This document shows, piece by piece, positions 1 through 64,000 of a stretch of DNA of 64,000 nucleotides (its first letter is position 1; every line of letters begins with the position of its first letter). Source of the stretch: a virus. Location: the IMG/VR virus record IMGVR_UViG_3300009124_000001. One strand, 5' to 3'. Position numbers and translations under genes: made by a program. A model generated the notes under the pieces. It was not told the origin of the DNA and did no database searches. It was given only the letters and a program-made list of their open reading frames with translations.

Positions 1-138
1 TGCATAGATCCCATCATTGAAAGTTTCGGGGTCAGGAGAAACAATTTTAGGTGCCCCCTCTTTGGGGGGAACACACCAGGGATTGCAATCCAGATCCTTC
101 ACGATCTCTTTGTAGAGATCATCCTGATTAACACTCAT
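1..138 (-). CDS. hypothetical protein, N-terminal part (runs off window)
   Basis: Open frame MSVNQDDLYKEIVKDLDCNPW... from ATG at 138, just downstream of a consensus promoter. Confidence 0.6.
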   Translation of the reverse strand, partial: MSVNQDDLYKEIVKDLDCNPWCVPPKEGAPKIVSPDPETFNDGIYA

Positions 139-163
139 GGAATTCCTTCACACGGACTAGGAC

Positions 164-192
164 ATTATAGGCATTTTGGGCAGATCTGTCAA
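164..192 (-). promoter_or_regulatory. sigma70-type early promoter
   Basis: TTGACA-17bp-TATAAT exact consensus. Confidence 0.85.
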
Positions 193-407
193 CGTTGCCC
201 ACACCAGTAACCACCTCTGGGTTTGTCTGCACAGATCCACACGGTCGTGCCACTGTTATTCCAGTGGCGGATCACCCCTGCGACAATGAAACAATTAGTG
301 ACAAGATAAGTGAGAAGTATAACAGTGCGTATACCAGCAATGATATCTGCCTCTCCCTTTTCACGTCCTTCTTTTTTTCCGAGTGCATAGCACCAGAGTC
401 TCCACAT
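189..407 (-). CDS. small cyanophage membrane protein
   Basis: MWRLWCYALGKKEG...IRTVILLTYLVTNCFIVAGVIRHWN; start moved to 407 because the longer ORF runs into tRNA-Asn. Confidence 0.75.
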   Translation of the reverse strand: MWRLWCYALGKKEGREKGEADIIAGIRTVILLTYLVTNCFIVAGVIRHWNNSGTTVWICADKPRGGYWCGQR

Positions 408-424
408 GGTCTTAGGTTTAACAA

Positions 425-496
425 CTCCCCCTCCTGGGATCGAACCAGGGACCAAACGATTAACAGTCGTTCGCTCTACCGCTGAGCTAAGGAGGA
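425..496 (-). tRNA. tRNA-Asn (GTT), no encoded CCA
   Basis: Cloverleaf TCCTCCT TAGCTCAGCGGTAGAGC G AACGA CTGTTAA TCGTT ... GGTTCGATCC ... AGGGGGA G. Confidence 0.95.
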
Positions 497-503
497 ATGA
501 GAG

Positions 504-577
504 AGCCTGATGTCGGACTTGAACCGACGACCTACGGTTTACAAAACCGTTGCTCTATCCAGCTGAGCTAATCAGGC
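504..577 (-). tRNA. tRNA-Thr (TGT), no encoded CCA
   Basis: GCCTGAT...ACGGT TTTGTAA ACCGT...GGTTCAAGTCC...ATCAGGC T. Confidence 0.95.
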
Positions 578-834
578 ACATCTTGGTAATTTTCGATCAA
601 TTCAGACATGTCAAAAAGGATGGGGTGACATTCTTCTTCGATCAGATAGGAGGACCATCGGTATAGATCCTCCATCTTGAAGTGTGGGTTGCAGTTTGCT
701 GCTGCAACCACATCAGGATCTGTTACATCAAATCCTTCGTCATCAAAGGTGAACGGAAGTCCACCAATCATGTACATTTTAACTATGCCACAAGTGTCGA
801 GATAACAAAAGGCGTTTGTTACTTTGAACTTCAT
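568..834 (-). CDS. conserved cyanophage hypothetical protein
   Basis: 88 aa ORF with GLPFTFD and YLIEEECHPILF motifs; ATG overlaps the upstream stop. Confidence 0.75.
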   Translation of the reverse strand: MKFKVTNAFCYLDTCGIVKMYMIGGLPFTFDDEGFDVTDPDVVAAANCNPHFKMEDLYRWSSYLIEEECHPILFDMSELIENYQDVPD

Positions 835-998
835 TGGCAGTGCGCTTCCTCTTTCATGAGAGAGTAGATACGTTCTTCGATCGCTGTAAGTGCTTCATTG
901 AGCGTAACCTTTGCACTACTATGTAGGGTAGTGCCATCTTCATATGCCAGAAGCGTATAGTGCCACTTGCAATCGTGGTCACTACGCCACAGTTTCAC
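831..998 (-). CDS. small hypothetical protein, possible HicB/YegP-like beta-beta-beta-alpha fold
   Basis: Probable GTG start just after the upstream stop; ends with a helix TLNEALTAIEERI. Confidence 0.55.
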   Translation of the reverse strand: MKLWRSDHDCKWHYTLLAYEDGTTLHSSAKVTLNEALTAIEERIYSLMKEEAHCQ

Positions 999-999
999 G

Positions 1000-1281
1000 T
1001 CAACTGTTAAGTTCCTTCTGCATTGCAGAGAGTTCGTCTGAAACATACTGTCGGACTCCAACGGGATCGGGTTGCCATCCCTCGGGAAGAGGTAGTGGCG
1101 GGTTGTTAGCAGTCTCGATGGCATCGAGTGCTTTCTGATAATCAGGGATCGGAACCATGAGTACAGCGGGTTTGTCGTCCTGAGTTATCTTAATTGTATG
1201 ACCTCGCTCTACCAAGGTCAAGCAAAAATCGAAATTCTTTTCGACTTCTTCCAATTTCACTTCGATGATCTGGGCGTTCAT
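1000..1281 (-). CDS. Phd/YefM-like antitoxin-domain protein
   Basis: EVKLEEVEKNFDFCLTLVERGHTIKITQDDKPAVLMVPIPDY fits the Phd/YefM N-terminal pattern. Confidence 0.55.
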   Translation of the reverse strand: MNAQIIEVKLEEVEKNFDFCLTLVERGHTIKITQDDKPAVLMVPIPDYQKALDAIETANNPPLPLPEGWQPDPVGVRQYVSDELSAMQKELNS

Positions 1282-1282
1282 A

Positions 1283-1474
1283 TCAGAAACAGTAAGTACG
1301 GGAATCAGAGGGGAGACGTTCTTGGAGGAAATTGCAGATCTGGGCAAAACCCTCTGCACCTTCTTCGTCGAAGTGGAACTTCACAGTTTCGTCGTAACCT
1401 TCGTCATCTTGGATGACGATACGACGCTCATTGAAGTAAATGAAGGCGTGGTTGACAAATTGAGGAGAAATCAT
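1283..1474 (-). CDS. conserved cyanophage hypothetical protein
   Basis: 63 aa ORF coupled to the gp5 stop. Confidence 0.7.
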   Translation of the reverse strand: MISPQFVNHAFIYFNERRIVIQDDEGYDETVKFHFDEEGAEGFAQICNFLQERLPSDSRTYCF

Positions 1475-4056
1475 CAGTTAAGCATCACAGGTAGACCGTA
1501 AATTTGGGTGGGTCCGAGGGAACACCCGAAGGCAGCGAGACCAGTACCTACCCCGTGGGATAGGAGACCAGACGAGACCTGATTCACAATAGCACCGCTG
1601 CCACCAGTAACAATCTCGCCTATGCCACCTGTCGGAGTGGCCACGAGTGTCATGTGAGCACCAGAACCAGAACCAGTCACGATGTCTGCCATACCAGCAG
1701 TACCCTTGCTGCCCAGTGCCATACGAACATGCATTGAAGGACAAAGACTGTTCATAGGACCGTCCATCGTGATATCAACGATAGAACCGTTGACCAGACT
1801 ATAAGATCCAGTGAACACTGGCATAGTCTGGAAGATCGCGATGACATCCATCCTACCACAAGTGAGGAATGATGTGATCCACGATGCTTCGTTTACGATC
1901 TCACCTGTTGCTTTGTTGGTGATAGTGGTTGCAGATGTGTGTACGTCAGGAGCATCCATGGTGATACCAGAGATACCCTTGATGCGTACGCGGTTACCTT
2001 GAAGAGTCAAATCGCCGTTGTATGCGATCTCATGGTCACCTGCTTTGGTCGAAACAGATTTTGCTTCTTTCTCTCCTGCCTCAAAGTTTACGCTCTTCGA
2101 TGCATCTTGCAGTTTGGAAACAGCAGCGTCGATAGCAGTTGTTGCCTGCTGCGTCCACTGATTGTTGTCCTTGCCGAGAGGATTGCCAGCATCGTTTTTA
2201 CCTTCTGCCTTACCACCAGCACCATTGGATGTATGCTCGTTGAAAGATCCATTGACTTCAAGGTGGAAGTCACCCATCACCTTCAAATAATAATCACCTT
2301 CAATGGTATGAACAAGATTGTTCTTGACGTTCTGAATAAGGTCGCGACCAAAGATCGCAGTCTCATTACTAGGAACGTTCTTGTGAACATTACCTTGCTT
2401 ATCCTCAAAGGTAGTGACACCACCAGGACCAGATCTGATGCGCTTTTCCTTCCCAGGTGTTGCGTCATCAATCTCTCTGGCACCATTCAAGAACATCTTC
2501 GTTTCCATAAGGAAAGGATTCATGTTCTGGAAGAACTTATCGAAGAAGTTCCCACTGTTGCCTTCCTGTTGAAGACCTGAGGAGCAATCAGTTCCCTGCG
2601 CTCCACCAGGACCTGCAAGTTGAGCACCAGTATCAGCACATTCGGTGGTTCCTAATAGTGGAATCCACCCCTGACTCTTCGGTTTTCGTGCCTTCCTACC
2701 ACAATCAACAAACGATGCAATGATATCAACGATCAAAGCGATCAGGTTGAGAACATTAGCGAAGTTGAGTTGAGTGAAGTCAATCTTGAACAGAGTGTCA
2801 ACAGCACGAGCAACTTCTTGGATCTTAGGAATTGCTTGCACAGCACTCAGGATAATATCAAAGACCTTGGTAACTGTATTGAGAACCTTACAGATTGCCT
2901 TTTGGATATTTTGCAGTGCCTTCGTCACATAATCAGAGATCATGTTAAAGACCTTATTGATGGCATTCATGATGACTCCAAATATAGAGTCAACAAATCC
3001 ACCAATATCACTCAATATACTACTGACAGCATCCAACCAACCAGGAACAGGTTGACAGAAAATATCCGTAATGATCTTTTTGATCAGTGTAATCACAGTT
3101 GTAACCACACCAAGGGGGATGAGGTTAGACAGCAGGTTCACAATCTTACCAATTGCTTCCTGAATCTTCTGTGCCAAATAGTCTTTGATAGGTGCCACCA
3201 TACCTGTGACAGCATTAACAACATAGTTAGAGATGTTGCTAATACTTTTCAGGATGTTGTTACCTGCCTGAACGTGTCCAGTGATAGCAGAGACTAGGTT
3301 ACCACTATCATCAGCACCAAGAGAACCAATCTGAACACCAAGATCTGTGAGCATACGCTTCAAATCTTTGGTGAACGAGTTGGAGTTAGTGCCAGGACCA
3401 TGCACACCATCAGCGATACCACCTTCCATAGACGGTGGACCGATCGGGTTGGTGTATACGTTAAAGGGATTCTCTACCTCCGCTCTACTAACAGCACCAC
3501 GAGAATGCTCTTCACCACCAGTTGCACTACCAGCAGTGGCACCCTGAGATTTAACGAACGGGTGACCAGCATTTACATCCTGGTTGCCGTAGTCTTTCTT
3601 CTGTGGTGTATTAGTTTTGAACTGATCAGCGACGGTAGGATCAGCGACGACAGTTGCAGGCATATCCTGAGGATTGCCGCGACCATCTTTGGTTCCCTTA
3701 TTTTCTGCATGTTTGAATCCTCGGAATGCACCAAGGACACAGGGAAGTTGTGCCTCATCCCCGTCGAGAAAGAAACCCATGACAGTAGCGCCAGGTTGCA
3801 ATTCACACGTTGAACCTGCGTTTTTAGTCTGAGGTCTATCGTTTGGTAGGAGTACCGTTGCCCAGGGTAGAACTTCTCTTGGCATCTCTTCAAGATATGC
3901 CGCCGATCCATCCTCACCAACCTTTGCCTTGGTGTACCAACCAAAGATACGAACTTTGACTCTGCCTAATTGAGAAGGGTCATTGTTATCTTCGACCTCA
4001 CCTACCCACCATTGGAATCCATCTCTTCCTGCAAAACCAGTATTAGTGCCCAGCAT
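1474..4056 (-). CDS. gp5: baseplate hub/central spike protein gp5-like
   Basis: N-terminal OB-fold WWVGEVEDNNDPSQLGRVKVRIFG...LPWATV...GFFLDG; C-terminal beta-helix-like repeats. Confidence 0.9.
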   Translation of the reverse strand: MLGTNTGFAGRDGFQWWVGEVEDNNDPSQLGRVKVRIFGWYTKAKVGEDGSAAYLEEMPREVLPWATVLLPNDRPQTKNAGSTCELQPGATVMGFFLDGDEAQLPCVLGAFRGFKHAENKGTKDGRGNPQDMPATVVADPTVADQFKTNTPQKKDYGNQDVNAGHPFVKSQGATAGSATGGEEHSRGAVSRAEVENPFNVYTNPIGPPSMEGGIADGVHGPGTNSNSFTKDLKRMLTDLGVQIGSLGADDSGNLVSAITGHVQAGNNILKSISNISNYVVNAVTGMVAPIKDYLAQKIQEAIGKIVNLLSNLIPLGVVTTVITLIKKIITDIFCQPVPGWLDAVSSILSDIGGFVDSIFGVIMNAINKVFNMISDYVTKALQNIQKAICKVLNTVTKVFDIILSAVQAIPKIQEVARAVDTLFKIDFTQLNFANVLNLIALIVDIIASFVDCGRKARKPKSQGWIPLLGTTECADTGAQLAGPGGAQGTDCSSGLQQEGNSGNFFDKFFQNMNPFLMETKMFLNGAREIDDATPGKEKRIRSGPGGVTTFEDKQGNVHKNVPSNETAIFGRDLIQNVKNNLVHTIEGDYYLKVMGDFHLEVNGSFNEHTSNGAGGKAEGKNDAGNPLGKDNNQWTQQATTAIDAAVSKLQDASKSVNFEAGEKEAKSVSTKAGDHEIAYNGDLTLQGNRVRIKGISGITMDAPDVHTSATTITNKATGEIVNEASWITSFLTCGRMDVIAIFQTMPVFTGSYSLVNGSIVDITMDGPMNSLCPSMHVRMALGSKGTAGMADIVTGSGSGAHMTLVATPTGGIGEIVTGGSGAIVNQVSSGLLSHGVGTGLAAFGCSLGPTQIYGLPVMLN

Positions 4057-4544
4057 TATATTTGTGTGAAATCTAAGGTCCGTACATTATTTAGTCGCTG
4101 AAACTGAAACATCCCTTCCTCTGGCAACTTGCCCCAGGCAAACTCACCAGTTTCTAGATTGTACCCAGTATCAAGTGATCTATATGTTTGACCGTTGAAC
4201 TGGACTTCGCTGACCACCCTTGTATCCCGTAAGATACAGTCACCATCTAACTCACCGAACCACCATCCATCAAAGTATCCAAATTTCCACGAGCAACTTG
4301 GTTCGTTGGTGAGTAGATTAGTTGACTGCGTGAAGACAGTAATATCATTCTCATAGGTTAGATTAACCTGAAAATGACGGTAGGGTTTGTCTTCACCTTG
4401 GTAATTATACCAGGACTTCATATGAAGTGTCAAGGGAGCAACTTTTGTGTACAAGATATTAATCTGTGGCCACTTAGTTGGATTGGACTGTGCCTGTTTC
4501 TTATTCAGGTAGTGTCCACATATCATTTTCTCAAATAAGGTCAT
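4056..4544 (-). CDS. cpeT: CpeT/CpcT-like phycobiliprotein lyase
   Basis: GHYLNKKQAQSNPTKWP...KPYR...SLDTGY...AWG. Confidence 0.85.
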   Translation of the reverse strand: MTLFEKMICGHYLNKKQAQSNPTKWPQINILYTKVAPLTLHMKSWYNYQGEDKPYRHFQVNLTYENDITVFTQSTNLLTNEPSCSWKFGYFDGWWFGELDGDCILRDTRVVSEVQFNGQTYRSLDTGYNLETGEFAWGKLPEEGMFQFQRLNNVRTLDFTQI

Positions 4545-5109
4545 ACCATCCAGTCACAATAATCTTCTCTTCATTAGGCGCAGGCAGACCTTTGTGCATA
4601 TGTGTCCAATCTGCTGGCCAAATAAGGGTCAGTCCCTTGACAGGTTTCACCTTGCAGTTCTGTGTCTCAAAATATGTCTCGCCTCCTTCTTCCACATCAT
4701 TAAGATAGGTCATCCATGCCATGATTCTACTGGCACACTGTGGATGATTACTTCCCCTTTCACAATGTAATTTCTTAAACCCACCATCAGGTGGATACCA
4801 TTGAATATTAAAATCCTCTGTGAGATCCCAATTGATTGTTTTGAGTTGAGGATAAAAATTACAGTATTCAGTTGTAACTGATGCTAATTGATCGATGTAA
4901 TTTGTGATACGACGATCTTTCAGATATCTAGGAATCGTTAGATCCATAGAATCCTTGATGTTCTTGTCTATACCGTTACCATGATGCCCAGGTTCAACTT
5001 GTAGGTATGTGCATTCTTGATAGAACTCTATCAGTCCGTCACATACAGCAGGATCTATTTTTCCACCACCGATGAAACTATAAGGGGCATCTATATCCAA
5101 GTAATCCAT
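4531..5109 (-). CDS. 2OG-Fe(II) oxygenase
   Basis: HCE...[14 protein letters not shown]...WPADWTHMHKG...K.IVTGW. Confidence 0.9.
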   Translation of the reverse strand: MDYLDIDAPYSFIGGGKIDPAVCDGLIEFYQECTYLQVEPGHHGNGIDKNIKDSMDLTIPRYLKDRRITNYIDQLASVTTEYCNFYPQLKTINWDLTEDFNIQWYPPDGGFKKLHCERGSNHPQCASRIMAWMTYLNDVEEGGETYFETQNCKVKPVKGLTLIWPADWTHMHKGLPAPNEEKIIVTGWYDLI

Positions 5110-5147
5110 AAAGCTCTAAGACTGCCCTTTCAACCCTGACAGTGTTG

Positions 5148-5176
5148 ATTATAATGATTTATCGAGGTCTTGTCAA
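5148..5176 (-). promoter_or_regulatory. sigma70-type early promoter
   Basis: TTGACA-17bp-TATAAT overlapping the cp12 stop. Confidence 0.85.
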
Positions 5177-5385
5177 TCGTCGTAAACGAGACACTCGGGT
5201 TCAGAAGGATTGGCGTCGCAATACAGTTCTAGGCAGTTGGGATCATGATGATCATTCGGATGATTTTTATGATATGATTCTAGTTGTCCCAATTCATCTT
5301 CAAGATGGCGGCGACGTTGAGCAGAGATCTGAGGATTTTGAAGTTCATCCTTATCTGCATCAATGTGCTGTTCGATACTTTCCAT
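5173..5385 (-). CDS. cp12: CP12 Calvin-cycle inhibitor
   Basis: C-terminal LELYCDANPSEPECLVYDD. Confidence 0.95.
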   Translation of the reverse strand: MESIEQHIDADKDELQNPQISAQRRRHLEDELGQLESYHKNHPNDHHDPNCLELYCDANPSEPECLVYDD

Positions 5386-5410
5386 AATTGGTTAGAGGAG
5401 TATGATATAT

Positions 5411-6799
5411 TTATTTACCAGTAGGTACTGAATCGCGGCAGAGATATAACTCTGATGTGATCCCGTCCTTCCTATATGTATGCTTCAACCCTTTGATCAG
5501 ATATTTGCCTGAGAAAATCTTGTCCTTACTAACACGACGAGCATTCTCTTGTTTTGCTTTCGGCATTCTGATCTCAATGACACCACCACAATACAATGCT
5601 GTGTTACCAGAAATATTAACAGTCAATGATTGAGTATTCAGGAGATTCCAACGCTGCGTTGCATACGACTGTGCAGACATAAGACTAGAACTCTGATCAT
5701 CGGCACCACCATTAGGTGAATTATTCTCCATATGTGAAAACTGTGGTAGAATTACAAACTTCTGTCTAGTTGGGTGATTACTATCAAATTCTTCAATGAA
5801 GTTCTTGTCGTATGGGAATCCTTTATTGAGTGTAGATGCTTTGGTAAAGATACCTCTCAATCTAGTGATGATGGGACCAGATATTGTTCCTGATGGTTTA
5901 CTACTGCTAGTAGATGCGCCAGGTTGTGTGATGTAACTATCTGTGGGTTGTGCTAGATTGATACCAATGGTTGCAGTTTGATATACACCCATTCTCATCT
6001 TTTCCAGTTGGTTGGATCTGTCTGGATAAGATACTGTCTCAATCCTGAATGCATTCTCCTCAGAATCATTATCTTCTACGTTCTTTTGTGCATATGTGTA
6101 GGTTGCTAGTTTTTCACCTTCGCACAATTTATCAATAGATGTGAAATGAAATCCATCTCGATTCTGATAGAATAAGAATCCTGATTGTTTCTTGCCAGCA
6201 TTCTTTGAGTTAGAGGTGGTCTTTTTCTTTCCAGTAGTGCCACCCATTCTAGTGACCTTATCAGTCAAATATGAAATAACATCAACGGGTCTCCAATTAG
6301 GAGATACCACATTGATCTTGGAATAGTCTTCTACGTTGATTCTGCTATTGGGAATCTTCAATTGCTCTTTGAGCATCCTTTGTACAACATTGTCCTTACC
6401 ATTCTGAGGACCATACATTCCAAATGCTCGATTAGTTTCATTGAAGTACATTGCTTCATCAGCAAAGTGGAGAAGATACATCTTAGATCTTTCTCTCTTG
6501 ACTACACTGCCAATCTTGTACAGTTTCATCTTTGCCTTGATTATTGCCTTCTTCTTCCCCTCACTTTTAGCAGCGAAAGATTCAAACTCGATCTCAAACT
6601 TTTCTGATCCGTACAGTTGAGAATCTAAACCAATCGAGTCCAAGATAGCAATATCTAATCTCGCAAACGGACAGTCGATAGACTCATACCAAGTAAACTC
6701 ACCGATCAAATCGACAATGTTTTGCTTAGTTTCTCCACCTTTACCGTCCGAAACGAAGAGATCTGCCTTGGTTAGTTTGTAGGACTTGGAATCAGACAT
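5411..6799 (-). CDS. baseplate hub protein, gp27-like
   Basis: YESID, FLFYQNRDGFHFTSIDKL, SGKYLIKGLKH...LCRDS; position in the baseplate module. Confidence 0.6.
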   Translation of the reverse strand: MSDSKSYKLTKADLFVSDGKGGETKQNIVDLIGEFTWYESIDCPFARLDIAILDSIGLDSQLYGSEKFEIEFESFAAKSEGKKKAIIKAKMKLYKIGSVVKRERSKMYLLHFADEAMYFNETNRAFGMYGPQNGKDNVVQRMLKEQLKIPNSRINVEDYSKINVVSPNWRPVDVISYLTDKVTRMGGTTGKKKTTSNSKNAGKKQSGFLFYQNRDGFHFTSIDKLCEGEKLATYTYAQKNVEDNDSEENAFRIETVSYPDRSNQLEKMRMGVYQTATIGINLAQPTDSYITQPGASTSSSKPSGTISGPIITRLRGIFTKASTLNKGFPYDKNFIEEFDSNHPTRQKFVILPQFSHMENNSPNGGADDQSSSLMSAQSYATQRWNLLNTQSLTVNISGNTALYCGGVIEIRMPKAKQENARRVSKDKIFSGKYLIKGLKHTYRKDGITSELYLCRDSVPTGK

Positions 6800-9700
6800 T
6801 ATGCGATGTTAACGGGTTCTTGGAAAATATCAGCAGTTAGTCCAAATCTGGGTCTAGCATAGATATTTGCTGGGATATCATATGCTACTGAGGGGAGGTC
6901 AACCTGTGGTTGAACTGATCCTGGTTTCTGTGTTCCTGCTCCAATAGGTGCAGCAGTGCTAGATGTTAATGTTGTTGAATCTTTATCGGCATTTGCCTTC
7001 TCTTCATCTTCTTTGTTTTGTGCTTCTGCTAATCTGTCGCCAGATGTGTTGATTTTTGCTCCTGTCATGGGAGCAGCATCTGCTACATATTTATCGAGAA
7101 GTCCGATGTTATCTTGCAGTTGCTGCAACGGATCTTTCTGTGCTTCACCACCTGATGCCCCTGATGAACTATCAGACGAGGAAAGATCACCACTACTGTT
7201 ACTATCAGCAGCAGCAAGATCAGGAATCTTACCTGATGTAAATGCAGCACGAAGTGCGTCTGTATATTTTGTACCCTTTGTACCGAAACCATCAGCACCT
7301 ACATTACCTGTTGCCAACCAATCAGCAGCACCACCCCACCCTTGGTTGTGTGCATATCCCAGAGTTTGAAGTTTTTGAAGCAGTGACTTCTTCTTATACT
7401 CTGGACTCTTCGCCATCAGCAGTTTGTGGTTGGCGATTGTATATCCTGCAAAGATTTGCTCTTGGAGATCAGGGTTCTTTCTATATGATGCACGTTGTGC
7501 TGCACCATGACCAGGATCAGGAAGACCGATATTACGCGAACCATCAGTCTTAGCAGCAGCACCCATCTGATACTTACCATCGTAGTGTCCACCACTACCG
7601 CCAGCAATATCATACTTACCACTAGACTCAATCTTAGCGATTGTTCCTCTGAATATATCCCAGGTCTTCTGATCGGCACCAAGGGCAGACTTCACCTTGT
7701 CATAGGGAACCTTACCACCTGCTGCTCTTCCGAGGACTCTACCACCTGCTGCTTTCACCATTGCCTGAGCATCTGTGGCATAACTGCCCAGATTACCTAA
7801 TGCCTTGGAGAAGTAACTCACCATGCCCTCTTTACCCAAATACTGTGTTTTGGGATCTAGTCCAGAAGATTCAGAAGAAGAAGAAGAAGAAGAACCAGAA
7901 CTATTTGATGTTTGTGTTGCGCCAGTCTTGGATTGAATAGGAGCAGATCCTGTCTCTTCGATGACAGTAGAGTCTCCACCCATAAAACCTCTTGCCTTGG
8001 CGCGGATGATGTTGCCACCCGAACCCTTAGCACCATCCCTAGTCAGGTGCCACAAGTCCCAACGTGCGCCATCACCACCCCATGCAGTAGGACCATAGTT
8101 ATCATTACGAGGCAGTTGTCCATCCTTACCAGATGCTGCCTCAGCGTGAGTCATCACATTCTTGATGTTGATGTCGTTAGGATTCCACTTTCTATCCTTA
8201 GCAACGTTGGCAATCTCTTTGGCGAGAGAATCAATCTGAACATTAGATGGCCATACATAATTACCACCGCTGCCTGCCATTGCAGCAACAGACATACCAA
8301 TACCCTGACCATTTCTCAGATAGGTGTGTGCAACACCAGATTTCTGATCATATGGGTGTGCTCTGTATACTTTACCACTACCCTGAACGATGGAGTGATA
8401 CTTACCTTTTTGATGGAAGTGTGGACCACCAGCAGTCCAGTGTAGGAAGATCTTACCTCCCTTTGCCATCATCTGATCAGCACCAATCAGGCGGTTCTCT
8501 GACATAGAACCGTCACGTTTCTTCTTGGTGGGACCACCTTTTGCGAAACCAGGAACATCATAACCACCTGCCCTTGCCTGTTGCATCCTCATGGATGTCA
8601 GACCATTGCTACCTCTGGTTGCAGGTGTATCAAACGGAATAACGAATGCATCGCCACCGCTTGCTCTTCTAGCAACATATTCTGTGCCATGACCGATGAA
8701 GTCTACACCACCGCCACCCAGTGATACAGGATACCCAGACTGAGGACCATTGATCCATCCACCACCTGCATATGCACCAGGCATTTTACCACCCTTGGCG
8801 AATAGTCCAAAGAACTTCTTCTTCGGTGGTACTTTCGGGTTGTTGGGTGTAGTTTCCCCAGGTTTGTAGTTGGGGTCATTCAGTCTGTCAAGTTGGGTTT
8901 GAATTTCGTTCTCTTTACCCCATACCTTATCCCAAGCATTCAGACCTTCAAGTTGCTCTTCCAGCGCCTTGATAGTCTCTTCTCTACCTTTCTCTTCTAC
9001 TGATGCATCTATTTGTTCATCAGTTCCACTTTGTTGACCATTAAATGCTGCACCAAGAGTAAACAGACCAATACCACCAGCGAGCACCCATGCCCACATA
9101 CCCATACCTTTGACGAGTCCAATCAGACCCTTCACCATGCCACCGACTGCACCAAAGATACCTTTCAGTGCTGGTAAGAGTTTGCCGCCCTTGAATAGAC
9201 TGAATACTACTTTCAGACCTAATTTGCCCATGGCAACTGGGGCAAATAGTAACCCCAATGCCGTGACCACTTTGAGTAGACCAAATATACCCTTAAAACT
9301 AAGAGGATTTTCTAAGAACTCAACCAGACCATTCAGACCCAGGTTGATCAATGTGCCATAGGTATTCATAATGAACTTACCTATGCCAACCATGGCATCA
9401 AGTAGTCTCTTGATCTTCTTAGGATTCTTCTCCAACCAATCTAAAAGATTGTACATAATCATGGATCGGAAGATACCCTTGAACAGCGACGCAAGTCCTG
9501 CAAGGAATCCAAGAGATCTAGCAGCAGTCGCTTTTGCTGCCTTGCCTAGACCACTACCTTTCTTCTTCGTACCTTCCTGTAATGCCTCTGCTCTTTTGTC
9601 TTGCTCTCTACCTTTCTCTCGCTTTGCTGCCTCTAATTGTTTCTTCCTATATTTCTTCTCATCTTCCAAATTATCTTCGCGCATGTTGAGCATCTGCTCA

Positions 9701-9924
9701 GATAGCGCCATATTCTTGCTCATGAAAGATCCGAAGGTCTTGTTCAGATCTTCGACCATGATCGCAATACTATTAGTCGTAGCACCGAGACTGTTGATTG
9801 CTTTGATGTTCTTGACAACGCCACTTGCAGGTTGAGTAACTACCTTGCCATCAATCTTTACGGTGATACCTCCTCCCTTGAATGAAGGTGGTGTGACATA
9901 TTTGTATAGTCTTGCCTTTGCCAT
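6799..9924 (-). CDS. large tail/baseplate-associated protein with amidase-like and lysozyme-like domains
   Basis: Coiled coil plus hydrophobic segment; IFLHWTAG...YH...AHT...RN...IG...THAE (Amidase_2-like); KIESSGKY...GKYQMG (lysozyme/SLT-like). Confidence 0.7.
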   Translation of the reverse strand: MAKARLYKYVTPPSFKGGGITVKIDGKVVTQPASGVVKNIKAINSLGATTNSIAIMVEDLNKTFGSFMSKNMALSEQMLNMREDNLEDEKKYRKKQLEAAKREKGREQDKRAEALQEGTKKKGSGLGKAAKATAARSLGFLAGLASLFKGIFRSMIMYNLLDWLEKNPKKIKRLLDAMVGIGKFIMNTYGTLINLGLNGLVEFLENPLSFKGIFGLLKVVTALGLLFAPVAMGKLGLKVVFSLFKGGKLLPALKGIFGAVGGMVKGLIGLVKGMGMWAWVLAGGIGLFTLGAAFNGQQSGTDEQIDASVEEKGREETIKALEEQLEGLNAWDKVWGKENEIQTQLDRLNDPNYKPGETTPNNPKVPPKKKFFGLFAKGGKMPGAYAGGGWINGPQSGYPVSLGGGGVDFIGHGTEYVARRASGGDAFVIPFDTPATRGSNGLTSMRMQQARAGGYDVPGFAKGGPTKKKRDGSMSENRLIGADQMMAKGGKIFLHWTAGGPHFHQKGKYHSIVQGSGKVYRAHPYDQKSGVAHTYLRNGQGIGMSVAAMAGSGGNYVWPSNVQIDSLAKEIANVAKDRKWNPNDINIKNVMTHAEAASGKDGQLPRNDNYGPTAWGGDGARWDLWHLTRDGAKGSGGNIIRAKARGFMGGDSTVIEETGSAPIQSKTGATQTSNSSGSSSSSSSESSGLDPKTQYLGKEGMVSYFSKALGNLGSYATDAQAMVKAAGGRVLGRAAGGKVPYDKVKSALGADQKTWDIFRGTIAKIESSGKYDIAGGSGGHYDGKYQMGAAAKTDGSRNIGLPDPGHGAAQRASYRKNPDLQEQIFAGYTIANHKLLMAKSPEYKKKSLLQKLQTLGYAHNQGWGGAADWLATGNVGADGFGTKGTKYTDALRAAFTSGKIPDLAAADSNSSGDLSSSDSSSGASGGEAQKDPLQQLQDNIGLLDKYVADAAPMTGAKINTSGDRLAEAQNKEDEEKANADKDSTTLTSSTAAPIGAGTQKPGSVQPQVDLPSVAYDIPANIYARPRFGLTADIFQEPVNIA

Positions 9925-12900
9925 TAGTTCTTAATCATTGGCGTAACTGGTGCCCCACCAGCGGATACCCTTTGCGGTGCTTGGGGTGTCTGAGCGACAA
10001 CAGGTTGAGTGATAACATGAATAGCATTCTTAGTTGCTCTCTTTTTACCGAGTGCCACCTTTTCCTCAGACTTTTTAGCTAAGGTCTCCACTTTGCTATT
10101 TATGGACGATGTGGGGGATGTTTGAGCAGCGGATGCTTGTGACGGTGGGGTTGAACCCGTCATTGCACTAGCATCTGTTGCATACTGCTGCAATACACCT
10201 AGTTTCCCTGTCAGGAAAGAGGTCATCTTCTCAGCAGACAGATACTCTGCCTTTGGATCCAAACTAGGTTCACCACCACCACTAGGTGAAGTGCCGTTAC
10301 CAGGACCGTTACCTGGGGTTACGTTGTCTGTCTTGCCGTCATAACCAACATTATTACCACCAGGGTGGGTCAGGGCAACAATCCCCTTGGTTCCTGCGCC
10401 ATAGACAGCACCAACACCATTAACAGTTGCCTGCCAGTGTCCACTCCACAGTTTCTGTCCCCCATTCTTTGCAATAGCAGAGTCATTACCACTGCTGCTA
10501 GCAGAATTGTTCCAATCACTATGTCTAGTAGAGAAGATTAGAGAACCTGAGGGAATTTTCTTGTCCTTAACTGCCTGTGTCCATGTAGGCAGATCCATCA
10601 CATTGACATTCACATGACCATATGGAGATGTGATTTTCTTAGGTTCACCCAGACCAGGAATAGATCCATAACCATGCTCACCCACTGCCTGCGCCATCAA
10701 ACCCCTAGGGTTATTGGGGTCATTACCAGTAGCAACGTGAGGTTTGCCAATAGATGCTCCGTTTCTTTCGGCAGTGAGAATCACGCCAGTCGTACACATA
10801 CCAGCGGCAGCATTTACCAATGAAGTTCCATCTCCAAGTTTTGCAAGTTCACCACCAGCGGCAAACTTCATCTTGGTAATACTCTCAAATCTCTTCTTCA
10901 ATCCAGGGTGCTTAGGTTTCCCATCGGGTGCATATTCACCACCACCATCAAATCTAAGTAGACCACCCTTCGCCATCTTAGGTGGACCAGCGATCTCTCC
11001 GCCATCATCGCCAGCAGCGGCTGCTTCTAGTGCTTGTTCCCAAGGTTGAGGTGCATCTGGATCTCTGACGAGTTTTCTTCTCTTCTTGGCACCAATGCCC
11101 ATAAAACCACCGCCCTCATCAGCACCAAGCATCTCAGCAACGGGGTCATCAATATCTTTCAGAGGTGTCATCGACAGACCTTTTAGGATCTTGTTGGCGA
11201 TAAACTCACCAGCAAAACCACCAGCAGCACCTGTAATGAAACCAGGGACACCACCAAACGGAGCACCAATAGCAAAACCAGCAGAATATCCAAGCAAACC
11301 GCCCAATGCTTTCAGTACAGCGTTGATGGGGGATTCACCAAAGACGGTGTAATCCAACAATGACAGAACTGCTGCTACAAGTTTATCAATGCCACCGATC
11401 TTAGCAGTGCTCTTTGCTGCAACCAAGAACTCTCTGAATGATTTGAATCCAGGATTTCTGATACCTGACTTGATAAAGTTGCCAACAACACTCTTGGCAG
11501 ACTTTACCTGCTCGGATTTTGATTTCCCTGCAAAATCTAAGACTTGTTTAGCAGTCTCGTTCTTTTCGATGACGGGTTTGATGTAACCCTTGACTTTATC
11601 TAAGACAATAGAACCCAATTTCTTGGGATCCTTTGCCATTGCAGCAACATCACCAATTGTTTTTGCCTGATTCTTGCCCCAGTTCCAAATACCAGAGCCC
11701 ATCTTCTTTGCCTGCGCTGCCAGATAGGCAGACTTCTCTGCCCACCAACCACCAATAGCAGCACCAGATTTCTTGGCGAAGTTGACTGTGCCTGAGAATG
11801 CTCTTTCGCCAAGATCGATTGCTTGATTCTTTAACTTACCTGCTTGGGTAGCAAGACCACTAGCGGCACTTGTAGTTTTGTTCTTCAAGAAAGAACCCAA
11901 CCCCATCAGATTGTCAACAGCACCACCACCAGTTTTGGCGAGTTGTTCTCCTGCTTCTAGGATAAGATTATCAGCACTTGATGCAAGTGACTTTATGTTT
12001 CTCTTCGTTGCATCGATGACCATCGAACCAACGGTGACCATTCTGCCAGCAGCACGCTTCATGCCCGATCCCAGGCGGCGGCGTAGTTGATTCAACCTAC
12101 GAATCCTTACCTTACGCTTCATGTCTCTGAGGCGCTGCTTGGAGGTTCTGCCGTCTCTGCCGACTCTGTTTCCTTTCTTCTTTAATTTATTTTTGCCAGG
12201 CATACAGTCTGACTCTGATGCCTGTTTAACACCCCTACCCAGGGCAGTCATAAACTTGACATCACCAATCAGTTTCCATGGCATCAATATACGAGATGCC
12301 AACCAAAGTGCTGCAATACCGCCAAAGATTTGCAGTATGCCAAATACTTTGTCTAGACCATTCTGGAATGCATTCTTATCAGGGTCATTACCAAATACCT
12401 TGGTAACACCATCCATGACCTGAGTCAGACCCCAGCGAGAAATCATTCTCGTGAAGGACCAGATCGCTTTGATGAATCCTAAGAGTTTCTTGACCTTTTC
12501 TGGATTTTTCTCTAACCAGTCTAAGACCTTATATGCAATGACTGGTGCCACAAGAGACATAAGTCCCCTGATCAAGGCACCCATTGGTTTCAGTAGTAGT
12601 TGTAACCACCCAAACCTAGATTTCTTTTCTTTCTTGCCTTCCTTCTCTGCTGACTTTTCTATCTTTGTCGTAGACTCTTGCTTCTTCTCTGCCTCAGCAT
12701 CTTGCTTACGACCTTTCTCTCTACCGAGCATGTCCTTAGTTGCTCGGATAGTCTCTAACTTATCCTCGTGCTCTTTCTTAATAATATCTCGCTCACGCTC
12801 CTGTTGTCCCAGGGTGAAGTCTGTGTGAGCAGAAAGTAATTCTTTGAACTGTGTAAGATTCTCGCCAACCAGAGTCAATGAACCGCCCAGACGATTATAG

Positions 12901-12989
12901 GCGAAGGTCATAGATCTGTATGCCTTGCCTAAATCGTCAACTGGCGCTTGCGCCTTTACCGATACATATTTTCTGAGTGCTGCTGCCAT
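9924..12989 (-). CDS. paralogous large tail/baseplate-associated protein with possible NlpC/P60- or CHAP-like domain
   Basis: Shares KYV N-terminus, LDWLEKNP and LDPK..YATDA motifs with the adjacent gene; GMCTTGV motif. Confidence 0.65.
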   Translation of the reverse strand: MAAALRKYVSVKAQAPVDDLGKAYRSMTFAYNRLGGSLTLVGENLTQFKELLSAHTDFTLGQQERERDIIKKEHEDKLETIRATKDMLGREKGRKQDAEAEKKQESTTKIEKSAEKEGKKEKKSRFGWLQLLLKPMGALIRGLMSLVAPVIAYKVLDWLEKNPEKVKKLLGFIKAIWSFTRMISRWGLTQVMDGVTKVFGNDPDKNAFQNGLDKVFGILQIFGGIAALWLASRILMPWKLIGDVKFMTALGRGVKQASESDCMPGKNKLKKKGNRVGRDGRTSKQRLRDMKRKVRIRRLNQLRRRLGSGMKRAAGRMVTVGSMVIDATKRNIKSLASSADNLILEAGEQLAKTGGGAVDNLMGLGSFLKNKTTSAASGLATQAGKLKNQAIDLGERAFSGTVNFAKKSGAAIGGWWAEKSAYLAAQAKKMGSGIWNWGKNQAKTIGDVAAMAKDPKKLGSIVLDKVKGYIKPVIEKNETAKQVLDFAGKSKSEQVKSAKSVVGNFIKSGIRNPGFKSFREFLVAAKSTAKIGGIDKLVAAVLSLLDYTVFGESPINAVLKALGGLLGYSAGFAIGAPFGGVPGFITGAAGGFAGEFIANKILKGLSMTPLKDIDDPVAEMLGADEGGGFMGIGAKKRRKLVRDPDAPQPWEQALEAAAAGDDGGEIAGPPKMAKGGLLRFDGGGEYAPDGKPKHPGLKKRFESITKMKFAAGGELAKLGDGTSLVNAAAGMCTTGVILTAERNGASIGKPHVATGNDPNNPRGLMAQAVGEHGYGSIPGLGEPKKITSPYGHVNVNVMDLPTWTQAVKDKKIPSGSLIFSTRHSDWNNSASSSGNDSAIAKNGGQKLWSGHWQATVNGVGAVYGAGTKGIVALTHPGGNNVGYDGKTDNVTPGNGPGNGTSPSGGGEPSLDPKAEYLSAEKMTSFLTGKLGVLQQYATDASAMTGSTPPSQASAAQTSPTSSINSKVETLAKKSEEKVALGKKRATKNAIHVITQPVVAQTPQAPQRVSAGGAPVTPMIKN

Positions 12990-13174
12990 TAGAAACTAAA
13001 CGAGCTATCTTGTTGTTTTCTTCGACGTTCTTCTTCATTAAGATAAGCGATCAACAAGTTCACATATACATCTCGCTCCCAAGGCATCATATCTTCAAGT
13101 TCAGATAGACTGTACTTGTGATGCTGCATTAATGCAAAATTAGTCTTATAGTAATTCATAAGACTGTCATGCAT
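12989..13174 (-). CDS. gp51: baseplate hub assembly catalyst gp51-like
   Basis: YYKTNFALMQHHKYSLSELEDMMPWERDVYV. Confidence 0.9.
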   Translation of the reverse strand: MHDSLMNYYKTNFALMQHHKYSLSELEDMMPWERDVYVNLLIAYLNEEERRRKQQDSSFSF

Positions 13175-13179
13175 TAACG

Positions 13180-13881
13180 CTATGCGAAAAAAGACGATAG
13201 TCCTTCAAGTACAACTTCACTTTTCACCCCAGTCTTGGGATTTTCAATTTCCAGTGTGTGAGACAATTTGGGCAGAGTCTCAAAGAACGCCTGAACCGCT
13301 TGGAACTGTTCGTTATTCATGTCACCCAGGAAATCCTTTGCTTCTTTCTTGGTGAAAGACTCATAGGTCTCGTCGCCATCATATACTTTATCAATACAGT
13401 CCGCAGCAAGATCGAAGACATCATCAATATCAGGTTCGTCTTTCATGTTACGATCCACGAATGCATCCAGGGCAGGATACTTCATTTCAATTTTCACTTG
13501 ATCATTGATTTTGACGATCTTCTTATGTTCTCTTGGAACAACAACCTCCACTTGGTCAAGATTGACTTCAACCTCAACTTCGGTCTCATTGTCATCGGGG
13601 CAAGTGATCTTAAATTCACTAACCTCACCAACTGCCCTAGAACGAATCTTCAAGAACAGATATTCAATCTCAAATGTTGCTAATTTTTCAACATCCTTGA
13701 CATTACTACAAGCCTTCAAGATAGTCTTGACTGCTTTGATCATCTCCTTCTCGTCTTGGGTTTCCATTGCGAGGTACAGGAGTTTTTCCTCTTTGACAAG
13801 GAAAGGACGGTAAGTGACTTTTGTTCCACTGACTGGCAATTTGCAGTCATACTCAGGCACTACAAGTTTAGGTAAAGGCAT
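13180..13881 (-). CDS. gp26: baseplate hub subunit gp26
   Basis: MPLPKL...YRPFLVKEEK...FLKIRSRAVGE...LEGLSSFF. Confidence 0.92.
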   Translation of the reverse strand: MPLPKLVVPEYDCKLPVSGTKVTYRPFLVKEEKLLYLAMETQDEKEMIKAVKTILKACSNVKDVEKLATFEIEYLFLKIRSRAVGEVSEFKITCPDDNETEVEVEVNLDQVEVVVPREHKKIVKINDQVKIEMKYPALDAFVDRNMKDEPDIDDVFDLAADCIDKVYDGDETYESFTKKEAKDFLGDMNNEQFQAVQAFFETLPKLSHTLEIENPKTGVKSEVVLEGLSSFFA

Positions 13882-13903
13882 GATTTGAAAATGACGATAA
13901 AAT

Positions 13904-13911
13904 TATTTATA
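13904..13911 (-). promoter_or_regulatory. T4-type late promoter
   Basis: TATAAATA upstream of gp26. Confidence 0.75.
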
Positions 13912-14635
13912 CGGTAAATCGCTGAACGTCTGGGTTACCAGAACCAGCAACCTTGGTCTCAATCTCATCAAGCGTGAAGACTGCCTGCTGCTTGAATGGT
14001 TTTGCTTTGAGTGTTGCGCGAGACACCTGATCAAATCTATAACGTTCAAAGAAGAACTGGACATCCATCTGCACCAGATTCAACTGTTCGTTATCGAAAG
14101 AAATTGTGCTGATATTTGTTGGGAATGCGCCGTAGAGTTTCCAGACTGCTGTTGACTGTGATGGGTTCAATGCTCCCCTACTCGTATCCCTGTTGTCTGA
14201 ATCTCTTTTGGTGACTCGAAAATTAGCACCATGCTCCCACTTGATTACTGACATGTCAGTCACATATTGATCATAGAATGCGACAGTGTTGTCGGAATCA
14301 GAAGCAGCAGCATTGATCCAGTTCTCAAAGAACATTCTATGACGCTGGTCCTTGGTCACCATGAATGAGATAGTAATCTCAGATGCCGTTTGACCTGTGG
14401 CAAATCGACGGATCATACCAAAGTTATTGACCTCAGATGTTGTCATTGCCCTACTAGGCACAGTGACAGAGGTGGCAAAATAATTGATAGTTTGCCATGC
14501 TTCATCTACCGCAGGAGATCTATCTAGAATAGGGGGTGGGGGAATCTGAATCTCAAATAAGTTATTTGATGCAGGAGCAAGTGCATTCGTTGCAATTAAA
14601 CTTCTGAAATCCTCAAATCTGTTGGGACTTGGCAT
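13907..14635 (-). CDS. tail-tube-like/baseplate tube initiator (gp54-like)
   Basis: SVTVP...FFENW...LYGAFPTNISTI tube-protein pattern. Confidence 0.55.
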   Translation of the reverse strand: MPSPNRFEDFRSLIATNALAPASNNLFEIQIPPPPILDRSPAVDEAWQTINYFATSVTVPSRAMTTSEVNNFGMIRRFATGQTASEITISFMVTKDQRHRMFFENWINAAASDSDNTVAFYDQYVTDMSVIKWEHGANFRVTKRDSDNRDTSRGALNPSQSTAVWKLYGAFPTNISTISFDNEQLNLVQMDVQFFFERYRFDQVSRATLKAKPFKQQAVFTLDEIETKVAGSGNPDVQRFTV

Positions 14636-15106
14636 TTACTGTCTACTCCAAATAACACTAGAAGGAATGTCTAACCATCGACCAACAACATTCATTGTAA
14701 ATTGCTCTAATGGTAGTGGATATTTCATTTCTGCAAGATCCACCGCTGGAACAATCTTTATATTGCTAGCGTTTGACATAAAGTATTTATGGTGGCAACG
14801 CATAGGATATGATACGGATCCTCCTCCCCAAGTTTTAGCAACAGACATCCTGGTAGACGGTCTCAGATAATGTAGATTGCCACCAGAGAACTGTAAGTTC
14901 TGCATGTCCACATCCGTGACTAATACCATAGGGTATCTGTCATAGTATTTCAGATCGGGAGTAGCAGCAGAATATGAAAAAAATATAACATCACCTACCT
15001 TGAACCCTGTCGAGTCTTCCAGTCCATATAGGACCTGAGAGCGATACCAGTCCTTAGATTTTTTACTACCTGCCGCAAGATCTCTTACGTCGTTGAAGAT
15101 ACTCAT
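14636..15106 (-). CDS. gp2: DNA end protector protein gp2-like
   Basis: SKDWYR...FSY.A...YYDRYPMV...GGNLHYL. Confidence 0.7.
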   Translation of the reverse strand: MSIFNDVRDLAAGSKKSKDWYRSQVLYGLEDSTGFKVGDVIFFSYSAATPDLKYYDRYPMVLVTDVDMQNLQFSGGNLHYLRPSTRMSVAKTWGGGSVSYPMRCHHKYFMSNASNIKIVPAVDLAEMKYPLPLEQFTMNVVGRWLDIPSSVIWSRQ

Positions 15107-15537
15107 ACCTTTAATTCATTTTCGGTCAGTATCATGAAATGCATTTGTCTATCAAGACAATAGTCTTTTGCTGCCTTCCACTTCGCATCATTGACAGCAT
15201 AAGTCTTCACTTCGCTGATGTACTTAGGCGTAACACGTTTCTGTTTTTTCGGCGGAACTGTTTGCTTACTAGGTTTGACCTCAATAATAAACTTCTGCGT
15301 GCTCCCTGCCTTAGTTCTTGCTCGGACGTAAAAGTCTGGAAAGTAACGATGAGCACGATTGTCCACAGGAGAGATATAGGGGATAACAATCTCCTCACTA
15401 CCCCACTCGATGACATTCTCATTCTTGTCACACCATACCATGAACTTTCTTTCCCACAAACTCCTATAAATAATATTCGTGGGATCACCTTTATACTTAT
15501 GTGGGTTTGATGGTCTGTATCTACCTGAGTAAGCCAT
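15103..15537 (-). CDS. gp4: head completion protein gp4
   Basis: MAYSGRYRPSNPHKYKGDPTNIIYRSLWE...RYFPDF...IEVKP. Confidence 0.93.
   Translation of the reverse strand: MAYSGRYRPSNPHKYKGDPTNIIYRSLWERKFMVWCDKNENVIEWGSEEIVIPYISPVDNRAHRYFPDFYVRARTKAGSTQKFIIEVKPSKQTVPPKKQKRVTPKYISEVKTYAVNDAKWKAAKDYCLDRQMHFMILTENELKV
15465..15472 (+). promoter_or_regulatory. T4-type late promoter for gp48/gp53
   Basis: TATAAATA inside gp4, about 65 bp upstream of the gp48 ATG. Confidence 0.7.
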
Positions 15538-16573
15538 GGCGAAAGAATCTAAAAAACTACCAACCACTAAGAAAAAAGATTCCAGCGGGAAGGGTAGTGG
15601 TGATAGACTTATTTATCCCATGACCACACCTCGTGGTCCTTCGACCTCTGATGGTGCAATTAGTCGTGGTCATCGCTTCGAGACCAAGCAGATCGACTAC
15701 ATAAAATTAATGATCTATGATCCTGAGACTGCGAACCCTTACAACTATGTAGGTCAGAATAGCAGAAAAGGTAATCCTGGCAGAAGATACAACAGAAACC
15801 AAATCTACAAGACTATCTATCTGTATCTGCCTCACGATCTGAACGAAACATATAGCACATCATACGAAAAGGCAGCACTTGGTCCTTTTGGTGATATTGC
15901 TGTTGAAGCAATGAGATCAGGTGATACTTCGGAAGTTGCTAAGAAGATTTCTAATGCAGCAACTTCTGCAAAACCTGAGGTTGCATTCAGTGCTGTTGCT
16001 GGTATCTTCAATGGTGCTGCTGGTGCCTTTGGTGTTGACGGTAACATGAGCAAGAACTCTCTTGCTGCTCTGTCTAGTGGTAAGGTCTTCAACCCATATG
16101 AAGAGACTACATTCAAAGGTGTGAACTATCGCTCTCACAGTTTTACCTTTGACATGGCACCTCGTAATCCCCAAGAGGCGAAGAACATCCAGGCAATCAT
16201 TCATGAATTGAGAGATTCGATGCTTCCTGGCACATCTGGTGAGCAGTCTCGTTGGTTGACGATTCCTAGATTCTTCCGTGCTGAGATTGTACGTTACTCA
16301 CCTAGGAGATCTGGTTCTGCTGCTCTTGGTGAAGAGAAACTGAACGAACCTGCAATGATGAGAACTCTGTTGACATTCCCAGTCAATATGGTTCTTACCA
16401 ACATGCAGGTAAACCTGACACCCAACGGTCAGAATACCTCCCTTAGATATGATCTGAGTGGTATTGATTATGGTCCTGCACAGTACCGAATGACTCTGAG
16501 TTTCGATGAGACTGCATTCATCACCAGAGACGTGTACAACGCAAACAACAACAACGGGAAATCTAAAAAGTAA
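15536..16573 (+). CDS. gp48: baseplate tail tube cap gp48
   Basis: IYLYLP...NPYEETTFKGVNYRSHSFTF.MAPRN...LSFDET. Confidence 0.88.
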   Translation: MAKESKKLPTTKKKDSSGKGSGDRLIYPMTTPRGPSTSDGAISRGHRFETKQIDYIKLMIYDPETANPYNYVGQNSRKGNPGRRYNRNQIYKTIYLYLPHDLNETYSTSYEKAALGPFGDIAVEAMRSGDTSEVAKKISNAATSAKPEVAFSAVAGIFNGAAGAFGVDGNMSKNSLAALSSGKVFNPYEETTFKGVNYRSHSFTFDMAPRNPQEAKNIQAIIHELRDSMLPGTSGEQSRWLTIPRFFRAEIVRYSPRRSGSAALGEEKLNEPAMMRTLLTFPVNMVLTNMQVNLTPNGQNTSLRYDLSGIDYGPAQYRMTLSFDETAFITRDVYNANNNNGKSKK

Positions 16574-17487
16574 TGCCTTATTTTTCTTACATACCTGACG
16601 TTAGGGTTCGCGTATCGTCATTCCGACAAAATAATGTCGAACCTTTCGTCGCAGCAAAGAATATCTTTCGCAGAGTCAAGATTCGCGATAGCATTCAAGA
16701 TGATGTCTTGGGTTTTGAACAATATAGCGTCGGAAACAACGAAAGACCCGACCAAGTTGCATATGACAAGTATAGTGACTCTGGTCTAGATTGGGTCGTT
16801 TTGTTGTGCAACAACATTATCAACATATATCAAGATTGGCCTCTTTCTGAGGAAGAACTCTATAAGATGGTTGAGAAAAAATATCTCAGCGTTAATGGTA
16901 TTCACCATTATGAGACAAATGAAGTAAGAGACCAGTTAGGCAACATTATCATCAAAGAGGGCAAAATTGTAAACTCTGATTATGTTGCATATCGACCAGA
17001 TGGCACTACTGTTGCTGATTCGGTATATCCTGTGTCCAACTGGGAATACGAGAGAAACCTAAACGACGAAAAATCGAACATTTGGTTGCTCAACCCTCTC
17101 TACGTCACTGCGTTCGTCGAGGAATTTGAAGAATTGCTTGAATATGCACCAAACGAAGAACTTGGTGATGGTGAGCAAGTTAAGGTCAGTCCCAATACTG
17201 TGGAAGAGATCTTTATCACCAAGAAGAAATACTATACTACTGAGTATGGTCTTGCTTCTAGTATTGAGTTTAGTGGTCAGCAAGATCTTGGTAACAGAGA
17301 TGTGACTGTCACAACCAATGACGCGGGTGCAACTATTACCACATCCACCACGACTGCCGCTGGAACAGGTATTGTGAACTCTTCTGGTGTGGTTGCTGGT
17401 ACAACAGACGCAAGCACCACCACCAGCAGCACAACGGCAAGCGGTCAGGCAACTGGTGGGTCTTCTAGTGGATCTTCTGGATATTAA
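16573..17487 (+). CDS. gp53: baseplate wedge subunit gp53
   Basis: YF...KNIFRR...ERPDQVA...WVVLLCNNI...WPL...HHYET; Thr/Ser/Gly-rich tail. Confidence 0.9.
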   Translation: MPYFSYIPDVRVRVSSFRQNNVEPFVAAKNIFRRVKIRDSIQDDVLGFEQYSVGNNERPDQVAYDKYSDSGLDWVVLLCNNIINIYQDWPLSEEELYKMVEKKYLSVNGIHHYETNEVRDQLGNIIIKEGKIVNSDYVAYRPDGTTVADSVYPVSNWEYERNLNDEKSNIWLLNPLYVTAFVEEFEELLEYAPNEELGDGEQVKVSPNTVEEIFITKKKYYTTEYGLASSIEFSGQQDLGNRDVTVTTNDAGATITTSTTTAAGTGIVNSSGVVAGTTDASTTTSSTTASGQATGGSSSGSSGY

Positions 17488-17798
17488 TCTCTCTGTCTCC
17501 AATCATCAGGTTTGTCCTGCTTGAACCAGTCAACGATCTCGTCAGCACTTGTGAACCCCGTTCTGTGATTGGATGGGTCGGGGTCGCCTAATCCCATCCT
17601 ATTCATAAAATCATCCATACTGCCCTCTTGAATGTTGTTAGCAGCCTGGCGTCGAGCACTATTCAACCAATCTCGGGCGGTTGTGTGTGATTTGGCGAGT
17701 TTCTCTGCCCAAATCATATCGTCTAATTTGACCTCCTCCTTGTTTGCTATCTTTTTACAGATAAACTCTAATCTGAGTCGGTATTGGGTTGAGAGCAT
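17484..17798 (-). CDS. conserved cyanophage hypothetical protein
   Basis: MLSTQYRLRLEFIC...DWRQRD. Confidence 0.8.
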   Translation of the reverse strand: MLSTQYRLRLEFICKKIANKEEVKLDDMIWAEKLAKSHTTARDWLNSARRQAANNIQEGSMDDFMNRMGLGDPDPSNHRTGFTSADEIVDWFKQDKPDDWRQRD

Positions 17799-17995
17799 GT
17801 TCCTACGTCCGAGAGATAATGTTCTAATTGGTTGATTCTCGTAAATTCGTGATATGCCGCCTCAGAGCGGATATGTAGAATATCGAGGATATCGTCCACA
17901 ATGTAACTTGGATCAATCCCATCGTCAAGGTACTTGTCGATCGCTTCCTTCAAGTAACGATATCTGTGCCATTCGGCAGAATAAGGTTTGTACAT
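17768..17995 (-). CDS. conserved cyanophage hypothetical protein
   Basis: MYKPYSAEWHRYRYLKEAIDKY; promoter just upstream. Confidence 0.7.
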   Translation of the reverse strand: MYKPYSAEWHRYRYLKEAIDKYLDDGIDPSYIVDDILDILHIRSEAAYHEFTRINQLEHYLSDVGTCSQPNTDSD

Positions 17996-18071
17996 GATAA
18001 TGGATATTCGCGATATTAGTACGATACACGATATTCGTGGATCTGTCAATATTTATGAAAAACCCTGGGGA

Positions 18072-18101
18072 CAAAAAAATACCCCGAATTTTTTTCGGGG
18101 T
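18072..18101 (-). terminator. rho-independent terminator after the gp32 operon
   Basis: ACCCCGAA-AAAAA-TTCGGGGT hairpin followed by ATTTTTTT. Confidence 0.7.
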
Positions 18102-18130
18102 CTTTTGGTAATCGAAGGTCGATTTTGGTT

Positions 18131-18409
18131 TTAGTGATGGTGGTGGTGCCTGCGACGGTAGCAAGGTTCCCACGTCCACCTGATTCGTTGTGACCAGTAC
18201 CCAGGGTAGAAGGGTGTCGGTTCAACCCATGTGTCAACCACTTGCTTTCTCCTGCACATCCTTGGTGGTGGGGGTGCAGAGTGATAGTAGTGCCTCTCTA
18301 CATGGTGGTGGTGCTTGTCACCTGTGAATGGTTCCCAAAACTCTCCCCAGGTCACTGCCTGAGCAGGTGCTGCTGTGAGAAGTAACAGGGGGAGAGCAAG
18401 GAATTTCAT
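18131..18409 (-). CDS. His-rich secreted/periplasmic protein
   Basis: Signal peptide MKFLALPLLLLTAAPAQA; two His tracts. Confidence 0.7.
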   Translation of the reverse strand: MKFLALPLLLLTAAPAQAVTWGEFWEPFTGDKHHHHVERHYYHSAPPPPRMCRRKQVVDTWVEPTPFYPGYWSQRIRWTWEPCYRRRHHHHH

Positions 18410-19329
18410 CAGTCGTCGTTAGCGAGTTTAGCGAAGTAGGAGAGGTCAGGATCCTCATCCCCATTCAATGATTCTACACTAGAACCGAACCCACTGTTGA
18501 AGGCAGGTGCCGATTGTTTAGCTGTCTCCTCGGGGGAGAAGAATGCCACGGGATCTTCCTCTTCCTCTGCCTGTGCTGCCTGAGCGGCACGATTGGTCTT
18601 ACCAAGGACAAGGTTCAGACGTGCTTCAAGTTCAGTGTAGGACTTGAAGTTCTTGGGATCAGTGAAGTCAGCAAGAGAGTATTGCTGATTGTAGAGCTGT
18701 TCCAACTGCTCGTCATCAAAGTCACCCAGTACAGAGGCAGAGGCGAACTCAGAACGATCGTAGTTCCAGTAACCATCCTGCTTGACGATCTTCAACTTGA
18801 AGTCAGCACCCTTCCAGAAGCAGAAAGGATTGATGGGTTCTTCATCTTCAAACTGGGGCTTCATTGCCTCAACAATCTTGTCATGGATCTTCTTGCCATA
18901 CTTGTACAAGAAGACACGACCCTCGTTCTCAGGGTGAAGAGGATCCTTCACAACATAGATGTTGGAGTAGTAGGACAGTTTACGCTTCTGCTTACGAGCA
19001 ACTTCCTTGTCAGAATCCAGACCGCTGTTCCAGAGGATGCGATTCAGATCACCAACAGGATCCTTCTGACCGAGAGTGGTCAGGGAGTTCTCGATGTACC
19101 AACCACCAGTACCTTGGAAGGCATGGGACCAGACCTGTGCCCAGGGCAGGTCTTCGTTGGTAGGAGCGGGCAGGAAGCGGATGACAGCATAACCGTTGCC
19201 TGCTTTGTCAACCTCTGGTTTCCAGAGGCGTTCGTCGGGACCGTTGCCCGAACCTTTGCTCATCTTTTCAAGTTCCTTGGTCAGGTTTGCAATGGAACCA
19301 GAGGACTTTTTGAGCGATGCGAAAGACAT
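18409..19329 (-). CDS. gp32: single-stranded DNA-binding protein gp32
   Basis: WKPEVDKAGNGYAVIRFLP...GGWYIENSLTT...LSYFAKLA. Confidence 0.97.
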   Translation of the reverse strand: MSFASLKKSSGSIANLTKELEKMSKGSGNGPDERLWKPEVDKAGNGYAVIRFLPAPTNEDLPWAQVWSHAFQGTGGWYIENSLTTLGQKDPVGDLNRILWNSGLDSDKEVARKQKRKLSYYSNIYVVKDPLHPENEGRVFLYKYGKKIHDKIVEAMKPQFEDEEPINPFCFWKGADFKLKIVKQDGYWNYDRSEFASASVLGDFDDEQLEQLYNQQYSLADFTDPKNFKSYTELEARLNLVLGKTNRAAQAAQAEEEEDPVAFFSPEETAKQSAPAFNSGFGSSVESLNGDEDPDLSYFAKLANDD

Positions 19330-19409
19330 GGATTGTATTCTCCGTATGTTTTGTATTTGGTCTGTGTGTCACCAGACCGAAGTCATGATGACACATTATT
19401 TAGGGGGTG

Positions 19410-19970
19410 TCAAGCAAGCAGTTGCTTGACTGCTGCTTCGATCTCATTGAGTTTGGAGATGGACACTGACTGTACATCCCACTCCATGACAACTTTCATC
19501 TCTTTACCCTTGATCGAGAAGTTTGAAAAGGGAACCTGCTGAGGATGAGTGTACTCAGTGTTGATAAAGATATCTTCCAGAGAAGTTTGGGTTGCTTCAT
19601 CAACTTGCTCATCAGTAGGAGACAACACTTTACCCTTACTGAAAGCATTCTTGATAGGTTTCAGGTGTTGTAGACGAGGGTGTGCTGCCCACTTATCAAA
19701 CTCAGTAGTCTCTCGCAACATGCGAGCAAACGTGGCACGAAGAGACTCTCGCATAGCAGAGATGTCTTCATGGTCAGTGATATACGGGTAGTCTGCCTTG
19801 AAGAGTTGAGGATTGTAGGTAATCGTAACGTTACCTCGGGTCTTGGGTTGCTTCACCATCCATTCCATGTTCTCATGGACATGGCGGACTTGGTTTGCCT
19901 TCCAAGCGCCCTTGAATCCCCATCTAGCATACCTAGTATACAGAGGTTTGATTGAAGGTGTATTGGTCAT
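19410..19970 (-). CDS. hypothetical protein (not recognised)
   Basis: 186 aa ORF with its own promoter; no motif recognised. Confidence 0.65.
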   Translation of the reverse strand: MTNTPSIKPLYTRYARWGFKGAWKANQVRHVHENMEWMVKQPKTRGNVTITYNPQLFKADYPYITDHEDISAMRESLRATFARMLRETTEFDKWAAHPRLQHLKPIKNAFSKGKVLSPTDEQVDEATQTSLEDIFINTEYTHPQQVPFSNFSIKGKEMKVVMEWDVQSVSISKLNEIEAAVKQLLA

Positions 19971-20005
19971 TGTATTTGATGGTGTGTGTCTCACGGGACC
20001 TGCAC

Positions 20006-20040
20006 ATCATAGCACCATGAAAAAAGGGGGTCAACCCCCC
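20006..20040 (-). terminator. terminator hairpin overlapping a sigma70 promoter
   Basis: GGGGGG-TTGA-CCCCCC-TTTTTT; also TTGACC-17bp-TATGAT. Confidence 0.7.
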
Positions 20041-20396
20041 TGGTGTAATTCTTTTTTCCAACCGATGAGTTTGTCTTCCATCGCCTGTAAGACTGCTAGC
20101 AGGTTGCCCTTGCCACCTGTGTAGAGGGTGGACATCGTGTCTATCCGCTCCTTCATTGCTTGGACCTCAGACTCAGAGTCATCGTCCTCTGCGACATAGT
20201 TTGCCATCAATTCCAGTCGGGAATAGAATACCTTCTGCTTTGCAATGAGTTCAAGAGTCTTATTAATGTGCTCAATCTTCTGTTGAGGATCAAAGTCCTG
20301 AAAGTTTTGAGACATTTTAAGCAGATCTGTGTAGCAATCTTGCAGATCATTAAGTTCTTCTTGAACTACTTCTGATTTGAAAAATTCTTCGCTCAT
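20031..20396 (-). CDS. DUF1825-family protein
   Basis: FFKSEVVQEEL...LIAKQKVFYSRL. Confidence 0.8.
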   Translation of the reverse strand: MSEEFFKSEVVQEELNDLQDCYTDLLKMSQNFQDFDPQQKIEHINKTLELIAKQKVFYSRLELMANYVAEDDDSESEVQAMKERIDTMSTLYTGGKGNLLAVLQAMEDKLIGWKKELHQGG

Positions 20397-20713
20397 AGTT
20401 TTCCTCCCACCACTCCGTCATTAATGACGCGAGTGTGTTCGTCTAGTGTTCCTTCTTGTAATGCTTTGAGATGCCACCGAGTGACATTCAGGACAGTATC
20501 ATACTCCAATCCAGAGATGAAGTGCTGCCCCAGTGGTTCTTTCAGAATGCTGATGTGCATACCGAAACGAGACTTCATAATGTAGAAAGCATCGTCAATC
20601 CACTCAACATTCTCAGGAATGTTCTTCTCCACGGTGCCACCGAAGGAGTGCGACAACTTAGATAGGTAAGATGCCACGGGTTGTTCGCTTGATGCAGTTG
20701 AGTTGTTGGGCAT
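20393..20713 (-). CDS. conserved cyanophage hypothetical protein (true start probably near 20656)
   Basis: FGGTVEK.IP..VEWIDDAFYI..SRFG...VGGKL. Confidence 0.7.
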   Translation of the reverse strand: MPNNSTASSEQPVASYLSKLSHSFGGTVEKNIPENVEWIDDAFYIMKSRFGMHISILKEPLGQHFISGLEYDTVLNVTRWHLKALQEGTLDEHTRVINDGVVGGKL

Positions 20714-20903
20714 TGGCTTTGATTTTGTCTTTCAGGGGTTTGCTAATAAGTTTACCGACCATCTCAAATTCAATCTCATATTCTTCACAGACTGATGCAA
20801 CTGCTTCGATGTAGTTGATCAGTCCATTATTATTTTGGACAGTATGTTCAACGAGAGCACTAAATTTGTTCTGAGTCATGAAGTTTTCTTCGAGTTCTTT
20901 CAC
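20658..20903 (-). CDS. gp33: late transcription coactivator gp33
   Basis: NYIEAV...LISKPLKDKIKANAQQLN...LPI; GTG start overlapping the exonuclease stop. Confidence 0.88.
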   Translation of the reverse strand: MKELEENFMTQNKFSALVEHTVQNNNGLINYIEAVASVCEEYEIEFEMVGKLISKPLKDKIKANAQQLNCIKRTTRGILPI

Positions 20904-21586
20904 TTGTTGACACTCTCCTGATGGTATCGGTAATCTTTGATCCATTTGCAGAGAGTATCGATGTAAGGTATCTTATCATACTTTTGTACGACTTGGGTCT
21001 CCCCATTCTCTGCAACACTAAGTGTCACAAGTTTCTTTACCTCTACACCAGTACGCTCCCAATACATGTAAGCATATGCTGCTTCTTGTACGAAATACTT
21101 CTCCAACCAAGTCTCTTTCTTGATCTCCTTGGTAGTTTTGAAGTCAATGATTGCTAACTCACCATCAAACTCAGCAATGCAATCAACACGACCAGCAACG
21201 CATAGATCAGAAGAATAAAGAGGGGCTTCAAGACAGTGAATGTTATCAATACGATCGAGAGTCGCACGAGCAAACCCAAAAAGGTACGAGGCAAGACCTT
21301 CGCCTTCCTTAACCTTTTCCAGGTTGCCCAAGAGATAATTTTCGACGATGCCATGATACTTAGTGCCTCTCCATGATGATGTGCGACGGATCTTCTCCGC
21401 CTCTGTCCAACCGATGCGTTTCTCCCACTTACGGATGCCTTCAATAGACTGGTGTCCTACGACAGTAGTCACTGAGGGATACCAGTTACCGTTGGGTGCT
21501 TGATAGAAGCGACCTCTTTCACCTGTCTTGCTTTGAAGTTCGTCTAACTCTTTGGCAGGACCTACATGATTAAAAACTTTCATCAA
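20900..21586 (-). CDS. PD-(D/E)XK exonuclease
   Basis: YPSVTTV...RGT.YH...AGRVDCIAE...IIDFKT...Q.AAY. Confidence 0.88.
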   Translation of the reverse strand: MMKVFNHVGPAKELDELQSKTGERGRFYQAPNGNWYPSVTTVVGHQSIEGIRKWEKRIGWTEAEKIRRTSSWRGTKYHGIVENYLLGNLEKVKEGEGLASYLFGFARATLDRIDNIHCLEAPLYSSDLCVAGRVDCIAEFDGELAIIDFKTTKEIKKETWLEKYFVQEAAYAYMYWERTGVEVKKLVTLSVAENGETQVVQKYDKIPYIDTLCKWIKDYRYHQESVNK

Positions 21587-22341
21587 CCAAATCCGAGATT
21601 AATTTTACTAACGAGGTACTCTCTAACAAGACCAGACCTAACGATATCTGTAATACCAAACTCAACGCACTCAAACGAAGGCATGGTTTGCAGAATCTTC
21701 ATGAAGTCTAGCACACCTGTACGTTCATTGCTCTTGATAAGGTCTGACTGTGTATAGTCACCAGAGAAAATAATCTTGGCGTCTTCACCAGTACGAGTGA
21801 TGATTGAATCAAGTTCGTGGAAGTTCAGGTTAGAGAACTCATCCACAATGATAATACATTTGTCAAGGGTGACGCCACGAATGAACGAGGTAGACCAGAA
21901 AGAGATGGTCTCTTGTGCTCTCAGATTATCGTAGAGCATCTCAAAGGAATTATCATCAGGCATTTGGAACATGTATTTCACCATGTTCTTGTAAGGAATC
22001 TGATACAGATTACTCTTATCCTCATGGTCACCAGGCAGGAATCCAATCTCTCTGGTAGGAACCAGGGAGCGGACCATATAGATCTTCTCGTAGGGAGACT
22101 CAGGATCCAGCACCTGCTGCATTGCAAGGTAAAGACTAATGAAAGTTTTACCAGTACCAGCAGCACCATGCAGAACTAGGTTCTTGCCCTCGGCGTAAGC
22201 ATTGAAGACCTTCTCCTGATTATCAGTCAGGGGTTCGATACTTTTAAGGTGATCAAGATTGATCGGTTTCTTCCTTCGCATTTGTTTGGCTGTCATACCA
22301 TTCATGTTCGGAGTCTTCTGACGCTTTCGGGTTGCAGGCAT
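21583..22341 (-). CDS. phoH: PhoH-like ATPase
   Basis: GAAGTGKT...REIGFLPG...SFIRGVT...DIVRSGLV. Confidence 0.95.
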   Translation of the reverse strand: MPATRKRQKTPNMNGMTAKQMRRKKPINLDHLKSIEPLTDNQEKVFNAYAEGKNLVLHGAAGTGKTFISLYLAMQQVLDPESPYEKIYMVRSLVPTREIGFLPGDHEDKSNLYQIPYKNMVKYMFQMPDDNSFEMLYDNLRAQETISFWSTSFIRGVTLDKCIIIVDEFSNLNFHELDSIITRTGEDAKIIFSGDYTQSDLIKSNERTGVLDFMKILQTMPSFECVEFGITDIVRSGLVREYLVSKINLGFG

Positions 22342-22342
22342 A

Positions 22343-22573
22343 TCAAGTATATCGAGAGAGGTTGGCACCAGGGTGAGCTGACTGGATCTTAGACATTACA
22401 TCTTTGAATCCATCAGACTGCTTTGGTTTACCATAGGTAGTACCATTGATTTGATTACCAAGATACCGTTCTAGTTCTGGATGCTCGTCTTTGTATTTAT
22501 CGAGGTCGTGAATAGACAACCTAACTTCGGTGATCTCACCAGTTTCTTTGTTTTTGAATTCGTAGGTAGGCAT
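22343..22573 (-). CDS. conserved small protein (FmdB-like N-terminus)
   Basis: MPTYEFKNKETGE...DGFKDVMSKI...HPG. Confidence 0.8.
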   Translation of the reverse strand: MPTYEFKNKETGEITEVRLSIHDLDKYKDEHPELERYLGNQINGTTYGKPKQSDGFKDVMSKIQSAHPGANLSRYT

Positions 22574-22574
22574 A

Positions 22575-22745
22575 TTACCTCTTGTTCGTTGGTAGTGGTG
22601 TAGCAAATAGGATAGTTGCTGACGGAACAGATGCTTCAAAGAGACGCTTGGCCTCTTGCTGGTGAGATGCATCGATTCTTTTTGTGAATCTTTTGTTCCC
22701 CGAAGCGGGGATCTTATAAGTGATCTCGTAGGGATACTGTTTCAT
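22575..22745 (-). CDS. small hypothetical protein (56 aa, not in ORF track)
   Basis: MKQYPYEITYKIPASG...; ATG overlaps the thyX stop and the ORF fills the gap. Confidence 0.65.
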   Translation of the reverse strand: MKQYPYEITYKIPASGNKRFTKRIDASHQQEAKRLFEASVPSATILFATPLPTNKR

Positions 22746-23458
22746 TAGTCAATCCTCAATGATGGTTGAAGGCAGTTGCACTCGTCAAGGTGCTGAGAGC
22801 ATCCACAGTCTCCATCAGGGCACCAGTCAAGCGCCTTGGCGGTGTCTGGGAACTGACAGATGAAGTGCTGCCTACACATCTCTGCAATCTCCATGTGCTC
22901 CTTCTGAGTGCCATGTGCAGACCTCAGATCTATATAATGGATCCATGAACGCACTGATCCCGTCATGTAAAGTCTGGTGGGTGTTGCCAAGGGGAGCACA
23001 AAACGAGCACATTCCTTTGCAATATCGTCATCAAGCATCTGCTTGTAGAGATCCATACCTTGCTTGAAATGATTCTGAATCAGAATCTCATACTTCTGTT
23101 TAGTCCAAGGATCGATGTCATCAATAGAGTTCTGACGGTTCTTGGTATCCTGACGACGAAGTTCAAACAGAGGGATCTCATCTCCCAACATAGAACTGTC
23201 AGCATACCGCTGAGAAAACTCTTGATATGTGAACGAACGGTGACGCAAAATTTGAGCTGCCAGTCCACGAGTGGTGTTAATTTCCAGGGTCATATGTGCT
23301 TGCTCAAACACAGACCAGTGTCCATGCTTGATACAATAACCAAGGAGACCAGCAACCTTAGGGTTGTCCTGATTGTTGGGATTGCTTACACGAGCAACAT
23401 ACCCCATAGTTTTTTCTGCATCAGGAGTTACAGATACAAGACATACTTTTTGATTCAT
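22745..23458 (-). CDS. thyX: flavin-dependent thymidylate synthase
   Basis: ARVSNP...HWSVFE...QILRHRSFTYQEFSQRY. Confidence 0.96.
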   Translation of the reverse strand: MNQKVCLVSVTPDAEKTMGYVARVSNPNNQDNPKVAGLLGYCIKHGHWSVFEQAHMTLEINTTRGLAAQILRHRSFTYQEFSQRYADSSMLGDEIPLFELRRQDTKNRQNSIDDIDPWTKQKYEILIQNHFKQGMDLYKQMLDDDIAKECARFVLPLATPTRLYMTGSVRSWIHYIDLRSAHGTQKEHMEIAEMCRQHFICQFPDTAKALDWCPDGDCGCSQHLDECNCLQPSLRID

Positions 23459-23694
23459 TTCAATAACACACGGGACAGAATGTAGAGACCTACTGACTGA
23501 ACGTATCCTATCACAGGAAGTCCAAAGAGTGTAGGCATACATACATTCCATGCTGCCCACACAACGAAGGGAGCAAAGATCAGTCCGAGAAGACCGATGG
23601 TAGCATTCACTGCCATCTGTTTCGCTTCACTGCTAGGATCTTCGTCTTCGTTCTCAGGTTTATTTAATTTGACTGTGTAAACTGAGTTGCTCAT
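23455..23694 (-). CDS. small membrane protein
   Basis: Two hydrophobic segments; coupled to neighbours. Confidence 0.7.
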   Translation of the reverse strand: MSNSVYTVKLNKPENEDEDPSSEAKQMAVNATIGLLGLIFAPFVVWAAWNVCMPTLFGLPVIGYVQSVGLYILSRVLLK

Positions 23695-23963
23695 TTCTTT
23701 TTCTTATCAGGACCTTTGTTACCCCACAGTTTAGGGTTTACTCTTCCCTCTGTCTGCGTCATGTTAATTAAATCATGACGATAGTGGTCCCAATAATGAT
23801 CGAAGATGTCAACTCGCTTGGGAGCAACAGCAACATCGAACTTGGTGATACCATCTTGCAGGTATTCAATTAAATACGCTGTGTAAGGAAGAGATCTATC
23901 TTGACCTAAGGATGGGTCGCAATCTTTGTAGATTATATTAATCTTCAAGACCGACCGCCCCAC
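23691..23963 (-). CDS. conserved cyanophage hypothetical protein
   Basis: DRSLPYTAYL...DIFDHYWD...GRVNPKLWG. Confidence 0.78.
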   Translation of the reverse strand: MGRSVLKINIIYKDCDPSLGQDRSLPYTAYLIEYLQDGITKFDVAVAPKRVDIFDHYWDHYRHDLINMTQTEGRVNPKLWGNKGPDKKKK

Positions 23964-24376
23964 TGGATGCTTGGGAACGCCTCAGCAACACATGCCTTAG
24001 TGACCTTGTAACGCTTACCCAGTTCCTTATCCTTCGCCTTGATGATGACTTCTGCCTCATCAGGATGCAGACCTTCCAGGAGTTGAATGAACATCTGCTC
24101 ACGCTTCATGCCACTGATGTTAGATCCACCCTTAAAGAAGTGGTGAAGGATTCGTGCTTCGTGTTCCAGTTTGGTGTGCTCAGTGCCAGCAGGTGCCTCA
24201 TTAGGAGTGAACGGAGGAGTACCCTCAGGAAGCATGGAGATAATACTCTCATCGTAGTTGATGATAAGCACAGACTTCAAGGCTGCACTCTGATGATCTT
24301 GGAGGATCTTGATCTTTTCTGCTTTGGTCTTTGCGTTGTGTGCCTTTTGTAGGATTTCGGAGATTAACAATTTCAT
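23945..24376 (-). CDS. conserved T4-like hypothetical protein
   Basis: LLISEIL...LPEG.PP...KREQMFIQLLEGLHP.EA. Confidence 0.82.
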   Translation of the reverse strand: MKLLISEILQKAHNAKTKAEKIKILQDHQSAALKSVLIINYDESIISMLPEGTPPFTPNEAPAGTEHTKLEHEARILHHFFKGGSNISGMKREQMFIQLLEGLHPDEAEVIIKAKDKELGKRYKVTKACVAEAFPSIQWGGRS

Positions 24377-24377
24377 T

Positions 24378-25256
24378 TCAAAAATCAGTAATGTTGTCGA
24401 GCATCTCATTCAACTCATGACGAGCAAAATAGACGTAGAGTTGACCCCTAGCAGGGGGTTCAGAAGATTCAAAGATATTTATGATGTCCGTATACACGGC
24501 ATCAGGAATGCAATCGAAATCAATTAGTTTCCTATTGCGTTCATAGTTGACCAGGGTCTCGTTGTCACAGAAGTCTTCGGGAGATTGATCAACCCAGCGA
24601 GCAAGTTTGAGTTTGGAGATAGGACGTTGCCTTTTCTCCGCCACAAACGTGTCATCATCAGACAGATAGTTGGGGATGCCATCACCTCGGTCGCCCTTAA
24701 TGATGTGCTCCAACAGATACTGCTTTGGGTCTTCACATTGTACAAACTTCTTCTGGATTGGGTTGTACTGTGATACAAACTTATACTTTTGCAGTTGTTG
24801 GAAGTCCTTATCGCCAGATAAGATTAGAACTTTCTGTGGGGGTTGCATGTTGTTTTGCAACCTGATGTTTCGGTATGCTTGATCTTTGACCAGAGATGCA
24901 ATGACATCATCTGCTTCTGCACCATCAACATCAATGACTTTGTAGGGAAGATACTCTCTGATCTCATCACGAATGTGATTCAGAACTTCAAAGATCTCAT
25001 TCCAGTCAAGTTTAGACTTCTCACGATCCCTCTTACGGGTGCCCTTGTAGTAAGGGAATTCTTTACGACGCCAGTAATTCTTACTGTCATAACAAAGGAC
25101 CAGTTCACCATATTCCTTACCAAACTTACTGCGATAAAAACGCAGAGAGTTCAGTACCATATGGCGGACCAGTCCTTCGCTGATAGTTGTAGATGTACTC
25201 GTCAAGGAAACCATCAGGTTGCTGATGCAAACCTGATTCATATCAACAAGAATCAT
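24378..25256 (-). CDS. rnh: T4 RNase H (5'-3' exonuclease)
   Basis: YWRR...YKG.R...EADD...SGDKDF.QL...GDRGDGIPN. Confidence 0.95.
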   Translation of the reverse strand: MILVDMNQVCISNLMVSLTSTSTTISEGLVRHMVLNSLRFYRSKFGKEYGELVLCYDSKNYWRRKEFPYYKGTRKRDREKSKLDWNEIFEVLNHIRDEIREYLPYKVIDVDGAEADDVIASLVKDQAYRNIRLQNNMQPPQKVLILSGDKDFQQLQKYKFVSQYNPIQKKFVQCEDPKQYLLEHIIKGDRGDGIPNYLSDDDTFVAEKRQRPISKLKLARWVDQSPEDFCDNETLVNYERNRKLIDFDCIPDAVYTDIINIFESSEPPARGQLYVYFARHELNEMLDNITDF

Positions 25257-25262
25257 TAGACC

Positions 25263-25502
25263 TCAATCGTCTTCGTCATACATCATATCATCTTCCTCAT
25301 CGATGTGCAAGTAGATGAGGGGTTGATCAGTGAGTTCTCCGTTCTCATCGTACATCTCTGGATGCATGACGACCCTTGCATAATCTGCACGGTCTACCCA
25401 AATGTCGAAGACATGCTTCAAGTTCCAGGAAGCAATGAATCCCAGAACGAAACTTCCAATCGTGAGGAAGAAGGCGATGTAAAGAAATGAAGCATCTGCC
25501 AT
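25263..25502 (-). CDS. membrane-anchored hypothetical protein
   Basis: N-terminal hydrophobic helix, HPEMYDENG motif. Confidence 0.78.
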   Translation of the reverse strand: MADASFLYIAFFLTIGSFVLGFIASWNLKHVFDIWVDRADYARVVMHPEMYDENGELTDQPLIYLHIDEEDDMMYDEDD

Positions 25503-25528
25503 GGTGTTCCTCCTATGTTAATCCTTAA

Positions 25529-25903
25529 CTATTTATTGTGGTTTCTTGACAATTTAGTGCCAGGTTTGCGTCCTGGTTTGCGCTCGGCATGGTATTTCCA
25601 TGCGTCTTCAAGTATACCGTAGAGGTATTCTTTGATCTTTCGTGCTTTTGGTTTGGGGATGTAACCATATGCCTCACGGAGAGTCTTGTCACCTCCCTTG
25701 ATGTAACCTTCCAGATCAAGGATTACCTCGTTCAGTTGTGCAGCAGACGTAGATTCAATGAACTCATTGACCTGACGACGTGTCCACTTATTTGTTTTTA
25801 AGTATGGATATAATTTGAAGAGAAATTTCTGCTCGGTCATGGCAAGATCAATTGACTTGTCAATCAATTCGTAGAGTTCTGCTTCGTTAATTGCACTCAT
25901 CAC
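25529..25903 (-). CDS. conserved cyanophage hypothetical protein
   Basis: YIKGG...LREAYG.IPKPKARKI. Confidence 0.82.
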   Translation of the reverse strand: MMSAINEAELYELIDKSIDLAMTEQKFLFKLYPYLKTNKWTRRQVNEFIESTSAAQLNEVILDLEGYIKGGDKTLREAYGYIPKPKARKIKEYLYGILEDAWKYHAERKPGRKPGTKLSRNHNK

Positions 25904-26151
25904 AAATACTTGTTCTCTCTCAGATATTTAATGGACTCAGTGCAACCACCAGTCCGTTGTCCGTCGATCAGAACCTGGGGAAAGGTTGCTGCTTGTCCAA
26001 ACTCACGCTTGAATTGATCACGAGTGAATTGTTGGTCGAGGACGTACTCAATATACTGCCATCCTCTCATTCTGTAAACCTCTTTGATTTTTGTACAGTA
26101 TGGGCAACCAGGACGTGTGTAGATTACGGTGCCACCAGGAGTCTTTGCCAT
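25900..26151 (-). CDS. nrdC: glutaredoxin
   Basis: CPYC, TFPQV, GGC. Confidence 0.93.
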   Translation of the reverse strand: MAKTPGGTVIYTRPGCPYCTKIKEVYRMRGWQYIEYVLDQQFTRDQFKREFGQAATFPQVLIDGQRTGGCTESIKYLRENKYL

Positions 26152-26171
26152 GTCTTAATGAAATAGAGAAT

Positions 26172-26195
26172 AAAAAAGGGGAGCGATGCTCCCCT
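26172..26195 (-). terminator. rho-independent terminator
   Basis: AGGGGAGC-ATC-GCTCCCC-TTTTTT. Confidence 0.8.
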
Positions 26196-26217
26196 GTATA
26201 TATTATCAGTCGTCTAA

Positions 26218-26583
26218 TCAGAAGGCGAACTTCACGCCTGCCTTGGTGCCGTAACCAGTGTCAGCGCCGTCAACGGTAGCGAACGAAACTTCGCCGTACA
26301 GGGAGAGACGCTCGGTAGCAGCGACGCTCAGACCGCCCTTGCCACTGAACTCAGTGGTGGTGGTGCCGCCATCGGGGCTGACCAGGCTAGGACCGCCTTG
26401 GACATACCAACCAGCGCTCTCACCCAGAGCACCTTCGTAACCAACGTGCAGGTCGGTAGTCGTGCCAGAGTAATCGTTGCCAGAGAAACCAGAGTTCGCT
26501 TCCACGTTCACATAGGGACCTGCAAAAGCAGCGCCAGCGAACAGGGGGGCAGCAGCAGCGGCTGCGAGAACAGATTTAATCAT
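26218..26583 (-). CDS. small outer-membrane beta-barrel-like protein
   Basis: Signal peptide, amphipathic beta strands, C-terminal KAGVKFAF ending in Phe. Confidence 0.75.
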   Translation of the reverse strand: MIKSVLAAAAAAPLFAGAAFAGPYVNVEANSGFSGNDYSGTTTDLHVGYEGALGESAGWYVQGGPSLVSPDGGTTTTEFSGKGGLSVAATERLSLYGEVSFATVDGADTGYGTKAGVKFAF

Positions 26584-26725
26584 TTTAATTTCCTCGTAGA
26601 TTTACTTGCGGAGTGGTTACCCGCAGATGATGGATCGGGTTGTACCGATCGCCTGTGTAGTGTAGCACAAGATCACCGAGTAGTTGAGGGGTCACTTTGT
26701 TACAAACCGTTAAGCAACGGTCACT

Positions 26726-26758
26726 TATTTATAATACCAAAGACCGAGAAATTGTCAA
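26726..26758 (-). promoter_or_regulatory. overlapping early (TTGACA...TGGTATTAT) and late (TATAAATA) promoters
   Basis: Both motifs read directly. Confidence 0.7.
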
Positions 26759-26774
26759 GCGTGTGACAGTTGTG

Positions 26775-27320
26775 TTATGAAAACGTAACAACCAATACAA
26801 TTCGACGCTTCTCGGTCGGAGGTATCATACCATGCCACCCTTCAAAGACAACGATGTCATCCTCTTCTGGGTGGAAGGAGTCAGTCTCTTGGAATGACTC
26901 GTCTGTAAGTATAGTAGGTCCCCCTGCGTCTGTCAAGTACACCAGCATATTCTTGTGAGGGAACTGGTGGTCCAGGTGAGGAGGGGTCATGAGTTGCTCC
27001 CCAGGGTGGACACAGTTGGCATTGATCCGATACACACAGTTAACGGGGACCTGATTGACTGCAAAGATCTCTTCTATCATAGGAACAATCCTAGGAGTCC
27101 ACTGAGATCCCATGGTAGGAAACAGTTGCCCTTCAATGTTACCAAATCTAGGACGACCCACTAGGACGTGACTATAAAACCCCTCGGTATTGAACTCACT
27201 CTGCTGTGCATTCATCACAGTGAAGTCAGTCCAGTACCAAGGGAAGTCAGGTCCAACAATCAGTCTCTTGATCTCTCGATAGTTCAGAGAGTCAGGAGTT
27301 TTCAATAATGTAAATGTCAT
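26775..27320 (-). CDS. 2OG-Fe(II) oxygenase-like protein
   Basis: FPWYW...RINAN...PHLD...YL...GGPT...H...RIVL. Confidence 0.75.
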   Translation of the reverse strand: MTFTLLKTPDSLNYREIKRLIVGPDFPWYWTDFTVMNAQQSEFNTEGFYSHVLVGRPRFGNIEGQLFPTMGSQWTPRIVPMIEEIFAVNQVPVNCVYRINANCVHPGEQLMTPPHLDHQFPHKNMLVYLTDAGGPTILTDESFQETDSFHPEEDDIVVFEGWHGMIPPTEKRRIVLVVTFS

Positions 27321-27649
27321 TTACCAATGGCGTCTCTAATTGCTTCAACCTGTTCAGGTGTAGGTTCCTGATCAATCTCGATAGGTTCAGTGGGCATCTC
27401 GGGGTTCACAGTTTCCAGTTCTTCAACTGCTGCTTGGAGATTATCGATGTCGGGGTTATCGAGACGTTCAATCTCACCCATAGTTCCGTTGTAGTATCTC
27501 TTCCATGCTTTCAGCATCTTCTTACGACCCTTAGGATCGTCAGGATACTTACGAAGGATCTTTGCAAGACCACTGAGTTTTCTCACACCGTCAGCGAGAC
27601 GGCGGTTGGTCCTCTCTTCACCAGGAGAACCACCAAAACCTTTACCCAT
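27317..27649 (-). CDS. hypothetical protein
   Basis: 110 aa, coupled on both sides. Confidence 0.7.
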   Translation of the reverse strand: MGKGFGGSPGEERTNRRLADGVRKLSGLAKILRKYPDDPKGRKKMLKAWKRYYNGTMGEIERLDNPDIDNLQAAVEELETVNPEMPTEPIEIDQEPTPEQVEAIRDAIGK

Positions 27650-30600
27650 TAATAAACTTCCTCAATTGTTACTCTAAATTTGATGCGATCTAAGGCACGA
27701 TCTGATTGACAAATATACCACACATTAGAATCTCTGTTGTGTGACTCTTGGTATATCGCTTCCTTAGGTTGGAAAGAGTTGTTGAATCTGTCCTCAGCAT
27801 CCTCACCCACAGTCTTTGTACGAATTCTCGTAGGAAGATTTACACCAGAGTTAGCATCTCTGGGGTAGTGTGGTGTGCTGGGATTGCTGTTAGCATCTTC
27901 ATACGTCCCTTTCCTGGGTTGTCTAGGTGGCCATTCAAGATCGAAGGACTGACCTTTGGAGTATGCATAACCTTCATCAAGAACATCGAAGAGTTCGATT
28001 GCACATCCCCAGTAGATACTGTTACCAGATCTGGGGTTGCTTGATCTTGATGAATCTTTGACAGTGTATGGCCAGAATGCCATGCGAAGTTTACCTGTTA
28101 CGGCATTCGATTTCTTCTTGTTGCCATACTCACCAAGAATATAGTCATGCATGAAGGACATTTTACTATATTGTCCACCAGATGTCACGGCAGATCCCTT
28201 AGGATATCCACCACCAGAATTTATACCAGTAGCGTAGTAGGAATCGAAGGACTGGATGGTGTTGTATGTGTTCAGGGCACTAGAAGATCTGAACTGTGCA
28301 AACCATGCGTTGAATCCCTGAGAGTTTGACATGTGTACATAGTCTCTCAGTTGAGAGTATTGATTCCCTGCTGATGGTTTACAAATGAGACCACGACCAT
28401 GCTCAAACAGTGAGTTGTAATAGATACCTCTACCACTTCTGACACTAGGAGAAGCAGAAGATGGTCCTGTGGAGTCTATCTGAGTGCTTAGAACGTGACC
28501 TCTGCGGTTACCAGAGTCCTCATAGAATCCATGACTGGGTGCAAAAGAGTTCCACTCGTCACCAGCATAGTAAACACTATTCCATATTGCTGCCTGACCA
28601 TTAGATCCATTGGTATCCAACTGACCCTCATCCCAAACACTGATCTTATCTGTCCATTCGTTCTGTCGATAGTCCCACAGTTGAATGGAGACTTTCTTGA
28701 TGCGACCACCAGAAGTGATGTTTGCACCAGTCTGTCCATTGATTCTAGGATTAGCAGAAGCAACCTCTGTACGACCTTGTGCCTCACCAACGTTGGGTGT
28801 GGTGCCAACATCAAAGTTCCATGGTTTCTCAAAGACCTGAGCAGCACGATCAAACAAAGCAAGACCCATCGATGCCATACCAGTCAGCGGACCTCTGCGG
28901 ATGTTCGCCAGTTCAAAGGTAACTGTATCACCCTTAGCAACAGTAAAGTCTGCAAAGTTATGTCCGATGAACGGCCAGTTCTTTACTGAGTAGATGCCTT
29001 CAAAAACTACACTTCCATTCTTCTTCAATCTAAAAGTAAACTTGATCTTCTCAGACTCAGGAGAACGAATGATAGCGCCAAATGCTTTCAGACTTAATTG
29101 AGCACTCCTCTGTGCTGTGATCGTCTGAACAGTATTGATTGAGTTGGTGTATTCGCCATGACACTTACCACTTTCAGATATGTTGTGCTGGTTTGTGCTA
29201 CTTGCTGGTGTCTTGGGACCACATTCTGCTCGGAACAACATAGCATTAGTGAAAACATCATCAAAGATATTTTCATTACACCCCTCCCTAACCATGATAT
29301 CAATCATGATAGGTTCAGGTCTGTCTCTATCGTAGACATAACATTCGATTCCTTCATACTCCCATTCAGAACCAGGAGTACCAATTTCATAACGAATCTT
29401 GAAGTCATCAAAGTCATCATCACCATCGAGAAGATCCTCCCACCACTGCCAGTCATTACCATGGAAGACAACTTTTGAATCTCGATTGGGGTTCATCCGA
29501 TGGTTGGAGAAGAACACCCAATTACTCTCAACAGATGATGAGTGCTTCCATCCAGGTGCCTGGCGACTAAACGAAATACTCTGACCATCACTCAGACCAC
29601 CAGAGTTACCATTAGGAATCATGAAGAATACAAGATCTTTACCCTTGTATGCTTTCAAGGTGGACAGAGGGATTGTGTACTGAGTAGACTCGATGTCTCT
29701 ATTAGCATCGGCAACAATGACTCTTGCCCAATAGATATCATCACCATCTTTATTAGTAATACAAACACCCCACGAGTTGTGGTATGCAGCAGTACCTTCC
29801 TTAATGTTATATGTGATGGTGAAAGGAACCTTAGGATCAGAAGGAATCCTATAACTTAGTCTGCTCGAATCGTAGTTTGGAGGTGTGTCAGTGTTCGCCA
29901 TCTTGACTAGCGAATACATGTGGTCATCGTTTTGCGAAATAGTTGAACGAGAACCACCGATACGAATCATCGCATTACAATCAGATCCATCACCATCGCG
30001 CAGACACAACGCTTTGTTGTTATCCTTTCGCGTACTGCCCTGGTATCCAGTGATAGTTACTGGGTAAGTCTGGCCACTGGTTACAGGGATGCTAAAAGAT
30101 TTAGATCCTTTCTCACCTTTACGAGTGACAGTCTTACCACCAATGGTGATGGTATTAAATGAAACCCCAGCATTGCCAGGATCATCATCCCATTCAACAT
30201 AGATTTTAAGATCACCTGAACCACCACCACCAACAACAATGTTATTACTGCTATTAAATGAACCCGTGACGGTACTAACACCATCGTTATAGTACCGATA
30301 GAGTTCTTGAATGCGCTCACCCTCAGCAAGCCACCCCGTTGCCTTGTCTTTGGTTCTAAACCCATACCCCAGGAAAATGCCCTCAGTGTACCCTCCACGG
30401 TCCAGGAAGGCACGTTCACCTGCACCAGGACCATCAGGTTGCCCTGGGTTAGCAGTTAGCATGGTGTCCGACACAGTGTCAGAGTAGAACCTGAAAATAG
30501 GTACAGCACCCTCTACACTCTCTTTGAGAAGATAGAACACAGGGTCAGATCCATTCAGGACATATCCAGGTTTGTCTGGTGTGGGTGTCAGACCATAACG

Positions 30601-32073
30601 ATGGTCCTGTCCAGCAGATGAACCCTCAATAACTTCAAGTCTCACATCACAAGTTCTTTTACCAGCGTTGAATGAATAGTCAACAACTGTACCAGCAGTA
30701 GGTAGACTTCCAGTGAAACCAGAGATCCACCACTCAGTATCAAACTCACCATTATCATTGATTGCTGTTACGTTGAAAGTAACCGTGGCACCACCAACAC
30801 TCACGTTATATGTTTGAGTGCCTGCACTATTGAAGAATAAGTTACCTGCCTCAACGAACACTTTTCTACCGTTGAAGTTACCAGAAGAGTCTGTGGTCAC
30901 AACACGAAGGTTGTGCTTAGCAAATGAACCTTGTGTACCACCTTTTTTACCAGAACTGATAGGTGTTAGTTGGATATTAGTACCAGGATCTCCCTTGATA
31001 TATTCGTAGATAGGTTGACGTTCTGGGAAGCAGTTGGCAACACAAATCTTTCTAGTTGTGCTGTTCTGTCCTCTGAAATAGAAGTTGTCACAGTCTGCTG
31101 GTGGAGTTCTCCAAGTACCAGTTGTGTATGGTTTGAAGATACAATCAAGTGCCTCTTGCACACACGTATCCCAACCAGGATCTGGATCATCGTCACGATA
31201 GTTACAAGTTAGAATCTCACCCGTTCTTGCACCGCTGGTAACGATCCACTTATCTTTCTGCCTAGGATAATTGTATCGTTTGATGATGCCTTGAAGTTTG
31301 AACTCATGCACAGTGGCACAATCACCACCATCAGGAACACTGGGATCAATATCTGGATCTGGAATAGTTGGTCTAGGTTGCTCGTCACACAGAGGAAGAC
31401 TAGGGAAGTATTCACACAACCAACACCAAGGACACTCTGGGAATACAGGAGTTACGGTTGGTTCATCATCTTCTTCTACTGCAATGATAGGGGGAGCAGG
31501 AATTGCAGGATAACATCTCTGCACAATGTTCCTGATGACCTCACCTGCAACAGGATCAGTAATGTCATCATCATCGGGAAGTCTAGGTCTGGGATATATG
31601 TTTTCGTTCGGACTAGGAATGTTAGGTATTAAAGGACCATAACAATTTTGCACCAGTTGCCTAATAATATCGCTTCCATTAGGCGGCACGGGTGCCAGTG
31701 TAATTTCTTTTGCAGGGGTGGGATAGTAAGGACCAGGGTCAGGTCTCAGAGGAATCTCACCTGCATAGCAGTTTGATACGACAGCACGGACCAGATCAGA
31801 ACCAGTGGGCACAAACTGTGTCGGCGGTTCTGGATTGACTGGTCTGAGGTTGGTGACAGCAGGAGAGTCAGGACTCTGTGGTTGTATAGGATTTGCAACT
31901 GCACCAACCTCATAACAATTACCCACTGTCAGGCGAACTTGATCACCAGCAGCGGGTACAGGGACAGGAGCAGGTTCCCCTCTCCTAGCGATCGGGTAAT
32001 TATTTGCAGCACTGGTTGTACTGCTCGGGAGCAGTGGGATATCACCAGAATAACAAGGATTACCCGCAACCAT
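27649..32073 (-). CDS. large virion structural/adhesin-like protein
   Basis: 1474 aa; Pro-rich CY repeats; DUF5648-like PIFRFY...ER...GY repeats; DUF4114-like WEDLLDGDDDFDD. Confidence 0.65.
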   Translation of the reverse strand: MVAGNPCYSGDIPLLPSSTTSAANNYPIARRGEPAPVPVPAAGDQVRLTVGNCYEVGAVANPIQPQSPDSPAVTNLRPVNPEPPTQFVPTGSDLVRAVVSNCYAGEIPLRPDPGPYYPTPAKEITLAPVPPNGSDIIRQLVQNCYGPLIPNIPSPNENIYPRPRLPDDDDITDPVAGEVIRNIVQRCYPAIPAPPIIAVEEDDEPTVTPVFPECPWCWLCEYFPSLPLCDEQPRPTIPDPDIDPSVPDGGDCATVHEFKLQGIIKRYNYPRQKDKWIVTSGARTGEILTCNYRDDDPDPGWDTCVQEALDCIFKPYTTGTWRTPPADCDNFYFRGQNSTTRKICVANCFPERQPIYEYIKGDPGTNIQLTPISSGKKGGTQGSFAKHNLRVVTTDSSGNFNGRKVFVEAGNLFFNSAGTQTYNVSVGGATVTFNVTAINDNGEFDTEWWISGFTGSLPTAGTVVDYSFNAGKRTCDVRLEVIEGSSAGQDHRYGLTPTPDKPGYVLNGSDPVFYLLKESVEGAVPIFRFYSDTVSDTMLTANPGQPDGPGAGERAFLDRGGYTEGIFLGYGFRTKDKATGWLAEGERIQELYRYYNDGVSTVTGSFNSSNNIVVGGGGSGDLKIYVEWDDDPGNAGVSFNTITIGGKTVTRKGEKGSKSFSIPVTSGQTYPVTITGYQGSTRKDNNKALCLRDGDGSDCNAMIRIGGSRSTISQNDDHMYSLVKMANTDTPPNYDSSRLSYRIPSDPKVPFTITYNIKEGTAAYHNSWGVCITNKDGDDIYWARVIVADANRDIESTQYTIPLSTLKAYKGKDLVFFMIPNGNSGGLSDGQSISFSRQAPGWKHSSSVESNWVFFSNHRMNPNRDSKVVFHGNDWQWWEDLLDGDDDFDDFKIRYEIGTPGSEWEYEGIECYVYDRDRPEPIMIDIMVREGCNENIFDDVFTNAMLFRAECGPKTPASSTNQHNISESGKCHGEYTNSINTVQTITAQRSAQLSLKAFGAIIRSPESEKIKFTFRLKKNGSVVFEGIYSVKNWPFIGHNFADFTVAKGDTVTFELANIRRGPLTGMASMGLALFDRAAQVFEKPWNFDVGTTPNVGEAQGRTEVASANPRINGQTGANITSGGRIKKVSIQLWDYRQNEWTDKISVWDEGQLDTNGSNGQAAIWNSVYYAGDEWNSFAPSHGFYEDSGNRRGHVLSTQIDSTGPSSASPSVRSGRGIYYNSLFEHGRGLICKPSAGNQYSQLRDYVHMSNSQGFNAWFAQFRSSSALNTYNTIQSFDSYYATGINSGGGYPKGSAVTSGGQYSKMSFMHDYILGEYGNKKKSNAVTGKLRMAFWPYTVKDSSRSSNPRSGNSIYWGCAIELFDVLDEGYAYSKGQSFDLEWPPRQPRKGTYEDANSNPSTPHYPRDANSGVNLPTRIRTKTVGEDAEDRFNNSFQPKEAIYQESHNRDSNVWYICQSDRALDRIKFRVTIEEVY

Positions 32074-32081
32074 ATCGTGAT

Positions 32082-32738
32082 TTACTTAACGATATATTTA
32101 TTCTCCTCCAACCACTGCCTTGTTAATGGAGTTGGAGGATACACTTCCCACATCTTGCCCCTAGCACACGCTTCAAGCGCCCTCTGGGTCATTCCCTCAG
32201 TCTTTCCTGCCCAGGTTGCTTCCGCCTCCCAAGGGACCGCTGAGGAGGGGTAGGTGCGCTCTACCATCTCTCTCCACATAGGTGGAACATCTTCCTCTGG
32301 TTTGATGATGGCAATCATAGAGTTCTTGATAGAACCTGCCATACAGTCTTGTGCAGCGTGCCATCCTTCATGCCTCATAACACTCATGAGCACATGTGGG
32401 CGATGCATGAATGCTTTATTTAGATAGAAGTTGTTGCTAACAGTATGGTAGACACCACGATGACCAACTGGGAAGTATTTCTGGTCTGCAAGATAAACTT
32501 TCACACCAATTTCATCGAGAGTCCTTAATAGGTTATTGAATTCTAATGCTATTGATGTGAAGTCTTCCATGTTCTCGTAGTTAGAACTAATGTCTAACAC
32601 AGTAAACACTTCATCTACACCATCAGTACACTCGCGAAGGAGCATACAACCCATAGCGTCTGCTGTAAAGTATCCCTTCGTTGGTTCTGCCATTGCAGGT
32701 GCCGCCAACAAGAGACCCGACAGAATATACTTGAACAT
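32082..32738 (-). CDS. secreted protein with HEXXH zincin-like motif
   Basis: Signal peptide; MRHEGWHAAQDC and a downstream EAEA. Confidence 0.7.
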   Translation of the reverse strand: MFKYILSGLLLAAPAMAEPTKGYFTADAMGCMLLRECTDGVDEVFTVLDISSNYENMEDFTSIALEFNNLLRTLDEIGVKVYLADQKYFPVGHRGVYHTVSNNFYLNKAFMHRPHVLMSVMRHEGWHAAQDCMAGSIKNSMIAIIKPEEDVPPMWREMVERTYPSSAVPWEAEATWAGKTEGMTQRALEACARGKMWEVYPPTPLTRQWLEENKYIVK

Positions 32739-32763
32739 AAAAAAGAGGGTCGATAGACCCTCT
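32739..32763 (-). terminator. terminator after psbD
   Basis: AGAGGGTC-TATC-GACCCTCT-TTTTT. Confidence 0.75.
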
Positions 32764-32770
32764 AAGTATA

Positions 32771-33826
32771 TCACAGAGCGTTGCCCCTAGGCAAGACTTC
32801 CTCTGGAAATACAAAATTTTCGTGTGGTTGGTCAACTGGTGCCATCCAAGCACGAAGACCTTCGTTGAGAAGAATGTTCTTGGTGTAGAACGTCTCGAAC
32901 TCAGGATCTTCTGCTGCTCTGACCTCCTGACTCACAAAATCATAAGCCCTAAGATTAAGAGCAAGACCAATAATCCCCAGACTACTGACCCAAAGACCCA
33001 TGACAGGAACAAAAAGCATAAAGAAATGCAACCAACGTTTATTGCTGAATGCGATGCCAAAAATCTGCGACCAGAAACGGTTAGCCGTGACCATAGAATA
33101 TGTCTCTTCCTCCTGAGTCGTATCAAATGCCTTAAAGGTGTTTGCTTGTTCACCATCTTCATACAGAGTGTTCTCTACTGTAACACCATGGATTGCAGAA
33201 AGCAATGCACCACCCAGGATACCTGCTACACCCATCATGTGGAAGGGGTTCAGGGTCCAGTTGTGGAACCCTTGCAGGAAGAGCAGGAAGCGGAAGATCG
33301 CTGCAACTCCAAAGGAAGGTGCAAAGAACCAACTTGACTGCCCAAGAGGATAGATGAGGAACACGCTGACAAAGACAGCGATAGGACCAGAGAAAGCAAT
33401 TGCATTGTAAGGACGGATACCGACGAGACGACTGATTTCAAACTGCCGAAGCATGAAACCTATGAGAGCAAAGGCTCCGTGGAGCGCCACAAAATTCCAG
33501 AGTCCCCCAAGTTGTAACCAGCGTTGGAAATCCCCCTGAGACTCAGGACCCCAAAGTAGAAGAAGAGAATGACCCATAGCATCAGCAGGCGTTGACACAG
33601 CCGCTGTAAGGAAATTAGCACCTTCAAGGTACGAACTTGCAAGTCCGTGGGTGTACCAACTTGTAACAAATGTCGTGCCCGTAAGCCAGCCACCAATTGC
33701 AAGATAAGCAGTGGGAAAAAGAAGAAGTCCAGACCAGCCCACAAATACAAACCGATCACGTTTAAGCCAGTCATCAAGGACATCAAACCACCCCCTTGTC
33801 GGAGGACTTAGTGTGCTTGCTACCAT
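32771..33826 (-). CDS. psbD: photosystem II D2 protein
   Basis: [24 protein letters not shown]...EVLPRGNAL. Confidence 0.99.
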
Positions 33827-33914
33827 TTTTGTTTTCCTTTCGTAAGTAGAATAGTTGAGGCCAAGTATCGCGAATGATCTCGGCAAGTTTTGATGGTGTA
33901 TCTTTCGATATCAT
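33783..33914 (-). CDS. small hypothetical protein (43 aa, not in ORF track)
   Basis: [22 protein letters not shown]...; ATGA coupling to the upstream gene. Confidence 0.55.
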
Positions 33915-34093
33915 TTTACCTTAGAGTAAATGGACGAATCACCATAGTCTCGGTGAAGTTTATACCCAACCACAGCACCTTTGGTGTTCATCAGTGCAGG
34001 CATAAAGACGATCGTCAGGAATACTGCTGGTGCTCCAACAAAGAGAAGAGCAACGATCACATAGTAAGTGAGCAATTCAATGAGGTCAGGCAT
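33911..34093 (-). CDS. small membrane protein downstream of psbA
   Basis: One long hydrophobic helix, PALMNTKG.VVGYK.H..YG. Confidence 0.75.
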   Translation of the reverse strand: MPDLIELLTYYVIVALLFVGAPAVFLTIVFMPALMNTKGAVVGYKLHRDYGDSSIYSKVK

Positions 34094-34116
34094 AATAAAA
34101 CTTTACATTGTGAGAG

Positions 34117-34143
34117 AAAAAGAAAGGGACCCGAAGGTCCCTT
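34117..34143 (-). terminator. terminator after psbA
   Basis: AAGGGACC-TTCG-GGTCCCTT-TCTTTTT. Confidence 0.85.
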
Positions 34144-34185
34144 AGTTGTTTTCTTAATAAACGTCAGTTATTAAGATTCCGAGTA

Positions 34186-35268
34186 TCAACCGATTGCAGG
34201 TGCAGTCAGTGCCACAGGAGTGGACTCAGCAGCAGCGAGGTCGAGAGGGAAGTTGTGGGCGTTACGCTCATGCATAACTTCCATACCCAGACCAGCACGG
34301 TTGAGAACGTCTGCCCAGGTGTTCAGGACGTGACCTTGGTTGTCCATGATGGACTGGTTGAAGTTGAAACCGTTCAGGTTGAACGCCATCGTGGAAACAC
34401 CAAGAGCGGTGAACCAGATGCCAACAACGGGCCATGCAGCAAGGAAGAAGTGCAGGGAGCGGGAGTTGTTGAACGAAGCGTATTGGAAGATCAGACGACC
34501 GAAGTAACCGTGAGCGGCAACGATGTTGTAGGTTTCCTCTTCTTGACCAAACTTGTAACCATAGTTCTGGGACTCGTTCTCGGTGGTTTCACGAACCAGC
34601 GAAGAAGTAACCAGACTTCCGTGCATAGCAGAGAAAAGAGATCCACCGAATACCCCAGCAACACCGAGCATGTGGAACGGGTGCATAAGGATATTGTGTT
34701 CTGCTTGGAAGACAAGCATGTAGTTAAAAGTACCAGAGATACCAAGAGGCATAGCATCGGAGAAAGAACCTTGACCGAAAGGATAGACGAGGAACACGGC
34801 GCTAGCAGCAGCAACAGGAGCACTGTAAGCAACGCAGATCCAAGGACGCATACCAAGACGATAGGAGAGTTCCCATTCACGACCCATGTAGGCATAGATG
34901 CCGATCAGGAAGTGGAAGACAACGAGTTGGAAAGGACCACCGTTGTAGAGCCATTCATCAAGAGATGCTGCTTCCCAGATGGGGTAGAAGTGAAGACCGA
35001 TAGCGTTAGAGGAAGGCACAACAGCACCAGAGATGATGTTGTTACCGTACATGAGCGAACCAGCGACGGGTTCGCGGATGCCGTCGATGTCCACAGGGGG
35101 AGCAGCGACGAAGGCAACGATGAAACAGATAGCAGCAGCGAGCAGCGTCGGGATCATCAGAACGCCGAACCAACCAACATACAGACGGTTGTTGGTGCTA
35201 GTAACCCAGGAGCAGAACTGTTCCCAGGATGAGATATTTTGTTGTTGTGAAAGAGTAGATTGAGCCAT
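34186..35268 (-). CDS. psbA: photosystem II D1 protein
   Basis: [15 protein letters not shown]...[13 protein letters not shown]; uninterrupted. Confidence 0.99.
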
Positions 35269-35274
35269 TGTAAG

Positions 35275-35389
35275 TGAACTAGAAGTAAGACCATCAGGGG
35301 AATGGTGGAGTTACTATTTCCTTGCTACCCTCAGGCAAGGATATGAGAGACGGATTGGTAATCCTGCCTAGTCTCGGTCAAGCGGCAGG
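35275..35389 (-). ncRNA. PhotoRC-II-like structured psbA 5' leader
   Basis: CCTGCC/GGCAGG stem with GAGAC pairing to downstream GTCTC (pseudoknot), CCTTGC/GCAAGG stem, ACCAT/ATGGT stem; position upstream of phage psbA; family assignment from memory. Confidence 0.75.
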
Positions 35390-35436
35390 AGTGTTACACG
35401 ATGTTATGAAATGTAACATTTCGTAACCCGTTGACC

Positions 35437-35470
35437 TATTTATAATATACGGATTACCCAACTTTGTCAA
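35437..35470 (-). promoter_or_regulatory. psbA early (TTGACA-17bp-TATTAT) plus late (TATAAATA) promoters
   Basis: Motifs read directly. Confidence 0.8.
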
Positions 35471-35744
35471 CCCCTTCGAGGGGAACCAGTTCGTAATCTG
35501 GACCCTCCTGGTCTGTCTCGTGCAACCACGAGAGGAAGGTCTCGTACACTGCCTTGAAGGCAGCAGGGTCAGCGGCATTGCCACGGTACTCTTCTAGGAT
35601 ACCACGACACATGCCCTGAGAGGTGAAGTCATGACAAAATTCATATGCCTTCCTATCAATAGGGACCTTGTGTAGGATAAGTGCAGCCAAACAAAAGCGC
35701 CTCTCATCGAGACGCTCAGGACTGTATCTCCAATCTTCATTCAT
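35454..35744 (-). CDS. hypothetical protein
   Basis: MNEDWRYS...YEFCHDF. Confidence 0.7.
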   Translation of the reverse strand: MNEDWRYSPERLDERRFCLAALILHKVPIDRKAYEFCHDFTSQGMCRGILEEYRGNAADPAAFKAVYETFLSWLHETDQEGPDYELVPLEGVDKVG

Positions 35745-35917
35745 AGGGATACACAACGTAGTTCTTGTTGAATTGTAGCACGAGAGGTACACATTGTCTT
35801 GCAGAGGAACATATAGAACTCTGCTTTTGATTTAGAAATGTTGGTGTAGTGGTTCAGTCTGACCCACTTACCATCGTAGTTAAATTCTAATGCGTATCTC
35901 TCCATTGTTATCTGCAT
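35741..35917 (-). CDS. small hypothetical protein (not in ORF track; start 35917 or 35905)
   Basis: MQITMERYALEFNYDGKWVRLNHY...; ATGA coupling to the next gene. Confidence 0.55.
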   Translation of the reverse strand: MQITMERYALEFNYDGKWVRLNHYTNISKSKAEFYMFLCKTMCTSRATIQQELRCVSL

Positions 35918-35937
35918 TCATATGCAGATATTTATTG

Positions 35938-36012
35938 TCACTCATCCCCATCTTGGGTGAGGATTGCAGCGCCAGCAAACGTTGCGAACATTATACCAGC
36001 GACTGCTAACAT
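35938..36012 (-). CDS. 24 aa hydrophobic micro-ORF
   Basis: MLAVAGIMFATFAGAAILTQDGDE immediately after hli. Confidence 0.4.
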   Translation of the reverse strand: MLAVAGIMFATFAGAAILTQDGDE

Positions 36013-36020
36013 CCACAGCA

Positions 36021-36128
36021 CTACCAAATACCAGGGATAATCTGACCAGTGGTGGCGTAGGAACCCATGGCGGCAACGATGCCGATCATAGCGAACCAAC
36101 CATTAATGCGTTCTGCGTTTTCGTTCAT
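36021..36128 (-). CDS. hli: high-light-inducible protein (35 aa, not in ORF track)
   Basis: MNENAERINGWFAMIGIVAAMGSYATTGQIIPGIW. Confidence 0.95.
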   Translation of the reverse strand: MNENAERINGWFAMIGIVAAMGSYATTGQIIPGIW

Positions 36129-36631
36129 TGTTCTTTAAGGTAGTTGAGTACAGTGTCAGGATCGCTGACTTCATATGGATCGACGGGGCAGTTGCCAATC
36201 TTTCCAGGTTCTTCAAAAATTACTTCGATCTCACCGTTGTTAACAACCATGGCATAACGCCAGGAACGGAACCCGAACCCAAGGTTCGCTTTGTTAACAG
36301 ACATACCCATGGCATAAGTGAATTCACCACTACCATCAGGAATGGGTTTAACATTCTCAATATTCTGATCTTTGAACCAAGCATTCATAACGAAGGAATC
36401 GTTCACAGAGATGCAATACACATCGTCCACATACTTCATGAACTCAGGAAACTTCTCTTCATATCCAGGGAGTTGGAAAGAAGAACAAGTGGGAGTAAAT
36501 GCACCAGGCAGGGAAAAGACAACCACTCTCTTGCCAGAGAAAATATCAGTGCTAGGAATGTCTGCCCATCCACCTTCCTTACGGAAGTGCCAGGTGACCT
36601 CAGGTACTCTTGTCATTGTCAGTCTGTTCAT
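36125..36631 (-). CDS. peroxiredoxin (Prx5/type II-like)
   Basis: FSLPGAFTPTCS...SVNDSFVM.AW...RSWRYAM. Confidence 0.92.
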   Translation of the reverse strand: MNRLTMTRVPEVTWHFRKEGGWADIPSTDIFSGKRVVVFSLPGAFTPTCSSFQLPGYEEKFPEFMKYVDDVYCISVNDSFVMNAWFKDQNIENVKPIPDGSGEFTYAMGMSVNKANLGFGFRSWRYAMVVNNGEIEVIFEEPGKIGNCPVDPYEVSDPDTVLNYLKEQ

Positions 36632-36869
36632 TAGGTTTACTCGGTTCAAAGGGAGAGCGAGTTCGGTTCTTGATCACAATAAATGCATCTTTTTGATAGG
36701 TGGTAGTACCGAACTGCTTCGCCCATTTAGGATTAGCATCAGGTGGTTGCTTGATACCAGAAGTACAAACACCACCCACTTCAAGCACAAGGTCATCAGT
36801 TCTCACATCCCACCCTAAGGTGTTGATGAGTTCCCAAAGACCTTCTTGGGTAAAGGTTTCTGTTGCCAT
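36600..36869 (-). CDS. conserved cyanophage hypothetical protein
   Basis: LGWD...GI...NPKWA..FG...Y.KDAFIVIKNR. Confidence 0.78.
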   Translation of the reverse strand: MATETFTQEGLWELINTLGWDVRTDDLVLEVGGVCTSGIKQPPDANPKWAKQFGTTTYQKDAFIVIKNRTRSPFEPSKPNEQTDNDKST

Positions 36870-37162
36870 CAGTAAAGATTCTCTTCTTGGTCTGCCAGGA
36901 CAACACAGTCGCTGAGCGGATAGGACACACAGGTGAGGAGGAAACCTTCGGCAATTTGATCATCATCCAGGAAGGATTGATCGCCTTGGTCTACCGTACC
37001 CGAGATGAGTTTTCCTGCACAACTCGAACAGGCACCAGCGCGGCACGAGTAGTTGATGTCAACGCCTGCTTCCTCAGCAGCGTCCAGAATATACTGATCG
37101 TCAGCACACTCAAAAGTAGATTCAGTTCCATCGGATTGTTGTACGGTAATGTTGTAGGCCAT
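36869..37162 (-). CDS. petF: plant-type [2Fe-2S] ferredoxin
   Basis: [14 protein letters not shown]...LTCVSYP. Confidence 0.97.
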
Positions 37163-37248
37163 CAGTAGGTTTCAGAAAGTTGTTGTACGGAATATGCTAG
37201 CAGTACAAAGAATGCAACTGCTGTCGCCGTGAATACAAATTCTGTCAT
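37162..37248 (-). CDS. 28 aa membrane micro-protein (not in ORF track)
   Basis: [28 protein letters not shown]; TGATG coupling on both sides. Confidence 0.65.
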
Positions 37249-37457
37249 CAGAGAACTCCGAAGAAGAACTTGCCAGTCAGGGCGTAGGAAAGGAAACCTG
37301 CAACGATACCGAGCATCGCATAACGTCCGTTCATCTTTTCTGCTTTCTCAGCATAGGGTTCGATGCCGTAACGTTCCAGATCTTCCTTGGTCATGTACAT
37401 GCTGGGCTCTTTCGCGAACATGTTCATTTGACCAAATTCATTCTTGGTGACAGTCAT
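37248..37457 (-). CDS. hli: high-light-inducible protein
   Basis: NMFAKEP...AEKMNGRYAMLG. Confidence 0.93.
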   Translation of the reverse strand: MTVTKNEFGQMNMFAKEPSMYMTKEDLERYGIEPYAEKAEKMNGRYAMLGIVAGFLSYALTGKFFFGVL

Positions 37458-37485
37458 GGTAGGAATGATTGTAAACTTCTGTTAC

Positions 37486-37514
37486 AATATATATCATTCC
37501 TTAACAATTGTCAA
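37486..37514 (-). promoter_or_regulatory. sigma70 promoter of the hli-petF-prx-hli operon
   Basis: TTGACA-17bp-TATATT. Confidence 0.75.
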
Positions 37515-37822
37515 CCATTGAATGTGATGACATCCTGACCTAAACCGCCAGGGATGTTGACGCTGCCAGCAGCGACAGTCTCATTAGGATCCCATCCATC
37601 ATAGTCGTCCGCTGCGATGGTGTAGTTTCCATAGTTGTCAGTGCTGAAAGGATCACTACCAAAAGGATCAGGATCCTGAGGGCATGATTTCTCGATTGCA
37701 CTGACACCCAGGTAGTGACGCCACAGTTCGGTCAACTGATTTTCATTAATGATAGTGCTATCAATAGCAGCATGAAGTGCAGATCGCAGTGCTGCTTTCG
37801 CATCTTGAAGTTCTGTTTTCAT
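37511..37822 (-). CDS. hypothetical protein
   Basis: 103 aa, coupled to the upstream gene. Confidence 0.7.
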   Translation of the reverse strand: MKTELQDAKAALRSALHAAIDSTIINENQLTELWRHYLGVSAIEKSCPQDPDPFGSDPFSTDNYGNYTIAADDYDGWDPNETVAAGSVNIPGGLGQDVITFNG

Positions 37823-38073
37823 TGGTCAGTGTCTAGTGGAGATACGTCATCTTTAACATAGCATGGAACCCCTTCTGGGTCCAGCCACTTGGTATACTCG
37901 AAGTCATCCATTGCTGTATCCATCTGCATACCATTGTCACAGAGGTACATGTCACGATACTTACCAGTGTAAGCATCTGCCTTTTGAATACGATAGTCAG
38001 GCGTACCGTTGTCTAGGGTGCCTGTCTCAACGTACCGATAAGGGAAGCGTTCCAGGAGGACAATTGGTTTCAT
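37819..38073 (-). CDS. conserved cyanophage hypothetical protein
   Basis: ERFPYRYV...PDYRIQK...DMYLCDN...YTKWLDP. Confidence 0.8.
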   Translation of the reverse strand: MKPIVLLERFPYRYVETGTLDNGTPDYRIQKADAYTGKYRDMYLCDNGMQMDTAMDDFEYTKWLDPEGVPCYVKDDVSPLDTDQ

Positions 38074-38108
38074 GTATTGGTGGGATAACCTAGGCATATG
38101 ATAGCACG

Positions 38109-38729
38109 TTAGAGGAAATGATACCACCCTGTTGCGATAATCTTTTCTGATGTGTCAGATTTGCGACCTCTATGATGGAAGGTCCAGTCTGCTGGCCAGA
38201 TCACCGTCATCCCCTTCTCAGCGGGGATGTACAGATCTTGATGGAACCATTCAGTACCACCATCAGGAACGTCGTTGAGGTATGTCATCCATACCATATG
38301 TCTGTATGTATTAGATCTACTACTGGACTGACGTTCACAATGCCACATGTGATATCCACCGCCAGGTTTGTAGTATTGGAGGTTAAAGAACTCCTCCATC
38401 TTGAAGACATTTGTTTTAGCACAAAGAGGGAAGTGATCCACATAATTATTCATCACGCGGTTCACTTCCCCAGTGAAATCACGAACCCTTTGATCAGTGA
38501 TCCCAATGAAGACAGGGTTGTCCATGGAATCTTTGATCTCAGGGTTTACCATTCCACCACCATTGTCGTCAATGGTTTCCCCTGGCCACTTCTCGAATAT
38601 AGTTTGAGTATTATAGAAATCGAGTATGCCGTTGACAACATCCTCATTGATTTTTTCTTTGTAGATAAAATCAGTTCGGGGATATGCTAACCGACCATCG
38701 TAGTATATGGGCTGAGGGTTTAATTTCAT
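38109..38729 (-). CDS. 2OG-Fe(II) oxygenase
   Basis: WHCE...WMTYLNDV..GGT...WPADWTFHHRG. Confidence 0.9.
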   Translation of the reverse strand: MKLNPQPIYYDGRLAYPRTDFIYKEKINEDVVNGILDFYNTQTIFEKWPGETIDDNGGGMVNPEIKDSMDNPVFIGITDQRVRDFTGEVNRVMNNYVDHFPLCAKTNVFKMEEFFNLQYYKPGGGYHMWHCERQSSSRSNTYRHMVWMTYLNDVPDGGTEWFHQDLYIPAEKGMTVIWPADWTFHHRGRKSDTSEKIIATGWYHFL

Positions 38730-38938
38730 TATGCTAGAACATTGTCTGCGACTAGGTGATCAATAAGGTAGGCGTAATCCTCTTCGATATCAATTCCCCA
38801 GAACCTGACTCCTTTATTTTCATAAAAGCGGCAGACTTGGGAGAAGAGACTTGGGTAATCTGTTTCCAGAGAAATGTCTCCGTTGGCAGCATCGCGAAGG
38901 ATTTGCAGGTTATCTGCAAACTTTGATTGGATCGTCAT
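38729..38938 (-). CDS. hypothetical protein
   Basis: MTIQSKFADNL with an AGGAGG Shine-Dalgarno. Confidence 0.75.
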   Translation of the reverse strand: MTIQSKFADNLQILRDAANGDISLETDYPSLFSQVCRFYENKGVRFWGIDIEEDYAYLIDHLVADNVLA

Positions 38939-38980
38939 AGATCGCCTCCTATTCGTCTGTTGGTCGGGCATATGCCCGAG

Positions 38981-39052
38981 TGGGAGATACTGGGATCGAA
39001 CCAGTGACATACTGCGTGTAAAGCAGGCACTCTACCTCTGAGTTAATCTCCC
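38981..39052 (-). tRNA. tRNA-Val (TAC), no encoded CCA
   Basis: GGGAGAT...CTGC TTTACAC GCAG...GGTTCGATCC...ATCTCCC A. Confidence 0.93.
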
Positions 39053-39055
39053 AAA

Positions 39056-39127
39056 CAGGTCCACTAGGAATCGAACCTAGAACATCCGCTTAGAAGGCGG
39101 GGGTTATATCCGTTTAACTATGGACCC
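39056..39127 (-). tRNA. tRNA-Arg (TCT), no encoded CCA
   Basis: GGGTCCA...CCGC CTTCTAA GCGG...GGTTCGATTCC...TGGACCT G. Confidence 0.93.
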
Positions 39128-39136
39128 AGGAGAAAC

Positions 39137-39655
39137 TCAACGCCAGGCGGGACCTTGTACCCATCCAACGAGAGAAAGTCTAGTACCTTGTGTTACACGA
39201 GTTACCATGTGGTAATCGTCTGAGTGAAAGAAAATCATTTGACCTGTTTTCATTTCTATTGGTTGACTGATTAGGTGAAACTCTCCACCTTGGTAGTCTT
39301 CATTTAGCAGAAGAGTGAATGAGATCTTGCGAACCTTTTCGCCTGTCCTCTTGCCCTTGTGCCATTCAGACTCATCTTGGTGCCAGTCATAATGGTTTCC
39401 TTCTTTGTATTTTGTGAGTTGCAATGGTTCAACGAAGTCAATATCGAAGTTCCAATTTGCTGCCTCGTTTACTCTTGAAGCATAAGACATGACAAGATCA
39501 TAGAGCGGCTGGTCTTCTACGAAGTTAACTTCGCATTGCCTGACGTTCTCAATCTCTGTGTCTTCAAAGTTCTGATGCCTGTCTAGGATCTGTTTGATTT
39601 GATCAAACTCTTCATCGTTAAGATCGACGGTTACATAGCGGTCACGATAGTTCAT
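39137..39655 (-). CDS. 2OG-Fe(II) oxygenase (PKHD/P4H type)
   Basis: YDWHQD...RKIS...YQGGEF...HMVT.VT.GTR.SLVGW. Confidence 0.9.
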   Translation of the reverse strand: MNYRDRYVTVDLNDEEFDQIKQILDRHQNFEDTEIENVRQCEVNFVEDQPLYDLVMSYASRVNEAANWNFDIDFVEPLQLTKYKEGNHYDWHQDESEWHKGKRTGEKVRKISFTLLLNEDYQGGEFHLISQPIEMKTGQMIFFHSDDYHMVTRVTQGTRLSLVGWVQGPAWR

Positions 39656-39782
39656 AGATTGCCTTGATCTTTTCATTAACAGCGTGTGCTTCTATTTCAG
39701 CACCCCTCTCCATGTGTTCATGGAGTTCATCGATCAGGACTTCCAGTAAGGAGAAGTCATCTGATTCCAGATAATCAACCAT
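39642..39782 (-). CDS. small hypothetical protein (46 aa, not in ORF track)
   Basis: MVDYLESDDFSLLEVLIDEL...; first ORF after the promoter at 39811-39839. Confidence 0.55.
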   Translation of the reverse strand: MVDYLESDDFSLLEVLIDELHEHMERGAEIEAHAVNEKIKAIYELS

Positions 39783-39810
39783 GATTTGCTCTCGTGCTCA
39801 GAACTCTGTT

Positions 39811-39839
39811 AATATATAGCAGGTTCAGGCGGATGTCAA
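39811..39839 (-). promoter_or_regulatory. sigma70 promoter
   Basis: TTGACA-17bp-TATATT. Confidence 0.7.
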
Positions 39840-40420
39840 GGTCTTGGATGGACTTCGTGTGGGACCATCTCCTTACCCATGATGTTGAAAGAGATGATAG
39901 TCCTTGGTACATCAGTGAAGTTAGGTTCCTGCATGTGTGGCAAATACGATGGGAAGAATACACAATCTCCTTCCTCTACATCAGGCATGTAATCCACCAC
40001 CTCACCATTAATATAGTTGTGGAAAGGTGCGAAGAATGTAGTTGCCTTGTGGATCTCAGGTTTGTAATCCACATACAGTACAGCAGTAATACCAACAGGA
40101 CCATGGTTGTGTACCCCATGGAACTGTCCATTCTTTGTGGTCTGGTGCCACATAGCAACAATGTTCCTAATGTCTAGTGGATAATCATTCTGCATCTCAT
40201 CCAGAATAGGTTCCAGGGCGTCCAGGACTGTCCAATAATACTTGGGCATTTTCTTCTGATTGACCAGATCATGATAGTCTGTGTCCATCTCATGTGTATG
40301 TAAACGTCCACCCAGGTCAATCACTGCCTGAGGACTGTGCTCATCACACTGTGCCATGAGAATAGGTTTCCATTTGTCCCAGTCAGGGACCTTAAAAGAT
40401 TCAATTGGAATTGTGAACAT
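39836..40420 (-). CDS. putative 2OG-Fe(II) oxygenase (TIGR02466-like)
   Basis: HGVHNHG...AVLY...EGD..FFPSYLPH...RTIISFN. Confidence 0.8.
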   Translation of the reverse strand: MFTIPIESFKVPDWDKWKPILMAQCDEHSPQAVIDLGGRLHTHEMDTDYHDLVNQKKMPKYYWTVLDALEPILDEMQNDYPLDIRNIVAMWHQTTKNGQFHGVHNHGPVGITAVLYVDYKPEIHKATTFFAPFHNYINGEVVDYMPDVEEGDCVFFPSYLPHMQEPNFTDVPRTIISFNIMGKEMVPHEVHPRP

Positions 40421-40739
40421 GTTTGATAAACCATTCAGCATCAACAACTGCAAGAGGTTTCTTGCCATTCTTCTTCATGAAAAGGATGGGAGTGTGGTCT
40501 CCTGCATTGGCACACGCTTGATCGTATGCATCGTAGACGTTTAGTTTTTCTACGTTCTTACACTCTATACTGAATGGGAACTTCTGTCTAGCATCTCTTG
40601 CCATGATCAGATCTTCACCACCAGCACCCATAGATCTTGATTCGATATCCTCACGGTGAATACCTCTATGCTCGATGAGCATATCTCTAACCCATTGTTG
40701 GAACCTACGTCCCTTCGCTTTGGCGCTTTGCGGTCTCAT
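40401..40739 (-). CDS. conserved protein, Holliday-junction-resolvase-like PD-(D/E)XK nuclease
   Basis: SAKAKGR...SMGAGGEDL...IECKN. Confidence 0.7.
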   Translation of the reverse strand: MRPQSAKAKGRRFQQWVRDMLIEHRGIHREDIESRSMGAGGEDLIMARDARQKFPFSIECKNVEKLNVYDAYDQACANAGDHTPILFMKKNGKKPLAVVDAEWFIKHVHNSN

Positions 40740-40932
40740 ACTCTTTCTTCTTTTTGAAGTATACCTTGTACCAACGATCACACGCTGCACGTATATACTT
40801 ATAATCCTCACCGTCAGTACCATCTGGTGGGAGAGCAGAAAGGAGCTGACAGCACCCTTCCATCTCAGAAATGAGTCTGAGTATGCTGATGGGGCAGTCA
40901 GGATCCACATTCCATGCTTTTTTAATCGGCAT
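40705..40932 (-). CDS. hypothetical protein
   Basis: Coupled ORF with ISEMEG and RWYK.YF. Confidence 0.6.
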   Translation of the reverse strand: MPIKKAWNVDPDCPISILRLISEMEGCCQLLSALPPDGTDGEDYKYIRAACDRWYKVYFKKKKEYETAKRQSEGT

Positions 40933-41086
40933 ACCCGTCGTCGTCATCCTCCATTTGATATCCTAGTCTAGTCCTAGGTGCATAAGGTGTCGTATATGAG
41001 TCAGGATCTTCCTTGATGGCATCTTCAAGAGATGCTGCTAGAAGTTTTAGATTATGCGCGATTGCTTTTACCTTTTCATAGTTCAT
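40922..41086 (-). CDS. conserved small cyanophage protein (54 aa, not in ORF track)
   Basis: MNYEKVKAIAHNLKLLAASLE...DDDDGYAD. Confidence 0.7.
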   Translation of the reverse strand: MNYEKVKAIAHNLKLLAASLEDAIKEDPDSYTTPYAPRTRLGYQMEDDDDGYAD

Positions 41087-41744
41087 CCTTCATTCCTCCA
41101 AGAACTTTTTCCCAATCAGCATTGAACTGTGCCAGTCCTTCTCTGGTGAGAACATGATCATACATCTTCCAGAATACTTTGGGTGGCATTGTTACCACAC
41201 TAGCACCATATAGGAAGCAACGGGATACATGATGAACATCTCTTAATGATGCCGCGAGGACTTGCGTCTCCACTCTATGTACGTTGTAAGTGCCAGCAAT
41301 AGCACGTACCAACTCAACGCCGCTAAAACTATTGTCATTGCATCTACCTACAAAAGGAGAAACATATGTAGCACCTGCCTTTGCTGCCATGATTGCTTGT
41401 GCCACAGAGAACACCAGGGTGACATTCGTAGAGATGTCATCGTCAGACAAGTTCTTACATGCTTTCAGTCCTTGGACTGTGCATGGAACCTTGATTGTAA
41501 TGTTCGGATTGATTTGGATATAATCATCAGCCATTCCCAGCATGTCTTCCCAGGTTTCCCCTGAGACCTCGGCGGATACAGATGCATCCCACGAGAACAT
41601 GTCTGTAATTTCTGCCAACACCTCGGCAGGGTTCCTACCTGCTTGAAGCATCAGTGTCGGGTTGGTTGTGACTCCATCAATAAGACCAGTATCTACTGCC
41701 TTTGCAATCTCTGCAACATCGCTACTGTCGAGAAAGATCTTCAT
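41076..41744 (-). CDS. talC: transaldolase (TalC/MipB family)
   Basis: MKIFLD...DGVTTNPTL...YVSPFVGR. Confidence 0.96.
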   Translation of the reverse strand: MKIFLDSSDVAEIAKAVDTGLIDGVTTNPTLMLQAGRNPAEVLAEITDMFSWDASVSAEVSGETWEDMLGMADDYIQINPNITIKVPCTVQGLKACKNLSDDDISTNVTLVFSVAQAIMAAKAGATYVSPFVGRCNDNSFSGVELVRAIAGTYNVHRVETQVLAASLRDVHHVSRCFLYGASVVTMPPKVFWKMYDHVLTREGLAQFNADWEKVLGGMKDEL

Positions 41745-41769
41745 TGGTTATATCATGAGGGTCACTTGT

Positions 41770-41804
41770 ATATAGCACAAAAATGGGGGGTTATCAACCC
41801 CCCG
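41770..41804 (-). terminator. terminator hairpin overlapping the talC promoter
   Basis: GGGGGGTT-GAT-AACCCCCC-ATTTTT; TTGATA-17bp-TATATA. Confidence 0.6.
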
Positions 41805-41811
41805 TCTTGGT

Positions 41812-41994
41812 TTACCAATAACCGTCAGATAGAATCCTCCTGCAAACTCTCTTGCATGTTGGTTGGTCATCTGTGCATTCAATTAGACACTCATAGTAAT
41901 CATTAATCAGATCAAGTTCGGTCTCCATATCATCAAGGGTTTGTTCAAAGTGTCGCCATTCATCTAATTGATTATACGAGATTAGGTTATGCAT
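41812..41994 (-). CDS. conserved small Cys-rich protein
   Basis: MHNLISYNQL...YYECLIEC...CKRVCR; GGAGG Shine-Dalgarno. Confidence 0.8.
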   Translation of the reverse strand: MHNLISYNQLDEWRHFEQTLDDMETELDLINDYYECLIECTDDQPTCKRVCRRILSDGYW

Positions 41995-42114
41995 GATTGT
42001 TACCTCCAACATTGGTTAGTCATAATAAAGAGAAAGGTTTCTTACATAGTGTGCTCCCGATTGCAAATAGTATGTCATGGGTCTCACACAGTGTCAATCT
42101 GCATATGTACCTAC

Positions 42115-42139
42115 AAAAAAAGAGGGGCGATTGCCCCTC
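42115..42139 (-). terminator. terminator of the riboswitch-DUF4278 unit
   Basis: GAGGGGC-AATC-GCCCCTC-TTTTTTT. Confidence 0.85.
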
Positions 42140-42144
42140 CTTTC

Positions 42145-42255
42145 TTATCTCTTTGTAGTGCAGTGACCTAGACTACAAAGTTGCGCGTCATGAAGTTTTT
42201 TCTTTTTGATCTCTTGCTGTTTAATGACAGTCAACCAATTAAGATTTTTCTTCAT
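42145..42255 (-). CDS. 36 aa basic micro-protein (not in ORF track)
   Basis: MKKNLNWLTVIKQQEIKKKKLHDAQLCSLGHCTTKR; ATGA overlap with the DUF4278 stop and GGAGG Shine-Dalgarno. Confidence 0.6.
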   Translation of the reverse strand: MKKNLNWLTVIKQQEIKKKKLHDAQLCSLGHCTTKR

Positions 42256-42392
42256 TTCTCCACCTCCACCTTTTTGGTGTAGACAGTACCACGATAGTTC
42301 ATGGTCATGGTCTTAGCCTCGTGCTTGTGCTCCTCTTTTGTATTATAAGGAATGCCACGATAGGCAGTGTGAGTGCTATAAAGATTAAGCAT
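42252..42392 (-). CDS. DUF4278-family protein
   Basis: Two YRG motifs (AYRGIPY, NYRGTVY); CAGGAG Shine-Dalgarno. Confidence 0.8.
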   Translation of the reverse strand: MLNLYSTHTAYRGIPYNTKEEHKHEAKTMTMNYRGTVYTKKVEVEK

Positions 42393-42424
42393 CGTACTAA
42401 CTCCTGAAAGTAAGGGATTGTTGC

Positions 42425-42683
42425 CCCGTTCCTTCAATCGTTTGCGTCCTAGTCATCAAAACATGCTGGGTCAGTATGATTGATCCATTGAATTAGGATG
42501 TCACTCTTCTCAGCAGGTGTGAATAGAGTTGTATCCTCTAATCCTTCTCTCAACCATAGAAAATCTTCACACCGAAGAAAATCTTCGGGTGGGACATGCA
42601 TGGCAAAGACTGTCAGTAATGACAACATAGGATGAACGCTCCGTTCCGCGACTTACTTGCGTCACCCGAAGGTGATGAACGAT
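42425..42683 (-). ncRNA. double glutamine riboswitch (glnA-type) with an ORF inside P2 of the second aptamer
   Basis: Two CGTTCA-P2-CGCAA...GGAACG units; E-loop AGTA/GAA; located upstream of DUF4278. Confidence 0.8.
42449..42628 (-). CDS. 59 aa ORF nested in the riboswitch P2 loop (not in ORF track)
   Basis: MLSLLTVFAMHVPPEDFLRCEDFLWLREGLEDTTLFTPAEKSDILIQWINHTDPACFDD; GGAG 10 nt upstream. Confidence 0.7.
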   Translation of the reverse strand: MLSLLTVFAMHVPPEDFLRCEDFLWLREGLEDTTLFTPAEKSDILIQWINHTDPACFDD

Positions 42684-42689
42684 GGTATT

Positions 42690-42719
42690 AGCATACCATC
42701 TACTATTTATACTTGTCAA
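42690..42719 (-). promoter_or_regulatory. early (TTGACA-18bp-TATGCT) and late (TATAAATA) promoters of the riboswitch unit
   Basis: Motifs read directly. Confidence 0.7.
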
Positions 42720-43144
42720 GTCCTTTTCTGAGTCTCGTCCCTGGTCTCCTCAGGTCGTTCTTCAAGTTCTTCAAAAATTTCAAGTGGTCCTTGATACCAC
42801 TGATCGGGTCCAGGCCAGGAATGCGTGACACTGATTGTGTCGAGTCCCTGTACCTCGGACGCTTCCGTCGTGATGATCGGTTCTTCATAATACTTTGCTG
42901 CGTCCTCTTCCCATTGTTTACGGATGGACTCTGCTTGTTGGTCCACCTCTGCCATTGTTTTTTCCACCTTATACTCGTAGTAGATTTTCTCTAACCATAC
43001 AACAAACCCTTCCAAGAGGAAAGAGATAGGAAACGGTTGACGTTTTGCCCATCTCTCCATCTTAGAAAGGAAATGTTCTTCGCCAAAAGTCACATGAAAC
43101 TTATACTCAAAGTGAAAATCCTGCGAAGGTTTCTGTTCCGACAT
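42716..43144 (-). CDS. hypothetical protein
   Basis: 142 aa, overlaps the nrdB end. Confidence 0.65.
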   Translation of the reverse strand: MSEQKPSQDFHFEYKFHVTFGEEHFLSKMERWAKRQPFPISFLLEGFVVWLEKIYYEYKVEKTMAEVDQQAESIRKQWEEDAAKYYEEPIITTEASEVQGLDTISVTHSWPGPDQWYQGPLEIFEELEERPEETRDETQKRT

Positions 43145-44243
43145 CTTGTTTAATCCCCCCAACGACATAAGATTCGATCTCGGTCTCCTGAGGAGCATTT
43201 TGCTGCCCTTTGCTATTTAGCCAATGCTCAGTCCAGGGAAGAGGATTGTTTTTTGCAGGGATGTCATAGAGAGGGGTCAGACCAATCGATCTCATACGAC
43301 GGTTAGCAATCCACTCAACATACTGGGACAGCAGTCGTTCGTTAAGACCGATCATGCTACCCTCGGTGAACAGATAGTTCGCCCACTCCTTCTCTTCGGT
43401 GACTGCCTCGGCAAACATCTGACGTACAGTCTCCTGCTCTTCTACTGCGATCTGCTGCATCTCAGGATCGTCACCATCTGCCCACTTCTTCAAGATCTTC
43501 TGAGTCAGTACCAGATGCTGTGACTCATCACGAGCGATAAGGGAAATGATCTTTGCGGACCCCTCCATAAGTTTGAGCTCACCAAAAGCAAAAGAGCAAG
43601 CAAAAGAAACATAGAAGCGAATTCCTTCAAGGATGTTGACATTGGCAACAGCAAGATAAAGTTTACGTTTGAGATCTTTGATAGTCCAATCCTTAGAGGG
43701 AGAACCATCCCACTCACGCTTCCACATATCACCTTGTGCCCAGTCACCAACAGCATCCAAGAAATCATCGTATGCTTTGGTCACAGACTTAGCACGTTTG
43801 ATGATCTTGTCGTTGTCCAGGGTAGTGTCCAGAACCTCAGCAGGATCAGGGTACACGTTCTTGATGATGTGAGTGTAGGAACGAGAGTGGATCTGTTCCA
43901 TGAACTGCCACACACCCATGGCACCTTCCAGTTCAGGGAGAGAACAGTAGGGAGAGAATGCCATGCCAGGTCCACGACCCTGCACAGAGTCCAGAAGAAT
44001 CTGATACTTCAAGTTAGAAGTATAGATGTGCTTCTGTTGAGTATTCAATGTCTTGTAGTCTGCTCTATCCTTTTGAAGGGACACTTCCTCAGGACGCCAG
44101 AAGTATCCTAGTTGTGTCTGTGTAAGTTTATCAAAGTCAGGATACTTAAATTCAGCATACTGCTGCATTCCAAGTGGTGCTCCGAAGAACATCGGTTGCT
44201 TCTTGGTGTCAACCTTCTTGCTATTGAATACTGTTACTCCCAT
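43107..44243 (-). CDS. nrdB: ribonucleotide reductase class I beta subunit
   Basis: FWRPEEVSL...DSVQGRGP...LEGIRFYVSFACSF...QETEIESY. Confidence 0.97.
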   Translation of the reverse strand: MGVTVFNSKKVDTKKQPMFFGAPLGMQQYAEFKYPDFDKLTQTQLGYFWRPEEVSLQKDRADYKTLNTQQKHIYTSNLKYQILLDSVQGRGPGMAFSPYCSLPELEGAMGVWQFMEQIHSRSYTHIIKNVYPDPAEVLDTTLDNDKIIKRAKSVTKAYDDFLDAVGDWAQGDMWKREWDGSPSKDWTIKDLKRKLYLAVANVNILEGIRFYVSFACSFAFGELKLMEGSAKIISLIARDESQHLVLTQKILKKWADGDDPEMQQIAVEEQETVRQMFAEAVTEEKEWANYLFTEGSMIGLNERLLSQYVEWIANRRMRSIGLTPLYDIPAKNNPLPWTEHWLNSKGQQNAPQETEIESYVVGGIKQDVGTETFAGFSL

Positions 44244-44400
44244 CCGTGCCTCTTTCTGATTGGTATGTTCCGAAGTTGCTAACATAATATAAAAAACTAT
44301 TGATTCTTGGTTTGATTTCCAAGGAGTCACAGACTGCAAGGAAGGACTCAAAGTCTTCCTGCAAGTCTGGACCCAATTCTAATGTGACCTGTCTAGACAT
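44221..44400 (-). CDS. small hypothetical protein between nrdA and nrdB
   Basis: 59 aa, overlaps both neighbours. Confidence 0.6.
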   Translation of the reverse strand: MSRQVTLELGPDLQEDFESFLAVCDSLEIKPRINSFLYYVSNFGTYQSERGTDGSNSIQ

Positions 44401-46684
44401 TACAAGCGTCACATTCTGCTTCATCTCCTGACTCAATGTCAGCGAGGAGTGCTTGGAGTTGTTCTTCTACACTTTCCTCGTCCTTCTTATTGTCGTATGT
44501 ATTCTGATAGTACGATGTTTTCCAACCATATTTGTATGTATTGAGGAGGTCTCCTGCCATAACGGAGACAGGGATCTCGTTGTTGGGGAAGAGAGTTGGG
44601 TTGTAGGACCAGTTGCCACTGATTGCTTGGTCAAAAAACTTCTGCATAACAGCAACAATATTGATGTAACCTTCGTTGGAAGGCATGTCCCACAGCAACG
44701 TGTAGTTGTTCTTCAAGGAATTGTATTGGGGAACAATCTGTTTAAGAGGTCCTTTCTTTGATTTTTTAATGGACAAGTAGTCACGAGGTGGTTCGATTCC
44801 GTTGGTTGCGTTTGACACAACGGAACTGCTCTCCGATGGCATCTGTGCGGACAGTGTGCTGTGTCGCAGCCCGAATTTTTGAATAGATGTCCGTAAAGAA
44901 TCCCAGTCATAGAGATATTCAGGTTCTACAAGTTCGTCCAACTCCTTCTTATATGTATCAATCGGGAGAATGCCATCATGATACTTGGTACGCTCGAACC
45001 CATCACATGCACCTTTCTCGATAGCAATCTGGTTGGATGCTTTCAGAAGGTTGTACTGGAATGATTCTGTCAACTTATGAACTTCCGCTAGGGCACTACG
45101 ATCTTCATATTTAATACCTTTCTTGGCAAGGTAGTGTGCCAAACCGATGAAACCAATGCCTAGGGAGCGACGAGAGAGGGTGCTACGACGTGCTGCATTG
45201 ACGGGGTAGTTCTGATAGTCGATGAGTTCTTCCAGACCACGGACAGCAAGGTCAGCAAGGTCTTCCATTTCATCTAGATCTTTCAACTTGCCGACGTTGA
45301 TAGCAGACAGAATGCACAGAGCAATCTCACCTGCTTCATCATCGATGTGATCGATGGGATCAGTCGGCAGAGTGATCTCCTGACACAGGTTCGACATGTT
45401 CACCTTGTCCTTGAAGGACGAGTGTGAATTGCAGTGGTCGATGTTCATGATGTAGATACGACCAGTCTCTGCTCTCTCTTTCAGAAGGTCGAGGATGAGT
45501 TGTTGACCGTTGACTGTCTTTCTAGGGATTGAATTGTCTGATTCGTAACGGCAGTACAAATCGTCAAAGCCATCAGTCCCGAAAGCATCGTAAAGACCAG
45601 GGACATCATGAGGACTGAAAAGTGAAATGTCTCTGTTTTGGATGAAACGCTCGTAGAAAAGTTTACTGAGTTGAATGGAGTAGTCCAGTTTTCTGACACG
45701 ATTGTCCTCCGTACCTTTGTTGTTTTTCAGGACGATGATGTCCTCTATCTCTTGGTGCCAGATGGGGAAGTGGACTGTTGCGCTTCCGCCTCGGATGCCA
45801 TTTTGTGTGCAGCATCGGACAGTTGACTCAAACTTTTTGAGAAATGGTACAACGCCTGTGTGCTGAACCTCACCGCCCCTGATCTTGCTGTTGATACCCC
45901 TGATGCGACCTGCGTTGATACCGATACCCGCCCTTTGTGCAACGTATCTGCCAATAGCCATATCGCTAGTAAAGATACTATCGAGGGTGTCATCAATATC
46001 AACAAGGACACAGCTAGCAAATTGTCGAAGTGGAGTTCGCACTCCCGCCATGATAGGTGTGGGAATGTTGATCTTGTGCCTGCTGATTGCGTCGTAGTAT
46101 CTTCGGACATATTCAATCCTAGTGTCTGCTGGGTACTGAGCAAAGAGGGTAGCAGCGATCAGCATGTACATGTACTGAGGAGTCTCGTACGTTGCACCGC
46201 TGCTGCGATCCTGCACTAGATATTTATCCGTGACTTGCCTCAAACCAGCATATGTAAACAGAAAGTCACGTTCGTGATCGATGTAACCATCAAGCACGTT
46301 CCACTCGTCTTCTGAGTAATAGTTCAGCAGGTCAGAATCATACACACCCCACTCAACACCACGCACCACCTGAGCATATACAGTGGGGTGATTGTCAGGA
46401 TGATCCCAATATACAGACTTGCGAAGGGAGAACAGAAGCAAACGAGCAGCAACGAACTGATAGTTCGGAGCATCCAGAGTGATCAGATCATTAGCAGAAC
46501 GAATCAAGATCTCTTGAATGTCAGCAGTTTTGATGCCATCAAAGAATTGCAAGTTAGCACTCATCTCTACTTGCGATTCGGATACACCACCAAGACCACG
46601 GCAGGCATGTTCGACCATTACATGAATCTTATCGAGGTTGAGAGGTTCAACAGTCCCATCTCTTTTAACAACATTGACGCTCAT
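44393..46684 (-). CDS. nrdA: ribonucleotide reductase class I alpha subunit
   Basis: ATP cone, PTPIMAG, SNLCQEI, C-terminal ECDAC. Confidence 0.98.
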   Translation of the reverse strand: MSVNVVKRDGTVEPLNLDKIHVMVEHACRGLGGVSESQVEMSANLQFFDGIKTADIQEILIRSANDLITLDAPNYQFVAARLLLFSLRKSVYWDHPDNHPTVYAQVVRGVEWGVYDSDLLNYYSEDEWNVLDGYIDHERDFLFTYAGLRQVTDKYLVQDRSSGATYETPQYMYMLIAATLFAQYPADTRIEYVRRYYDAISRHKINIPTPIMAGVRTPLRQFASCVLVDIDDTLDSIFTSDMAIGRYVAQRAGIGINAGRIRGINSKIRGGEVQHTGVVPFLKKFESTVRCCTQNGIRGGSATVHFPIWHQEIEDIIVLKNNKGTEDNRVRKLDYSIQLSKLFYERFIQNRDISLFSPHDVPGLYDAFGTDGFDDLYCRYESDNSIPRKTVNGQQLILDLLKERAETGRIYIMNIDHCNSHSSFKDKVNMSNLCQEITLPTDPIDHIDDEAGEIALCILSAINVGKLKDLDEMEDLADLAVRGLEELIDYQNYPVNAARRSTLSRRSLGIGFIGLAHYLAKKGIKYEDRSALAEVHKLTESFQYNLLKASNQIAIEKGACDGFERTKYHDGILPIDTYKKELDELVEPEYLYDWDSLRTSIQKFGLRHSTLSAQMPSESSSVVSNATNGIEPPRDYLSIKKSKKGPLKQIVPQYNSLKNNYTLLWDMPSNEGYINIVAVMQKFFDQAISGNWSYNPTLFPNNEIPVSVMAGDLLNTYKYGWKTSYYQNTYDNKKDEESVEEQLQALLADIESGDEAECDACNV

Positions 46685-47679
46685 ACTTTCTTCCAGTCTG
46701 TAAATTTGAGTTTTGCTTCTAAACCTTGATAGGTGTTACGTTTGATTATATCAGAAGGATCTAATCCTGCCAACACCATATCATTGATGTCCTTGTGTAC
46801 TAATTCTTTTGGCCAGATAACCACCGACTCCTTGCTTCTGATGGCAGCGTCAATCCGCTGGACGATTTGCACGTTTCTCGGTTCATTATCGAAGACCCAG
46901 ACCCTATTTGAATAAGGTAGAGTGCGGTGGTCAACATCGCTACCACACATAGCGACAGCGTTCCTAATGAAAGTGGAGTCGAAGGGTCCTTCGGTGACAT
47001 AGACAGTTTCCTCAGTGTTGATAAAGTTGCATCCAAATAATTTTAGATGATCATCGTCGAAGATCACCGTAATGTATCGTAGATTTGACTTTGGTGCCAA
47101 AGAGCGACCCTGGCATCCAAACCAAGTACCATCCTCGCGAAGGAGAGGGATAATAATTCTACCTCTATCGTTTTGTAGGTTCTCAAAGGTTTGCTTTTGT
47201 TCGTTGACCCACCTCTTAAACTTATCGACATAGTAAAACCTACCGAGTTGGTCCTCGGGAATCTTCCTGTCGATCAGGTACTGCTTGGCGGGGTGTCCAT
47301 TATTTAGGTCCTTGATACTTGTCAACCCCGATACAGTTTTCTTTGCAAAGTGTGGTTTGCTATCAGGAACTTCGATCTTCTTGACCGTGGTGCCCTTACC
47401 AGTGGCATTGTTCCTATACTTCTCTAACTGATACTCATCATAGACAGCAGGTTCCACATCCTTCAAGAAGTTTGCAAGAGTCCTACCGATGCCACAGTTG
47501 TGACACTTGTAGACCATGCGGTTCTTCATCTCGAAGAAGTAACCTCGTGCCTTGTTCTTATGCTTTGACGAGTCCCCACAGTAGGGGCAACGGAAATTGT
47601 AGAGTCCGTTCTTGACTTTCTTAAACTTTTCTAGACGCCACGACAAACGGGTGACGTACATCTCGTCCATCGTGAACAT
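46681..47679 (-). CDS. gp61: DNA primase gp61
   Basis: NFRCPYCGDS...CHNCG...EGPFDS...DNEPRN...KDINDM. Confidence 0.96.
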   Translation of the reverse strand: MFTMDEMYVTRLSWRLEKFKKVKNGLYNFRCPYCGDSSKHKNKARGYFFEMKNRMVYKCHNCGIGRTLANFLKDVEPAVYDEYQLEKYRNNATGKGTTVKKIEVPDSKPHFAKKTVSGLTSIKDLNNGHPAKQYLIDRKIPEDQLGRFYYVDKFKRWVNEQKQTFENLQNDRGRIIIPLLREDGTWFGCQGRSLAPKSNLRYITVIFDDDHLKLFGCNFINTEETVYVTEGPFDSTFIRNAVAMCGSDVDHRTLPYSNRVWVFDNEPRNVQIVQRIDAAIRSKESVVIWPKELVHKDINDMVLAGLDPSDIIKRNTYQGLEAKLKFTDWKKV

Positions 47680-48097
47680 AAGATACTGCCGCTGGATCCA
47701 GCATACTCGCGTTCGCCTTGGGTGTCAAGAAACTTCCAAAGATGTCAGACGCTTTCAGGATTGTCACAGCAGCGATGCCTAGACCGACAGCGATCCATCT
47801 GAACTTATAGAGATCATCAATCTTCTTCTCCATCTCACTGAATCTCTCAGTGAAACGTTCAAACATTTTCTCATCATACTTCTGATGATCGTTGATCATC
47901 TTGATGATTGCTTGGTTTGCTTTGTCTCCTTCGTCGAGTCTATTCTCATGACGCTCCAAGATTACAGCAACCTTGTTACTATTCTCCGAGATAGTCCCGA
48001 CTGCTCTTTCTAGTTTGTCAAGCATCTCTTTGGAGAGATCTTCATAAATATCGAGTTTTGATTCTAAAACCGCTAACTTTTGAAGACCAAAGGCCAT
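47621..48097 (-). CDS. conserved coiled-coil protein with C-terminal hydrophobic helix
   Basis: LAVLESKLDIYEDLSKEMLDKLERAV...FRWIAVG. Confidence 0.8.
   Translation of the reverse strand: MAFGLQKLAVLESKLDIYEDLSKEMLDKLERAVGTISENSNKVAVILERHENRLDEGDKANQAIIKMINDHQKYDEKMFERFTERFSEMEKKIDDLYKFRWIAVGLGIAAVTILKASDIFGSFLTPKANASMLDPAAVSYVHDGRDVRHPFVVASRKV
47700..47728 (-). promoter_or_regulatory. sigma70 promoter for gp61-nrdA-nrdB
   Basis: TTGACA-17bp-TATGCT. Confidence 0.7.
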
Positions 48098-48468
48098 TAC
48101 TGATTCCTCATCGCCTGTTGACGTTTATCCCAGTAGAATTTAATCACCTCATTAGGATAAAGTCTCTTGACGGAGAATCTTTTTGCAACTTCTGGGCGAT
48201 AAATCTTTCTCAATTCAATCTTGACTTGCGATTCAGACTTACCATAGAAGATAAATTCAGTCTGTCCATCTTCAAAGGACACACGGAAGGGGAGATAGTT
48301 CTCAGCAACTTGCTCTGTTTGGAGCATTTGCTCTACACTCTTCTCATACTTACGCTTCTTTGGTTTCTTCCTAGTCAGACGTGTGATACCAGGAGGTTCA
48401 TGAGACGGCGGGAGAGCAGTCTCAGCACCAGTACCAACTGAATTTGTAGGAGCGTCTTCGTTAATCAC
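48097..48468 (-). CDS. hypothetical protein
   Basis: MINEDAPTNSVGTG N-terminus. Confidence 0.75.
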   Translation of the reverse strand: MINEDAPTNSVGTGAETALPPSHEPPGITRLTRKKPKKRKYEKSVEQMLQTEQVAENYLPFRVSFEDGQTEFIFYGKSESQVKIELRKIYRPEVAKRFSVKRLYPNEVIKFYWDKRQQAMRNQ

Positions 48469-48836
48469 AGGTCTCTTAATGTCATCTTGATTGTATTATC
48501 TATGGGAACACTCGCCAAACAACCAGCACTGTGTTCAGGGTAGCGATTTAGATAGACAATGAAAGTCTTCAACGCTGACCAATACTCTGGTTCCAACTTG
48601 TACATTAGTAAAGGGAGTGTCCCATCACCAAATACATTGTATAGAACTATCAAATGATTCAGAATTAAATTGGTTCTGAGAACCCCCGAGTTAGTGTAAC
48701 GTTTCAGCAATCGTTTCAGATATTTGAACTTCTTCATGTCTTCCATGAAGTCGTCAACAGTAACAGAGTGGGGGTTCTCGTAATGTTTGATGGCAAACAT
48801 TAAATGGTTTTTATCATTCAGTTCATCAAAATACAT
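48465..48836 (-). CDS. conserved T4-like hypothetical protein
   Basis: FAIKHYENP...FKYLKRL...LILNHLIVLYNVFG. Confidence 0.85.
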   Translation of the reverse strand: MYFDELNDKNHLMFAIKHYENPHSVTVDDFMEDMKKFKYLKRLLKRYTNSGVLRTNLILNHLIVLYNVFGDGTLPLLMYKLEPEYWSALKTFIVYLNRYPEHSAGCLASVPIDNTIKMTLRDL

Positions 48837-48851
48837 AACAGAGTGTAATCA

Positions 48852-49478
48852 TCAAGATCCGAAGGTTACGGTTGCTGCACCATCAGAGATCACTTCCTCT
48901 GTACCACCTGCCGAGGTGATCTTGACGCGATACTTGTAGCCATCGAGAGAACCATCAGCGAGACCACTGTAAGCAAGAGTTGCGGTCGTGAAGTCTGCAT
49001 AGGTGATTCCTGCGTCGAGAGATGCAGTGATGTTGACCCAACGGGTAGTTGCCGCTGCGGTCTGACGCTGCCATTGATATGTGAGAGCACCAGGGGTGCC
49101 AGTTGTGCTTGTGGTGAGGGTGAATGTACCAGCACCAGAGGAAGATGTGCTGCTTGCGGGTTGCACGTCGATGACCACTGCCGATGCCACGTCTGCTGCG
49201 ATGGTGTCGTCAGCAAGAGTTTCGTTGGCATTGAGGTCAGGGTTAGCAAGCACCATCAGGTGCTCTGCCTTGTGACGAGTGCGACCATTGTGGTCAGTGT
49301 AGGTTCTATATGCCCACCAACCAGGGGCAGTGATACCACGGGACTTGTTTTCTTCTAGTCCTGCTTCTGTGTCGTCAACAAACACAATCGTCTCTGAGGC
49401 AGAACCGCTGCCGTTTCCACGGGTCAGTGCTACCTTGTCACGATTTGCCGTTGCGTCAGTTCTCCCATAAAGAGACAT
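48852..49478 (-). CDS. virion structural protein with C-terminal Ig-like domain
   Basis: TYQWQ...W.NI...DGYKYRV.ITS; late promoter upstream. Confidence 0.7.
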   Translation of the reverse strand: MSLYGRTDATANRDKVALTRGNGSGSASETIVFVDDTEAGLEENKSRGITAPGWWAYRTYTDHNGRTRHKAEHLMVLANPDLNANETLADDTIAADVASAVVIDVQPASSTSSSGAGTFTLTTSTTGTPGALTYQWQRQTAAATTRWVNITASLDAGITYADFTTATLAYSGLADGSLDGYKYRVKITSAGGTEEVISDGAATVTFGS

Positions 49479-49509
49479 GTTTGATTACTCCAATTCGGTT
49501 CCTATTACT

Positions 49510-49546
49510 TATTTATAAAAAATAAGAGACCGAACTGGTCGGTCTC
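49510..49546 (-). terminator. terminator overlapping late promoter TATAAATA
   Basis: GAGACCGA-CCAGT-TCGGTCTC-TTATTTT then TATAAATA. Confidence 0.7.
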
Positions 49547-49552
49547 CTAGTA

Positions 49553-49753
49553 TCAACCCTCTCGAACTTCGAGAGCTTGTTTGACTTTCTCAAAGAGTTC
49601 ATCATCAGCAGTTGTCTTAGTGAGTTTTACTGCTTTACCTATGATCAGAAGACAGAGGTCGATGAGTTTCTCACCGAGTTCTGCATCATCAGGGATCTTG
49701 GCAACAGCAGCATCTACAACTTTATACGCCAGAGGCAGAAGAAAAGATACCAT
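49553..49753 (-). CDS. small hypothetical protein
   Basis: FLLPLA...KAVKLTKTTADD. Confidence 0.75.
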   Translation of the reverse strand: MVSFLLPLAYKVVDAAVAKIPDDAELGEKLIDLCLLIIGKAVKLTKTTADDELFEKVKQALEVREG

Positions 49754-49786
49754 GACCTTATAGAATAGACTATATTCTATATAGGC

Positions 49787-50182
49787 TTACTTGTATCCTT
49801 TTGCCTTACGATCGTGGTCAATGGTTGCCTGCATCATGCGTTGCTTCATGCGATCCTTAGCCTTTTTCTTTGCCTCGGAGTCATCAACTTTGGCAGGGGC
49901 AGCAGGTTCTTCTGCTACGACTTCGGTCTCTTCCTTGCGAACATCTTCGCCAGGTTCGTACCACTTGCCATCACCATCAGAGTCTTGCCAACGGTTGCCT
50001 GCCTTGGCAGCCTTGATGTGCTTCTCTTTTGATTTCTTCTTGGCGGATTCTCTCAGTGCCTCCACCTCAGAACGTACGATTTTTCTTAGTGATTCAGACA
50101 TGAGATCCTCTTTCTTTGGGTTGATGATCACGTTACCTTTCTTCTTGGTTTGCGTGACTTCTTTGTTAGTGTCAGGTTTCAT
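49787..50182 (-). CDS. hypothetical protein, likely virion-internal
   Basis: WQDSDGDGKWYEPGEDV motif; highly charged. Confidence 0.7.
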   Translation of the reverse strand: MKPDTNKEVTQTKKKGNVIINPKKEDLMSESLRKIVRSEVEALRESAKKKSKEKHIKAAKAGNRWQDSDGDGKWYEPGEDVRKEETEVVAEEPAAPAKVDDSEAKKKAKDRMKQRMMQATIDHDRKAKGYK

Positions 50183-51675
50183 TCGGAAATTCCTAATTCT
50201 GCACGCCAGGAATATGTAGTCTCTTCACCCATGCGTCGTGCTACGTTACGAGCGCCACGGGAGACAGAGCGAGCAGCGCCGCCGACTACCTTCTTGATTC
50301 CTGACTTAATTCGATCGCGAAGACGAACGCGATTCGCGTCTCCACCACCGCTGCTGCTACCACCAGAGGAGGAAGAAGCAGGACGAGATTCTACGCCACC
50401 TTTGGGGGTGCCACCAGGGTTGCTACCCTGGGAACCTCGCTCATATCCTTGCTTGAAGTTGGAAGCGGCAGACTTTGCTGCGCGACCAGCGGCACCAGCG
50501 GCATAACCAGCGCCCTTGGCGACTGCTTTGCCAGCGGACTTCAATGCCGCTTTCAGTTTCTCACCACGACCACTACCAGAGTCAGACGACTTGCTTTGCA
50601 GACGCTTACGTGCTTCGGCACCAGCATCACGCTCAGCAGGTTTTGCCTTGCTAGCAGCAGACTTCATGGCAGCACCAGTTGACAGACGATCCTTTGCCTG
50701 ATCTCTGCGACGTTGGATTTCTTTGGGATCCATACGTTCCACCAGAAGATCGATCTCATCGATCATGTCCAGTGCTTCGGTGAGAACCTCAGCATCCAAT
50801 TCGATCAGCGCCTCAACACAGATGTCATGGAGTTCTTCAAAGGTGAATGTATCGAAGTCTTCGTCAAGAATGATATCCTCAATGAATGCTTCAAACTCTT
50901 CCTTCTTCGTAAGGTTTGCCTTACGGTATGCAATATCAGCACGGGTGCCTTTGTCCATCTTGCCCTGGTTCTTCTGACGCTCACCTGGCTTAGCAGGTTT
51001 ACCGACACCCTTAAAGGAGCGGTGTGAGTATGCAGCACCACTGTGCTTGCTGTCACCAGAGATCATCTTGCCACCGTCAGAGCGACTGTCCTGATACTCT
51101 TTCTCAGACTGACCATGCTTGCCTTTGTAGAGTTCTTCAATGTTCTCTTCCTTCTGGCAATCGGGCACTTCCTTACCGCCCTTCATCTTGGTTCCCTTTG
51201 CCTTGTAACCATCCCAGCACTTATCAGCACCGACATTCTTGCGAGCCTGTTTCAGACCTTCGACCATCTGCTGATGCAGATCTTCGATGTCAATGTGCTC
51301 ACGCTGCATGTTGAGACCGATGTCCTCAGGTGCCTTGGCAGTCTTTTCCCCTTTCTTGCCTACGACCGAGTAACGACCATCAGACTTCTTACCAGTGATG
51401 ACCATTGACTGACCACCCTGGGAAATTACGCGACCAATGTTGCGATCATCTTTGAACGCAGCCCTGTTCTTGTCGATCAATGCCTTATCAATTGGGAACC
51501 CAGCATATCCCTCAACGACCTCCTCATGAGTGTCGATGATTTCTGATACCTTTACCACTGCTTCTTGGAGACGAGTGGTGGGTGCCTTTGTACCTTCCTT
51601 TACGCAAGTAAGGATAGTACGCTGTTCCTGCTGAGTGTACCCCAGTAGGGCAGCACTTACTTTAATATCCAACAT
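50179..51675 (-). CDS. large charged protein, likely virion-internal
   Basis: CWDGYK..GTK.KGGKEVP.C and LYKGKHGQSEKEY motifs; many xEE/LxE sites. Confidence 0.7.
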   Translation of the reverse strand: MLDIKVSAALLGYTQQEQRTILTCVKEGTKAPTTRLQEAVVKVSEIIDTHEEVVEGYAGFPIDKALIDKNRAAFKDDRNIGRVISQGGQSMVITGKKSDGRYSVVGKKGEKTAKAPEDIGLNMQREHIDIEDLHQQMVEGLKQARKNVGADKCWDGYKAKGTKMKGGKEVPDCQKEENIEELYKGKHGQSEKEYQDSRSDGGKMISGDSKHSGAAYSHRSFKGVGKPAKPGERQKNQGKMDKGTRADIAYRKANLTKKEEFEAFIEDIILDEDFDTFTFEELHDICVEALIELDAEVLTEALDMIDEIDLLVERMDPKEIQRRRDQAKDRLSTGAAMKSAASKAKPAERDAGAEARKRLQSKSSDSGSGRGEKLKAALKSAGKAVAKGAGYAAGAAGRAAKSAASNFKQGYERGSQGSNPGGTPKGGVESRPASSSSGGSSSGGGDANRVRLRDRIKSGIKKVVGGAARSVSRGARNVARRMGEETTYSWRAELGISE

Positions 51676-51704
51676 TGATCTAGGGCTAGGGGAAAAGTAT
51701 AGTA

Positions 51705-52751
51705 TTATTTATTCTTGATGGTTTTTTGGTTCTTTGTGAACTCACTGAACTTCTTGACTTGTTGTCCAGGGGTCATGTTTTGAACCGCCATTCTATATGT
51801 ATCAGTTCCGACCTTCCAATCGTTACCGCTACCATCATCAGCAGAATGATTGCTTTGATCACACACTTCTGAAATGTGCTGCAACCAGGCACGGTGCTCA
51901 GTGCCATCAGGCATTTCAAAGATCACATAGTTAGTGCCACGATGCACAACGTTACCACGCAGACCACTGTCGTCGTGCTCCACCAGGGCACCGACCTTGA
52001 AGATATGGTCGAGCATATAGTGGTTACGGAAGGCATCGTAGTCGAGTTTAGGAGCATACTCCCACACAGTACCCTCAGCGACTGCCTTCTCTTTCTTCTT
52101 AGCAGCAGGTTTCTTCTTCTCGGGTGGTTTCATACCATCCAAGACATGCTGCATCATCTCTTTGGACTTCTTGTATCCACCAGTTCCTGCATGGAAGGAG
52201 TCGTGGTCACCCCCCTGGGCATGGGATCGCATCTTGGAAGCAGACAGGGTTTCGATAGGATCATCACTATCGTTATTTCTAGCACCAGCAGACTTAATGT
52301 TAATAGACTTGAAGTCATAGTGCTTACCATTATACTTCTGAGTTAGATTCTCAAACTCTTTCACACGATCATCACCAACAACCATAGTCACATGCTCATG
52401 TCCTTCATCATGAAGGTCACGAAGAATATCGAAGATGTTTCTATGCTGCTCAGAGTTCTGAATTTTGTCAGCATGGTCCTTGAACATACCACGCATATGT
52501 TGGATCTTCTGCTCAGGGTGCAGAGGATTCTTTTTGTGATCCTGAGAGCGGGAGGGATAGATACGATAGTTGCCTGAGTCCCCAGAGTGTGACTTCACAG
52601 CATCAAGCAACTTGCCATGACCAGCATGGGGAGGGTTAAACCTACCGAAAGTGATAGCAACATGCTTGTCTACAACTTCGTTCTTCTTCTTACTGCTAGT
52701 TGCCTTTTTGGCAGCAGCGGCTGCTTCGATGATGAACTGACGAAATCTCAT
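51705..52751 (-). CDS. cytidyltransferase-like (HIGH family) nucleotidyltransferase
   Basis: TFGRFNPPHAGH...KNPL...VVGDDRV...SASKMR. Confidence 0.88.
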   Translation of the reverse strand: MRFRQFIIEAAAAAKKATSSKKKNEVVDKHVAITFGRFNPPHAGHGKLLDAVKSHSGDSGNYRIYPSRSQDHKKNPLHPEQKIQHMRGMFKDHADKIQNSEQHRNIFDILRDLHDEGHEHVTMVVGDDRVKEFENLTQKYNGKHYDFKSINIKSAGARNNDSDDPIETLSASKMRSHAQGGDHDSFHAGTGGYKKSKEMMQHVLDGMKPPEKKKPAAKKKEKAVAEGTVWEYAPKLDYDAFRNHYMLDHIFKVGALVEHDDSGLRGNVVHRGTNYVIFEMPDGTEHRAWLQHISEVCDQSNHSADDGSGNDWKVGTDTYRMAVQNMTPGQQVKKFSEFTKNQKTIKNK

Positions 52752-53941
52752 TTGCCCCAATCTTTTGCTACGGTGAAGTTTGCCCGAGAGAATTCAAGTC
52801 TATCAACAAGTTTGACAGCAGTGCCATCCTTGATGGCCACAAATCCTTCTGGACTCGTGACTTTGTAACCCGTCTCATCTTCTAGGAATGTACCAACCCC
52901 CTCAATTTTTTTGAGGCGATTGATGATCTGTTCTTTCGCTGTGATGAGGTTCTTGAACCCCGAAAGCGCCCGATAGATCTCAGACTTATTACTATTTAGG
53001 TATTTGATTGCCTCCTGCTTCTTATCATTCCACTTCTCCTTTGCCTTGGGTGTCTTCACACCTGCCTCTTTGAGGGCATAGCGAGACTCAACGAACACCT
53101 TGAACTCGTTCAGCATCTGGATGCTAGAAGAGGGGATCTTCCCTTCCTTGATCTTCTGGTTGAAGTAAATCTTAAAGAGTGCAGCAGGTTCCATGCCAGT
53201 CAGTTTGCCACCGATCTGGTTCAGGAAGTTCCTAGACGAGTCTAGGTTACGCTTGGCAGTCCTCAGAGACATGTTCAATCGGTTGAGTTCAGCACTGCTG
53301 AGGTTTGCGATGCCGTTGGTGTTAGTGAAGTCAGAGGAGAATACTGCCACATCAGAGTTACCTTGCAGACCAGAAACGTCAACACCAAAAGATGCCGCCA
53401 TGGAATCAAAGTCTTGTCCACTATACTTAGTGTGAAATACAATACCTAGTTTAGACGCTGCAACCTTCTTGCCCATCTCGGTCGCTGCTTCGACACAATA
53501 TGTAATGGTGTTGGGTTTGAACTTGTAGCAACGCTTGCCACCCATGGTAGTGATCATAGGAGCACCAGTGTATAGGAGGTCACCTTGGATCACACCCTTG
53601 ATAGGCAACTTAGACAGAAGATCCAGCGCCATCTTCAACTTGTTAGCAAGTTCTCCTTGATACCACTGGTCAATATCATCGTGACTGTAACAGATCTTAG
53701 GTTCAGTCTTGGCGAAGACAGACTTCGTACCAACAAAGAAGAAACCATTCAGAGGATCTTCACCACAGATGATGGCAGGAGCACCGTCCCACTTCACAGT
53801 GACCTTCATGTCACCGCCACCACTACCAGTGGTCAGCATACCTTTGAGTCCTTCAAGGAAGTTCAGGGCATTCTGAGCACCAGCGTACCCCTGGTTAAAG
53901 ATGTCGTCTTCGAGGTGTTCGAGGTGTGTGTTCTTGCTCAT
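52748..53941 (-). CDS. conserved T4-like cyanophage protein with ligase-type nucleotidyltransferase motifs
   Basis: KWDGAPA, IQGDLL, IVFH, PEGFV, VKLVDR. Confidence 0.75.
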   Translation of the reverse strand: MSKNTHLEHLEDDIFNQGYAGAQNALNFLEGLKGMLTTGSGGGDMKVTVKWDGAPAIICGEDPLNGFFFVGTKSVFAKTEPKICYSHDDIDQWYQGELANKLKMALDLLSKLPIKGVIQGDLLYTGAPMITTMGGKRCYKFKPNTITYCVEAATEMGKKVAASKLGIVFHTKYSGQDFDSMAASFGVDVSGLQGNSDVAVFSSDFTNTNGIANLSSAELNRLNMSLRTAKRNLDSSRNFLNQIGGKLTGMEPAALFKIYFNQKIKEGKIPSSSIQMLNEFKVFVESRYALKEAGVKTPKAKEKWNDKKQEAIKYLNSNKSEIYRALSGFKNLITAKEQIINRLKKIEGVGTFLEDETGYKVTSPEGFVAIKDGTAVKLVDRLEFSRANFTVAKDWGK

Positions 53942-55302
53942 GGTTGGACGCCGATTCTATCGTTTAGTGGGGAACCTTTGGATGCTTTTGTTCTGAGAAC
54001 GAACTTAGTATCAGTTGTGAAATCATTGTGGAACTTGTTCTCCATCTTGAACTCAGGTAGACCGTTGGGACCGATCCTAAACTTGTAGTAAGAGACCTGT
54101 GCCATAAGAAAGTCTCTAACAAGTTCAAGATAGTTGAGACCATTGGTGCCAAGTTGACTGATCTTGGTAATAGCAACTGCCATCAGATAGGACAGTTGAT
54201 TGTATTTACCAAGGCGACCAGCGGTCAGGGTTGGATCACTGAGGAATCTTGGATTGCCTCTGATCCAACGATCGTACATAGAGTTCCAGGTTGCCATGTT
54301 CGCATCGATGGTTGCATCTGTGAAGTTCTCAGGCGTGGGGTTCTCTGGTATCAATGAACTTAGATTAGCAGGTAACTGGGACCGATAGGGCTGGGTCTGT
54401 GCCAGATATCTGATTGTCTCGTACTGGGTTTGAGCGACACCTTTGGTGATGTCCCCCAAGCGTCTCAGGACTTCATACTCTACCGTCCGCTTGAACTCCA
54501 TAATGAACCTATCTGATGGATTATCATCCACAAATGTCATCAAGTCCTGAGGTTTGATAACGTTAGTAGTAGAAGACATCACTTTCACTGAGAAAGGATA
54601 CTCTCTACCATCATCATCGTAAATAATAAAGTCAACAAGAGGATAGTTACCCTCTGTTGGCACAAATACTATTGCATTACTCTTGTTGAGTTCAGCAAAA
54701 CCCATGCTTGCAAGTTCTCTCTGTCCATGTTCAAGGACGCAAATGGGTGCTATCAACTCACTGAAATCTTTTTGTATATTATTAAGACTATCAAATGCAT
54801 CACTGTTAGCAAACAATTGATATGCTTGCAACAATTCTGCTCTATCTGCTCCACTATGACTATCACAGTAGTCAATCAGTTGAATGAGATAGTTCTTTAA
54901 TGGAATTGGTATATCTCTATCGCGGACTACCTCTCTAATCTTGGCGAGGTATGCACTATATCTCATTCTGGTGCCACCGATGCCAGGAAAGTCCTGCGGT
55001 TTCATTGACACTCGGACGCCACGGGTAGTTGCCTGAGGTTTCTTAACAGCAGAGATACTTATCCACCCCTGTATGGGGTCCTGAGCACGACTGTTCGGAT
55101 ACCACAAAACCTCCATTCTAGATGGAGGGTTACTCAGTCTCTTTGCGACGTAGTGAACGTCAGCATCTTTCGGTACATTGCCTAACTTCTGGTTGCTGGT
55201 TTCAGAAGAGTAAATAGGCGTTGCTCTATTAACTGTGCCATCGTGACCAGCAGCAAATACAGGGATATATCTCCCCCAAACGTCTTGGATTTTAGATGCC
55301 AC
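53938..55302 (-). CDS. hypothetical protein, possible SH3-like plus PD-(D/E)XK nuclease domains
   Basis: GWISISAV; PTEGNYPLVDF...FSVK. Confidence 0.55.
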   Translation of the reverse strand: MASKIQDVWGRYIPVFAAGHDGTVNRATPIYSSETSNQKLGNVPKDADVHYVAKRLSNPPSRMEVLWYPNSRAQDPIQGWISISAVKKPQATTRGVRVSMKPQDFPGIGGTRMRYSAYLAKIREVVRDRDIPIPLKNYLIQLIDYCDSHSGADRAELLQAYQLFANSDAFDSLNNIQKDFSELIAPICVLEHGQRELASMGFAELNKSNAIVFVPTEGNYPLVDFIIYDDDGREYPFSVKVMSSTTNVIKPQDLMTFVDDNPSDRFIMEFKRTVEYEVLRRLGDITKGVAQTQYETIRYLAQTQPYRSQLPANLSSLIPENPTPENFTDATIDANMATWNSMYDRWIRGNPRFLSDPTLTAGRLGKYNQLSYLMAVAITKISQLGTNGLNYLELVRDFLMAQVSYYKFRIGPNGLPEFKMENKFHNDFTTDTKFVLRTKASKGSPLNDRIGVQP

Positions 55303-55311
55303 AGTGGATCA

Positions 55312-55509
55312 TTAATCGTCGAGACTATTTAGGTAGTCTTTCTCATTTTGATAGGGAGTTTTCTTTTGTGTCCAGATCTCATACCCCTCTACGAGATCTG
55401 GAATTAACCACTGGTCCACCCTATAACAATACTTCCAGTTGACAGGTTGAACACAGTTCAGCACGACAACCATGAAGAATGCTTTCAGGTGGATCCAAAG
55501 ACTAAGCAT
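55312..55509 (-). CDS. conserved small hypothetical protein
   Basis: NCVQPVNWKYC...PYQNEK. Confidence 0.72.
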   Translation of the reverse strand: MLSLWIHLKAFFMVVVLNCVQPVNWKYCYRVDQWLIPDLVEGYEIWTQKKTPYQNEKDYLNSLDD

Positions 55510-55711
55510 CCTCTTTCTTTTTCTTATTGAATCCGAAAGGTTCGCCCTTATCTTCTAGGGCGAATCGTAGAGCAACAGTGCCCACTGCTTCCATGACTTT
55601 AAGGACATCCTCAGGTTTAGCATTCTCGCCAAGTTCTTTGGCAACGTACCAATACTTTGGCCAGAAAGATTCACCTGCTTTCTGATAGTCTTCAACTGTT
55701 AGGATTTTCAT
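55502..55711 (-). CDS. conserved small hypothetical protein
   Basis: TVEDYQKAGE.FWPKYWYVAKELGE. Confidence 0.78.
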   Translation of the reverse strand: MKILTVEDYQKAGESFWPKYWYVAKELGENAKPEDVLKVMEAVGTVALRFALEDKGEPFGFNKKKKEDA

Positions 55712-56418
55712 CAGATGTCACCTACCTTACGATTTTCAGATTCTTGAACAGAGAAACTGCCATCAGCATAGCGAGCAGCAAGTTTCAGAGAGTTGACGTA
55801 GATAACGTGATCGAAGGTCACGTCCAGAGCGTGACATGCCTGAGCAACATACCACATAACATCACCCAATTCCTTGACAAGGTGCTCCTTGTTGGCGTCA
55901 TTCCATGGTTTGCCTTGGAACTTCAACTTCTTGACGATCTCCATGAACTCACCACCCTCGGCACAGATGCCAGAGGCAGCAGTATCCAGACGTGCAATGT
56001 CACATCCTTCCTCTTTCAGTTCACGCAGACGCTCGATGTACTGGTCTTGCTTCTTGCTAGGATTGGAGCAAGTCTTGTCAGCAAATTCCAGATACTTATC
56101 AAGGTCAACACGGAAGCGATCAGGATCAGTCTTCTCAGCCTTCTTCTCCTCTTCCTTCTCTTTGATTTTGGAAGCGGTCACCCAGGCATTGAAACCTTTC
56201 TTGTTGATAAACTCTTCGGGAGTCTTAGGAGTATCTTCCTCCATGTCATCCAACTTGGTCTTCATCTCCTCTTCCAAGTCCTTGGCGGCATTGGAGAGTT
56301 TCTCTGCTGCTGCTGACGCTGCATCTTGCTGATCAAAATTTACATTGACACCAGCAGCAGGATCCACAGGGGGTTGCCCAGGATAATTGGTTGCTTCGGG
56401 GGTCTTTTTCTTAGTCAT
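55711..56418 (-). CDS. mazG: MazG nucleotide pyrophosphohydrolase
   Basis: AEGGEFMEIVKK..FQGK...ELGDVMWY. Confidence 0.92.
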   Translation of the reverse strand: MTKKKTPEATNYPGQPPVDPAAGVNVNFDQQDAASAAAEKLSNAAKDLEEEMKTKLDDMEEDTPKTPEEFINKKGFNAWVTASKIKEKEEEKKAEKTDPDRFRVDLDKYLEFADKTCSNPSKKQDQYIERLRELKEEGCDIARLDTAASGICAEGGEFMEIVKKLKFQGKPWNDANKEHLVKELGDVMWYVAQACHALDVTFDHVIYVNSLKLAARYADGSFSVQESENRKVGDI

Positions 56419-57794
56419 ACTTGCCAGGAATCAAATTTACTTTTGGTTTTCAGTTCGATGATCTCATCATCAGCATTACCCGTGTCAATCAGGTTGTCTT
56501 GGGCAGACTGATCACAATCATACAGTCTCATCTTTGCTCTGTCAATACCAATGATGAATCTCTTGTTCATCGTAGGATCGTTGTATCTATTCTTCAACTG
56601 CTTGACCATAATCTGACCCATGTTCTCCAAGTCTTCGGTAGAAATCAGGGCGACCATGAGGTCAGCAGTAGCAGGAAGACCAAATGACTCGCTAGTATCA
56701 GTAATCTCTACGTCAGAGTTACCATAACCAGAACGAGTGGTTTGTGTAGCGGACACGATAGGGACATCATGCTCACATGCAAGTCCCCTGAGTTCTTCTG
56801 CAATAGACTTGATATATGTGTACGAGTTGACAACAGCGTTCTTGTATCTAGAAGAGGCACAGATGTTCAGGTAGTCCACAAAGATAATATCAGGTGCAAA
56901 CCCACGCTTCATGCTCAGTTCATTCAAGAGAGACTTGAAGTGGTTGACATGAGCAGAAGCAGTAGGATACTCCTTGATCACCAGACGACCCTGAGTCTTT
57001 GTTATTAGGGCATCGACTTTGGATCTGAATTGGTTTTTCGTGAATAGTGGATCTGAGAGTTGTTTGATTGGGAGGTCCAGGAGGTTGGCGTCAATTCGTT
57101 CAGCAATCTTTTCCTCTGCCATTTCAAGTGTAATGTAGAGTACGTTGCGCCCTTGCAAGAGGCAGGCACTAGCCATATGGCACATGAATAGAGACTTCCC
57201 GACGCCCGTGCCAGCAAGAGCGATGTTGAGAGTCTTGCTAGGGAGACCACCTTTTGTAATTTTGTTGAAGTATTCAAGATCGAACGGGATTTTGTCTTCT
57301 TTCTTGTGGTAAAAATCATAGCGGTCATCGGCGTCTAGTAAGTAATCGTGTCCAACAGTATCATCAAAACATGTACCCAATGCCTCCGCCATGATATGCG
57401 GAATAGCATCTTTGGTGCGAGTCTTATCCTGCCCATCTGCAATCTTAATAGACTCCATCAGAGCAAGATAAATCGCACGTTCTTTGCACCACTTCTCAGT
57501 GGTGTCCATCAACCAGTCATCATTATATTGTGTCTGATCAATATTGTTATCAAGGAACTCTTCAACCTCCTTGATAATGTCAGCACTTAGATCCCGACGT
57601 TTCTCTATCTCAATTTTGATAGCAGTGGGTTCGGGTTGTGCATTATACTCAGTCACATAATCGTTGATATGTGTGAATATAATTTGATGAGGTCGGTAGT
57701 CGAAGTATTCATCTTTAAGAAAAGGTAACACTGATCTGAGATAGTTCTCTTCAATGATCAGTTTACTCAACACAATCTCTTCGATCTTTTGCAT
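56415..57794 (-). CDS. gp41: replicative helicase gp41
   Basis: LAGTGVGKS...VDYLNIC...SESFGLPATAD. Confidence 0.97.
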   Translation of the reverse strand: MQKIEEIVLSKLIIEENYLRSVLPFLKDEYFDYRPHQIIFTHINDYVTEYNAQPEPTAIKIEIEKRRDLSADIIKEVEEFLDNNIDQTQYNDDWLMDTTEKWCKERAIYLALMESIKIADGQDKTRTKDAIPHIMAEALGTCFDDTVGHDYLLDADDRYDFYHKKEDKIPFDLEYFNKITKGGLPSKTLNIALAGTGVGKSLFMCHMASACLLQGRNVLYITLEMAEEKIAERIDANLLDLPIKQLSDPLFTKNQFRSKVDALITKTQGRLVIKEYPTASAHVNHFKSLLNELSMKRGFAPDIIFVDYLNICASSRYKNAVVNSYTYIKSIAEELRGLACEHDVPIVSATQTTRSGYGNSDVEITDTSESFGLPATADLMVALISTEDLENMGQIMVKQLKNRYNDPTMNKRFIIGIDRAKMRLYDCDQSAQDNLIDTGNADDEIIELKTKSKFDSWQV

Positions 57795-58357
57795 TAAACG
57801 TAGTGTAGGTAAGTGCCGATAATATACTTGTCATTTGATACAGGGACAAGTCCTGCGTGTGGGTAAGTCCAAGTGGGTGGGAATAGTAAACACTTACCTC
57901 GTTCTGGTTTGATCTTTAAGTCCCTGTCGGGGAACTCAGTCTCACCACCTTCCTCCACATCATTGAGGTAGAAGAACAGTGCCAGGAATCTCCTTGCACT
58001 ATCATGGTTTCCAACATCAGCATGGAGATCAAAACGATCATCCTCGGATACACTATATTTTTTGATACGAACTTGCTCTAAGGTATTCTCGTAGGGCCAG
58101 TTGTCGCGACAATTAGTGTCAGTCATGTATCTTTCGGAGACTTCTTTGATTGCCTCAATCAATCGGTTATGGACCTTTGCCCATCCAGAAGAGAGGTTGT
58201 CCTGGGCATACTCAGTCACATTGAACTGACTAAACTGTGGACGACCTTGCCTTTCCCAACGCTCAAAGTCAGTGTCTCTACACAGTTCAAGAATGTTCTT
58301 GCACAGGTTATCGTCAAGAGCATTGTCGTATGTTCTAATGTAGAAATTAGGATCCAT
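57794..58357 (-). CDS. 2OG-Fe(II) oxygenase
   Basis: FDLHADV...[11 protein letters not shown]...[11 protein letters not shown]. Confidence 0.9.
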
Positions 58358-59360
58358 AACTAAACTCCTGACGTGCTGCTTCTTCAAGTTGTGCCATCAC
58401 TTCCTCCGTGAAGTATTTCTCGGGATCAGCGAGAACAGACTTAGCAAAAACAGAAGATTCACCAATCTTCCAGCGAGTACCGATCCTGGCGAATACTCCG
58501 TACTTCTCACCCAATTCCAGAAGTCCGTAATACTTATCCAGTCCGCGTTCGTCATAGAATAGTCTCGTCTGAATCTTGGAATTTTCTTTGGTGAAGCGAG
58601 ACTTCTTGGTCTCACACTTGATAAGGTTGCCCACTACCTCAGTACCATCCTTCTCCTTGCTCTTGGACAGATACACAATAGTCGATGCAGCGTATTTAAG
58701 TCCACTACCACCGCCCATTTCTTTCATTGGCACATAGGACCCCACCACGTCATAGGTGTGGTTGGTGACAAGCAGAGGGATGTCTGCCTTACCCAGTTTC
58801 AAGGTCAGCACACGGAAGATAGACTTGACAACCTGAGCACGGGTCATATCACGAGTCTCTTTACCTGCCTCAGAGTCTTCAATCTCTTTGGTGGTAGAGA
58901 GCATACCGAGAGAGTCTAGCACAAACATCAGGGGTTTGCGATCTTCCTTGGGTTGTTTTAGATAGTTGTCAACAATCTTGATTGCTTGCTGACGGAACTC
59001 CTGCACAGTCACCACAGGCACAATGATCATACGATCAGAGGGGATGCCACGGGACTCAATCATGTCCTTAGAAATGGCAGATTCAGATTCAAAATAAATG
59101 CATCCAGCATCAGGATTGTTATTAAGGAAATTACGAACGACAGAGAGAGCAAAGAAAGTCTTCCCAGTGCTGCTCTCTCCTGCCAGGGCAGTAACTTTGT
59201 TGGAAGGAATCCCTCCAAAAAGGGAACCACTAACCACGGCATTGAACAAGTAAGACCCAGTATCAACGAAAGATGCAACGTCGCCAGCAGCAACCCCTTC
59301 GCTAACAATGCCAGCGTACTCATTTCCAATCTCTTTTACTACGTCTGTAAGGAAACTCAT
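58347..59360 (-). CDS. uvsX: RecA-like recombinase UvsX
   Basis: AGESSTGKT...DSLGML...[12 protein letters not shown]. Confidence 0.96.
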
Positions 59361-61861
59361 GCGAATAAAAACTCCAATGTGATACGTTTCTCAGGTGACC
59401 ACCCGATAGCGTCAAGGACAACCTTGACAGGTGACAGGAAACTCTTGTTGAATTGTTCATCATAATTGACCGACCCATGGATGTCAAACTCCTTGGGCAG
59501 GGTCTGGAAGAACGAGATAACGTTCTCGCCAATCTTGTTTGGTGTACGAAGATAGATGAACTTGATCTTCTCACCTTCTTGAATCATTGGATACTTGTGT
59601 TGCAGTTTCAACTTCTTTATGTTGTAGTTGTACATCAAGGATCCACGCACATGCATAGGACATCCTTTTGCATATATGCGTGATGGGTCAGAGAACTTAC
59701 CCAGGTTGTTACAACTGCGGGGGAATGCAATGTCTTCCAGGGGCAGACTCTCAAACTCACGACGGAACCTAGCAATGTACCCTTGAATGTCATCTTCGGT
59801 GCCATTCATGACAACTTTAAGTGCCTCTTTAATGGCACCACGGCAGGGAGCAGGTGTGGAGGACTTTACTGCTTCAATACCCATGATCTTCAACTTGGGT
59901 TTCTCGTAACGCACACCCTCACTGTCCCACACATTGAGAATGTATCGCTTCTTGGCAGTCCAGATACCACGGTCAGCAATGTTCTCACGCTTCATCTGCA
60001 TCTTTTGATCATATGCAGAAACGTACGTCGCAAGTTCCTGATATGCCGATTCGATAAATGGTTCCAACTTGTCCTGACAGATCTTGTCAAGTACGCCCAC
60101 AACTTCTGCTTTGTTGCCAGACTTAGCACCAAGAAATTTAGTAACGAGAGGTCCAAGATTAAGATAGATTGAGTCAGTGTCAGATGCAATGACATAATCC
60201 TCTTCCTCCGTTTGCAAAATCTTATTTAGGTATCCGTTGATTTTGTTTTCGATCCAACGAATCGAGACTTGACCCGAGAGAGTAATCGCCTCAGCATTCG
60301 CCAAGTTGTAATATCGGAAGTATTGGTTTCCAATGGCACCATAGGCAGAGTTGAGTTGGATCTTTCTTGCCATTTGGATGTTGTTATATCGGGACACATC
60401 CTTTTGAAGTGCCATGGTCTCAGATGCTTCCTTGGTATGTTCAAGACTCTGTTTCGCGGCCAGCATCTTCCGCTTGTAAATCTTTCGGTCATCGTAAATG
60501 CGTTGCATCATTTCAGGTAGGAACCCGTGGATGTCCTTACGATACTGAGCACCGTTAGCACACACGGCAAACTCCCCGTCAATCTTCACCTCGCGAGAGA
60601 GCAGTTTGTCAACAGTCACTGTGGGGTGACGCCTCTCCACCAGAGTCTCTGGGGAGATGTTGTACTGCATGATGAGGTGAGGATACAGGGAGTTAAGGTC
60701 AAAGGAAACTACCCAGTCATAACCTCCTGGGATAGGTTCCTTGACATAGGCACCAGCATACTGATCGTTTTTGCTGCTGCTGATCTTCGGGGGCACCACG
60801 ATGTTACGCTTTTTCAGATCGTTATAGATCAAGGTGTCCCACATGCGAACCTGAGAGTACACATCACTCAGGTTGACCTTAGCGTCATAGGCAAGTGTCA
60901 ATGCCAACTCGATGAGGCGCATCTTGTCTTCCAAACGGTCAACAAGTTCCACGTCAACGATGTTGTACTCAACAAACTTCTGCCAATCCTTCGTGTAGAA
61001 CTCTTTGAAGTTCTCATATTCACTGTGGTCAACCTTCTGTTGACCCAGTTCGACGTTTGCAATGTGATCGAGTCGATAAGATTCCTGTGCAGAGTATGTG
61101 AACTTCTTGTACAGGTCAAGGTAATCGAGGATAGCGACACCATTGATCTCGTAAGAGATATGCTTACGGTTATGAATCTCAATCTCACGTTCGAGCACAC
61201 GGTTCCACGGGGAGAGGGACTTCTTCCACTTCTCCCCTAGCACCCGTTCCAATCGACGACAGATGTACGGAATGTCATACAGGTTGCAGTTCCAACCCGT
61301 GATGATGTCAGGAGTGTTGTCGCACCACCAAGAATGGAAGTTCTCCAACATCTCCACTTCCGTCCAGAACACACGATATTCGGTGTCCTTTGGTGTAAAT
61401 TCCCTGGTGCCCCAAGTGATAGTTTCCTTGGTGCTGAGATTCTTGATTGTGATGCAAAGCATCTCCTCTTGACACGCTTCCACAGAGGGGAAACCGTTGT
61501 CACATCCCACTTCGATGTCGATCGTATAGATCTTCATCTTGTCCATTTCAAAGAGAATCTCTTTGGGGAACTTGTCAGCGATGAATTGATACACATACCT
61601 ATCGTATCCATGCACTTCGAGACCTTCAACCTTCTCGTATTGTTCAATGAACGAACGAGCCTCCCTAGCGCCGTCGAAACGCTTGGGGTGGGCATAGCGC
61701 CCATCAAGAGTCTTGAACTTGGAACTCTTGGATTGATCCCTAGGTACGAAGTACAACGTAGGACGACACTTTTCCCTGTACTGAACAGGTGCTCCGTTCT
61801 CATAACCCCGATAGAGGATATCGTCACCGAGCAGAAGTACGTCTGTGTAAAACTTCATCAA
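59357..61861 (-). CDS. gp43: family B DNA polymerase gp43
   Basis: [27 protein letters not shown]. Confidence 0.98.
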
Positions 61862-62100
61862 CTAACCATCGATTTATACTTGTCTACCAAGTCGGCAGAC
61901 GGATCAAGTATAGTAAAGATGAGGTCGGAAGTCAAGAACAAATCTCGCTGGTCTGTGTGGAGGGGAAACTTGGTCAGTTCTCCATGTTCATGGACTCGGT
62001 AGCAACCCTCAATCAGAATCGACGGTTCCTCGTCCAGTTCCGTCATCTTCCCCATCAGGTACAGACTCGGATCGTTCTTCAACAACATCAATTTCAGCAT
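61858..62100 (-). CDS. hypothetical protein
   Basis: TELDEEPS motif; coupled to gp43. Confidence 0.72.
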   Translation of the reverse strand: MLKLMLLKNDPSLYLMGKMTELDEEPSILIEGCYRVHEHGELTKFPLHTDQRDLFLTSDLIFTILDPSADLVDKYKSMVS

Positions 62101-62422
62101 GGTTCGCGGTTAGTTCTTGGTACTGGTCTGCCATCGAATCGATGGGGGAGTATATAAAGGAGACAGATTGTATAGGAAGGAATACATGAGGTTCCTTAGA
62201 GAAAGGAACGAATGCTTCAAATTCCACATCCAACTGATCCAGAGTAGTTGGTTCGTCAGTATACGAAGGTTCTTCAAACAGACTCTGAGGTCTCTGAATC
62301 ACGAAAGTATAAGGGCGATCGAGTTTGTATGCGAGTGGAGGACCATCCTTACCCTCTCGCATCTCATAGACATCAGCGATTACGTCCTCGCCGTTTTGCA
62401 TTCTTACGATTCTTACGCTCAT
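62009..62422 (-). CDS. conserved hypothetical protein (Sm-like)
   Basis: IVRMQNGEDVIAD. Confidence 0.72.
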   Translation of the reverse strand: MSVRIVRMQNGEDVIADVYEMREGKDGPPLAYKLDRPYTFVIQRPQSLFEEPSYTDEPTTLDQLDVEFEAFVPFSKEPHVFLPIQSVSFIYSPIDSMADQYQELTANHAEIDVVEERSESVPDGEDDGTGRGTVDSD

Positions 62423-62615
62423 AATCTTTGTTCATTAGGTGTTCATAAGTGTACTTCACCATGTCGGTGAATGCACGCCGTGCGCTGACGTTCTTTTCGT
62501 CTGCGAGGATGTGGACATACTGCATAAACATATCCATCTCTTCGGGTGGAATGTCTAGCGTTAGTGTCTCACTTTTCTCTGTGTATGGTGGACACAGATT
62601 TACATACATGTTCAT
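62373..62615 (-). CDS. hypothetical protein
   Basis: ORF with GGAGG upstream. Confidence 0.65.
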   Translation of the reverse strand: MNMYVNLCPPYTEKSETLTLDIPPEEMDMFMQYVHILADEKNVSARRAFTDMVKYTYEHLMNKDYERKNRKNAKRRGRNR

Positions 62616-62629
62616 GGATCCCTCCAAAT

Positions 62630-62655
62630 AAAAAGAGACCCAGGGGGGTCTCTTT
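62630..62655 (-). terminator. rho-independent terminator
   Basis: AAAGAGACCC...GGGTCTCTTT hairpin followed by a T-tract. Confidence 0.7.
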
Positions 62656-62671
62656 ACTTGTGTACTATATA

Positions 62672-62863
62672 TCAGTCTCGGTTAACTATCCTTTCACAGG
62701 TCTTCATATTCTTTCGACAGAACGAGGTGACATAACTATCAACATCTACATCCATCATATAGTGTCCATGAAGGTGAATCCCTTGAATGAGACATAACGT
62801 ACCGACTAAGATCAAGTTAAATTGAGTCACTGGGTGACTCAGGACTTTCAGAATTGATTTCAT
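62672..62863 (-). CDS. small membrane protein
   Basis: HPVTQFNL..VG.L..I...H...HY.M..DVDSYV..FC. Confidence 0.7.
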   Translation of the reverse strand: MKSILKVLSHPVTQFNLILVGTLCLIQGIHLHGHYMMDVDVDSYVTSFCRKNMKTCERIVNRD

Positions 62864-63296
62864 AAACTTTCAGTTTCTGATGGTCTGGGATGATCTTTCG
62901 TAATTCTACCATGAGCATACCATTTTTGAAACTGACTGTGCCGACTTCCACATCATCAGACAGATTGAAACCTCTGGCGAAGGTACGGGTGGCTACCCCT
63001 CGGTGCATGTACTCCTCCTCACCTTTGTTCTTCGCCGCCTTAGACCTGACCAGGAGGACGTTGCTCTCCGTGCTTACTTCAATTTCGTCCTTACCCCAAC
63101 CAGCAAGTGCCATTTCGATCCTCCACTTGACCTCAGATTCTTTCACGAGGTTGTAAGGGGGATACGCTTCGTTGACTGATCCCATTCCATAGGAATGCAG
63201 TCGATAAAAAATGTCGTCCAGTCCGACGCTATAACGCTCAGCAGCGTCGATGATCGCACCAAGATCTTTGGTGCCAAACTTACGCAGTCCAGTCAT
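62817..63296 (-). CDS. hsp20: small heat-shock protein Hsp20 (IbpA-like)
   Basis: YPPYNL...EMALAG...HRGVA.R.F...NGML. Confidence 0.93.
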   Translation of the reverse strand: MTGLRKFGTKDLGAIIDAAERYSVGLDDIFYRLHSYGMGSVNEAYPPYNLVKESEVKWRIEMALAGWGKDEIEVSTESNVLLVRSKAAKNKGEEEYMHRGVATRTFARGFNLSDDVEVGTVSFKNGMLMVELRKIIPDHQKLKVYEINSESPESPSDSI

Positions 63297-63465
63297 TTTA
63301 GTTCTCCAATTAAGCGAGATTCGTTGTGTGGTCCCCGAAGGCAACCACTCTTATTTAGATATGATACCTCAAATTTTAGTAGTCGGTTGTCCGTATAAAA
63401 AGTTTCGGTTGTCCATAAAATGCAAGTAAAGATAAATAGGAGAGAACCTAAACTTAGAGGATGGA

Positions 63466-63918
63466 ATGAAAAAACTTCTACCCCTCGTAATGATTTTGAT
63501 GGCAACCCCTGCATACGCTGGTGGTCTTGTTACTAAACATGCATCTAGCGTTCAACTGACTGTTGATGCTGCTCGCTCTACTGCGGTAAGAATCGGTGGT
63601 AGTTATTCTGCCTCTGGTTCTAACATCACAGCAGGCACGATGGGTGGTGCTACCTCTGGTGCTGGCACATATACTGTCACCACATCTGGACAAGATTGGT
63701 CGTTGAGTGAAACATACAACGCAGCAGATAGTGTTCCTGCATCTGCTGTTAGCACAGGTGATGTTCCCAACTTCGGTAACCTTACCTCTTATGCTGCTGG
63801 TTCTGCTGGCACACTCGCAGGCACGATTGACAGAACTCATGCTATCACGCTGACTGCTGGTGGAGCAGGTTCATCTGCGACAGGACAGTTCGTTACCGAA
63901 ATCACGGTTATCGACTGA
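63466..63918 (+). CDS. secreted/structural protein
   Basis: Signal peptide, SSVQLTV, TAGGAGSSATGQFVTEI; late-type ATAAATA upstream. Confidence 0.75.
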   Translation: MKKLLPLVMILMATPAYAGGLVTKHASSVQLTVDAARSTAVRIGGSYSASGSNITAGTMGGATSGAGTYTVTTSGQDWSLSETYNAADSVPASAVSTGDVPNFGNLTSYAAGSAGTLAGTIDRTHAITLTAGGAGSSATGQFVTEITVID

Positions 63919-63929
63919 GACTATATATC

Positions 63930-64000
63930 ATGAAGAGATTATTTCTCGTGGCATTCTTAATGGGGACACCAGCAATGGCAGTCCCCGTTGTACCTAACTT
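63930..64000 (+). CDS. secreted protein, N-terminal part (runs off window)
   Basis: MKRLFLVAFLMGTPAMAVPVVPN. Confidence 0.65.
   Translation, partial: MKRLFLVAFLMGTPAMAVPVVPN

Follow-up and report, generated by a model that had tools for sequence, protein, structure and literature searches.

The window, by which we mean the whole 64,000-nucleotide stretch of DNA analysed here (IMG/VR record IMGVR_UViG_3300009124_000001), derives from a T4-like cyanomyophage. The locus is a minus-strand operon of ~570 nt composed of a promoter, aptamer sequences, a 59-codon ORF, a DUF4278-like gene, a 36-aa ORF, and a terminator. The genes nrdA and nrdB lie upstream and talC lies downstream. Elsewhere, the window encodes a PhotoRC-II RNA (35306-35403, 56.4 bits) and four tRNA genes (at 425-577 and 38981-39127). 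Among the sequences compared, the nearest cultured relative is Synechococcus phage S-WAM1, with 81% identity in this region. The features are as follows, in the order of transcription.

42690-42719, minus strand: sigma-70-type promoter (TTGACA, 18 nt, TG-TATGCT), assigned by its 10/12 consensus matches
42711-42704, minus strand: T4-late-like element TATAAATA, within the sigma-70-type promoter
42681-42700, minus strand: inverted repeat that spans the -10 box, with its end at the aptamer's first C
42677-42681, minus strand: 5' strand CGUUC of outer-core P1, partner 42431-42427 (C-G in 275 loci, U-A in 6)
42662-42675, minus strand: P2a hairpin with a UUCG loop, empty in the window and gene-holding in 66/281 relatives
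42654-42661, minus strand: outer junction CGCA (G22/C23 equivalents) and E-loop 5' half AGUA, from the RF01739 alignment
42649-42653, minus strand: 5' strand AGUCG of the shared P3, partner 42440-42436
42634-42647, minus strand: inner-core P1, a local hairpin (G-GAACG-GAG-CGUUC) that includes GGAG at 42642-42639, supported by 53/53 covarying loci
42620-42632, minus strand: P2b 5' arm, includes the AUG
42449-42628, minus strand: nested gene, 59 aa, phrog_13397, with a hydrophobic N-terminus, two invariant Cys, and a helical hairpin
42447-42458, minus strand: P2b 3' arm, includes the TAG stop (AAG, GAG, CAG, or CGG in most homologs)
42436-42446, minus strand: inner junction CGCA-AA and P3 3' strand CGAUU, coding for a DAND tail in read-through homologs
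42426-42435, minus strand: E-loop 3' half GAA, G54, outer P1 3' strand GAACG, and long-range G60
42401-42410, minus strand: expression platform, CUUUCAG pairing with UUGAAGG (42437-42431) and overlapping the DUF4278 SD AGGAG
42252-42392, minus strand: DUF4278-like gene, 46 aa, two YRG motifs (PF14105, phrog_5049, phrog_545)
42145-42255, minus strand: coupled 36-aa ORF, like the N-terminal half of phrog_545 (E 0.002)
42115-42139, minus strand: intrinsic terminator at the operon end, a GC stem followed by a T run

Promoter-like elements are also found upstream of most relatives. At the inverted repeat over the -10 box, 248 of 276 relatives form a hairpin of -3 kcal/mol or lower, compared to 127 when shuffled, and the structure is kept while the sequence varies. 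Transcripts from a late-type promoter would carry this repeat as a 5' hairpin. Directly upstream of the -35 element, 152/274 relatives (e.g., L030, L057, L110, and L342) have an NtcA-type box (GTA-N8-TAC), against 1 in the control. The box, which is absent from the window, S-WAM1, and S-SM1, precedes the first base of the aptamer by 38-52 nt, and its spacing exceeds the one usual for activation by ~8 nt. At the other end of the operon, the DUF4278-like gene matches PF14105 at E 1.5e-4 and 22.5 bits, which is below the cut-off of 25.3. This gene resembles the C-terminal half of phrog_545 and the 36-aa ORF behind it the N-terminal half, like a split gene in reversed order (42392-42145). The 36-aa ORF and the reversed order are the same in S-WAM1.

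The sequence-only reading of this locus described the aptamer sequences as independent tandem units, with the ORF inside the second. Covariation leads instead to two interlocked glutamine-aptamer cores that are nested and share a P3 helix, an architecture that we hold to be very probable from the comparison of related loci. For this comparison, 281 distinct related phage loci were parsed from viral contigs, and topology was examined with patterns in which one variant base was set while any base was allowed at its possible partners. The loci were gathered by chosen patterns, so locus counts are not frequencies. Where the variable P1 pair differs between the units, the nested pairing fits 53/53 loci and the tandem pairing none. 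In all 53, a first 3' strand GCAACG is accompanied by a second 5' strand CGUUG; the first 5' strand instead varies together with the last 3' strand (C-G in 47, U-A in 6). The long-range 23-60 pair is informative in 94 loci; 84 fit the nested arrangement and none the tandem one. In the outer core, this pair covaries with 42426 between C23-G60 and G23-C60 and is Watson-Crick in 280/281 loci. Within the 38-member family that carries the window's gene, nesting gives an inner P1 pair of G-C in 31 and C-G in 7, and a tandem arrangement leaves 7 unpaired in each P1. The covarying variants stem from few lineages, with perhaps 3-5 events, all in one direction.

The P3 helix is composed of AGUCG from unit 1 and CGACU from unit 2 (CGAUU in the window), and compensated variants occur (AGUCA/UGACU, AAUCG/CGAUU, and AAUCU/AGAUU). 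By sequence comparison, the outer core is a canonical glutamine-I aptamer, with a 5' half supplied by unit 1 and a 3' half by unit 2. It matches the RF01739 three-way junction of P1, P2, and P3 with the conserved pocket bases. Its E-loop, AGUA from unit 1 and GAA from unit 2, is invariant in alignment A2 and forms only across the units; either unit taken singly is without half of it. The RF01739 model reads a natural empty form (L024) as a single aptamer with a 38-nt P3 insert, at 43.6 bits against a cut-off of 35, and the conserved core positions of the window differ from this form at 2 bases. In the window itself, Rfam at gathering thresholds found no glutamine aptamer. The outer core is missed because of its 224-nt P3 insert, and unit 1 alone scores 30.1 against the cut-off of 35. 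No known structured RNA, such as manA or wcaG, was recognized by Rfam in the insert. The inner core reads as a circularly permuted aptamer that has a local hairpin as its P1 and uses the opposite end of the P3 helix. In some loci both units carry the same AGCCGACU segment. Tandem duplication followed by strand exchange and the loss of one E-loop is the suggested origin of the pair.

The 59-codon ORF is a real gene, as had been proposed. Among the 38 loci with the same 186-nt insert, the median pairwise dN/dS is 0.22, consistent with purifying selection. The gene's own frame is open in 38/38 loci, while stops interrupt each of the other five in 37-38. Frameshifted loops had been named as evidence against a nested gene, and 219 of 221 related loci with a long inner insert keep the frame into the aptamer. 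The protein belongs to phrog_13397, which has members in 41 phage records and 33 protein clusters. Every one of the 284 nested proteins with at least 40 aa has a hydrophobic N-terminus and exactly two Cys residues, spaced 32-40 residues apart. The three main families of the inner slot are related to each other (hhalign probability 71-97%), and those of the outer slot have weak links to them. In an AlphaFold model (pLDDT 81), the protein forms a helical hairpin in which the two Cys regions lie next to each other; it is probably exported and disulfide-bonded. A Pfam search found no function match, Foldseek on the PDB found no matching solved structure (best E 3.2), and Atlas searches returned unnamed viral clusters only. 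A helix-turn-helix identity was dismissed on weak rows with a TM of about 0.6 over 46 residues. The ORF in the window has one Gln codon and no run of them. In RNA runs, shares were 0.04-0.05 and contigs were of relatives only. Splicing was rejected as the source of a contig without 42447-42632, which is an empty-slot relative; empty forms exist as DNA. A loose end at the 42447-42632 joint in the same RNA run reads as a short hairpin in P2b.

The ends of this gene are joined by the P2b stem. The positions first assigned to it hold, with TCCT at 42632-42629, ATG at 42628, TAG at 42451-42449, and AGGA at 42450-42447, followed by CGCAAA. So does the described length of about 12 bp, composed of 5 bp, a bulged U, and 7 bp (GUUGUCA/UGAUGAC). 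The loop had been equated with the whole reading frame; the ORF is indeed enclosed, but the loop is slightly shorter, with the start and end of the ORF inside the arms. The stem is found in both the minimum-energy and centroid folds of 42634-42445 (z = -3.52), and 0/200 shuffled sequences fold as well. With the protein and the outer 4 bp fixed, 150 of 2000 synonymous recodings of the window also give 12 bp, so that the extension in the window taken singly is only modestly beyond chance. Across the 38-member family, the closing stem has a mean of 10.9 bp compared to 7.2 +/- 0.35 when recoded (maximum 7.95 in 200 recodings), and here the extension is clearly selected. Other nested-gene families show a small excess (7.9 compared to 7.5 bp recoded). 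Complementarity of the arms is retained in homologs, including through changes on both sides: the pair at codon 2 is A-U in 23 members of the family, U-A in 8, G-U in 3, and G-C in 2, and the distant locus L558 has closing pairs GACU/AGUC.

Downstream of the aptamer, the DUF4278-like gene lies behind an inhibitory helix of the ON type, which supports the downstream activation proposed in the sequence-only reading. In the ligand-free state, pairing is predicted between the 3' strand of the aptamer and the ribosome site of DUF4278, and this anti-SD helix (UUGAAGG/CUUUCAG) has a predicted probability of about 1.0 in the window. In loci of the window's type, 166/178 have a complementary motif before the SD, compared to 15/570 control genes (2.6%). 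The G23-C60 group has the motif in 1/92, yet shows the same predicted loss of P1. Outer P1 is predicted at 0.92-0.98 in the cores alone and at about 0 with the downstream leader (210 loci). A YRG-type gene follows the leader in 265/270 loci. The leader is likely to bind glutamine, and glutamine probably switches DUF4278 ON, which fits the conserved helix between the aptamer's 3' strand and the DUF4278 ribosome site. Host type I glutamine riboswitches are translational ON switches for DUF4278/IF17, and the helix agrees with the way in which the host gifB riboswitch has been proposed to switch ON (PMC6212724). A point on the other side is that the DUF4278 proteins of Prochlorococcus are without IF17's GS-binding tail (PMC6212724). 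In S-SM1 (L435, GU071094.1), a DUF4278-type ORF that is unannotated in GenBank lies behind SSM1_203 and the aptamer. Some loci have an extra hairpin module of ~28 nt (ACGGAUC...GAGAAGG) between the aptamer and the DUF4278 SD, placed behind the last GGAACG (L035, L044, L110, L435, and others).

Control of the nested gene is harder to read. At any moment, translation through the ORF and folding of the core that encloses it exclude each other, as had been argued. The gene's GGAG is 10 nt before the AUG; its first two bases are the equivalents of inner G59 and G60, and the rest is the loop. It had been placed between the P1 strands of an aptamer, and it does lie between the unit 1 3' strand and the unit 2 5' strand, but those strands pair with each other. 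Because the GGAG overlaps bases of the inner binding pocket, it is plausible that glutamine turns the nested gene OFF, and we consider this almost as probable as its opposite. In a sample that shares the common P1 pair, is partly selected for ATG, and is phylogenetically non-independent, a GAG loop goes with an occupied inner slot in 120/121 loci, and 59 of the 60 empty inner slots are without it. This loop is also missing from 83 of the 221 occupied inner slots overall. The secondary-structure model gives no OFF effect, since P2b is predicted ligand-free (0.8-0.9 in partial transcripts and 0.3 at full length) and AUG accessibility is almost unchanged on enforcing the nested fold (0.43 compared to 0.39). 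Enforcing this fold costs 9-13 kcal/mol in a model that omits the E-loop, tertiary contacts, and ligand. The delay until the 3' arm is transcribed may govern ribosome loading on the nested gene.

The explanation that we favor, and consider reasonably probable, is a double-core glutamine riboswitch of type I ancestry with a nested fold. Glutamine would stabilize the nested fold and free the ribosome site of the DUF4278 (IF17-like) gene. The same fold would lock the GGAG and AUG of the nested gene, and its output would fall. Ribosomes on the nested gene would dismantle the inner core and P3, so the two states would exclude each other on each mRNA. When glutamine is low, the main product of the operon would be the small disulfide protein, which is probably exported; when glutamine is high, it would be the DUF4278 peptide, which may act as a brake on the host glutamine synthetase. 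The full picture, one sensor with two interlocked cores that acts oppositely on two genes, needs no protein regulator, and has loops that serve as exchangeable gene slots, is put forward tentatively, at somewhat less than even confidence.

Each P2 loop reads, from the comparison of loci, as a slot that is either empty or holds a gene for a two-cysteine protein of 45-75 aa; in the window, the inner slot is filled and the outer slot is empty. A recurring hairpin of 22-32 nt (UUCGCUAUUCGCAAAUAGCGAA type), with compensated variants, occurs in either P2 slot (e.g., L002, L130, and L322). Such slots would also suit a nested gene that is a passenger in the same RNA, with the half-sequence repeats as recombination handles that exchange small genes behind a strong promoter, similar to PeSL cassettes, and with DUF4278 alone regulated. 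Ribosomes would then load the nested gene during transcription whatever the glutamine level. Empty, single, and double occupancy are all found (48, 167+12, and 54 loci), and the window's protein family is in the other (first) slot in 11 metagenome sequences. One locus has an unrelated, Cys-free gene between the same arms (L579), and a distant homolog of the nested protein is free-standing, without a surrounding aptamer (L557:635-832). The stem is predicted ligand-free, and transcription reaches its 3' arm about 170 nt beyond the AUG. Against this, the coding sequence is shaped for a longer P2b, which is needless for a pure passenger, the codon 2 pair has changed from A-U to U-A and G-C, and the GGAG coincides with inner pocket bases. 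We consider a passenger gene unlikely, though it is the alternative that survives best.

The stop codon had been given a special role in the stem. This was not upheld: 32 of the 38 close homologs continue past it to a stop 5 codons farther on, within the aptamer, and its position in the stem is incidental. Most homologs are 64 aa long, with AAG in place of the window's TAG, a KDAND end, and a TGA in the P3/E-loop strand (at the position of 42436-42434); the window retains a vestige of this tail beyond its TAG (D-stop-DAND-stop). Among the 221 occupied inner slots, the stop is at the P3/E-loop TGA in 207 and in the arm in 10. The TAG form is scattered over the tree of the 38-member family, with 5 changes on a tree built free of the arms, at least 4 of them forced by supported branches. 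Both forms have 12 bp, and the bulged base alone shifts, from A to U. The first base of the arm codon is free (AAG, GAG, CAG, and TAG are all found) and AG is held by pairing, which accounts for repeated TAG, so that amber read-through or recoding need not be invoked. A targeted metagenome search found 105 further sequences with the ATG/TAG arms, all with the insert filled by an ORF, and exchange from slot to slot may be one source of the TAG form.

The location of most stops in the strand of the anti-SD helix also bears on a reading in which nested translation is the input. Ribosomes that finish at or near the TGA would melt this helix by translational coupling or reset the aptamer, and DUF4278 output would integrate glutamine and ribosome traffic. 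The same platform is, however, present in the empty forms, and the stop has repeatedly shifted 5 codons upstream. Such coupling would also turn DUF4278 on at low glutamine, contrary to the host precedent. We regard this reading as improbable.

The inner core could also be a scaffold, with the outer core as the sole binder of glutamine, similar to the ghost aptamer of singlet glycine riboswitches. The inner unit may function as an aptamer but is not a canonical one: AA and C replace AGUA and GAA, so that it is without an E-loop, and its permuted P1 is closed by a loop of 3-6 nt that must supply G60 too. Its long-range pair fails in 11/281 loci, compared to 1 for the outer core. The pocket positions of the inner core are nevertheless all invariant in the family alignment, whereas ghost aptamers retain no binding-site residues (PMC5066625). 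The inner long-range pair is Watson-Crick in 270/281 loci, with a joint switch to G-C in 2. A pure scaffold seems just as improbable as the input reading. Finally, a serial arrangement of two independent aptamers, with the start/stop-codon stem closing the second, is highly improbable: both P1 pairings are possible in the window alone, the P1 of tandem unit 1 is populated at 0.35-0.65 in the ligand-free model, and the alignment of Weinberg 2010 read such sequences as tandem, but this arrangement fits 0/53 and 0/94 informative loci, leaves each unit without half an E-loop and unit 1 under the Rfam cut-off, and has its stop in the arm in just 10/221.

The double-core leader that we favor shares most of its parts with known glutamine riboswitches. 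Like glutamine-I (RF01739), e.g., the Synechocystis gifB leader (PMC6212724), it has P1 CGUUC/GAACG, P2, the junction CG[C/G]A, the E-loop AGUA/GAA, P3, the long-range 23-60 pair, a downstream DUF4278 gene, and an inhibitory helix at the ribosome site. Unlike glutamine-I, it has a second, circularly permuted core in place of the P3 loop and a protein gene inside the P2 of this inner core, and in most homologs the 3' half of the aptamer is also coding sequence. The leader is encoded by a phage, and Rfam does not detect the window at its cut-off. The 'tandem' glnA RNAs of Weinberg 2010 (PMC2864571) include the same marine sequences in their alignment, with a few nucleotides between the units. 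That alignment treats them as independent serial aptamers, with the ORF and a split core in the flank, whereas here strands exchange between the units and the leader has an identifiable platform. According to PMC5066625, neither an expression platform nor a benefit was known for tandem glutamine aptamers. Counting against the explanation that we favor, such aptamers are described as binding non-cooperatively in the account given of Ames and Breaker 2011 in PMC5066625. Glutamine-II (Downstream-peptide, RF01704) has the same binding pocket and DUF4278 targets (PMC6698751). It was crystallized as a strand-exchanged pair and functions as a two-piece RNA (PMC6698751), a precedent for cores formed from distant strands. 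Unlike glutamine-II, the leader has no pseudoknot helix 3' of P1 and has an E-loop; a glutamine-II identity was rejected for the window, which scores 24.4 against a cut-off of 33 with broken pairs.

The PeSL cassettes of T4-like phages (PMC2839356, PMC4122927) have promoter/stem-loop repeats tied to the exchange of small genes, a possible parallel to the leader. Unlike the proposed riboswitch, PeSLs have no ligand sensing and no pairing across the flanked gene. In the related loci, slot occupancy varies and one family is found in both slots, which may or may not mark PeSL-like exchange. Competition between a translated ORF and leader RNA structure is also known from leader-peptide attenuators and dual-function RNAs. 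Here, the ORF encodes a folded protein of 59-64 aa under purifying selection within the helix of a metabolite aptamer. A literature search that was not exhaustive found no description of a gene-in-aptamer or interlocked layout, and an earlier account is possible. The leader is apparently an undescribed, conserved variant of a known riboswitch class.

In the usual view, a riboswitch aptamer is a compact domain that lies upstream of the controlled gene and does not code for protein. In this leader, a conserved helix spans a whole gene, and half of the aptamer is also coding in most relatives. About 420 cyanophage records match the leader, many of them near-identical isolates. A plasmid search found no match to it, and a loose pattern run on genome contigs gave mostly chance matches, with three full-core loci that sit among phage-type genes. 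In a 2017 census, only two glutamine aptamers were found in cyanophage genomes, and riboswitch use by phages was judged to be rare (PMC5473149). Given the number of matching records, gene inserts may conceal a common phage riboswitch from covariance-model searches. Moreover, the nested fold and anti-SD helix offer a testable answer on the platform and benefit of 'tandem' glutamine aptamers. If the proposed switch works, phage gene expression would be tied directly to the nitrogen status of the host.

Follow-up and report, generated by a model that had tools for sequence, protein, structure and literature searches.

A cyanophage micro-operon leader probably folds as one composite glutamine sensor with a gene nested inside it

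Introduction

The glutamine-I riboswitch (RF01739), exemplified by the Synechocystis gifB leader (PMC6212724) and described structurally (PMC11477058), combines a P1 helix of CGUUC and GAACG with an A, P2, the junction CGSAAGUA, P3, GAAG and a linchpin pair, and in the gifB leader it occupies the 5' end of the mRNA of a DUF4278 (IF17-like) gene. The outer core of the element described here shares these sequence elements, with P1 as a predicted pairing, and this position. However, P3 of glutamine-I is a hairpin of about 10 nt, whereas here it is a helix of 5-8 bp that appears to open onto a second, permuted core. Glutamine-II (Downstream-peptide motif, RF01704; PMC6698751), which is also associated with DUF4278 genes, resembles this inner core in its pocket elements CGUUC, CGCA and GGAACGG, in a long-range C:G pair and in having no E-loop, but its P1 is a pseudoknot with a 3' hairpin loop, whereas the inner P1 (P1') would be a simple hairpin that uses the neighbour's P3. 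In the solved structures of both classes, P1 is capped by a long-range pair between a junction base and the nucleotide immediately 3' of GAACG; this ligand-capping contact corresponds to G23-C60 in glutamine-I (PMC11477058) and to C19:G41 in glutamine-II (PMC6698751). DUF4278 is characteristic of IF17, which inactivates glutamine synthetase and whose gifB leader is a glutamine ON switch; in cyanobacteria the family is under glutamine riboswitch control (PMC6212724).

Tandem glnA RNAs have been known since 2010 (Weinberg 2010, PMC2864571), and 157 doublets and 4 triplets of glutamine aptamers have been catalogued as 'pseudo-cooperative' (PMC9481103). Their units lie a few nucleotides apart, their expression platform is described as unidentified and their benefit as not known (PMC5066625); one passage of that review, citing Ames & Breaker 2011, reports no cooperative binding by tandem glutamine aptamers in vitro. 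A census of 2017 recorded two glutamine aptamers in cyanophages (PMC5473149). The tandem glycine riboswitch (PMC5066625, PMC5666159) likewise joins two homologous amino-acid aptamers to a single expression platform, as at the present locus, yet its aptamers lie side by side and make tertiary contacts, whereas here one core appears to be permuted and to sit within a helix of its partner. Like the catalogued tandems, our locus contains two CGUUC...GAACG units a few nucleotides apart; those tandems have been described as separate aptamers, whereas these units appear interlocked through a common P3, a split E-loop and crossing linchpins. In the Mg2+ leader of Salmonella mgtA, the short regulatory peptide mgtL is encoded within alternative stem-loops and translation of its ORF competes with RNA folding. 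The present element differs in carrying a conserved protein gene of 50-65 aa inside the helix of a metabolite aptamer. Leaving Ames & Breaker 2011 aside, we found no description of a nested or permuted glutamine-aptamer fold in the literature. The 2010 alignment includes these very metagenomic doublets, with each unit aligned separately and the other left in its flank.

Results

Genomic setting and upstream signals

The window, the whole 64,000-nucleotide stretch of DNA that was analysed, is T4-like cyanomyovirus DNA with genes for nrdA, nrdB and transaldolase, four tRNAs and one PhotoRC-II RNA. The feature runs on the minus strand from 42683 to 42425, flanked by a small gene that lies downstream of nrdB and by a series of micro-ORFs, and the composite element spans 255 nt, gene included (Table 1). 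It is the only doublet within the window, where the pattern GGAACG-N(1-10)-CGTTCA occurs once against 0.02 expected. The region is matched by 369 phage records, the closest being Synechococcus phages with 72-80% identity. Isolates from several cyanophage genera share an unchanged core and a conserved ORF, and P2 covaries among them.

The position of a sigma-70-type promoter would place the transcript start a few bases 5' of the first CGUUC, that is, of outer P1. Of 209 distinct related loci, 100 have TTGAC[AT] no more than 60 nt upstream. Two other upstream signals were rejected. A T4-type late promoter, TATAAATA at 42711-42704, is not general, its motif being present in 29 of 209 related upstream regions compared with 10% in shuffles; if used, it would give the RNA a 5' hairpin. 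As for an NtcA box, the inverted repeat around the -10 box misfits GTA-N8-TAC in most loci, the window included, in a by-eye look at printed examples.

Table 1. Coordinates of the leader, the two genes and their signals, in order of transcription
Feature	Position	Strand	Remark
Sigma-70-type promoter, TTGACA, 18-nt spacer, TG-TATGCT	42690..42719	-	10/12 matches
CGUUC_1, outer P1 5' strand, predicted to pair with GAACG_2	42677..42681	-	strand invariant; partner assigned from canonical connectivity and crosswise linchpin pairs
A between CGUUC_1 and P2	42676	-	
Outer P2 hairpin, UCACC-UUCG-GGUGA	42662..42675	-	4/4 pairs change on both sides, 100% paired
Outer junction CGCAAGUA (CGCAA-GUA)	42654..42661	-	agrees with Rfam consensus CGGAAGUA
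C42659, outer linchpin base; GUA, E-loop 5' half	within outer junction	-	
P3 5' strand X, AGUCG	42649..42653	-	covaries with Y
CG spacer after X	42647..42648	-	CG follows X in nearly all parsed loci
GAACG_1, inner P1' strand equivalent to canonical P1 3' strand	42642..42646	-	
GAG loop closing inner P1'	42639..42641	-	loops 3-6 nt in relatives
G42641, inner linchpin base, first of GAG loop	42641	-	
CGUUC_2, second strand of inner P1'	42634..42638	-	followed by A, 42633
Inner P2' 5' strand, UCCUA	42628..42632	-	
Nested gene, 59 aa (59 codons), inside inner P2'	42449..42628	-	phrog_13397, E = 5.8e-32
Nested gene AUG	42628-42626	-	within P2' 5' strand, overlapping UCCUA
P2' extension, GUUGUC	42621..42626	-	pairs with GAUGAC; covaries among isolates
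Nested gene stop, UAG	42451-42449	-	within P2' 3' strand
Inner P2' 3' strand, UAGGA	42447..42451	-	
Inner junction CGCAA	42442..42446	-	followed by A, 42441; linchpin base C42444
P3 3' strand Y, CGAUU	42436..42440	-	covaries with X
GAAG, E-loop 3' half	42432..42435	-	
GAACG_2, outer P1 3' strand	42427..42431	-	
G42426, outer linchpin partner	42426	-	directly 3' of GAACG_2
Presumed expression platform	42390..42426	-	small GGG/CCC hairpin from linchpin G, U-rich tract
Shine-Dalgarno AGGAG	42405-42401	-	
Downstream gene AUG	42392-42390	-	
Regulated gene, 46-aa micropeptide, DUF4278-like (IF17-like)	42252..42392	-	two YRG motifs

An outer glutamine-I core divided between the two units

Neither unit is a whole aptamer, each alone being without one E-loop half and one P3 strand: unit 1 contains AAGUA and no GAAG, whereas unit 2 contains GAAG and no GUA. 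Read together, the 5' half of unit 1 and the 3' half of unit 2 have the order CGUUC_1, A, P2, CGCAAGUA, P3, GAAG, GAACG_2, which fits element by element the RF01739 consensus CGUUCA-P2-CGGAAGUA-[P3]-GAAGGAACG; judged by its sequence, this composite is one complete glutamine-I (glnA RNA) aptamer. The junction and GAAG flank the covarying P3, so that the E-loop elements of RF01739 are present at sequence level, and the long-range pair of that family is found as C42659 with G42426. The 'loop' of P3 in this outer core is 209 nt long. An Rfam scan reports unit 1 only, below threshold (RF01739, 30.1 bits against 35; RF01704, 24.4 against 33), and its RF01739 alignment skips the P3 hairpin of the model, which is unable to span the 209-nt P3 insert.

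A circularly permuted inner core

Instead of the canonical order P1-P2-P3-P1, the remaining strands have P1' closed by a loop of 3-6 nt and P3 left open. The inner core thus reads CGUUC_2-A-P2'-CGCAA-A-P3-CG-GAACG_1-loop, which is the canonical cycle cut at P3 and joined at P1, and it retains every pocket element (CGUUC, A, CGCAA and GGAACG). It has no E-loop: its junction, CGCAA-A, is without GUA or GAA and X is followed by CG, so that the inner side of P3 carries an invariant A / CG junction where the outer core has its E-loop. The opening of the permuted core at P3 would place the two ligand pockets at opposite ends of one helix, and by analogy with glutamine-II the E-loop-less inner core may bind glutamine as well. 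The GGAG at the P1' loop can also be read as a possible Shine-Dalgarno sequence for the nested ORF.

P2' is long-range in the window, and its five closing pairs, which comprise several pair types, are 97% paired in 132 distinct long inserts, compared with a shuffle mean of 73%.

Covariation of the shared P3 helix

P3 of the window is short; of its five pairs, one is G.U. Two pattern scans of viral contigs, each returning at least about 120 loci, extended the comparison to more than 240 viral loci, in which X and Y sort into a number of complementary classes, all in one common register: AGUCG/CGACU, of which the CGAUU of the window is a variant; AGUCA/UGACU; GGUCG/CGACU; AGCCGAC[U/A/G]/[A/U/C]GCCGACU; AGACAAC/GUUGACU; GGACGG/CCGCCC; GGACGACG/CGCCGCCC; CGCCGAC/GCCGACG; and AAACGAC/GUUGUUU. 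Across 66 distinct compact doublets, both bases vary in five of the eight pairs of P3; pair 1 is AU in 52, GC in 7, GU in 4 and CG in 2, and pair 8 is GC in 23, UA in 19 and AU in 6. Pairing over the complete structure reaches 94.2% in this set, against at most 52% with slid partners, and none of 500 shuffles reached its covariation score. A set of 29 sequences likewise showed covariation of P3. Many of the covarying sequences are related, so that cell counts exceed the number of independent events; for the linchpins, at least three switches are represented. In the most frequent class, which retains two mismatches (C.A and A.C), X and Y are almost identical versions of the quasi-palindrome AGCCGACU; this suggests that P3 may have originated from two duplicated mini-hairpins that swapped strands.

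Crosswise linchpin pairs and the connectivity of P1

The unit-1 junction base and the base after GAACG_2 (columns 39/143) are GC in 37 and CG in 29 of the 66 doublets, and thus 100% paired; the unit-2 junction base and the base after GAACG_1 (columns 62/120) are GC in 60, CG in 2 and other combinations in 4, or 94% paired, the inner linchpin being unpaired in these four sequences. The assignment within units gives 45.5% and 43.9%, which is the shuffle level, so the unit-1 junction appears to belong with GAACG_2 and the unit-2 junction with GAACG_1. The exchange can be followed by clade: one large clade has CGG at the unit-1 junction and CGC at the unit-2 junction, with C after GAACG_2 and G after GAACG_1, both linchpin pairs in the window's clade are C and G, and in rare sequences (L061, L127) the inner pair alone is flipped.

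The P1 strands themselves, CGUUC and GAACG twice each, are invariant, and the partnership of CGUUC_1 with GAACG_2 is deduced from connectivity and the linchpins. GAACG_1 was fixed by the search pattern; two viral scans for P1' variants, with position 2 or 3 of GAACG_1 changed and any CGNNC_2, gave 0 matches, and no CGUUC_1 or GAACG_2 variants occurred among the odd or truncated loci. Constrained folding gives -76.2 kcal/mol for the nested and -73.4 for the tandem arrangement, a difference of 2.8 in favour of nesting that excludes tertiary terms. The free MFE structure contains outer P1, the P1' hairpin and the long-range P2', while P2 and P3 are not exactly reproduced. Collectively, P3 and the linchpins provide two independent lines of covariation by which the nested, permuted fold appears well supported.

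This fold had been proposed, alongside a domain-swapped version, in the first-pass annotation, whose motifs are all present to the base on the minus strand. Its pairing of P3 between the units, with the AGUA/GAA context of the E-loop rebuilt, is borne out by the X/Y covariation, and the comparison of AGUCG/CGAUU across phage relatives that it had called for yielded the five covarying pairs in eight (n=66) given above; its circularly permuted inner core agrees with both this helix and the crosswise linchpins. Its proposal that the two aptamers have one P3/E-loop in common holds for P3 and needs qualifying for the E-loop, which belongs to the outer core alone.

The nested gene and the variation of inserts

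Variable columns in the nested gene are distributed over the three codon positions as 24/14/43, with 60 columns each, and the ORF reads as a real, conserved protein gene. Its boundaries coincide with structural ones throughout the family. In 121 of 132 distinct relatives, the ORF of the inner insert has its AUG 3-5 nt after CGUUCA_2, and in the same 121 its stop, U|GA or U|AA, lies astride the last Y base and the E-loop border; the window is one of six inserts with UAG in the 3' strand of P2'. ORFs housed in outer P2 follow a similar pattern, with the start codon in the stem and the stop codon at the junction or close to it. The general layout is CGUUC-A-P2-CG[C/G]AAGUA-X-CG-GAACG-(3-6 nt)-CGUUC-A-P2'-CGCAA-A-Y-GAAG-GAACG, in which P2 and P2' may each be a short hairpin or an insert of 120-220 nt. 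Among the matches listed for the first scan, the insert is in inner P2' only at 64 loci, in neither stem at 30, in both at 21 and in outer P2 only at 9.

As a result of the ORF's position in P2', a translating ribosome must melt this helix, and in most relatives the junction and P3 as well; conversely, the folded RNA would bury the nested AUG. The suggestion in the first-pass annotation that neither sensor can be complete before the nested ORF has been transcribed also holds, since the 3' segment supplies strands to P2', the inner junction, P3 and outer P1 alike.

A search of cellular genomes with a narrow pattern returned about 15 true doublets, all of them on MAG contigs with odd binning, on SAG contigs or on contigs about 190 kb long; one of these contigs matches Prochlorococcus phage P-HM2, and there was no clear chromosomal doublet among the approximately 15.

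The downstream gene and its expression platform

The ORF downstream scores 22.5 bits with Pfam PF14105, below the cut-off of 25.3, and matches phrog_5049 with E = 2e-11; five of nine sampled downstream ORFs of relatives pass PF14105, and YRG is present in 173 of 181 distinct ones. By these sequence matches, the feature sits upstream of a DUF4278 (IF17-like) gene, as expected for the glutamine riboswitch regulon. The GGG/CCC hairpin of the presumed platform covaries among isolates. Of the 93 distinct tails in the CGG clade, 83 start with C-UCUU, and every one of these has AAGGAG within 45 nt. Predicted folds of this clade have the linchpin base and the Shine-Dalgarno sequence both paired in 84 of 93 tails, so that the linchpin base would be the first base of the anti-Shine-Dalgarno strand, an arrangement that fits ON control. 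Tail folds in the window's clade contain the small covarying hairpin from the linchpin G, from which no direction of control can be read.

Discussion

We interpret the locus as the 5' leader of a cyanophage micro-operon that forms one composite glutamine sensor and not two in series, a reading to which we assign a probability of about three in four. The opposite view, that the doublet is an ordinary side-by-side tandem of two independent, somewhat degenerate aptamers in which X/Y complementarity is a by-product of a common mini-hairpin, AG-CCGA-CU, agrees with the reviews that list glutamine doublets as tandem (PMC9481103, PMC5066625), with the 2010 glnA alignment that files the units separately and with the near-identical direct repeats of the commonest class, each of which could form a 2-bp hairpin. 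It becomes highly improbable once the remaining data are considered: the last P3 pair covaries between units as U:A, A:U and G:C, whereas a hairpin within a unit would need U and A only, other P3 classes (AGUCG/CGACU, AGACAAC/GUUGACU, GGACGG/CCGCCC) are true complements and not repeats, and the linchpins that it requires pair at shuffle level. Each unit would moreover have half an E-loop, unlike the true side-by-side doublets of the same collection (L186, L187 and L225), in which both halves are present and each unit has its own GUA-hairpin-GAAG and GAACGC.

Two further alternatives accept P3. One is a strand-swapped, pseudoknotted doublet that keeps P3 and the crosswise junction/linchpin contacts but closes each P1 within its own unit, pairing CGUUC_1 to GAACG_1 and CGUUC_2 to GAACG_2, so that either pocket draws on strands from the two units. 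Since the P1 strands are invariant, it fits the covariation as well as nesting does; CGUUC_1 is able to pair with GAACG_1 once the latter is transcribed, unit 1 alone reaches 30 bits with RF01739 and 24 with RF01704, and the glutamine-II aptamer crystallized as a strand-swapped dimer (PMC6698751). We nevertheless regard it as rather improbable because, with a single A between CGUUC_2 and P2' and no spacer between P2' and the inner junction, CGUUC_2 is tied to the distal end of P3, whereas GAACG_2 is tied through GAAG to the proximal end. Strand swapping also demands a knotted topology, whereas nesting preserves all canonical strand connections and has the better constrained folding energy, tertiary terms aside. 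The other alternative retains the nested fold as a scaffold only: glutamine binding has been lost from one core, probably the inner core without an E-loop, and tolerance of insertions in a compact genome explains the ORF in P2', with no regulatory coupling. In its favour, the family does not conserve its P2 loops, ORFs are found in outer P2, inner P2', both or neither, and the passage of PMC5066625 citing Ames & Breaker 2011 gives no cooperativity in vitro for tandem glutamine aptamers. This too seems unlikely in view of an inner core that keeps every pocket element together with a covarying linchpin, and of the precision with which the ORFs are placed, from 3-5 nt after CGUUCA to the P3/E-loop border in 121 of 132 distinct inserts.

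Should the composite sensor work as its parts suggest, both pockets would bind glutamine, and outer P1 with its linchpin would set translation of the downstream DUF4278 gene by analogy with the gifB leader. The folded sensor may at the same time hide the start of the nested gene, and each ribosome crossing that gene would unfold P2', the inner junction and P3, resetting both sensors. A cooperative response of two coupled pockets, suggested in the first-pass annotation, is a further hypothesis; tandem glutamine aptamers with only a few nucleotides between them are reported to bind without cooperativity in vitro (PMC5066625, citing Ames & Breaker 2011). It is possible, although less likely than not, that these steps amount to a translation-coupled two-gene switch, in which the glutamine-bound fold hides the gene in P2' and opens the DUF4278 gene, while unliganded or nascent RNA lets ribosomes load on the inner gene and erase both pockets through the junction, P3 and the E-loop.

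For the tandem glutamine riboswitches, a nested fold would make each such doublet a single interlocked RNA that has two pockets and one expression platform. It would add to the riboswitch repertoire a natural circularly permuted aptamer and protein genes housed in aptamer helices. Standard scans miss the element, which scores below the Rfam threshold, and a census of two compares with 369 phage records that contain the region. IF17 is an inhibitor of the host's glutamine synthetase, and the leader suggests that phages adjust their IF17-like peptides to the nitrogen status of the host. If the two-gene switch were true, this would be the first natural metabolite aptamer both circularly permuted and hosting a protein-coding gene, and the phage would use a single RNA to sense both the nitrogen status of its host and ribosome traffic.

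Sister-clade expression platform and dual coding

The sister clade, comprising the viral contigs with the CGGAAGUA junction (L127–L245), carries the sequence C-UCUUU directly 3' of outer P1, where it pairs with the Shine-Dalgarno (SD) sequence AAGGAG. Among the matches listed, 83 of the 93 distinct sister-clade tails start with C-UCUUU, and the linchpin base, which forms a long-range pair with the junction, and the SD are both paired in the folds of 84/93. As modelled from these folds, the first anti-SD base is the linchpin base itself, giving the clade a clean predicted expression platform.

The proteins encoded by the P2 and P2' inserts (L007–L245) share a common pattern: the N-terminus is hydrophobic, one Cys lies at around residue 11–20, and a second Cys precedes W/F-D-A-N/K-D. 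The conserved aptamer bases GGACGCAAACGACUGA double as the codons for these closing residues, so this stretch bears both codes, that of the aptamer and that of the protein.

Promoter region, downstream genes and other RNAs

The inverted repeat flanking the -10 box (table) ends, on its 3' side, at the first C of the 5' strand of outer P1. Repeats of a similar kind but differing sequence occur at related loci (GGTCTA/TAGACC and ATGTGTT/AACACAT), and the best stem averages 5.6 bp versus 3.8 bp in shuffles. The T4-type late-promoter motif may be a chance occurrence, as, among the matches listed, no more than 29 of the 209 upstream regions from related loci contain a similar motif, compared with 10% in shuffles. 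Downstream, the 36-aa ORF has a counterpart in a metagenomic sequence from 2010, where a similar lysine-rich ORF lies 3' of the DUF4278 gene; together with the ATGA overlap, this means that the window operon probably comprises at least three micro-genes. PhotoRC-II RNA and tRNA genes are usual in T4-like cyanophages.

Features located in the window
Feature	Position	Strand	Details
36-aa ORF	42145–42255	-	start overlaps stop of the DUF4278-like gene via ATGA
8-bp inverted repeat	42681–42700		perfect; GATGGTAT-GCTA-ATACCATC; flanks -10 box on both sides
T4-type late-promoter motif	42704–42711		exact; TATAAATA; between -35 and -10 boxes
PhotoRC-II RNA	35306–35403	-	56.4 bits
tRNA gene pair	425–577	-	
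tRNA gene pair	38981–39127	-	

Distribution and alternative forms of the doublet

Approximately 15 true nested doublets were found in MAGs and SAGs (L246–L279, genome_contigs) labelled Acetobacteraceae, Dehalococcoidia, Poseidoniales, Nonlabens, Prochlorococcus and others. The contigs bearing them, frequently ~190 kb long, appear to be of cyanophage origin and wrongly assigned to cellular genome bins; one of them (L279) matches Prochlorococcus phage P-HM2.

Four loci (L186, L187, L225 and L227) are genuine side-by-side glutamine-I doublets in which both units are complete, and their downstream small gene (MTKYEEARLIRR...) differs, not being DUF4278. A singlet, AAGUA-CGCCGACU-GAAGGAACG, forms the first row of glnA.sto (PMC2864571 supplementary) and equals what would remain if X and Y, the directly repeated strands of the common P3 helix, lost the inner core that lies between them. 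Judging by this correspondence in sequence, recombination may convert the nested form into the single one and back.
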